Part shown: positions 1-22,986 of the stretch, piece after piece
How the letters are laid out: every line of letters begins with the position of its first letter
Numbering within the stretch: position 1 is the first letter of the stretch
Assembly (NCBI GenBank): GCA_019057375.1
Contig: DXJF01000128.1
Coordinates: forward strand, 1 to 22,986
Reading direction: 5' to 3'
DNA: 22,986 bases
DNA from: Candidatus Heimdallarchaeota archaeon
GTDB taxonomy: Archaea; Asgardarchaeota; Heimdallarchaeia; Heimdallarchaeales; Heimdallarchaeaceae
The notes under the pieces: generated by a model
The model's input: the letters and a program-made list of their open reading frames with translations, nothing else
Told to the model about the DNA's origin: nothing
The model's database searches: none
Position numbers and translations under genes: made by a program

Positions 1-762
1 AGAGAATCACCTATCATCAGATGGGCTATTGTAGCACTACTAATGACTGTAATCTTCGGTTTTGTCCAGTATTCTTATTTTGGTAAAGATGATTTGAATT
101 TAGCACAACTCACAATACCTGTTGCAGCAATGCTTGCAGCCAGCTATGTTATTTATCTAGTCTACTTAATTTTTGTAAAAGAAAATACCAACAAAATGGC
201 TAAAAATCTAGAGGATAATGTAGACGAGACGGAAGAACAACACAAAACAGATGAAGAACACACTAAGAGTGGTTCTAATGATCATGAACTTCTTTCTAAA
301 CCATTAACAATTTTTCTTCTCATACTAGGATTTGTAGGCATTTATTTTGGTGGTGAAACACTTATTGAAAGCGTTCAGCATCTATTAAGTAATGTTACTT
401 TCTTTTCTTCTCCAAAAGGACCTTTAACTGCAGCTCTGATATTAGGTGCAGCTGGAGCAGTTCCCGAGCATGGAATTGCGATTATATCAGCAGCGAAAGG
501 TGAAATAGAAGTAGGAATTGGTAATGCAATGGGGGGAATTCTACAATCAACATTACTGATTTTTGGTATTATTGGAATCATGGTTTCAATAACTCTTCAT
601 CCATTTATACTAATTCAATTGGGATCAATTGCAGGAACGCTCTGGTTTGTTAAAAGGTGTATACAGGATGGAAGATTTGATACGTTTGAGGCTATAATGA
701 TTATTTTTCTTCAAATTCTCGTTTTCATAATACTATTTGAGGATATAGCAATTCTACAATGA
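1..762 (+). CDS. Ca2+/cation antiporter (CaCA superfamily), 5'-truncated by the window edge
   Basis: Frame is open from base 1 (RESPIIRWAIVALLM...). Multiple TM helices, an acidic cytoplasmic loop (EDNVDETEEQHKTDEEH) and an alpha-2-repeat-like segment GAVPEHGIAIISAAKGEIEVGIGNAMGGILQ. Confidence 0.8.
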   Translation, partial: RESPIIRWAIVALLMTVIFGFVQYSYFGKDDLNLAQLTIPVAAMLAASYVIYLVYLIFVKENTNKMAKNLEDNVDETEEQHKTDEEHTKSGSNDHELLSKPLTIFLLILGFVGIYFGGETLIESVQHLLSNVTFFSSPKGPLTAALILGAAGAVPEHGIAIISAAKGEIEVGIGNAMGGILQSTLLIFGIIGIMVSITLHPFILIQLGSIAGTLWFVKRCIQDGRFDTFEAIMIIFLQILVFIILFEDIAILQ

Positions 763-765
763 AGA

Positions 766-800
766 TATTTTTCTTCTTTTTTTCTATTTTTATTTTTTTT
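766..800 (+). terminator. Archaeal-type oligo-T terminator tract after the antiporter
   Basis: tatttttcttcttttttctatttttatttttttt directly after the stop codon. Confidence 0.55.
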
Positions 801-888
801 CATCATTTAAGAAATTGTAGACTTAATTGAAACTAAACTTCATTATTTTCCTTTCTGGGTTTAAATATTCTACATTAGTTTTCATATT

Positions 889-1125
889 ATGCGTAGTCAC
901 CAGATTCTACCTGGTACGGATCAAACTGAGAAAGAAGTGGTATTATTACACAAGAATGGGGAAATCATCTCTATAAACAAATCCGTCTATCAAGTTAGAA
1001 TTTACAAGGAACCAAATAGAAAAATTTTCACAACATCAATTGAAAGAGCATATCTGATTTTAAAAAAGAACGATTATGATTATTCAGAAGCAGACTTTTA
1101 CTATAATAATAAAAATGAAGGATGA
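889..1125 (+). CDS. Small hypothetical protein (78 aa)
   Basis: Fills an otherwise empty gap and ends 4 nt from the convergent rocD stop. No recognisable motif. Confidence 0.5.
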   Translation: MRSHQILPGTDQTEKEVVLLHKNGEIISINKSVYQVRIYKEPNRKIFTTSIERAYLILKKNDYDYSEADFYYNNKNEG

Positions 1126-1129
1126 AGTA

Positions 1130-2362
1130 TTAATTTACTTCACTGAAAACTTTCTCTATAATATCCAAAGCCCAACTTAATTCAGATTTTGTTACTACTA
1201 AAGGAGGAGCAAATCTAATTGAAAATTCATGTGTTTCTTTAGCAAGTAAACCTACAGGAGAATTATTCTTCATTGCTTCAGTATAGTAACGAGCTTTATC
1301 ATTTAGCTCAATAGCGACTAATAGACCCTTACCTCTAACTTCCTTAATTTTCTTCGGATATTTTTCTTGAATTCTCTTTAAACCATCAACAAAGAATTTA
1401 CCGAGCTCTAAAGATAAAGCAGAATAATCTACTTCTCTGATAAGATTGCAAACAGCATCTAGTACAGCCATTCCTAAACTATTCCCACCCCAAGTGGAAC
1501 CGTGAGTTCCAGGAGTAAGAACACCCATTATTTCCCAATTTGACAAAACACCAGAAACTGGAAAAACTCCACCACCAACCGCTTTGGCAACTAGAGTTAT
1601 ATCAGGTTTGATACCTTCATGATCAGATGCAAAAAGAGCTCCTGTTCGACAGAGTCCAGTTTGGATTTCATCAGCAATTGTTAGAACGTTGTTTTTCTTA
1701 CAAATTGCTTCTACTTCTTTCAGATATCCTTCAGGAGGAATTAAAACTCCCGCTTCTCCTTGAATTGGTTCAAACATAAAAGCTACTGTATTCTTATTAA
1801 TTGCTTTCTCTAATTCTTTAGCATCACCATAAGGTATAACCGTAAAACCAGGTGTCTTTGGTCCAAAACCAGAAAAAGCATCAGGATCAGTTGAAAAACC
1901 AATTATTGTAATTGTTCTTCCATGGAAGTTATTTTCACAAACAATAATTTCTGCTTTGTTTTCATCTACTCCTTTCTTTTCATAACCCCATTTTCTAGCT
2001 ATTTTCAGAGCGGATTCAACAGCTTCAGCACCAGTGTTCATTGGAAGAAAGACATCATAGTTAGTCAATTCACATAGATTCTTTGCTGCTTTTCCCATAG
2101 CATCATTACAGAAAGCTCTAGATGTTAGAATAACCTTATTTGCTTGTTTCTTGAGCGCTTTTACTAACTTAGGATTGTTATGACCAAAATTCTGGCTTGA
2201 ATAAGCACTTAAACAATCTAGGTATTTTTTGCCATCGACATCCCAAACCCATGTTCCCTTAGCTTTTTTAATAACTACAGGAATTGGTTTGTAATTGTGA
2301 GCGGTCCATTTTTTATCTAATTCTAAATAATATTTTGACATATTCTTGATATTTTTAGGCAT
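1130..2362 (-). CDS. rocD: Ornithine aminotransferase (class III PLP aminotransferase)
   Basis: Motifs AHNYKPIPVV, DCLSAYS, MNTGAEAVESA, NFHGRT, EPIQGEAGV, DEIQTGLCRTG, PLP lysine in AKAVGGG, HGSTWGGN and IRFAPPL. Confidence 0.9.
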   Translation of the reverse strand: MPKNIKNMSKYYLELDKKWTAHNYKPIPVVIKKAKGTWVWDVDGKKYLDCLSAYSSQNFGHNNPKLVKALKKQANKVILTSRAFCNDAMGKAAKNLCELTNYDVFLPMNTGAEAVESALKIARKWGYEKKGVDENKAEIIVCENNFHGRTITIIGFSTDPDAFSGFGPKTPGFTVIPYGDAKELEKAINKNTVAFMFEPIQGEAGVLIPPEGYLKEVEAICKKNNVLTIADEIQTGLCRTGALFASDHEGIKPDITLVAKAVGGGVFPVSGVLSNWEIMGVLTPGTHGSTWGGNSLGMAVLDAVCNLIREVDYSALSLELGKFFVDGLKRIQEKYPKKIKEVRGKGLLVAIELNDKARYYTEAMKNNSPVGLLAKETHEFSIRFAPPLVVTKSELSWALDIIEKVFSEVN

Positions 2363-2429
2363 ACAACCACCACTTTCAGTTTTCTAAAGGGGAATTGATT
2401 TTTAAAATTTTAGATACAAAGAAGATAAA

Positions 2430-3437
2430 CTACGACCTTCTTTTTTTTCTAATGTAAATCAAACCTGAAAGTAGAGTAATAGCAGCTAATATTGACATGA
2501 TTGAGAAAGGAGTTTTTTCAATTGAGATATAGACTTCCAAATCATTAATCTCAAATAAGCTGTCTACTAAAAATATGAAAATATCACCAAGAGCTTGTTC
2601 TCCTTCAATCCATTCAATAGAGCTAAAATCAAACTCGAAATTTTGTATTATTGTTCCAAGAGGTGTACCAAAAAGAAAAGCTGTTTTAAAACCAATCAGT
2701 GATAATTTAACATTGGAAAAATCTAAGGTTATATTACTTAGAAGTGTATTAAATGTGGGACTTTTATCTTCAATAGCTATTTCAGTAAAATAGATATCAT
2801 CAGAATCAGTCCATGATAGCTCTTCACCTAAAACTATTACATTCAATCTAATTGTTCCTTTCAGTAGAACAATAGGAGTAAGTTCTAGTCCAACCGATTG
2901 TATCTCTGGTAATTCAGGAATCTCAATATCATTTACTGTAAAGAGGATAGGGCTGAAATTTATGGGAATCGTGATATTTTCGCCCAATAAGGTCTCAAAA
3001 TCAGCAAATGATTCACTTTCACCTTCCATCACATCAATATAAACAGGTCCAGTACTGGGAGTTACTATAATTATTGTACCATTTAATCCGAGAGTAAAAT
3101 TTCCTGGATTACTTCCTATTTGTAACCCAAATTCTGTAGTGCCATCTTTGACATCCTTGTTCAAGTATGAAGTAAAATTAAGTGGTACATGCATATTAGT
3201 GTTAAAAGATAGTCTTGGTGCAATTGCATATCCCAATGTGTCATTTGCAATATTAAAGAATAAATTTATATTATAATCTTTAGTGAAATTTATTAAACTA
3301 GAAGAAGTAAACCAATCTTCTATATTTTCAACTGTATCCTTCTGAAATTCAGCTGCAACATCACTATTTAGTGATTGAAAACTAATACTGATTAGAATAG
3401 TTAACGTGATTATAGTAAATATTTGTTTCTTCTTCAT
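2430..3437 (-). CDS. Secreted, C-terminally anchored acidic surface (glyco)protein with a PGF-CTERM-like sorting tail
   Basis: Start reassigned to ATG 3437 (MKKKQIFTIITLTILISISF..., signal peptide). C-terminus KTPF-SIMSILAAITLLSGLIYI-RKKRRS. Eight N-x-S/T sequons. Confidence 0.75.
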   Translation of the reverse strand: MKKKQIFTIITLTILISISFQSLNSDVAAEFQKDTVENIEDWFTSSSLINFTKDYNINLFFNIANDTLGYAIAPRLSFNTNMHVPLNFTSYLNKDVKDGTTEFGLQIGSNPGNFTLGLNGTIIIVTPSTGPVYIDVMEGESESFADFETLLGENITIPINFSPILFTVNDIEIPELPEIQSVGLELTPIVLLKGTIRLNVIVLGEELSWTDSDDIYFTEIAIEDKSPTFNTLLSNITLDFSNVKLSLIGFKTAFLFGTPLGTIIQNFEFDFSSIEWIEGEQALGDIFIFLVDSLFEINDLEVYISIEKTPFSIMSILAAITLLSGLIYIRKKRRS

Positions 3438-3543
3438 TCTCTTCAAAATAATAATGGGAGCATAATCTATAAAAGCTTCGCATTTACAAAAATTGGTTGG
3501 AAAACCCAAAAGAATTTAATAGAACATACTTTAATAAAAAGAT

Positions 3544-4524
3544 ATGAATGAAAAAGCCATGGAAATGGAAGATAAAAGTCAACAAAGACGACTAATAAAA
3601 GAAAAAAAACAGAAAGAAAAAAAAGTAAAAGTCAGAGAAAAAACCTTTTGGCAAATTGTCTGGTCAGGAATACTTGTTTTTCTTAAAATTATCTGGAAAA
3701 TTATCAAATTCATTCTAAAATATATACTATTTCCATTCTGGATTACAGGAGCTTTAATGGTCAAATGGTATAAATTCTTGCGATTCAGAAGCGACGAACC
3801 TTTAACGAAAGAAGATAGAAATTTCCTCTCCTTAATCCCTCATACTTTCTTTATGATTGGATTAACAATTGTTCTATTTTATCTATTGTTCTACTTGGAT
3901 GTTTTCGAAGATACAAAAAATTTAATTGATCCAGGTTTTTGGGCATCTGTTGGCAGCTGGTTTGTTGATTTAGGTCAAGGAATCTACTGGTTACTAGATG
4001 TTATATTTGTTAAGTTCCTTTGGGAAATGATTGTTCTACCATTCGCTGGAATTCTCCAACAGCACCAATGGGTTTCAGCTGCTGTTCTTCTAGCTGTTGT
4101 AATCGTTGGTGGAGGATTACTAATTCTACTGTATAATTTAATAAAGAAAGGAAAACTGATTATATGGTTGAAGAAAGTTTTTAGAGGATTAATTGACTGG
4201 GTTAAGAATACTCATCAGAAAGTAAAGGATTTTATTCTGAAGTATCTCATTGGCGAAAAGTATGTGAACTCTAGATCTAAGAATTTCTTCTGGACAAATG
4301 TTTTATTCCAACTAATAGTGACAGTAACTTTCTTTGTTTTCGCAATCTATATGGGAATCCAGAAATACTTCAACGATCCCATAGCTCCTTGGGGTGAAGG
4401 AGATGTTCTAAGATTCGCAGCTTATGCAGCAGCTATCTTATTCGTTGGTGTAGGAATATTTGCTACTTGGTTCTTTACAATCGTACATGGTGTTTCTTCA
4501 GATCCTCCAGAAAAAACTGAATAA
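3544..4524 (+). CDS. Hypothetical polytopic membrane protein with a Lys-rich N-terminus
   Basis: 326-aa ORF with roughly 6-7 hydrophobic segments separated by basic loops. No family recognised. Confidence 0.75.
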   Translation: MNEKAMEMEDKSQQRRLIKEKKQKEKKVKVREKTFWQIVWSGILVFLKIIWKIIKFILKYILFPFWITGALMVKWYKFLRFRSDEPLTKEDRNFLSLIPHTFFMIGLTIVLFYLLFYLDVFEDTKNLIDPGFWASVGSWFVDLGQGIYWLLDVIFVKFLWEMIVLPFAGILQQHQWVSAAVLLAVVIVGGGLLILLYNLIKKGKLIIWLKKVFRGLIDWVKNTHQKVKDFILKYLIGEKYVNSRSKNFFWTNVLFQLIVTVTFFVFAIYMGIQKYFNDPIAPWGEGDVLRFAAYAAAILFVGVGIFATWFFTIVHGVSSDPPEKTE

Positions 4525-4637
4525 TAATGAAGAAACTTTTCATTTTTTCTATATTCTTTAAAATTAAGCACTTAATTATATTGATGACAGAAACTTTAAA
4601 GCCTAGTTTTTACAATCTTCACATTATTGGTGATGAA

Positions 4638-5651
4638 ATGGCAATTCGAATTGGTATAAATGGTTTTGGAAGAATTGGAAGAGGGATTTTTCGAGCAGGA
4701 TTTAACAATTCAGATATTGAATTTGTTGGAATTAATGATATTGGTGATTCAAAAACTATGGCTCATTTACTGAAGTACGATAGTGTTCATGGTATTTTTA
4801 ATCACAAAATTGAAGCAACTGATTCATATTTAATTGCTGATGATGTAAAAATACCTATTTCAAAAGAAAGGGACCCAGTAAATATTCCTTGGAAAGATTG
4901 GGGAGTTGAGATAGTTTTCGAATGTGTAGGATTTTTTAGAACATTTGAGCTTGCGTCTAAGCACATTGAAGCTGGAGCGAAAAAAGTAATTCTTTCTGCA
5001 CCAGATAAAGGTAAATTAAAACCTATTCCTGCTATTGTGTTAGGGGTTAATGAAGACAAATTCAATCCCACGGAGGATGTTGTAATCTCTAACGCTAGTT
5101 GTACAACTAACTGTTATGCGCCAGTAACCAAGGTTTTAGATGACGCATTTGGTATTGAATCAGGATTTATGACTACTATTCATTCCTATACAACAAATCA
5201 AAGATTATTAGACTTACCTCATAGTGATTTACGTAGATCAAGATCAGCAGCTCTATCTATGATTCCAACATCTACAGGTGCCGCTACAGCAGTAGGAAAA
5301 GTACTACCACATCTTCAAGGAAAACTTGATGCTATGTCAGTTAGAGTTCCAACTCCAAATGTTTCTCTAATAGATGCGGTTTATACTCTTGGAAAAGAAG
5401 TAACTGCAGAAGAGGTTAACAACAAATTCATTGAAGCATCAAAAAGCAATCTAAAAGACATCTTAGCGGTTTCTAATGAACCCCTAGTTTCTATAGATTA
5501 CAATGGAAATCCGTTCTCTGCAACTGTTGATTTATCTCTAACAAAAGCAATTAAGAATCAAATCAAAGTTGTTGCTTGGTATGATAATGAAACTGGATAC
5601 TCAACAAGAATGGTAGATTTAGCAAAATATGTAGCAAGTAAGGGACTATAA
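4638..5651 (+). CDS. gap: Glyceraldehyde-3-phosphate dehydrogenase, class I (bacterial/eukaryotic type), probably NAD-dependent
   Basis: Start reassigned to ATG 4638 (GGTGA RBS at 4629-4633). Motifs GINGFGRIGR, INDIG, YDSVHG, catalytic ASCTTNC, LDLPHSDLRR, IPTSTGAA, RVPTPNVS and WYDNE. Confidence 0.95.
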   Translation: MAIRIGINGFGRIGRGIFRAGFNNSDIEFVGINDIGDSKTMAHLLKYDSVHGIFNHKIEATDSYLIADDVKIPISKERDPVNIPWKDWGVEIVFECVGFFRTFELASKHIEAGAKKVILSAPDKGKLKPIPAIVLGVNEDKFNPTEDVVISNASCTTNCYAPVTKVLDDAFGIESGFMTTIHSYTTNQRLLDLPHSDLRRSRSAALSMIPTSTGAATAVGKVLPHLQGKLDAMSVRVPTPNVSLIDAVYTLGKEVTAEEVNNKFIEASKSNLKDILAVSNEPLVSIDYNGNPFSATVDLSLTKAIKNQIKVVAWYDNETGYSTRMVDLAKYVASKGL

Positions 5652-5653
5652 TG

Positions 5654-6019
5654 CTACATCTCTTCTAGACTTTTTATCAAAGCAACTAAGGCTTTGTATA
5701 AACAATCTGAGCATTCTTTAGCATCAGGATCCATGAAAAGTAGAGTTTCTCTTGTGTTTTCATAGACTTTTTGAGGAATTGATCTACCTCTGAGCTCTAT
5801 TCTTTTCTTTTTAGTTGGACAATAAATTGCATTTTCATCATCCAAAACCACAGCGTTTAAACAAAATGTAGGGTTAGCAAACTCTTCCAAATCTGCAGTA
5901 AGAAGCTCATCAGGATCATAAAAAGAGACTAATAAGATCATTTCAAGCTCATCTTCAAGAATACAATAAGTAGTATATTCAATCTCTCTATGCATTGGAC
6001 AGGGTTGCATTATCCACAT
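5654..6019 (-). CDS. Small Cys-rich hypothetical protein (possible metal-binding)
   Basis: 121 aa with 6 Cys, including CPMH and CSDC. Abuts the gap stop convergently with a 2-nt gap. The true start could be ATG 6010. Confidence 0.6.
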   Translation of the reverse strand: MWIMQPCPMHREIEYTTYCILEDELEMILLVSFYDPDELLTADLEEFANPTFCLNAVVLDDENAIYCPTKKKRIELRGRSIPQKVYENTRETLLFMDPDAKECSDCLYKALVALIKSLEEM

Positions 6020-6094
6020 CGGAATCTACGCCTTGATATAGACATCTGCTAATGATAAATAAAAATCTTACATAATACCTACGCGATATGAATC

Positions 6095-6114
6095 AAGTGA
6101 AGGAAAAAGGGAGA
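6095..6114 (-). terminator. Pyrimidine/T-rich tract ending the three-gene operon
   Basis: Minus strand reads tctccctttttccttcactt immediately after the 6115 stop. Confidence 0.4.
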
Positions 6115-9100
6115 TTATTGTCTTATAGGGGCCCTACTTCTGAAATCATAGTAAATTTTGGTTATTTCCCTAACAATTTCTTCATTAAAGGTTACAATTA
6201 AAAGAGGATCTCCACTTGGAGCTTTGTGTCCTAAGAAACCTTCTTCTATACCATCTCTGGTTGCCATCATTACTGTTAGGTTTGGATCATCCTTTACAAC
6301 TACATTCCCCATCCCAAGCAATTTACTTAAGATAGTTTTATCTTCATCTGTATGAGCTGTTGTATTTGTTACAATTTCTAGTTTTCTGGCAAAGGTTTCA
6401 ATGAATTCAGAATCTATCCAATTTAGTCTTGGGCAGATTACTGTGGCAGAAGACTTTGTATTTCTCAATAGAGACATCATAGTTCCATTAACTTGTTCGT
6501 TACCTGTTACTATCCACATATCTTCAATTGGATTTGGTTCAATTCCTGATCCCAGTGATAAAACACTCTTGATTAATTTCATTGATTCCCCTGTTGCATC
6601 TAAAGCACCACCAATCTTATTTGGAATTGAACTTAGTGTTCCTGAAATACTAGTGTCTACATTTTCAATTTCTTGTTGAGTTCCTTTGATTATATTCTCT
6701 TTAAAACTCATAAGTTTAGAACTGTAATCATCTTTCTCAGTATCTACAATCTTTGAATCCTCTTGAGTTTCATTTAATTTTTCTGTTAGAGAATTCAAAT
6801 TGGAATCAAATAGGTCAGTTAAAGTTTTTTCTAGATTACTGAGGTCTGCATTAACTGCATCATTTCCGGAAGTTATAGCCTCTGTAAGAGCATCCTTTGT
6901 TCCTTGTATATTAGTTACCAAAGCAGATGAATTTGAATCTGAATTAGTAATAAAACTATTAACTTGATGAGACATGTTTAATTCATAATCATTCTTTTCT
7001 TTTTCAAACTCATTTTGAATTTCTGTGGCATTATTAACAAAGTCAGTCGTCATGCGTTCATAGGATTTCTCTAGATCTCTTTGAACGCTAGTAAACATTG
7101 AATCGATTTCTGTCTGTGCACCTACTTGAAATTCTTTTATGGAGGAGCCCAAATTAGTTGCAAATGAATCAGAGTCAGTTTTAACCCATTTTGGATAATT
7201 TGCGCCAAGCTTTTGAAGCTCTCCCTTAGTAATAGCAAGTGCTTCATCTAATAATGATGATTTCTCAGGAGAAACATTTAATTCTGCCAATACACCTTCA
7301 GTACCTTCAATAAACTGTTGGACTTCTTGCTCAATTAGATCATTAATCTCGGTTTCAACCTTTGCTGTTTGAGCACTATAGTTTTTAGCAGCCTCATCTA
7401 GAGTGACAGAAATGTCAGTATCAAGAGCCTCTTTCGCAGATTTAAATTCACTTTGCAAAGATTTCATTGTTACATCCATTGAGGAAGTAGCTTTGGTTAC
7501 TAATTTGGAATGATCATCGATGTTTGTCTTAAGTAATTCCTGAAGATTAGTTATTACTTCGATATTATTCTTCTTCATTACATCAAGAATTTCTTGTTTT
7601 GTTGTTTGCAGAGCTTCTAGACCGTCTTGAATTGTCAGATGAATTTCTGTTTGACCTTCATTATCTTCAGTTGAATCTGGAGCTTGGAGAAGTTCATCTA
7701 ATGAACCACTTATGGATTTAGTTATGTCCGAAAATGCCTTAGATTCAGCTCCTATTACATCAGCTAATGATTTAGTGCTTGTTCCTTGTAGCTCATTAAA
7801 TTGCTCTTCATAAGTGTTATAAGTTTCTTCAATAGTTCTTTTCATATCATCTGAAGATGCTGTAAATTGACTACTGATTTCACTCCTTGAAATGTCAAAT
7901 GATTGGCTGGTTTTTTGAAGGGTATCTGTTGTGAATCTTGCTAAATCTTCTAATCTTATATTCATTTTTTCAAATATCTCATTAGACAAAGAATTCATTG
8001 AATTTGTCAATGTTTGAATCATTTCCTCCATTTTAATTCCAACATTCTCCTTTACTAGCTCAATATCTCTATTCATACTTCCGATTAGTTGAGCCATACG
8101 TGGTCCCTCTTCTTTTCCAAATACTTTTTGAAGCTGTTTCTCATCTAATCCTTGAAATGCTTGGTTAATCACTTCAATTTTTGCAATTGATGATTTAAGC
8201 TGATCATCTAATTCTTGTAATCTTTCAAGGCTAGTTTGATAGTTAATCTGAACAACGTTAGGTACTTCATCCCTAACATCTCTTCCTCTTTTAGAAAATT
8301 CATCTGAAAAAACTTCAACATCAGATTTGAATTTGTTTTCCTTTTCAGTTATTAGATTTTGAATTGTTTCGTTGTTATCCTTAACGTTTTTCTCAATATT
8401 AGAAATAACAGTGGCTTTTAATTCATTAATATGAGAAGTAAAGTTCTCTTTGAATTCCTCATGTGAGATAGCAAACTTTTCTTTCCTCTCATTCAAAGCC
8501 TTTTCATATTTTTTAGTTGTTTTCGATAATTTATCTAAATACGCGTTAGTTGATTCTCTAAAAGCAGTCATTATGTCTTCTACAAATAGTTTGATTTGAT
8601 TACTTACATTTTCAATTGAAGAAGACAGATTTTCTTCAAACAGATTGAAACCAATTTCTATTCCTGAATTAAGTAAAGATAGTAGATTATCACTATTCTT
8701 TTTGAATTCTTTAAGATATGAGGCTAAATCATTACTCAGTTTAACTTTCATTTCCTCTGTTTTCGCTTCAGCTTGTGTAATTAAATCTCCCAGCTTTTCA
8801 ACAGAATCAACTTTAGTTTTATTCAGTAAATCAACAAACTGATTCTCATTCCCTCTCAAAATATTTACTGCTGTTTCTTTTGATTTATCAATTGAGGTTC
8901 TTATTCTGTCTGTTGTTGCGTCTTCAAGTTTTTTCAATTCATCATTTAATGAAATAAGAATCTGCTGTACTTTTACTTGATATTCGTCAAGCTTTTTCTC
9001 ATAGTTTGCGATAATTTTGTTTACTGTATCTGAAAGCTTCTTAGAGGAATCTCTCACAACTACGTTTGAATCTGCTGAGATCTTTTTAACAGCTTCATCA

Positions 9101-9888
9101 GTAACAGATATAATTACACCTTTTCGATCTGCTGCAGCTTCTATGAATTCCTGAAGCTGTACTGCTAAGCTTTCTTTTATCCCTCCAACTTTTTCAAGAA
9201 GAGCATCAAGTTGTATTTGAGTTCTATCATCATGCTCTTTTTGCAGAAAACCTAGTCTTTCCTCTATTTTTACTTTGAATGAATCATGATGTTCGCCTAT
9301 TTTGTGAATCGTAGAATCAAAAGAACTAAGAACATTCTCTTTTACTCTTTGAGCAGTTTTTGCAATAGCTTCACTGTTTGTCGCAGAAATATTGGAGGTT
9401 TCTGATTTTAGCCGTTCAATCATTTCAGCTGTTTCAGTTTTTCCTGATGAAACTACGTTTGTTAATGAATCCAAAAATTTAGTAGCAGTTGATGCAATTT
9501 CAGAGGCATGATCATCAACATTTTCTGTAATATTTACATGAAATGCTGATAATTGGGATCTAAAATTATTCATTGTTTTATTCCAATCTTCTTTTACATC
9601 ATCACTTAATGCTTTTAATTCAGTTTCTAGACGAATAGATACATCCTCTGTAAGCTTAATTTGTGGGGGGAGTGGAATGAAATATGAGGTTCCCTCTTGG
9701 TTTTTAGCTTTGATTTCTCTAATATATCCTTTGCCAGCTAAGCTATTTAGAGCACTTTGGATTGTATTTGTGGGGTGTTTGTAATATGTTTGAATTTGAC
9801 CGATGGTTCTATAACCATATTGAACAATAATTGAATAAACCTGAACTTCATCTTTCGATAAACCAATCTTTTCTAATGTTCCTTCCAT
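6115..9888 (-). CDS. Giant TrmB-like protein: N-terminal winged HTH, ~1040-aa largely hendecad helical rod, C-terminal TrmB effector/PLD-like domain
   Basis: Start likely ATG 9888 (GAAGTGA RBS, 5 nt spacing). N-terminus LEKIGLSKDEVQVYSII...SALNSLAGKGYI...YFIPLPP matches the TrmB wHTH pattern. The C-terminal ~137 aa (MWIVTGNEQV...ATVICP...LEIVT...MMATRDGIEEGFLG...NEEIVREI) match the layout of the TrmB C-terminal domain. 11-residue periodicity lies between them. Confidence 0.8.
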   Translation of the reverse strand: MEGTLEKIGLSKDEVQVYSIIVQYGYRTIGQIQTYYKHPTNTIQSALNSLAGKGYIREIKAKNQEGTSYFIPLPPQIKLTEDVSIRLETELKALSDDVKEDWNKTMNNFRSQLSAFHVNITENVDDHASEIASTATKFLDSLTNVVSSGKTETAEMIERLKSETSNISATNSEAIAKTAQRVKENVLSSFDSTIHKIGEHHDSFKVKIEERLGFLQKEHDDRTQIQLDALLEKVGGIKESLAVQLQEFIEAAADRKGVIISVTDEAVKKISADSNVVVRDSSKKLSDTVNKIIANYEKKLDEYQVKVQQILISLNDELKKLEDATTDRIRTSIDKSKETAVNILRGNENQFVDLLNKTKVDSVEKLGDLITQAEAKTEEMKVKLSNDLASYLKEFKKNSDNLLSLLNSGIEIGFNLFEENLSSSIENVSNQIKLFVEDIMTAFRESTNAYLDKLSKTTKKYEKALNERKEKFAISHEEFKENFTSHINELKATVISNIEKNVKDNNETIQNLITEKENKFKSDVEVFSDEFSKRGRDVRDEVPNVVQINYQTSLERLQELDDQLKSSIAKIEVINQAFQGLDEKQLQKVFGKEEGPRMAQLIGSMNRDIELVKENVGIKMEEMIQTLTNSMNSLSNEIFEKMNIRLEDLARFTTDTLQKTSQSFDISRSEISSQFTASSDDMKRTIEETYNTYEEQFNELQGTSTKSLADVIGAESKAFSDITKSISGSLDELLQAPDSTEDNEGQTEIHLTIQDGLEALQTTKQEILDVMKKNNIEVITNLQELLKTNIDDHSKLVTKATSSMDVTMKSLQSEFKSAKEALDTDISVTLDEAAKNYSAQTAKVETEINDLIEQEVQQFIEGTEGVLAELNVSPEKSSLLDEALAITKGELQKLGANYPKWVKTDSDSFATNLGSSIKEFQVGAQTEIDSMFTSVQRDLEKSYERMTTDFVNNATEIQNEFEKEKNDYELNMSHQVNSFITNSDSNSSALVTNIQGTKDALTEAITSGNDAVNADLSNLEKTLTDLFDSNLNSLTEKLNETQEDSKIVDTEKDDYSSKLMSFKENIIKGTQQEIENVDTSISGTLSSIPNKIGGALDATGESMKLIKSVLSLGSGIEPNPIEDMWIVTGNEQVNGTMMSLLRNTKSSATVICPRLNWIDSEFIETFARKLEIVTNTTAHTDEDKTILSKLLGMGNVVVKDDPNLTVMMATRDGIEEGFLGHKAPSGDPLLIVTFNEEIVREITKIYYDFRSRAPIRQ

Positions 9889-9902
9889 TTTAATCACTTC
9901 TT

Positions 9903-11351
9903 TTACAATTGATCTTTTATTGTTTCAAGATTCCTTTCTAGTCTTTCTAATCGACCTATGAGATCTTTTCTCAACTTTTCTGCTTGTTCTGCTTTTTTGA
10001 TATTGTCCTTTGCTTCAATTTCAAGATTAGCTACAGTCGAATCTTGTGTTTCAACAATCTTGCTTTTTGCATTCGAGGACATAGTTGAAATTTCAGCTAT
10101 AGTATCTTTTTGAGCTGAATCTATTCTTGAGGTAATTTGTTGACTTGTTCTTTCTAAGGAATCTTTTACATCAGTAATTTCCTTTTCAAGAATCGATATT
10201 CTTTCTTCTGCTGTTTTTGCAGCATTACCTTGTAGATTTTCAGATTTTTCAACAACGGTTGTTAAAATATTATCTAAATGGCTTTTAACATCGTCCTGTT
10301 CCCTTGACACAAAGGATTTTATTTCTTGCTTAATTGAATCTGATTGTTCAGAAAGAGTTGATAAAATTCCATCCACTTTATTGTTGAAATCCCCTTCAAG
10401 CTCTTTAAGTTCAGAACCATGTTCATTATATTGTTTATTTGTTAAATTATCATAAGATCCTAGCATTGATTCCTTAGATGAATTGAAATTTGACATAGCT
10501 ACTTCATTAACATCAATCATTCCAGTTTCATATTCTGCTAAAACGTCTTGTACTTTTGCAATTTCATCAACAAGATACTTGTCCATGGAATCGGTTACAT
10601 CAGATAATTCAGATTGAATTCTTTGAACTGCGTTATTAACAAGCTGTCCTAATTCACTTTTTATTCGATTAAAGCTTTCAAAGACAGATTCCATGTTTTC
10701 AGTTAACTTATCACCATATTCTGATCTTAAATGTTCTATAGATTCTTTCATGATGTTTTGAGCAATATTAATGTTAGATTCAATCTTTGCTCTCATATCT
10801 TCTGAATTGTTCTTGAAGGTTGAAAGATTATTTCCCTTTACAGTACTGACATCTTCTTTTACACTATCAATTGCTTTTCTAAAAGCATTGACTTGATTGT
10901 TTGCTAATCGTTCTAAATCTTGTTCATGGTTTGTAAGAGTGGTTCTTATTTTTTCACCAAATGAAGAAGAATACTCCACAAAATTGGTTCTTCCTTCGTC
11001 TAAAATAGAAGCAATAGATTCTTGTAGTTTAGATAATTCATTTTTTGTATTGTCTAACTTCGATATTACAGATTCTGATTGACTTTTAGTCCATTCATCA
11101 ATTAGTTTTTTATCTTCAGATACATTTGCTTCAATAATTTCATCTAATGACTGTCTATTTGTGTCAATTAAATTGCGTAAATTCTCATTCAAACCAATAA
11201 ACTTGTTTTGAACTAAAGTTGCTAGAATTTGATAAAATTGATGTAATTCCTTCAAGTTTTCTAGAGATTCTTTAAAATTTACAATCTCTCCATCTAAATT
11301 TTCAATTTCCCTTTTTACTTTTTCTAAATCTTTTGTTATTCTTTCTGACAT
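9903..11351 (-). CDS. All-helical hendecad-repeat (coiled-coil or apolipoprotein-like) protein
   Basis: Start likely ATG 11351 (AGGTGA RBS overlapping the upstream TAG). No Pro or Cys in the whole protein; 32 consecutive 11-mers. Confidence 0.8.
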   Translation of the reverse strand: MSERITKDLEKVKREIENLDGEIVNFKESLENLKELHQFYQILATLVQNKFIGLNENLRNLIDTNRQSLDEIIEANVSEDKKLIDEWTKSQSESVISKLDNTKNELSKLQESIASILDEGRTNFVEYSSSFGEKIRTTLTNHEQDLERLANNQVNAFRKAIDSVKEDVSTVKGNNLSTFKNNSEDMRAKIESNINIAQNIMKESIEHLRSEYGDKLTENMESVFESFNRIKSELGQLVNNAVQRIQSELSDVTDSMDKYLVDEIAKVQDVLAEYETGMIDVNEVAMSNFNSSKESMLGSYDNLTNKQYNEHGSELKELEGDFNNKVDGILSTLSEQSDSIKQEIKSFVSREQDDVKSHLDNILTTVVEKSENLQGNAAKTAEERISILEKEITDVKDSLERTSQQITSRIDSAQKDTIAEISTMSSNAKSKIVETQDSTVANLEIEAKDNIKKAEQAEKLRKDLIGRLERLERNLETIKDQL

Positions 11352-11360
11352 CTTACTCAC

Positions 11361-13124
11361 CTAAAAATCCAATTCTTTTTCGATATTTTCAATAGAAATT
11401 TCTTCTACTTCTTTTGGCTCAGGTTCATCTAAAGGAATCTGTATTTCCTCTTCTCTCCCGTAAATCATATTTGTAAAATAATTGTGATGTATGCTTTCCT
11501 TTTCAAACATCTCAACTGCTTTTTTCCTAATTCTTTCGAAGTTAGTTTTGTCCCCAATATTCTTATAACAATCAAGGCTTGATTTCAAGTAACCTCGTAT
11601 TGCGTATTCACTTTTTTCCACAGGCAGTGTTACTGATAGTTTTTCAAATTGATCTGCAGCTCTTGCATATGATCTATTTGCTTTAAGTTCTTCTTCAACT
11701 GCTTTGTAATAAGAGGCAGATTTTAGGTAAAGTCTAGCTGCAAAATAAAAGTTCTTTTCTTCGAATTCTCTTGCGATCTTTTCGCAGAATGCTCCTGCTT
11801 GCTCCAATTCATTAATTTGCTCAAATTGTTGAGTATTAATCAAAGTTAAATCATATGCCTTTTGATATATTTTTCTCTCAATACATATATTAGCGATTTT
11901 TTGAATTTTTGAAGCTACTGCAAAATCAGCAAGTCTGTCTCTAATTTTAACTGATAAGTTCCCGACTTTTTCTATAATCTTATCTGTTGGGGAGATGTAT
12001 TTACTCAAATCCTCTAGAATGGAATCAAGTGTAACCATCAGTGAGGTAAGGGGACTGAATAATCTCATTCGAAACTTCATTGCTGTTAATAGGGATTCTT
12101 GCACCAAACGAGCATGTGTTGAACCAATCCACAAAAAACCTTTTTCTTCAAGTGACTTGAGAGCTTCAAGGGGGACATATGCAGTTAATTGTTCAATCAA
12201 GAAAAGATTTTCATTGAATGAAGCCATTTCTGATAAGACAGACTCTTCTTCATCTGTTAGACTAAAGACCTTAGGAATATTTCTTTCAACAAAATCATCG
12301 ATTTCAAATCCAGATTTGATAAAGAAGTTACCTAAGTTTAGATCAAAGAAAGTTCTTTGACTATTATTAACAAGTTCTAAAATCCCTTTATTCACAAGTT
12401 GAGGTGCAATTCGCCGAAGATAAATCTCAGTATCTGAAACAGATAGAGGTTCTATACTAAAAATCTTTGAATTGTCTGTTAAATTCTTTTCATAGTCAAA
12501 ATCAAAAAGATATTGCTTTGTTAAAGCAGAGATAACTACAATGTTGTATCCTCTAATAGATATTTCCTTGATTATCGTTGAGAAGATTGGGTAAAATTCT
12601 TGAATATCCATCAATTTGAATAAATGAATATTATCTACAAAGAAATACAGAGTTGTTTGAGTCTCCTGTAGCTTTTGATTAACTTTATCTAGATTCTCGA
12701 AAAACAAATTGACATAAATCTCAGTATAGGTCTGGGAAGTTTGTTTCTTGATGTTCTCTTTGAGGGCAGGAAGATCATCACCTAATTTCTTTTTTCCCAC
12801 TTTTTCAAGAACTGAACGCCAAGCTGGAGATATTTCATCAATCATATTTTTCCATTCTTTGAAGAACCCTAGCAAATCTTTTTCTTCAGGAACTAAATCA
12901 AACATATGGAAAATATCTTTTCTTACTGATATAGAAGAAGATAATTTTCTTAAAAGAGAACTTTTTCCTGCTCCTTCATCACCAACTAGTAGTATGGAAT
13001 GAGTTTTTTTTCCTTCTTTCTTCATGTCTTCTTTAATCTGATTAAAGTCTTTGATAATATCTCTCAACCCATAAAAATCGTCAGGATTGCAAGGTAGGAA
13101 AAGGTTTGAATCTTGAGTACTCAT
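11361..13124 (-). CDS. P-loop ATPase (archaeal ATPase/STAND-like) with C-terminal TPR/alpha-SNAP-like helical repeats
   Basis: N-terminal PDDFYGL (compare P..F.GR), Walker A LLVGDEGAGKSS, Walker B-like YFFVDNIH, and C-terminal A..Y..AA-type repeats. GTGAGGT RBS at 13134-13128. Confidence 0.75.
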   Translation of the reverse strand: MSTQDSNLFLPCNPDDFYGLRDIIKDFNQIKEDMKKEGKKTHSILLVGDEGAGKSSLLRKLSSSISVRKDIFHMFDLVPEEKDLLGFFKEWKNMIDEISPAWRSVLEKVGKKKLGDDLPALKENIKKQTSQTYTEIYVNLFFENLDKVNQKLQETQTTLYFFVDNIHLFKLMDIQEFYPIFSTIIKEISIRGYNIVVISALTKQYLFDFDYEKNLTDNSKIFSIEPLSVSDTEIYLRRIAPQLVNKGILELVNNSQRTFFDLNLGNFFIKSGFEIDDFVERNIPKVFSLTDEEESVLSEMASFNENLFLIEQLTAYVPLEALKSLEEKGFLWIGSTHARLVQESLLTAMKFRMRLFSPLTSLMVTLDSILEDLSKYISPTDKIIEKVGNLSVKIRDRLADFAVASKIQKIANICIERKIYQKAYDLTLINTQQFEQINELEQAGAFCEKIAREFEEKNFYFAARLYLKSASYYKAVEEELKANRSYARAADQFEKLSVTLPVEKSEYAIRGYLKSSLDCYKNIGDKTNFERIRKKAVEMFEKESIHHNYFTNMIYGREEEIQIPLDEPEPKEVEEISIENIEKELDF

Positions 13125-13177
13125 ATGACCTCACGTTATATTTCATTCTATTGATATTAACCATATCTTATAAAATC

Positions 13178-13191
13178 TATGAATGTTCATA
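13178..13191. promoter_or_regulatory. Palindrome TATGAA-tg-TTCATA in the divergent promoter region (candidate operator)
   Basis: Perfect 6-bp inverted repeat ~55 bp upstream of the ATPase start. Confidence 0.3.
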
Positions 13192-13255
13192 ATATCCACT
13201 AACACTAGATTTTTTATCAAAAATAACTCTGTTGAAATGCATTCTTAAAGTATAT

Positions 13256-13269
13256 CTTACTTGTAAGTA
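13256..13269. promoter_or_regulatory. Overlapping palindromes CTTAC-tt-GTAAG and TACTT-gt-AAGTA (candidate operator)
   Basis: Two 5-bp inverted repeats at 13256-13267 and 13258-13269 in the same divergent intergenic region. Confidence 0.25.
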
Positions 13270-13343
13270 GAAAACATTAAAAGTGTAAATGATAGATGTA
13301 GCATGACTCAAACGCAGAGGTGTAAATATGATAGGTGAACGTT

Positions 13344-13754
13344 TTGTTAAATCCAGCGGAACTGGAAAGCTTAGATTACTTAGAAGAAGGGATGGCCTTT
13401 GCTCAAGAGAGGATAAGGAAACTTGAAAAAGATAACTTATTTTTGTTTGATTTACTTAATCAGAGTTTAATCATTTTGTTTGATCAATTAAATGATAAAC
13501 AGAAAGGAATTTTCTTTGAAAGTTATAATCTAATAGAAAGAAGAAAAACATCTCTAAACCGTTTAGCAGAAAAAATTTCAACAAAGTTGGATATTTCCTT
13601 CTCGACAGCTAAATGGAATATAACTAAACTCAGAGATTTAGGCTTCTTTGAAACTATTGGTATGAGAGGTAACACAAAAACCACTCTAATATCAACAATT
13701 ATAGGTGACACACTTTATTCCACTCTAGGGCAAATCAAAAACAAAAATCGGTAA
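13344..13754 (+). CDS. Winged-HTH putative transcriptional regulator
   Basis: C-terminal SLNRLAEKIS...ISFSTAKWNITKLRDLGFFE is HTH-plus-wing-like, and the N-terminus is helical. Start is probably TTG 13344 (GGTGA at 13334-13338); GTG 13335 or ATG 13392 are alternatives. Confidence 0.65.
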   Translation: MLNPAELESLDYLEEGMAFAQERIRKLEKDNLFLFDLLNQSLIILFDQLNDKQKGIFFESYNLIERRKTSLNRLAEKISTKLDISFSTAKWNITKLRDLGFFETIGMRGNTKTTLISTIIGDTLYSTLGQIKNKNR

Positions 13755-13811
13755 AAACACAAACAATAAATGAGAGATTTTATTCTCAGAATATAATAAG
13801 GTAGAGAAGCA

Positions 13812-14732
13812 ATGAATGAATCATTCGAGAAGTATAAAGAATCTGGACATATCTTAGCAAAGACTCTCGAATATGCTAAAAGCTTAATAAAACCTGGGAT
13901 AAAACTATTGGACATTGCAGAAAAAACTGAAGACTATATCCGAGGACAATCTGCAGTTCCAGCTTTTCCTGTAAACATTTCCATAAATGAAATCGCTGCA
14001 CATTATTCTCCAAGAATAGAAGACGATAGTATTATACCAGAAGCATCTATTGTAAAAATTGATGCTGGTGTCTCTGTTGATGGATATCTTACAGACGCAG
14101 CAAGAACTTTAGTTTTTGATGAAAAATGGCTACCAATGAAAAATCTTGCTAGAAAAGCTCTCAATTCTGCCTTAAATGCTGTTAAGGTTAATGAAAGCGT
14201 TTTTAGAATCGGAGAAATTGTTCAAAAAACTGTAGAAGACGAAGGTTTCAAACCCATTGTGAATTTAAGTGGGCATTCACTCGCTTATTATTCTCTACAT
14301 GATGGTATTTCTATTCCCAATTACAGTGTATCTAAAGAAGCTAGAGATTCTTCACATATATTCAAATTAGGCAAAGCTTACGCAATTGAACCTTTTGTTA
14401 CTCCTGGAATAGGGAGAGTAGTTGATACTGATCAAGAAACAATTTTCAGACATTATAAAAAAATAGATGCATCATCACTATCAAGCCAATTCAGAGAAAT
14501 CTACAGGTTTATTGATGATAACTTCAATGGATTGCCCTTCAGTTGGAGATGGGTTTACAATGCTGGCTACTCAAAAGAAAAAATACAGAGAGTAAAGAAT
14601 TTTCTACTAAAACGCAATATTGTTCATGGATATCCTGTGCTGATTGAAGCTACAGATGCTCCTGTAACACAAGAAGAAGAAACTGTGTACATAGGTGAGG
14701 ACAAAGTACATATCCTGACAAAAAGTAAATAG
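13812..14732 (+). CDS. map: Methionine aminopeptidase, type 2 (archaeal/eukaryotic)
   Basis: Motifs AFPVNISINEIAAHYSP, KIDAGVSVDGYLTDAA, NLSGHSL...LH, AIEPF, the type-2 helical insert, and YPVL.E...Q.EETV. Metal ligands are retained. Confidence 0.92.
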   Translation: MNESFEKYKESGHILAKTLEYAKSLIKPGIKLLDIAEKTEDYIRGQSAVPAFPVNISINEIAAHYSPRIEDDSIIPEASIVKIDAGVSVDGYLTDAARTLVFDEKWLPMKNLARKALNSALNAVKVNESVFRIGEIVQKTVEDEGFKPIVNLSGHSLAYYSLHDGISIPNYSVSKEARDSSHIFKLGKAYAIEPFVTPGIGRVVDTDQETIFRHYKKIDASSLSSQFREIYRFIDDNFNGLPFSWRWVYNAGYSKEKIQRVKNFLLKRNIVHGYPVLIEATDAPVTQEEETVYIGEDKVHILTKSK

Positions 14733-14747
14733 AAAAAGAAATGAGCT

Positions 14748-15932
14748 TTAAATTATCAGATCTTCAAGTTCTCTTGGATAAGGAGTTATTAGTTCAGAAC
14801 CATCTTCAGTTATTATCACAGTGTCAGAGTGTCTAAAACCTCCAAACTTATACTCATATATTCCAGGTTCGCATGTAAAAACCATCCCTGGTTTCATACT
14901 CTCTTCGACTCCTATATCTAAGAAAGGTGCTTCATGTCCTTCAAGTCCAATTGCATGTCCAGTGTGATGTTGAACAAGATGGAATACACCTTCATCTTTG
15001 AGGACTTTTCTTGCAGCTCTATCTACTTTACTACATGGAATATGAGGTTTAAACGCATCTAACGCAGCATCTTGTGATTTTTTCATTGCATCATAGTACC
15101 TTTTCTGTTTCTCGTTAGGTGGACCAATAAACATTGTTCTCTCCAATTCAGAATGATATCCCGAAACATTCGCAGACGCACCAGTAACCAGAACATCTCC
15201 CTTTTTGAATATAGTTTTTTGAATTATAGAATGGGGTATAGCTGACCATTCTCCAATTTGTCCCCTATATCCAGCCCCAGCTGGAAGTAATCCTCTTGGA
15301 ATGAATCCTTCTAAATCCTCAAGCATTTTTTCAGATGCTTCCATGCAAGCTTTTAAAGAAACTTCTACTTCATTTTTACCTTCTGCAGTATAATCTTGTA
15401 ACAAATGATGAGCCAAATCACCGTACTTGGCTGAGATCTTAATTAAACGGAGCTCTTCTTCATCCTTTATTTTTCTCATATCTCCGATTAGATTCGAGTG
15501 TAACTCTGTTATAGCTTTTTCTTTGAGCAGATCTGTTAGTTTGGGTCCTTCGTATCCCCAATAACTTGAAAATGATGAGGATTCCAGCCCAATTTTTGCA
15601 TTTGTAACTTTTCTTTCTTCAAGTCTATCAATAAAGACATTTGCTGGATGTTTTTCATCAGGATATTCAAAATAAATCTCTCTTTCTACCCAAGGAATTT
15701 TCTCAATAAGATGTTCTTTTTCTAATCGAGGAACGTAAAACCAAGGTTCTTGAGAACGAGGGAGAACAAGGCAAATTGGTCTTTCAGTTGGAATAAAGTG
15801 ATAACCTGTTAAATAATAAATTGATAATGGACTAAAGAAAATCATTGAACCAAGTTCTTTTTGATCCATGAAATCCTTGACTCTTTCAACTCGTCTAAGA
15901 TGGTTTTCTTTTGATATTGAATACTTATTCAT
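14748..15932 (-). CDS. M24-family (Xaa-Pro peptidase/creatinase fold) hydrolase with non-canonical metal site
   Basis: Creatinase/prolidase N-domain followed by a pita-bread domain: GYHSELERT, HHTGHAIGLEGHE, EPGIY and GGFRHSDTVII. Confidence 0.85.
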   Translation of the reverse strand: MNKYSISKENHLRRVERVKDFMDQKELGSMIFFSPLSIYYLTGYHFIPTERPICLVLPRSQEPWFYVPRLEKEHLIEKIPWVEREIYFEYPDEKHPANVFIDRLEERKVTNAKIGLESSSFSSYWGYEGPKLTDLLKEKAITELHSNLIGDMRKIKDEEELRLIKISAKYGDLAHHLLQDYTAEGKNEVEVSLKACMEASEKMLEDLEGFIPRGLLPAGAGYRGQIGEWSAIPHSIIQKTIFKKGDVLVTGASANVSGYHSELERTMFIGPPNEKQKRYYDAMKKSQDAALDAFKPHIPCSKVDRAARKVLKDEGVFHLVQHHTGHAIGLEGHEAPFLDIGVEESMKPGMVFTCEPGIYEYKFGGFRHSDTVIITEDGSELITPYPRELEDLII

Positions 15933-16009
15933 GTTTCTTCTTCTTCTTTATAATGTTAAAACCTTTTTCCCACTCCAACTGGATTTAAGCTAAAATCATC
16001 TATATTATT

Positions 16010-16459
16010 TCAGGAAAATCCAATAACTGTACTTGTGGGAAGTCTTTTTCTTATTTGTATCAAATCTGGTTTATAAAGGTAAATATCCTTAGAGGCTAAC
16101 TGTTTCTCCAGAAATTTATTCCAATCAATTTCTATCTTCTCTAATGTTTTAAGAACTAAATATTGTTCAATTAATTCCCCAGAAATAACATAAGTTCCTT
16201 GTCCAATATCTCTCCTTCTTATAATTAAAATTGGAAGGTGAACTGATGAAATCATGTCTTGAGGACATAGAGACTGTAATAACTTTATTTCTTTTTTATC
16301 AATGTAAAACTGATTATTTTCTCTACTAACGTAATAATTGTATCCTTTAAGAGCTTGTTCAAGAGTAACTCTCTTCTTCGGAAGATGCATATTAATTGAG
16401 TCAATTTCATGCTTAAGGAAATTAGATAATTTATCATCAAATCCCAAGAAATTCACCAT
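16010..16459 (-). CDS. DUF61 (UPF0216) family protein
   Basis: EIDSINMHLPKKRVTLEQAL...YIDKKEIKLL...HLPILI matches the archaeal DUF61 pattern. Confidence 0.75.
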   Translation of the reverse strand: MVNFLGFDDKLSNFLKHEIDSINMHLPKKRVTLEQALKGYNYYVSRENNQFYIDKKEIKLLQSLCPQDMISSVHLPILIIRRRDIGQGTYVISGELIEQYLVLKTLEKIEIDWNKFLEKQLASKDIYLYKPDLIQIRKRLPTSTVIGFS

Positions 16460-16462
16460 CGA

Positions 16463-17278
16463 TTATTTTGCTTGTTTGTGTCGGAAGAACACTTTGTCAA
16501 TATTGCTAAAAAGGAAGAAAGATCCTGAAATCATTGGAATGAACAAAGTTATCACTATTGTTATTAAGAAAATGAAAGTAGCACCAGTTATCCAAGTAAA
16601 TAAAATATCCTTCTCATCTAATGCATTTGTTAGAAATACTAAAACTGTAGCATATACTACATTAAGAATTACATCTAATATGAAAGAAAAAGCTACCCAT
16701 TTCATAATACTCTTCCTATCACTTGTAAATTTCCTTACAATTTTCCCAAGAATATATCCTATTAAAACAGCAAATGGAATACCAAGTAAGAACGAAATAC
16801 CTCGGATTTGTAGAAAGTCTAAGATATTTACTGGAAAAGGAATGATATTCAAGTTCTGATCAGTTATATCTATTGAAGCTAATGCAATAAGGAAGTTCAA
16901 AGTATAGTGAATGAGAGACACTAATACTGTGAAAAGTGAAATGAACAAAAGTTTTTGTCCAAAATTGTATTTCTTATCTGCAGAATCTATGATTAAAATA
17001 TCTTTTTCTTTTGTTTTTTTCTTTTTTGCGACTGGTTTGTCAATTTTGTCAAAATCAGGTAACTTAGGGGAAGATACTTCTTCTTCAACAGCTTCTAGCT
17101 CAGGAGAAATGGGAGCAGGAATTTCAACAGGTGGAGCTACAGCGATTTCAGGAGGAGCTTCAACCTCTTGAGTTACAACTTCAGCTTTTAATACATCTGT
17201 ATCACAGAAGACACACTTTTTAGTCCCTTTTATATTTAGATTTCCACATTCTGGACAACGAACAAATTCTTCATTCAT
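16463..17278 (-). CDS. Zinc-ribbon membrane protein
   Basis: N-terminal CPECG-N9-CVFC, Pro/Glu-rich linker, then ~4 TM helices. Lies 3 nt upstream of the DUF61 gene. Confidence 0.75.
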   Translation of the reverse strand: MNEEFVRCPECGNLNIKGTKKCVFCDTDVLKAEVVTQEVEAPPEIAVAPPVEIPAPISPELEAVEEEVSSPKLPDFDKIDKPVAKKKKTKEKDILIIDSADKKYNFGQKLLFISLFTVLVSLIHYTLNFLIALASIDITDQNLNIIPFPVNILDFLQIRGISFLLGIPFAVLIGYILGKIVRKFTSDRKSIMKWVAFSFILDVILNVVYATVLVFLTNALDEKDILFTWITGATFIFLITIVITLFIPMISGSFFLFSNIDKVFFRHKQAK

Positions 17279-17329
17279 TAGTAAATAGTTGAAATTTGGA
17301 AATTAAAAAAGTATCTAAAAAGGGAATGC

Positions 17330-18502
17330 CTAGTAGTCTACTTTATTTTCCTTAGACTCTTTAATCAGTTCTTCAAAAAGCTTTGATTGCTTTGAAGGCA
17401 TTTTCATAATTTTATTCAGTTCTATTAACTGGTTCTTTTCTGCCTCAGATATTCTTTCAGGAATTGAATAATGGACTACAATTAAGAAATCACCATAATT
17501 CATTCCATATTGAGTTTTTCGTTGAATACCCTTTCTTTGTAATCGGAGTACGCTTCCTTCCCTTGTCTTCTTAGGAATTTTTACTTTTTCCGGTCCATAA
17601 AGTGTTGGAATAACAAGTTCTCCTCCAAGAATAGCTAGAGGAAAGGAAATTTCTATTTCCACAATAATATTATCCCCTTGTCTCTTGTAAAACGAATGGG
17701 GCTCAACTATCAATCTTATTTGAAGATCCCCTCTTGATCCGCTTAATCTACCCTCTTCTCCTTTGTTACGAATTCTTAAACGGAAACCTGAATCTACACC
17801 AGGAGGTATTACTAGTTTTAATTTTTCATTTTCTTTAGATCTACCTGACCCTTTGCATTCTTTACAAGGTTTATCGATTTTCTCCCCTTTACCCTGACAC
17901 CTACTGCAGTTCTGTTGTGAAATATACCTTGTAAAACCCATTTGTCTGGTTACAGTTTCAATTCCGGAACCTTGACAATTGTCACATTTCTTTGGTTGTG
18001 TTCCTTCTTGAGCTCCACTTCCCTTGCATCTTTCACATTCTTTCTTTATAGGAACTTCTAATATTTTTTGTGTTCCATATATTGCTTCTGTAAAAGAAAT
18101 TTGGTAATTCATCAATAAATCTGAACCTTTTTGTGGTCCTGAAGGTCTTGACCTACGTCTTCCTCCAAAGAATTGACTAAAGAGGTCATCACCCATGAAA
18201 TCTTCTCTAAAGAGGGATGAGAACAAATCCGAAATTGTTGAGAAATCTCCTGAACTTACTGAAGAGAAATCGGAATGAACTCCTGAGAATCCAAATCTAT
18301 CATAAGCATTTCTTTTCTCTGAATTAGAAAGTATATCATAAGCTTCTGTAGCTTCCTTAAATTTTTCAGCAGCTTCTGGATCATCAGAATTTCTGTCAGG
18401 ATGATATTGCATAGCTAGTTTTCTAAAAGCTGTTTTAATATCTGAATCTGATGCATCTTTTGATATGCCTAGAACTTCGTAGTAATCTCGTTTTTGGGAC
18501 AT
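17330..18502 (-). CDS. dnaJ: Chaperone DnaJ (class A)
   Basis: J-domain with HPD (QYHPDRN), G/F-rich region, four CxxCxGxG repeats and a C-terminal domain. GAGGT RBS. Confidence 0.97.
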
Positions 18503-18529
18503 GATTTGACCTCATCTATTTTAGAAGCA

Positions 18530-18565
18530 AACAAAATAGAAAATAAAAAGGGAATAAAAATGTTA
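18530..18565 (-). terminator. Oligo-T tract between dnaK and dnaJ (possible partial terminator)
   Basis: Minus strand reads catttttattccctttttattttctattttgttt within the 83-nt intergenic gap. Confidence 0.4.
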
Positions 18566-18585
18566 TCGGTTAGAGTGTGATGAAT

Positions 18586-20463
18586 TTACTCATCATCCTC
18601 TACGGGTTCATAATCCACATCGATAACTTGTTCTTCATCAATATCATGTTGAGTTGGAGCATCAGGGGCACCAGGAGCATATTGCCCTTCTTGTTGAACA
18701 TCACCGGGAGCTTGACCTGTTTCCTGATAGATTCGTTGAGATATTTGCATCATAACTTGCATAAGTTCATCAGTTTTTGCTTTAATTGTCTCTGCATCTT
18801 CAGTTTCAGTTTCTTTCTTCAGTTCTTCCATCTTTTCTTCTAACGATTTCTTCTCAGAATCAGATATTTTGTCTCCTAAATCATTGATTGTTTTCTCGGT
18901 AGAATATAGTGCCTGTTCTGCAGTATTTTTAGCTTCGATGATTAATTTTCGTTTCTCATCTTCTTCTCTGTATTTTTCTGAATCATCTCTCATTTTATCA
19001 ATGTCTTCATCTGATAAATGTGAAGATTGAATTACTATGCTCTGTTCCTTACTTGTTCCTAAATCTTTGGCTGATACCTGTAGAATTCCATTTGCATCAA
19101 TATCAAATGCAACTTCAATCTGGGGTATATTTCGGGGAGCAGGAGGTATTCCAACTAGTTGAAATTGCCCTAGTGTTATATTATCTGAAGCCATGGTTCT
19201 TTCTCCTTGAAGAACATGAACTTCAACAGAAGTTTGCATATCTGCAGCTGTTGTGAAGACTTTCTTCTTTGTAACTGGAATGGTAGTATTTCTATCTATT
19301 AAAGGAGTCATTACTCCACCCAAGGTTTCAACACCCAATGTTAAAGGCGTCACATCAAGAAGTAGAATATCTTTAACTTCTCCGGCTAGAACAGCAGCTT
19401 GAACAGCTGCGCCTAAAGCAACAACTTCCTCAGGAGCAACCCCTTTATGTGGCTCTTTACTAAATAACTCTTTGGTCATTTCTCTGATCATAGGCATTCT
19501 TGTAGCTCCACCAACCAAGATTACTTGGTCTAAATCACCAGGTTTGATTTTTCCATCTTTCAAAGCTTGTCTAGAAGGACCTGCACATTTCTCTACTAAA
19601 TCCTTAGTCATATCTTCAAATTTAGCTCGAGATAATTCCATGTCGAGATGCTTTGGCCCTGAAGCATCAGCTGTAATGTATGGTAAACTGATTTGTGTTT
19701 TCAATTTAGATGTTAGTTCAATTTTAGCTTCTTCTGCAGCATCTTTTAATCTTTGAACCACTTTAGAATCTTTGGATAAATCTATACCTTCTTTCTTCTT
19801 GAATTCTTCACTAATCCAATCAATTATTCTTTGATCCCAATCGTCCCCACCTAGTAGGTTATTTCCAGAAGTAGCAATTACTCTAAATAATCCATCATCA
19901 AGTTCTAGAATTGAAATATCGAAAGTTCCTCCACCAAGATCAAATACTAAAACTCTTTCTGCACCTTCTTTGTCTAGTCCATAGGCAAGAGCACTGGCAG
20001 TGGGTTCATTTACAATTCTCAGAACCTCTAAACCAGCAATTTCTCCAGCATCTTTTGTAGCTTGCCTTTGAGAATCACTGAAATAAGCTGGAACAGTTAT
20101 AACAGCTTTCTGAATTTTCTGGTTGAGATATGCTTCAGCATCTTCTTTTAGTTTAGATAAAATTATAGCAGAAATTTCTTCAGGGTGAAATTCTTTATCA
20201 TCTACTTTAAATCTAAAATCAGTACCCATTTTTCTCTTAATACTTCGAATAGTTCTATCAGGCAAGACTATAGCCTGTCTTTTTGCTTGTATTCCAACAG
20301 TACGAGTTCCGTCCTCATTGAAGGTAACAACACTAGGAGTGATTCTTCCTCCTTCAATATTTGGAATAATCTCTGGTTTACCTGCAACCATATGTGCGAT
20401 ACCTGAGTTAGTTGTACCTAAATCAATTCCAACGACAAGTTCTTTTTTTGTTTCATTACTCAT
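18586..20463 (-). CDS. dnaK: Chaperone DnaK (Hsp70), short-NBD type typical of archaea and Gram-positive bacteria
   Basis: Motifs [32 protein letters not shown] and DVTPLTLG. Lacks the ~24-aa subdomain insert after SIKRKMG. GGTGA RBS. Confidence 0.97.
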
Positions 20464-20572
20464 TTTATCACCATTAAGGTACTTTATTAATGTAAAATAT
20501 TCGCTTTACTTAAACAAGCGTTTTGATTTAGATGTCAAATAGTGATATATATATCTTATCATTGGAAAAAAA

Positions 20573-20791
20573 TTATCCAAAGGTAGGTTTCCCTTTGGAA
20601 CTATGACGAGTTCGTTTCTTCTTCTGTGTTTTATAATAGGGTGATTTATTGAGCAAAATGCCTCTTACTGTTGGTTTGAATAGTTTAATTAAGAATCTCC
20701 TAAAACTAATTTTCTTCTTGAATACTTTGATGAAATCTTCAAAAGAGTATCTTTGGAATTTGAGTAACTTTTGTGCTTCTGTTGTATCCAT
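20573..20791 (-). CDS. Small basic hypothetical protein (72 aa)
   Basis: Lys/Arg/Phe-rich ORF occupying the gap upstream of dnaK. No motif recognised. Confidence 0.4.
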   Translation of the reverse strand: MDTTEAQKLLKFQRYSFEDFIKVFKKKISFRRFLIKLFKPTVRGILLNKSPYYKTQKKKRTRHSSKGKPTFG

Positions 20792-20956
20792 CAGAATTTA
20801 ATTCACTAAATTTTCCCAAATCATTATTAGTAATAGATAAATAACAATTTTCTATAAAACTATTCCTTTTTTTCCTAAAACATATTGGGAAAGTAGTTTT
20901 GTAACATTTACAATAAATCTACCAAGCAGAAAAATAAAATTAAAAAAAGGAAAAGA

Positions 20957-20999
20957 GGAGAAAGAGATTACCACTGTGATTGGATGAGTAATTCTCTCC
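20957..20999 (-). terminator. Imperfect hairpin followed by a long T-tract (terminator-like) downstream of the tnpB non-coding region
   Basis: Minus strand ggagagaattac...gtaatctctttctcc followed by ttttcctttttttaattttattttt. Confidence 0.45.
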
Positions 21000-21009
21000 C
21001 CAAAAACCT

Positions 21010-21285
21010 GTGACAGTTTTCAAGAAGGTCCTTTCAAGACTCCTCCTAAACCGGTGTAACAAAGGGTAGGCAAAGTAGCAGAACTGTACAAAATGAAAAA
21101 ACAATCGATTCATAATGGATCAGTTACCAGTCTTCCGGAACAGAAATTACATTGTTGTAAATCCATTCAAAGGAATCATCTCTTGTTACAAGAGGGCACT
21201 CATTACCGAACTTGTCGAACTAATTAAATGACAGATTCTCGACCTGGCACATCGAATTAAGAGAAACGATGTATTCTTAACAGAA
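21010..21285 (-). ncRNA. Candidate omegaRNA (reRNA) scaffold
   Basis: Non-coding, less AT-rich region directly 3' of tnpB, with hairpins at 21180-21194 (ctcttgt/acaagag) and 21022-21047 (aggagg-a-gtct tgaaa ggac-cttctt). This is the position expected for TnpB guide RNAs. Boundaries are inferred. Confidence 0.45.
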
Positions 21286-22821
21286 TCACTTAAGCCATTG
21301 ACCTAAGGGCTGTAGACACTTGTATAGTCTTAGCGGGTGGAAGTCATCTGTTAGCAAATCCCATATGCTGTTGAACTTTGTTTTCAAAGCATATTGAATT
21401 AACCTCTTTCCTATGTTCTTTGCTCCGTTCAGATCAGCATCCAATTCATAGTTACAATTGTGGCAATTGAACTGTCCTTGTCCTGTACGGGTAGTGTTTT
21501 TAGAATTACACTTCGAACATGTTTTCGAGGTCCAACTTTCTCCTATTGCTACCACTCGATGGGATTCAAATCCATAACGATTAAGCTTGTGCTTAAGTTT
21601 AGTTATAAAGAAGCGATAACACCACTTATGCAGTTTTCTTCTTAAGGATTTATTTCCGCTACCTCGAGGGTGACTTTTCCGAATATTCTTAGGATAGCCA
21701 ACAGATACAAACAGATTGTAGCTATTCTTCAACTGGAGAATGAAATCAACTAGTTGGTTAACTGCATAACCCAGTTCCTGTTTTGTAACAGAGCGAAGTC
21801 TTCTACGTAATTGGTAGAGTTTAGCATTAAGCTGTTTAGTAGGTTGACCATTGTTGTTTTGAGTATCCAACAACCTTTGAATAGACTTAATCCGGTTATC
21901 TAGTTGCCACATTCTAGACTGTCTTTCCTTATTAACGATGAAGCAGAGTTCATCCATAATTACTTTCCCAGAAGGGGTAAGTAACACCGCAACAGCTGTC
22001 TTCTTAATTCCTAGATCAACGCCCAACACTGCTGGGGGGTGAGTAGATTGATAAAGAGGGACAGCATATTGGAGGGTGAAATGAGCCCACCACTGTTGTT
22101 CTTTGGATTTGTATACTAGTTCCAATGTTTTTATCTTCTCTAGTATCAGCTTCTTCTCGTGATAAGGTGAATATGCCAAAGGTAGCATCAGTCTCTTATG
22201 GTATCTTCTACCAGAACGTTTCGAATTAAGAGAATCCCTTAACTCTAGCCAAAGTTTAGCTTCAGTATTCTCAGGAGTGGGAATAACTTGAAACCGGTCT
22301 TTACCTATTGATCCTTTGAACTGTATTCGTGGGACCTTTTTCTTGAAACGTGGTCTATTCAGCTCCTTTTCAGAAAGCTCTTGTTGTGTTTTCCAGCATT
22401 CATAAGTCCAGATAGCTTTATCTCTACATTCGATGAATTCATCGTGGGAACAGCGAGGATAACGTTTCTTCAAGTCGTGAGGAACAGATGTTCGTAGTTT
22501 GTGTTGCGTTTTTCTAGATGTAGTTAAAGTCAATTTGTCCAAGAAGGCTTTGTCGACTTTTCCATCTTTTCGCAGTATTTTCTCCTCGTTGTGGTAGATG
22601 ATTCGAAGGTAGTCTTTGATGATTCTGGAGTCTCGGTTGTTAATTAGTCTCAACCTGTCACACTCTTGAGCAGTCATCAGTTCTGTCTTTATCCTGAGAG
22701 GGACAACTTCATAACCAGTAACTAATGGTGCTTGGTGTGTGCTTGTAACAACTCTATCTTTCTCATCTTTCTTGTTTTCACTTACTGATTGTTTTTGTTT
22801 ATTATTTGCTTTGTATGTCAT
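21286..22821 (-). CDS. tnpB: TnpB/Cas12f-like RNA-guided nuclease (~511 aa) with rearranged RuvC site
   Basis: Start reassigned to ATG 22821 (AGGAAGTGA RBS). RuvC-I VLGVDLG, bridge helix, RuvC-II position VSVGYP, GESWTSKTCSKC...CHNC zinc finger, and RuvC-III DADLNGAKNI. Confidence 0.88.
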   Translation of the reverse strand: MTYKANNKQKQSVSENKKDEKDRVVTSTHQAPLVTGYEVVPLRIKTELMTAQECDRLRLINNRDSRIIKDYLRIIYHNEEKILRKDGKVDKAFLDKLTLTTSRKTQHKLRTSVPHDLKKRYPRCSHDEFIECRDKAIWTYECWKTQQELSEKELNRPRFKKKVPRIQFKGSIGKDRFQVIPTPENTEAKLWLELRDSLNSKRSGRRYHKRLMLPLAYSPYHEKKLILEKIKTLELVYKSKEQQWWAHFTLQYAVPLYQSTHPPAVLGVDLGIKKTAVAVLLTPSGKVIMDELCFIVNKERQSRMWQLDNRIKSIQRLLDTQNNNGQPTKQLNAKLYQLRRRLRSVTKQELGYAVNQLVDFILQLKNSYNLFVSVGYPKNIRKSHPRGSGNKSLRRKLHKWCYRFFITKLKHKLNRYGFESHRVVAIGESWTSKTCSKCNSKNTTRTGQGQFNCHNCNYELDADLNGAKNIGKRLIQYALKTKFNSIWDLLTDDFHPLRLYKCLQPLGQWLK

Positions 22822-22889
22822 AAATTTCACTTCCTGAAATTGTTTCTTTGGAATAAACATGGAAATCCTTTTTGAAAAGTCATAATCGA

Positions 22890-22934
22890 TGGTTCCTCTT
22901 CTAGTCTTAATATTTGAAACCAGTAGAGGAACCA
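22890..22934. repeat. 10-bp perfect inverted repeat TGGTTCCTCT / AGAGGAACCA (candidate left-end hairpin)
   Basis: Arms at 22890-22899 and 22925-22934 with a 25-nt loop, ~70 bp upstream of the tnpB start. Confidence 0.6.
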
Positions 22935-22986
22935 CCGGTTGTACTACGTGTAAAATTGCTTCAGATTCTCAAAATGGAAATCCTGA

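Follow-up and report, generated by a model that had tools for sequence, protein, structure and literature searches.

A TrmBL2-type protein of Asgard archaea with two length-matched hendecad arms, proposed to form an antiparallel rod

In SMC, Rad50 and MukB, which organise chromosomes universally, the sequence of a globular head is interrupted by a long coiled coil that is antiparallel and intramolecular, and this architecture is their hallmark. Their two strands are length-matched across evolution, their arms are mostly heptad, and they carry an ABC ATPase head together with a hinge or a zinc-hook. The cytoplasmic hairpins of the chemoreceptors (2ch7, 1qu7), which also alter their length by matched insertions in both strands, are heptad-based, membrane-anchored signalling modules of about 20–26 nm. 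Tetrabrachion and Streptomyces Scy/FilP are right-handed hendecad coiled coils with an 11/3 periodicity and an a/d/e/h core. The same periodicity and core are found in the E/G peripheral stalk of the A/V-ATPases, a nearly straight, stiff rod (PMC3293630, PMC6131620). All three are parallel assemblies of separate chains without a DNA-binding head and, except Scy, far shorter than the protein described here. Among DNA-binding proteins, TrmB (3qph, 2f5t) and TrmBL2 (TK0471/PF0496; 5bqt, 5bpd, 5bpi, 5box) of the Thermococcales have 264–360 aa (PMC4158304), with a single helix of about 30 residues between the winged helix and the PLD-like domain. TrmB reads DNA with Tyr50/Asp51 of its recognition helix (PMC4158304, Table 1), and TrmBL2 is a chromatin protein and SMC roadblock (PMC4158304, PMC11840125).

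Here we analyse P0001, a giant gene in a stretch of 22,986 nt from Candidatus Heimdallarchaeota archaeon (GCA_019057375.1, DXJF01000128.1:1-22986), which we call the window. The ORF is open at 6115..9897 on the minus strand and gives 1257 aa from an ATG at 9888 or 1260 aa from an in-frame GTG at 9897. Since the homologues begin at the ATG, with the motif MExTLEKIGL, the preliminary description was right to end the gene at 9888; residue numbers throughout count from the GTG at 9897. The parts of the gene are as follows.

6115..9888, minus strand: whole gene P0001, putative TrmB-headed fold-back rod protein (ORF list, homologue starts)
9652..9888, minus strand: N-terminal TrmB-type winged helix-turn-helix, residues 4-82 (PF01978, 3qph alignment, charge)
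8155..9651, minus strand: arm 1, residues 83-581 (periodicity, phase, AlphaFold2 model, homologues)
8266..9651, minus strand: hendecad part of arm 1, residues 83-544, 42 hendecads without a break, all in one register, core a/d/e/h
8260..8286, minus strand: near-invariant motif GRDxRDEVP near the end of arm 1, residues 538-546
8110..8154, minus strand: turn or tip, residues 582-596, LQKVFGKEEGP region (AlphaFold2 model, motif in homologues)
6622..8109, minus strand: arm 2, residues 597-1092, 11/3 periodicity in 4-5 blocks (periodicity, phase, charge)
6529..6621, minus strand: neck or linker from arm 2 to the C-domain, residues 1093-1123 (low model confidence, pLDDT 40-52)
6118..6528, minus strand: C-terminal PLD-like alpha/beta domain of TrmBL2/TrmB type, residues 1124-1260 (AlphaFold2, Foldseek, invariant columns)

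Both ends of the protein belong to the TrmB kinship, as had been proposed from the DNA alone. At the N-terminus, Pfam PF01978 (TrmB) covers residues 8-75 with 40.6 bits against a cut-off of 25.6, and phmmer against the PDB aligns P. furiosus TrmB (3qph, residues 10-102, E 7.8e-4); this winged-helix domain is basic (pI 9.2) and closes with the motif IPLPPQI. The C-domain, placed earlier at nt 6118-6528, is real and models confidently in AlphaFold2 (pLDDT 83). It found no match in the PDB by sequence alone and was identified only through a fold search, in which Foldseek gave TrmBL2 5bqt as the best hit (E 2.5e-8), followed by TrmB 3qph (2.6e-6) and 2f5t (1e-5), and also PLD-fold proteins. The domain is PLD-like without an HKD motif, and its invariant motif across homologues is RDGxEEG...G. 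No Regulator_TrmB match was obtained in Pfam and P0001 ends after the PLD-like domain, hence the sugar-binding second subdomain is absent, which is the TrmBL2 condition (PMC4158304). The 3qph alignment extends into TrmB helix alpha5, the amphipathic coiled-coil helix right after the winged helix, and on this alignment we take the first turns of arm 1 to be homologous to alpha5; the equivalent helix of P0001 goes on for 496 residues. P0001 is thus a TrmBL2-type protein with the same domain order, winged helix, coiled-coil helix and PLD-like domain, both end domains being demonstrated.

The winged helix and the PLD-like domain, which is the first subdomain of the TrmB effector-binding domain, would also be expected of an ordinary effector-responsive TrmB transcription regulator with a long neutral linker. 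We give hardly any credence to this, as the sugar-binding subdomain is missing, the TrmB sequence RVYDT aligns with TIQSA so that the DNA-reading pair Tyr50/Asp51 becomes Gln47/Ser48, the linker is tightly constrained (length-matched arms, hinge motif, one register over 42 repeats), and the gene shares a conserved operon with genes for an ATPase and a second rod, unlike TrmB and TrmBL2.

The arms account for most of the 1257 aa. No proline occurs between P78 and P546, and residues 83-544 make up exactly 42 11-mers in which large hydrophobics occupy position 1 in 71-79%, position 4 in 50-55%, position 5 in 38-40% and position 8 in 67-81% of cases, and the other seven positions in only 2-19%, leaving a narrow stripe of a, d, e and h. 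The hydrophobicity spectrum of arm 1 peaks at 3.67 with a power of 525, compared with a maximum of 122 in 200 shuffles and a power of 5 at 3.5, and the phase is constant from end to end, that is, a single register spans all 42 hendecads. Arm 2 (600-1123) peaks at 3.66 with a power of 212 versus a shuffle maximum of 95, and is built of 4-5 blocks with phase jumps near P740, P877/P902, ~970 and ~1040. With a net charge of -48, arm 2 is very acidic; high charge and strong acidity mark both arms. The preliminary description is borne out here on every point: 42 consecutive proline-free 11-mers with hydrophobics at 1, 4 and 8, a period near 3.67 rather than the heptad 3.5, a Pro/Gly break VPNV...FGKEEGPRM (found at P546, G594, G598 and P599), and a second arm that is more interrupted. 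Because one register in arm 1 faces 4-5 breaks in arm 2, the two cannot form a perfectly regular two-stranded coiled coil throughout.

Helices with an 11/3 periodicity are also common to apolipoproteins, perilipins and LEA proteins, and the arms could be read as surface-seeking amphipathic helices of a lipid or membrane coat rather than a rod; Pfam returns Apolipoprotein A1/A4/E at E 5e-18 and ApoLp-III at 37.6 bits. However, the apolipoprotein score (PF01442, 65.9 bits) lies below the cut-off of 90 and reflects the common 11-mer periodicity, the hydrophobic stripe is narrow on highly charged arms, and a coat leaves no place for matched arm lengths or TrmB end domains, making this reading barely tenable.

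An AlphaFold2 model of residues 396-745 (pLDDT 84) consists of a helix at 397-581, which passes through P546, a short helix at 586-593 and a helix at 597-737, with the turn at 582-596 (KVFGKEEGP). This turn makes both arms 496 aa long (86-581 and 597-1092), so that of the arms of ~460 and ~510 aa described earlier the near-equality stands and the figures do not. The FGKxEG motif is kept in distant homologues, where it is visible by eye. Residues 43-349 of the model superpose on chemoreceptor hairpins (2ch7_B, Z 12.9, 303 aligned, VIA re-alignment), which gave the best superposition and have no sequence relation to P0001, and the model also superposes on Smc arm fragments (5xg2, Z 10.9; 5nnv, Z 10.4; VIA re-alignment). 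The hairpin shape is read from these superpositions, Z ~13 being a level that long helical models often reach, and Foldseek E-values for the hinge model were weak (best 7e-3). Compact stacked bundles in the models had been named as an outcome that would refute the rod; AlphaFold2 and the superpositions instead give a long two-helix antiparallel hairpin for the hinge region. A complex prediction of residues 1-300 with 860-1260 (score 0.16, mark 0.32) counts neither for nor against.

Evidence on how the arms pair also comes from the family. In 56 homologues of 727-1816 aa, with arms of 224-784 aa, the turn-based difference arm 2 minus arm 1 is -1.2 +/- 6.6 residues. In phylogenetic independent contrasts r is 0.99 and the slope 0.93, none of 10,000 permutations reaching as high, and all 22 of the 22 large contrasts have the same sign in both arms. 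An iterated HMM yielded n=62 and a slope of 1.00 for arms from 170/210 to 730/760 aa. As the hinge HMM by its fourth iteration also picked up generic hendecad segments (second-best matches at E 1e-20 and below), we give the first-pass figures too, in which the N-domain, hinge and C-domain were located (n=38, r 0.993, slope 0.995), and distant hinges were checked by eye; a match without the hinge motif (L036) was dropped as false. The sample omits subfamilies without a detectable hinge motif (1029-1141, 1304-1315, 1916 and 2092 aa). Syntenic orthologues of 1470 aa carry two insertions relative to P0001, one of 106 aa that follows residue 443 and one of about 104 aa near 732; in the orthologue P0024 these are residues 441-546 and ~836-939, and as their sums (1380-1382) equal twice the turn position (~1384), the inserts would lie opposite each other in a hairpin. 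The two arm lengths co-vary strictly 1:1 across the family, and length changes only by matched steps in both arms, which shows that rod length is a selected property.

Equal arms imply that arm 1 pairs antiparallel with arm 2, without telling whether this occurs within one chain or between two. Hence, of the antiparallel fold-back inferred earlier from near-equal arms, the antiparallel pairing is supported by the family-wide co-variation and the within-chain part remains undistinguished. A homodimer coiled in parallel and jointed flexibly at its centre, like myosin or long tethering factors, would hold the DNA-binding and PLD-like ends ~150 nm apart; TrmB-family proteins are dimers or larger oligomers (PMC4158304), and hendecads that run long without a break are able to pair in a parallel, right-handed fashion, the A/V-ATPase peripheral stalk being an example (PMC3293630). 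Yet such a dimer offers no reason for a joint at the exact midpoint, nor for matched length changes in both halves (22/22 contrasts, facing insertions), and we judge it very improbable. A less easily dismissed alternative, which we nevertheless think unlikely, is that two extended chains pair antiparallel in trans into a ~150 nm rod. Each end of that rod would carry a composite head made up of one chain's winged helix and its partner's PLD-like domain, the two turn motifs would lie next to each other at the centre, and such a dimer would bridge two DNA segments. Equal arms and facing insertions fit it equally well. Moreover, in the domain-swapped TrmB dimer the coiled-coil helix of each monomer pairs antiparallel with that of the other (Phe81/Ile91', Phe84/Leu88'; PMC4158304), and the start of arm 1 is homologous to that very helix. 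On the other hand, the Gly/Pro turn motif FGKxEG is kept exactly at the midpoint, which a fold-back requires but an extended chain could do without, and the monomer model (pLDDT 84) folds back, although a monomer model has no other choice. Equal arms therefore do not distinguish a cis hairpin from a trans antiparallel dimer, and the monomer model cannot choose either.

With co-variation and model together, P0001 meets the SMC criterion of two length-matched antiparallel coiled-coil strands, and like SMC, Rad50 and MukB it would have a head split in sequence by them. The likeness is geometric only. P0001 has no SMC_N or other P-loop match and thus no ABC-type ATPase head, its termini being the winged helix-turn-helix and the PLD-like domain, and neither an SMC hinge (PF06470) nor a zinc-hook domain was matched, the fold-back being a 15-residue turn with a short helix; its arms are hendecad rather than heptad. 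The phrase "without SMC heads" used previously is accurate for P0001 itself, yet the conserved operon also encodes a P-loop ATPase as a protein of its own. The geometry of a head split by a fold-back coiled coil has arisen here independently on a TrmBL2-type DNA-binding scaffold, with hendecad packing and a separate, STAND-type ATPase, unlike SMC. The idea that P0001 replaces SMC is not supported, as the module co-occurs with canonical SMC in three genomes (G038, G041 and G006). The window's own genome holds a 996-aa SMC_N-type ORF; a search for an SMC hinge found no match in the genus.

P0001 is the last gene of a tight three-gene module, after the STAND-type ATPase and a proline-free hendecad rod. 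Its neighbours in the window are as follows.

11361..13124, minus strand: P0003, 587-aa STAND-type P-loop NTPase (AAA_16 above cut-off; adjoins the giant gene in distant genomes)
9903..11360, minus strand: P0002, 485-aa proline-free rod protein (hendecad register; orthologue position in seven families)
5654..6019, minus strand: P0004, small acidic Cys-containing protein of 121 aa, downstream

At least seven Asgard families retain the module amid differing flanking genes, P0002 orthologues standing between the ATPase and the giant gene. In P0002 a single hendecad register is continuous between about residues 23 and 440, the ends being heptad-like, and a Pro/Gly hinge is lacking; the alignment of P0002 to the 768-aa forms reaches only 15-17% identity, too poor to place indels, and the length of the partner rod (425-485 or ~768 aa) does not track arm length (396-760). 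P0003 has a Walker A (GDEGAGKS) and a Walker B-like (FFVDN) motif followed by helical TPR/SNAP-like repeats, and scores 33.4 bits for AAA_16 against a cut-off of 32.6; among its homologues (n=15) AAA_16 is matched in 15/15, nSTAND1 in 4, SNAP in 3 and TPR in 2. It thereby meets the STAND criterion of an AAA_16-type NTPase domain followed by a helical repeat sensor domain. Atlas look-alikes of P0003 are NB-ARC or AAA_16 plus TPR proteins, which we mention as a lead only. Conservation of P0004 does not extend beyond the window's own family; the gene is probably transcribed from a separate promoter, and its membership of the module is doubtful. Distant paralogue classes of P0001 occur alone, without the ATPase.

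Matches to P0001 were found in all 13 genomes of the family and in most of the Asgard genomes searched (80/151 of the phylum). This vertical, core-like distribution argues for a housekeeping rather than a mobile defence role. A defence system was considered and rejected: PADLOC gave only ZorA-tail and LmuB coiled-coil matches, and the gene is vertically conserved among housekeeping genes. Likewise P0001 is not ZorA of Zorya, since no more than the tail parts of the ZorA models correspond to the arms (NCBIfam 24.5 bits, cut-off 250; PADLOC model positions 303-735) and there is no MotA/ExbB-type membrane domain. Our literature searches found no paper on a TrmB-headed fold-back hendecad rod.

Taken together, P0001 is probably a TrmBL2-type head with two length-matched 496-residue hendecad arms and a conserved turn forming an antiparallel rod. 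Its coiled-coil helix would have expanded into the two arms, joined by the turn KVFGKEEGP, and arm 1 would pair antiparallel with arm 2, in the simplest case inside a single chain, an inference from the co-variation and the model. This would give a nearly straight rod of ~73 nm (496 x 0.148 nm), one end formed by a TrmBL2-like head in which the winged helix and the PLD-like domain are reunited, the other by the conserved tip. What the rod does is inferred with low confidence: the head may bind DNA or chromatin, though not sequence-specifically like TrmB, the rod may be a fixed-length spacer, tether or bridge, and its assembly with the partner rod may be switched by the ATPase. DNA binding by the head is untested, and the loss of Tyr50/Asp51 to Gln/Ser and the strong acidity of both arms count against it. 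The chromatin or bridging role suggested earlier likewise stays an untested inference, the known roles of TrmBL2 not having been shown for P0001.

It is possible, and no more than that, that the three genes constitute a hitherto unknown Asgard chromosome-handling machine. In it, a stiff hairpin rod of 73 nm would be fixed to DNA by its TrmBL2-like head and engage the second rod through its conserved tip or its surface, and the STAND-type ATPase with its SNAP/TPR-like repeats would control when the bundle of rods assembles and comes apart. Such an SMC-independent device would tether, space or segregate DNA in the closest prokaryotic relatives of eukaryotes. If the head does bind DNA, the lineage that gave rise to eukaryotes would possess, in P0001, a long-range architectural protein of a new class, and the construction of antiparallel hendecad rods could be studied in a clean natural setting.

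In P0001, the giant protein of this window, a head of the TrmBL2 type is split by two length-matched hendecad arms, that is, by two helical stretches lying between an N-terminal winged helix and a PLD-like C-domain. Its gene lies in a window of about 32% GC from a Heimdall-group Asgard archaeon, and every close homologue comes from Candidatus Heimdallarchaeota MAGs. The gene, its upstream neighbours and the nearby ORFs without a Pfam family (E 0.001 for the four ORFs of 139-359 aa) are as follows:

6115..9897, minus strand: ORF of P0001, open, with no stops in translation
9903..11360, minus strand: P0002, the partner rod, upstream of the giant gene
11361..13124, minus strand: P0003, a STAND-type P-loop NTPase, upstream of P0002
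5654-6019, minus strand: a small acidic protein of 121 aa, containing several Cys and matching no Pfam family, downstream of P0001
2430-3509, minus strand: first of the four ORFs without a Pfam family
3544-4524, plus strand: second of the four
13335-13754, plus strand: third of the four
16463-17278, minus strand: last of the four

Homologues of P0001 begin at the ATG at 9888, and residue numbering here runs from the GTG at 9897. The surrounding genes are housekeeping ones (GAPDH, an aminotransferase, two M24 peptidases, DnaJ and DnaK), and the related locus L001 has size-matched ORFs in the positions of the four Pfam-less ones. The 121-aa protein is conserved at its downstream place only within the window's own family; the 95-nt spacer separating it from the giant gene holds an oligo-T run and a TATA-like box. 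A TnpB/Cas12f-like ORF of 549 aa (21286-22935, minus strand), which matches the Cas12f1-like TNB domain, was also observed in the window.

Both ends of P0001 belong to the TrmB fold, as the preliminary description had proposed from the sequence alone. The TrmB winged helix spans residues 8-75 (Pfam, above the curated cut-off), and a search of the PDB by sequence alone matched the N-terminus to residues 10-102 of Pyrococcus furiosus TrmB (3qph). Because this alignment extends into the TrmB coiled-coil helix, the long helix of P0001 is homologous to it in its first turns. Opposite Tyr50/Asp51, the pair with which TrmB reads DNA (PMC4158304), P0001 carries Gln/Ser; its winged helix is basic (pI 9.2). 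The C-domain was modelled from the last 168 residues with 25 homologues (pLDDT 83), and the top structural match was TrmBL2 (5bqt, E 2.5e-8), followed by phospholipase-D-fold proteins and TrmB (3qph, 2f5t). Since this domain matches TrmBL2 best, and contains neither an HKD motif nor the second, sugar-binding subdomain, we assign the head to the TrmBL2 type. The specific C-domain is rare: a set of 1.84 billion representatives contains 50 clusters with it, almost all of which carry it at the C-terminus of proteins of 1000-1800 aa.

Between P78 and P546 there is not a single proline, and residues 83-544 parse into exactly 42 11-mers, the count claimed earlier, with large hydrophobics at positions 1, 4, 5 and 8, which is the a/d/e/h core of a hendecad. 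The hydrophobicity spectrum of arm 1 peaks at 3.67 with a power of 525, against 122 in the best of 200 shuffles and only 5 at period 3.5, and the phase is unchanged along the whole arm, so that the expected period near 3.67 rather than a heptad is borne out. The second half is likewise 11/3-periodic (power 212 vs 95 for shuffles) and, again as anticipated, more interrupted, with prolines and register shifts splitting it into 4-5 blocks. Model matches of P0001 to apolipoprotein and ZorA were rejected; they fall below the family cut-offs and reflect common periodicity.

The same preliminary description had suggested that the near-equal arms fold back on each other, and comparison of lengths supports this both in P0001 and across the family. 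Relative to P0001, its syntenic ~1470-aa orthologues carry two insertions, +106 aa after residue 443 and ~+104 aa near 732. In P0024, one of these orthologues, the inserts occupy 441-546 and ~836-939, and their end-to-end sums (1380-1382) correspond to twice the turn position (~1384), which means that in a hairpin they would face exactly opposite each other. Giant ORFs with a TrmB head were then gathered from two protein libraries and 151 genomes of the phylum, and their arm lengths were measured with the N-domain, hinge and C-domain placed by HMMs. The first-pass hinge HMM gave a correlation of r 0.993 between arm 1 and arm 2 and a slope of 0.995 (n=38); with the iterated HMM, from whose set one false hinge match was taken out, the slope was 1.00 (n=62) over arms ranging from 170/210 aa in a 727-aa protein to 730/760 aa in one of 1816 aa. 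In distant members the hinge motif is recognisable by eye. Measured from the turn, arm 2 minus arm 1 is -1.2 +/- 6.6 residues, and phylogenetically independent contrasts gave r 0.99 and slope 0.93, a correlation reached in 0/10,000 permutations, with the largest contrasts of the same sign in 22/22. As far as sequence alone can, this length co-variation shows that arms 1 and 2 pair in antiparallel.

An AlphaFold2 model of the hinge region (residues 396-745, 42 sequences, pLDDT 84) predicts two helices, 397-581 (unbroken at P546) and 597-737, joined by a turn at 582-596. The turn so placed gives arms of 86-581 and 597-1092, 496 residues each. Confidence in the first helix is lowest over the first 45 model residues, which would be partnerless in this construct. 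Model residues 43-349 superpose on hairpins of chemoreceptors (2ch7_B, Z 12.9, 303 aligned residues) and on the Smc arm fragments 5xg2 and 5nnv, all of them long antiparallel two-helix structures. We regard the model as support and not as decisive, because its coordinates were not inspected and such Z values are common for long helices. Length co-variation cannot separate an intramolecular hairpin from a head-to-tail pairing of two extended chains. The latter has a precedent in TrmB itself, where two monomers pair antiparallel through their short coiled-coil helices (PMC4158304). The conserved Gly/Pro turn sits exactly at the midpoint, which favours the intramolecular hairpin.

The giant gene forms a conserved module with P0003 and P0002, an operon that adds an ATPase of the switch type and another rod. 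P0003 (587 aa) joins a P-loop NTPase of the AAA_16 type to helical TPR/SNAP-like repeats; its stop ends at 11361 and the GTG of P0002 starts at 11360 without a gap, and 14 nt separate the P0002 stop from the giant-gene ATG at 9888. P0002 (485 aa) lacks proline altogether and stays in a single hendecad register over residues ~23-440, being heptad-like only at its ends (1-22 and 441-485). The same order and tight packing recur in at least seven families of the phylum among unrelated flanking genes. Relatives of P0002 fall into two size classes, 425-485 aa and ~768 aa, independently of the arm length of the giant protein, and P0002 is thus not a full-length third strand.

Other size classes of the giant-protein family (714-775, 1028-1141, 1913 and 2092 aa) stand alone without the ATPase. 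Two further TrmB-headed ORFs (749 and 775 aa) were located in the window's own genome:

contig C100, near 9531-9710
contig C102, near 9201-9395

They probably belong to the ~765-aa size class (loci L047 and L048) of the same superfamily. The distant 1534-aa member P0030 (locus L002, contig SDBT01009813.1, plus an ENA twin) has no ATPase or partner rod alongside; its longer contig carries a second apolipoprotein-like coiled-coil ORF (>721 aa) about 6 kb away.

Its domains place P0001 in the TrmB family, closest to TrmBL2, but it differs from both in its size, fold-back arms and operon. Its likeness to the SMC family is geometric only, and neither the ABC head nor the hinge domain that define that family is present. 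No match to SMC_hinge (PF06470) was found in the window's genome, nine other genomes of the genus or six genomes of three sister families; sister genera gave only weak matches, in ORFs of ~1000 aa. The window's genome encodes a 996-aa ORF with split SMC_N matches (contig C50, 953-3742), and the SMC of this lineage may be divergent or reduced. No description of proteins such as P0001 was found in the literature. Operator binding of the ordinary kind is disfavoured by its acidic arms and by the loss of the residues with which TrmB recognises DNA. We infer that P0001 would form a stiff rod, ~73 nm long, that bears the head at one end and the conserved tip at the other; its basic winged helix may anchor it to DNA or chromatin. 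Such a rod may act as a spacer, tether or bridge of fixed length, whose association with the partner rod would be controlled by the ATPase.

Follow-up and report, generated by a model that had tools for sequence, protein, structure and literature searches.

The locus studied here raises the question of whether an Asgard archaeal TnpB with a displaced RuvC-II glutamate is tied to the origin of the eukaryotic Fanzors, and of what such a nuclease would do for the DNA that carries it. The gene lies on the reverse strand of the window, by which we mean the whole 22,986-nt stretch of Candidatus Heimdallarchaeota archaeon contig DXJF01000128.1 that was analysed. The initial annotation had read it as a TnpB/Cas12f-like nuclease larger than a typical TnpB, and had offered two origins for its active site should the host be Asgard: kinship with the Fanzor stem or a rearrangement that arose independently. 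The host is indeed Asgard, as the homologues carry the names Heimdallarchaeaceae or Heimdallarchaeota and the contig has archaeal dnaK and dnaJ genes. The protein is also larger than usual, with 511 residues compared with about 400. The gene and its key residues are located as follows.

22822..22986, (-) strand: conserved spacer 5' of tnpB, truncated by the contig end
21286..22821, (-) strand: tnpB open reading frame, 511 aa, stop included
22015..22017, (-) strand: RuvC-I Asp269 (VDLG)
21697..21699, (-) strand: Gly375 (VSVGYP) at the canonical RuvC-II Glu position
21538..21540, (-) strand: relocated RuvC-II Glu428 (IGESWTSKTC)
21454..21519, (-) strand: C4 zinc ribbon C435, C438, C453 and C456
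21433..21435, (-) strand: RuvC-III Asp463 (ADLNG)

The tnpB reading frame is translated without stops and its assignment is supported by Pfam and NCBIfam matches, by an AF2 model and by a structural match to Cas12f. PF07282 was matched at 3.5e-15 with 56 bits (cut-off 26) over residues 403-470, which include the zinc ribbon, and the NCBIfam model guided_TnpB (NF040570) scored 98.2 bits, just below its cut-off of 100. The start codon is uncertain because the frame is open upstream as far as the contig end, and the ATG at this position is missing in two paralogues.

Both RuvC aspartates named in the initial annotation are intact, with D269 located at the end of strand 263-270 and D463 at the start of helix 462-479. 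The canonical position of the RuvC-II glutamate, at the end of strand 369-376, is occupied by G375. A glutamate, E428, occurs 53 residues further on, right after strand 423-427 and six residues ahead of the first CxxC. In the phmmer alignment to AsCas12f the query segment IGESWTS lies opposite IDPQYTS and therefore E428 sits at the canonical Pro, so that the Gly/Glu substitution noticed in the initial annotation is confirmed by alignment. A regular expression for the Ealt arrangement taken from PMC10711439, D{P}G x(120,160) E x6 CxxC x(12,18) CxxC x(4,8) D, was found to match residues 269-463. The expression for DPG, the Fanzor RuvC-I motif, gave no match in this protein, where the motif reads VDLG; the combination of a relocated Glu with DLG was therefore read correctly at the outset.

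The AF2 model (pLDDT 90.3, pTM 0.84) contains the full-length WED-REC-RuvC-TNB fold, with structural matches covering residues 35-483, while residues 1-26 form a disordered, Lys-rich N-terminus. The highest structural score was obtained for OsCas12f (Z 20.5), and Os/AsCas12f were matched at Z of about 20 over 380 residues, followed by ISDra2 TnpB (Z 18.1), ISFba1 TnpB (17.1) and ApmFanzor2 (16.5). These matches, together with the domain scores, uphold the assignment to TnpB/Cas12f-like nucleases. From the topology of the model and the conservation of the three positions, residues D269, E428 and D463 are predicted to form the catalytic triad.

The relocated arrangement was observed to be highly conserved among the homologues. 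Across 167 aligned sequences the four active-site columns are D-G-E-D in 135 rows, whereas 20 rows have D-E-P-D; column 375 is Gly in the former and Glu in the 20 canonical proteins. In a curated alignment of 94 sequences D269, G271, E428, C435, C438, C453 and D463 are invariant, and G375 and C456 are each conserved in at least 90%. The pattern is also kept in all six full paralogues of the genome and in its one fragment. In the tree, the TnpB family is nested within clades made up entirely of Ealt proteins, one of 59 rows (starred support, 100) and one of 83 rows (weak support, 78), and every row of the larger clade, down to ~23% identity, carries the relocated Glu and has Gly, or else some other non-Glu residue, at the canonical position. 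The window gene is thus an intact member of a known prokaryotic TnpB class in which the RuvC-II Glu has shifted to just past beta-5 (Glu428) from its place on strand beta-4 (Gly375 in this protein). This class was described in 2023 under the names Ealt (PMC10711439, which also defines Ealt against Ecan), TnpB2 (PMC10530073) and RIIr (PMC10691335). The RIIr branches are reported to combine E to G with an alternative Glu, and some of them are nearly confined to archaea (PMC10691335). The present family was found in Heimdallarchaeaceae only, in 16 of 30 genomes of that group; each of two closed genomes has 11-14 matches, some with stops.

The sequence that follows tnpB is organised in a series of segments, all on the same strand, that run from the last codons of the gene into a host gene.

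20984..21313, (-) strand: structured conserved 3' region, a putative omegaRNA scaffold, which overlaps the last tnpB codons and ends …GAGAATTACTCAT
20964..20983, (-) strand: hypervariable guide segment CCAATCACAGTGGTAATCTC, ~18-20 nt and different in every copy
20942..20965, (-) strand: pyrimidine-rich/oligo-T tract right after the guide, a putative omegaRNA terminator
20793..20941, (-) strand: AT-rich tail module belonging to the inserted DNA and including a TATA-like TTTTATAGAAAA
20573..20791, (-) strand: duplicate of the 3' end of an SDR epimerase/dehydratase gene, covering its last 72 codons, from sister comparison

An alignment of 19 copies of the 3' region has a mean column identity of 63% over ~330 nt, and 23 of the 56 predicted pairs have changed on both sides with pairing kept. 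No Rfam family matches this region. Conservation among the paralogues ends sharply at 20984 (right end …ACTCAT), where the variable segment begins, and in most copies a similar tract (TCTTTCC…TTTTTTT) occurs after the variable segment, 18-75 nt beyond the right end. The oligo-T tract is missing at the same locus in the sister genomes. The first ~70 nt of the segment behind the guide are 81% identical by BLAST to the tail of the fragment copy on contig C44, and the remainder of the tail module, judged by eye, also resembles that tail. The tail module may act as an outward promoter for the downstream host genes. A scan for bacterial-type promoters and terminators was uninformative, as expected with an archaeal host. 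No tRNA genes and no tandem repeat array of the CRISPR kind were found in the window, where a single variable segment follows the scaffold.

The genome contains six full paralogues (62-81% identity) and one fragment, all without stops. The conserved 5' spacer of the window copy runs on into contig C132 through a 41-nt identical overlap and is 97.6% identical to that of the copy on contig C81. In the other paralogues ~320 nt upstream of the ATG are conserved, between tnpB and a HerA-like ATPase gene. With a length of several kb and its cargo, often a HerA-like ATPase gene, the inserted unit is not a 2-kb IS; when the literature was searched for TnpB together with HerA in Asgard archaea, nothing relevant was returned. 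None of the seven copies has a TnpA of either type (Y1 HUH or serine recombinase) beside tnpB, and no Y1 transposase (PF01797) was found in the genome, which is 89% complete. Four PF00239 genes are present in the genome, all on other contigs. Likewise, no copy adjoins a Cas1 gene, the single Cas1 of the genome being on another contig.

Comparison with sister genomes shows how far the inserted DNA extends beyond the right end. In the sisters, one epimerase ORF of 341 aa spans the point at which the gene is split here, and codons 1-323 are located on contig C81 of the window's genome (G000). Judged from this comparison, the epimerase gene is split and partly duplicated by the island. The small ORF at 20573-20791 was considered as an independent gene and rejected, as it is the duplicated 3' end of the epimerase gene. 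Homology to the sisters begins only at 20792, so that sister-absent DNA extends 191 nt beyond the right end and encloses the guide, which is therefore stored within the element. Inserted DNA also extends past the right end in the copies on C81 (40 nt), C80 (47 nt) and C44 (about 191 nt).

In the sister genomes, the right-end CAT together with the first 17 guide nucleotides agrees at 19 of 20 positions with the epimerase gene read in antisense (codons 264-270), and none of 3000 shuffled guides matched equally well. The match comprises antisense codons 264-269 and the ATG of M270, where the island-borne duplication starts. The predicted target sequence for the window guide is CCAATCACAGTGGTAATC. 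When the guide was searched in its own genome, only the epimerase site on C81 was found, still beside its 5' context, with two mismatches in the first 16-17 positions (guide positions 7 and 13) and 15 of 20 positions matching overall. The variant at position 7 occurs in island-free sisters too, and self-protection at the epimerase locus is therefore not shown. The guide of the C81 paralogue is identical to the beginning of gcvP as it occurs in sister genomes that lack the island; the gcvP site retained in the window's genome is altered at guide positions 1, 4, 5 and 16.

The geometry of the targets was observed to vary. The window target is antisense and 191 nt away, the C81 target lies to the left of its island and the C80 target to the right. 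The 5' contexts of these three inferred protospacers (TTCTTT; ATCCAT or GTTCAT; TACCAA) have no common motif and no TAM was derived from them; given this, our reading of the targets may be incomplete. The guide of the C44 fragment had no match in the sister loci that were fetched. Of ~28 family guides, only 2 were found to recur within ±1.5 kb of the locus they come from, compared with 0.16 expected, so the local-copy pattern is not general within that distance. In addition, the island ending in the window tnpB has, as assembled, a left flank from a different locus (gcvP), which requires either an inversion between the two islands or an assembly error, for instance a mis-join in the ~97% identical spacer.

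The embedded guide and the epimerase and gcvP matches lead us to interpret TnpB and its omegaRNA as the nuclease end of an island that lacks a transposase. The explanation that we consider best, with a probability of roughly three in four, is that a relocated-Glu TnpB and its omegaRNA form this end and direct their guide against the island's own empty locus. As is published for TvTnpB and ApmFanzor2, relatives that have this active site, TnpB would bind the omegaRNA and cut double-stranded DNA matching the guide by means of D269, E428 and D463. The guide would be held in the inserted DNA, between the scaffold and the oligo-T tract with its ~150-nt tail, rather than in read-through flank, and would recognise the unoccupied or ancestral form of the insertion locus. 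Break-induced recombination could then favour retention of the island or, as we infer, its homing. A broader version of this scheme is put forward tentatively, as we hold it to be possible rather than probable. In it, the present TnpB family of Heimdallarchaeaceae might serve as the right-end module of transposase-less cargo islands, each with a stored, locus-specific guide that copies the unoccupied site and lies between the scaffold and an oligo-T terminator with an outward promoter tail; cutting of island-free alleles, often with a HerA/FtsK-like ATPase present, would drive or lock in the island, a resident target would evade the nuclease by changes in its seed, as seen at gcvP, and the whole would resemble a single-spacer, CRISPR-like intermediate between OMEGA and type V.

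Several other explanations were weighed against this one, and two of them concern the origin of the active site. A position close to the lineage ancestral to the eukaryotic Fanzors, that is, an Asgard Fanzor stem, would suit the relocated Glu in an Asgard host, the disordered Lys-rich N-terminus and the match to mimivirus Fanzor2, which is clear though not the top one (1.7e-21 in the family profile search, in addition to its Z of 16.5). The same search, however, gave 2e-40 for AsCas12f, whose structural match is also the better one, and only 0.07 for Fanzor1. DPG is near-universal in Fanzors whereas this protein has DLG, and pro-Fanzors have been reported as cyanobacterial IS607 TnpBs with DPG and Ealt (PMC10711439). 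A phylogeny with Fanzors had been proposed as a check in the initial annotation; in our FastTree tree, where Fanzors are represented by one Fanzor2-like DPG protein (P0224) on a long branch, that protein is placed in the other half of the tree from the 83-row clade of the family. We consider a Fanzor stem highly improbable, and the Fanzor link drawn in the initial annotation does not hold. The other branch of its dichotomy, in which the G/E rearrangement arose independently in the Heimdallarchaeal family, agrees with a report that RuvC-II has been rearranged independently several times in the TnpB tree (PMC10691335). It is just as improbable, as the arrangement is common to the whole 83-row clade and only 2 changes of the Ealt/Ecan state are needed over 123 rows. 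The dichotomy itself thus gives way to membership in the published Ealt class.

The remaining explanations concern what the protein does, and we regard both as unlikely. A non-cutting, RNA-guided DNA binder of the TldR or Cas12m kind might repress or mark the region of the epimerase and dnaK genes, or else shield the island. The host coding target is still in the genome with its two early mismatches, the transposase is absent, and exapted guide-directed TnpBs are known (PMC10691335), all of which would fit a binder. The nuclease-dead alternative raised in the initial annotation is nevertheless countered by the conservation of D269, E428, D463 and the zinc ribbon across 94 sequences and by the untruncated, full-length C-terminus; moreover, the family occurs in several copies, some of them decaying, as in a mobile element, and its guides differ by locus. 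An ordinary non-autonomous element of the IS200/IS605 type, with read-through flank as its guide and a Y1 TnpA supplied in trans, would account for the classical layout of tnpB, structured 3' RNA, sharp end and variable sequence, and for the C80 protospacer, which lies to the right of the inserted DNA in classical geometry. Against this, the inserted DNA extends beyond the guide in the window, C81, C80 and C44 copies, the window guide matches the opposite strand of a host gene, the genome search yielded no Y1 transposase and the unit is several kb long with cargo.

As the relocated Glu is a broad and already described prokaryotic variant, it has no special bearing on eukaryogenesis. The family is well conserved and confidently modelled, with a definable omegaRNA, and is a candidate for editor testing. 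Use as a compact editor, as the initial annotation had suggested, is possible; at 511 aa the protein exceeds the Cas12f and TnpB editors already in use. The relations between guides and host sequences suggest that Asgard archaea may have a natural system in which islands cut the empty site, of which no description was found in the literature searched. If true, the stored-guide island would represent a CRISPR-like step between OMEGA elements and type V systems.

The closest relatives in active-site arrangement are the prokaryotic relocated-Glu TnpBs. These share the Gly in place of the RuvC-II Glu, the Glu six residues ahead of the first CxxC, D-L-G, the C4 ribbon, the RuvC-III Asp, an archaeal host and an omegaRNA-like 3' region. 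The window TnpB is larger than these proteins (511 aa compared with about 400) and restricted to Heimdallarchaeaceae. TvTnpB of Thermoplasma volcanium, a relocated-Glu protein that is active with the TAM NTGAC and without collateral cleavage (PMC10530073), has an adjacent IS605 TnpA whereas the window family does not; by analogy with it, the present family probably lacks collateral activity. In contrast to TnpB2/Ealt/RIIr proteins in general, the window family has its guide inside the inserted DNA, followed by the oligo-T tract and tail, and frequently a HerA-like ATPase gene.

The best profile (2e-40) and structure matches are to AsCas12f, OsCas12f and SpCas12f1 (PDB 8j12, 9nzs and 9i8y), miniature type V-F effectors with the same domain order and Z of 19-20.5 over about 380 residues. 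Cas12f retains the canonical Glu, with Pro at the E428 position, and works with a CRISPR array and tracrRNA, whereas the window system has no array. ApmFz2 of Acanthamoeba polyphaga mimivirus (PDB 9b0l) and Fanzor1 share the relocated Glu and the TnpB fold, and the ApmFNuc mutant E467A is dead (PMC10530073); Fanzors have DPG in RuvC-I and eukaryotic or giant-virus hosts, in contrast to the DLG and archaeal host of the window TnpB. Finally, the Asgard aCas1-linked TnpB groups (PMC10691335) share the Asgard host and a hypervariable stretch 3' of tnpB that starts directly behind a conserved T and precedes a conserved element. In those groups the downstream element is GTTCACTCA, whereas in the window family it is the pyrimidine/oligo-T tract.

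The tnpB gene is located near one end of contig C79 (22,986 nt), the whole of which is the window and which belongs to a 3.47-Mb source genome of 159 contigs that is 89% complete. The gene and the active-site residues of its product, P0001, are listed below.

Features of tnpB and its TnpB/Cas12f-like product, from the translation of P0001
21286-22821 (-), tnpB ORF, stop-free translation of 511 aa
22015-22017 (-), D269, in VDLG
21697-21699 (-), G375, in SVGYP
21538-21540 (-), E428, in GESWTS
21433-21435 (-), D463, in ADLNG

All four residues (D269, G375, E428 and D463) were found at the coordinates where the initial annotation had placed them. The reading frame stays open up to the contig end, 165 nt upstream of the ATG, and a corresponding ATG is missing from two paralogues, so the exact start of the gene is uncertain. 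A Cas12f1-like TNB domain was matched in P0001 at 3.5e-15 (Pfam), and the NCBIfam guided_TnpB model gave 98 bits, slightly below its cut-off of 100. The segment IGESWTSKTC was aligned by phmmer with IDPQYTSQRC of AsCas12f, which puts E428 at the canonical proline position and bears out the relocation of the glutamate proposed earlier. Homologues were taken from a 90%-clustered database (78 sequences) and from a 50%-clustered library (150 representatives). At the four active-site columns, 135 of 167 aligned sequences were observed to carry D-G-E-D and 20 to carry D-E-P-D, which is a clean covariation. Residues D269, G271, E428, S432, C435, C438, R445, C453 and D463 are invariant in a 94-sequence alignment, where G375 is conserved at 90% or more. 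P0001 also fits the regular expression given in PMC10711439 for TnpBs that have the relocated Glu but lack DPG; the DPG version gave no match.

With the 94-sequence alignment as input, AlphaFold2 gave a model with a pLDDT of 90.3 and a pTM of 0.84, where disorder is limited to residues 1-26. In this model strand 369-376 ends in G375 and E428 is located immediately after the next RuvC strand (423-427); the move from G375 to E428 is thus predicted to be the beta-4 to beta-5 shift reported for RIIr (relocated-Glu) TnpBs in PMC10691335. The structural matches, ranked by VIA-align Z-score, were led by OsCas12f (20.5), followed by AsCas12f (20.1), SpCas12f1 (19.8), ISDra2 TnpB (18.1), ISFba1 TnpB (17.1) and mimivirus Fanzor2 (16.5). 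Searched against PDB sequences, the family profile matched AsCas12f at 2e-40, Fanzor2 at 1.7e-21, ISDra2 TnpB at 6e-12 and Guillardia Fanzor1 at 0.07. P0001 is very probably a working nuclease guided by an omegaRNA.

The homologues carry the source names Candidatus Heimdallarchaeaceae or Heimdallarchaeota. A search of the class with a cut-off of E <= 1e-40 gave matches in 16 of 30 further genomes from the family to which the window belongs, and none in 52 genomes from six other families. Two single-contig genomes hold 11-14 matches apiece, some with stop codons. Six full paralogues (62-81% identity) and one 3' fragment occur in the genome of the window, with the motifs kept in all. Because of the copy number, the stop-carrying copies and the kept motifs, we consider the family to be mobile, partly decaying and under purifying selection.

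The paralogues can be aligned over tnpB itself, about 320 nt 5' of its ATG and roughly 300 nt beyond the stop, and their similarity ceases sharply at …GA(G/A)AAT(A/T)ACTCAT, the right end (window 20984). A sister tier at 45% identity shares the terminal …AATAACTCAT. When the last 330 nt (window 21313-20984) of 19 copies were aligned, a consensus fold of 56 pairs was obtained, 23 of which stay paired despite changes on both sides; columns 271-364, for example, are CG in 8 copies, UA in 7 and UG in 4. We take this segment as a putative omegaRNA scaffold, the first hairpin of which reaches into the conserved codons for the C-terminal PLGQWLK. This hairpin, CTTAGGTCAATGGCTTAAG (window 21289-21307, minus strand), covers the final codons and stop of tnpB. 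It hardly varies among the 19 copies, so these codons seem to be under dual protein and RNA constraint. In the paralogue on contig C72 (locus L004, reverse-complemented), the omegaRNA 3' terminus (…GAGAATAACTCAT) occurs twice in tandem, at positions 3333 and 3515; the termini are 182 nt apart with a different variable segment after each, which looks like a two-unit mini-array.

The right end in the window is followed by CCAATCACAGTGGTAATCTC, the putative guide of this copy, then by a pyrimidine/oligo-T tract (20965-20942) and an AT-rich tail. Upstream of dnaK, an uninterrupted gene is present in eight sister genomes (74-97% identical), and their homology to the window starts only at 20792; the 191 nt beyond the right end are therefore also inserted DNA. 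A small ORF at 20791-20573 was rejected as an independent gene, as in the sisters it is the 3' end (the final 72 codons) of an SDR epimerase/dehydratase gene of 341 aa. In the window's genome, codons 1-323 of this gene are on contig C81, so that about 165 nt are duplicated, at 84% identity. The right-end CAT and the first 17 guide bases are 19/20 identical to the antisense of codons 264-270 of the sister epimerase (…YYHCDWM…), exactly where the duplicated fragment starts, and none of 3000 shuffled guides matched the locus equally well. Over the first 17 guide bases, the genome's own copy on C81 has two mismatches, at positions 7 and 13 (15/20 identical overall), and the position-7 variant is also present in island-free sisters.

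Similar matches were observed for other copies. Sister homology resumes 40 nt beyond the right end of the C81 paralogue, and three of the sister genomes have a perfect copy of its guide (AAAACCTTCTGTCATTT) directly to the left of this junction, where the glycine-cleavage P-protein gene (gcvP) has its start codon. The genome's own gcvP site (contig C132, L066 3590-3625) is altered at guide positions 1, 4, 5 and 16 in DNA otherwise about 96% identical to the sisters. These changes turn MTEGF into MTEEF. For the C80 paralogue, homology resumes 47 nt beyond the right end, exactly at a second, 18/20 guide copy. At least three copies thus carry a guide that lies within the inserted DNA and matches the host locus bordering the island. 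The guide-target geometry differs in each of the three, and a comparison of their protospacer 5' contexts gave no common motif, so no TAM can be assigned. Most copies have a TCTTTCC…TTTTTTT tract 18-75 nt beyond the right end, which is missing from the sisters at all three loci compared. We infer that this tract is the omegaRNA terminator; more tentatively, the tail beyond it may restart transcription of downstream host genes. BLAST aligned only the first ~70 nt (81%) of the window's post-guide segment with the tail of the C44 fragment, and the remainders are alike by eye.

Where visible, the gene directly upstream of tnpB encodes a membrane-anchored HerA/DUF87 ATPase of about 900 aa with a weak TrwB-like match. 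In several paralogues, such genes, whose products have a hydrophobic N-terminus, are found about 320 nt upstream of tnpB.

HerA/DUF87-type ATPase genes at three tnpB loci
L008 5837-8569 (-)
L009 1011-3689 (+)
L010 5933-7597 (+)

The island ATPase is full length on C72 and C80, N-terminally short on C65 and a remnant on C81; it adjoins tnpB in two other genomes, and two more have remnants. The tnpB-linked ATPases share 49-100% identity with each other but only about 41% with a more distant version that is present once in almost every genome of the family, which makes the island ATPases paralogues of a host gene.

Positions 22946-22986, the final 41 nt of the window, are identical to the end of C132 (L066 1-41), so C79 and C132 abut. 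As assembled, the island ending in the window tnpB spans about 5.8 kb from its start at the gcvP site on C132, and it includes a decayed ATPase fragment, a TIR gene of the CAP12/Pycsar type and an ORF of 400 aa. The TIR gene (L066 2246-2617, plus strand) is a defence-type cargo gene; its 123-aa product matched the CAP12/Pycsar effector TIR domain at 3.4e-28. On C81, the epimerase left flank runs, as assembled, into the C81 tnpB. With the gcvP flank on the window island and the epimerase flank on C81, the left halves of the two islands are swapped relative to the guides and right flanks. Either an inversion through recombination in the ~97%-identical spacer or an assembly mis-join in that spacer could produce this arrangement. 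A search of the 89%-complete genome found no Y1 transposase, and its single Cas1 and four serine recombinases are on contigs other than the window's. A repeat of about 270 nt on C132 (L066 2657-2926) has copies of 81-91% identity on five or more further contigs (C77, C117, C84, C153 and C81) and may be a small non-coding mobile element. Elsewhere in the window (6115-11360, minus strand), two large neighbouring ORFs, of 1260 and 485 aa, contain long helical repeats of an apolipoprotein-like kind, and the 1260-aa one has a TrmB-type HTH domain at its N-terminus.

The initial annotation considered P0001, if the host is Asgard, as either a relative of the Fanzor stem or an independent rearrangement, and asked for a phylogeny. 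In a FastTree phylogeny of 123 rows, with sampling centred on the query and support values that are not bootstraps, the family groups with its 45%-identity sister tier (support 100) inside a 59-row clade (100) and then an 83-row clade, all rows of which have the relocated glutamate (Ealt). Two changes suffice to explain Ealt versus the canonical state (Ecan) on this tree, and in this query-centred sample an independent rearrangement finds no support. A Fanzor-stem placement is not supported in this tree either: P0224, the only Fanzor-like sequence in the tree and the sole DPG-plus-Ealt protein sampled (Fanzor2 match 4e-29), is on a long branch in the opposite half from the P0001 family.

Three previous studies have described such an active site from prokaryotes. 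It was named TnpB2 by Jiang et al., who reported that DNA cleavage by archaeal TvTnpB uses an NTGAC TAM and is free of collateral activity, and that ApmFNuc needs its alternative Glu (PMC10530073). Altae-Tran et al. described RIIr branches with E changed to G and an alternative Glu, some almost exclusively archaeal (PMC10691335). Yoon et al. distinguished Ecan from Ealt and linked Fanzors to cyanobacterial DPG-plus-Ealt 'pro-Fanzors' (PMC10711439). The relocated-Glu site is a known and widespread prokaryotic variant, and P0001 therefore adds a member to a known class; the less ordinary aspect is the embedded, locus-matched guide located at the end of a transposase-less island.
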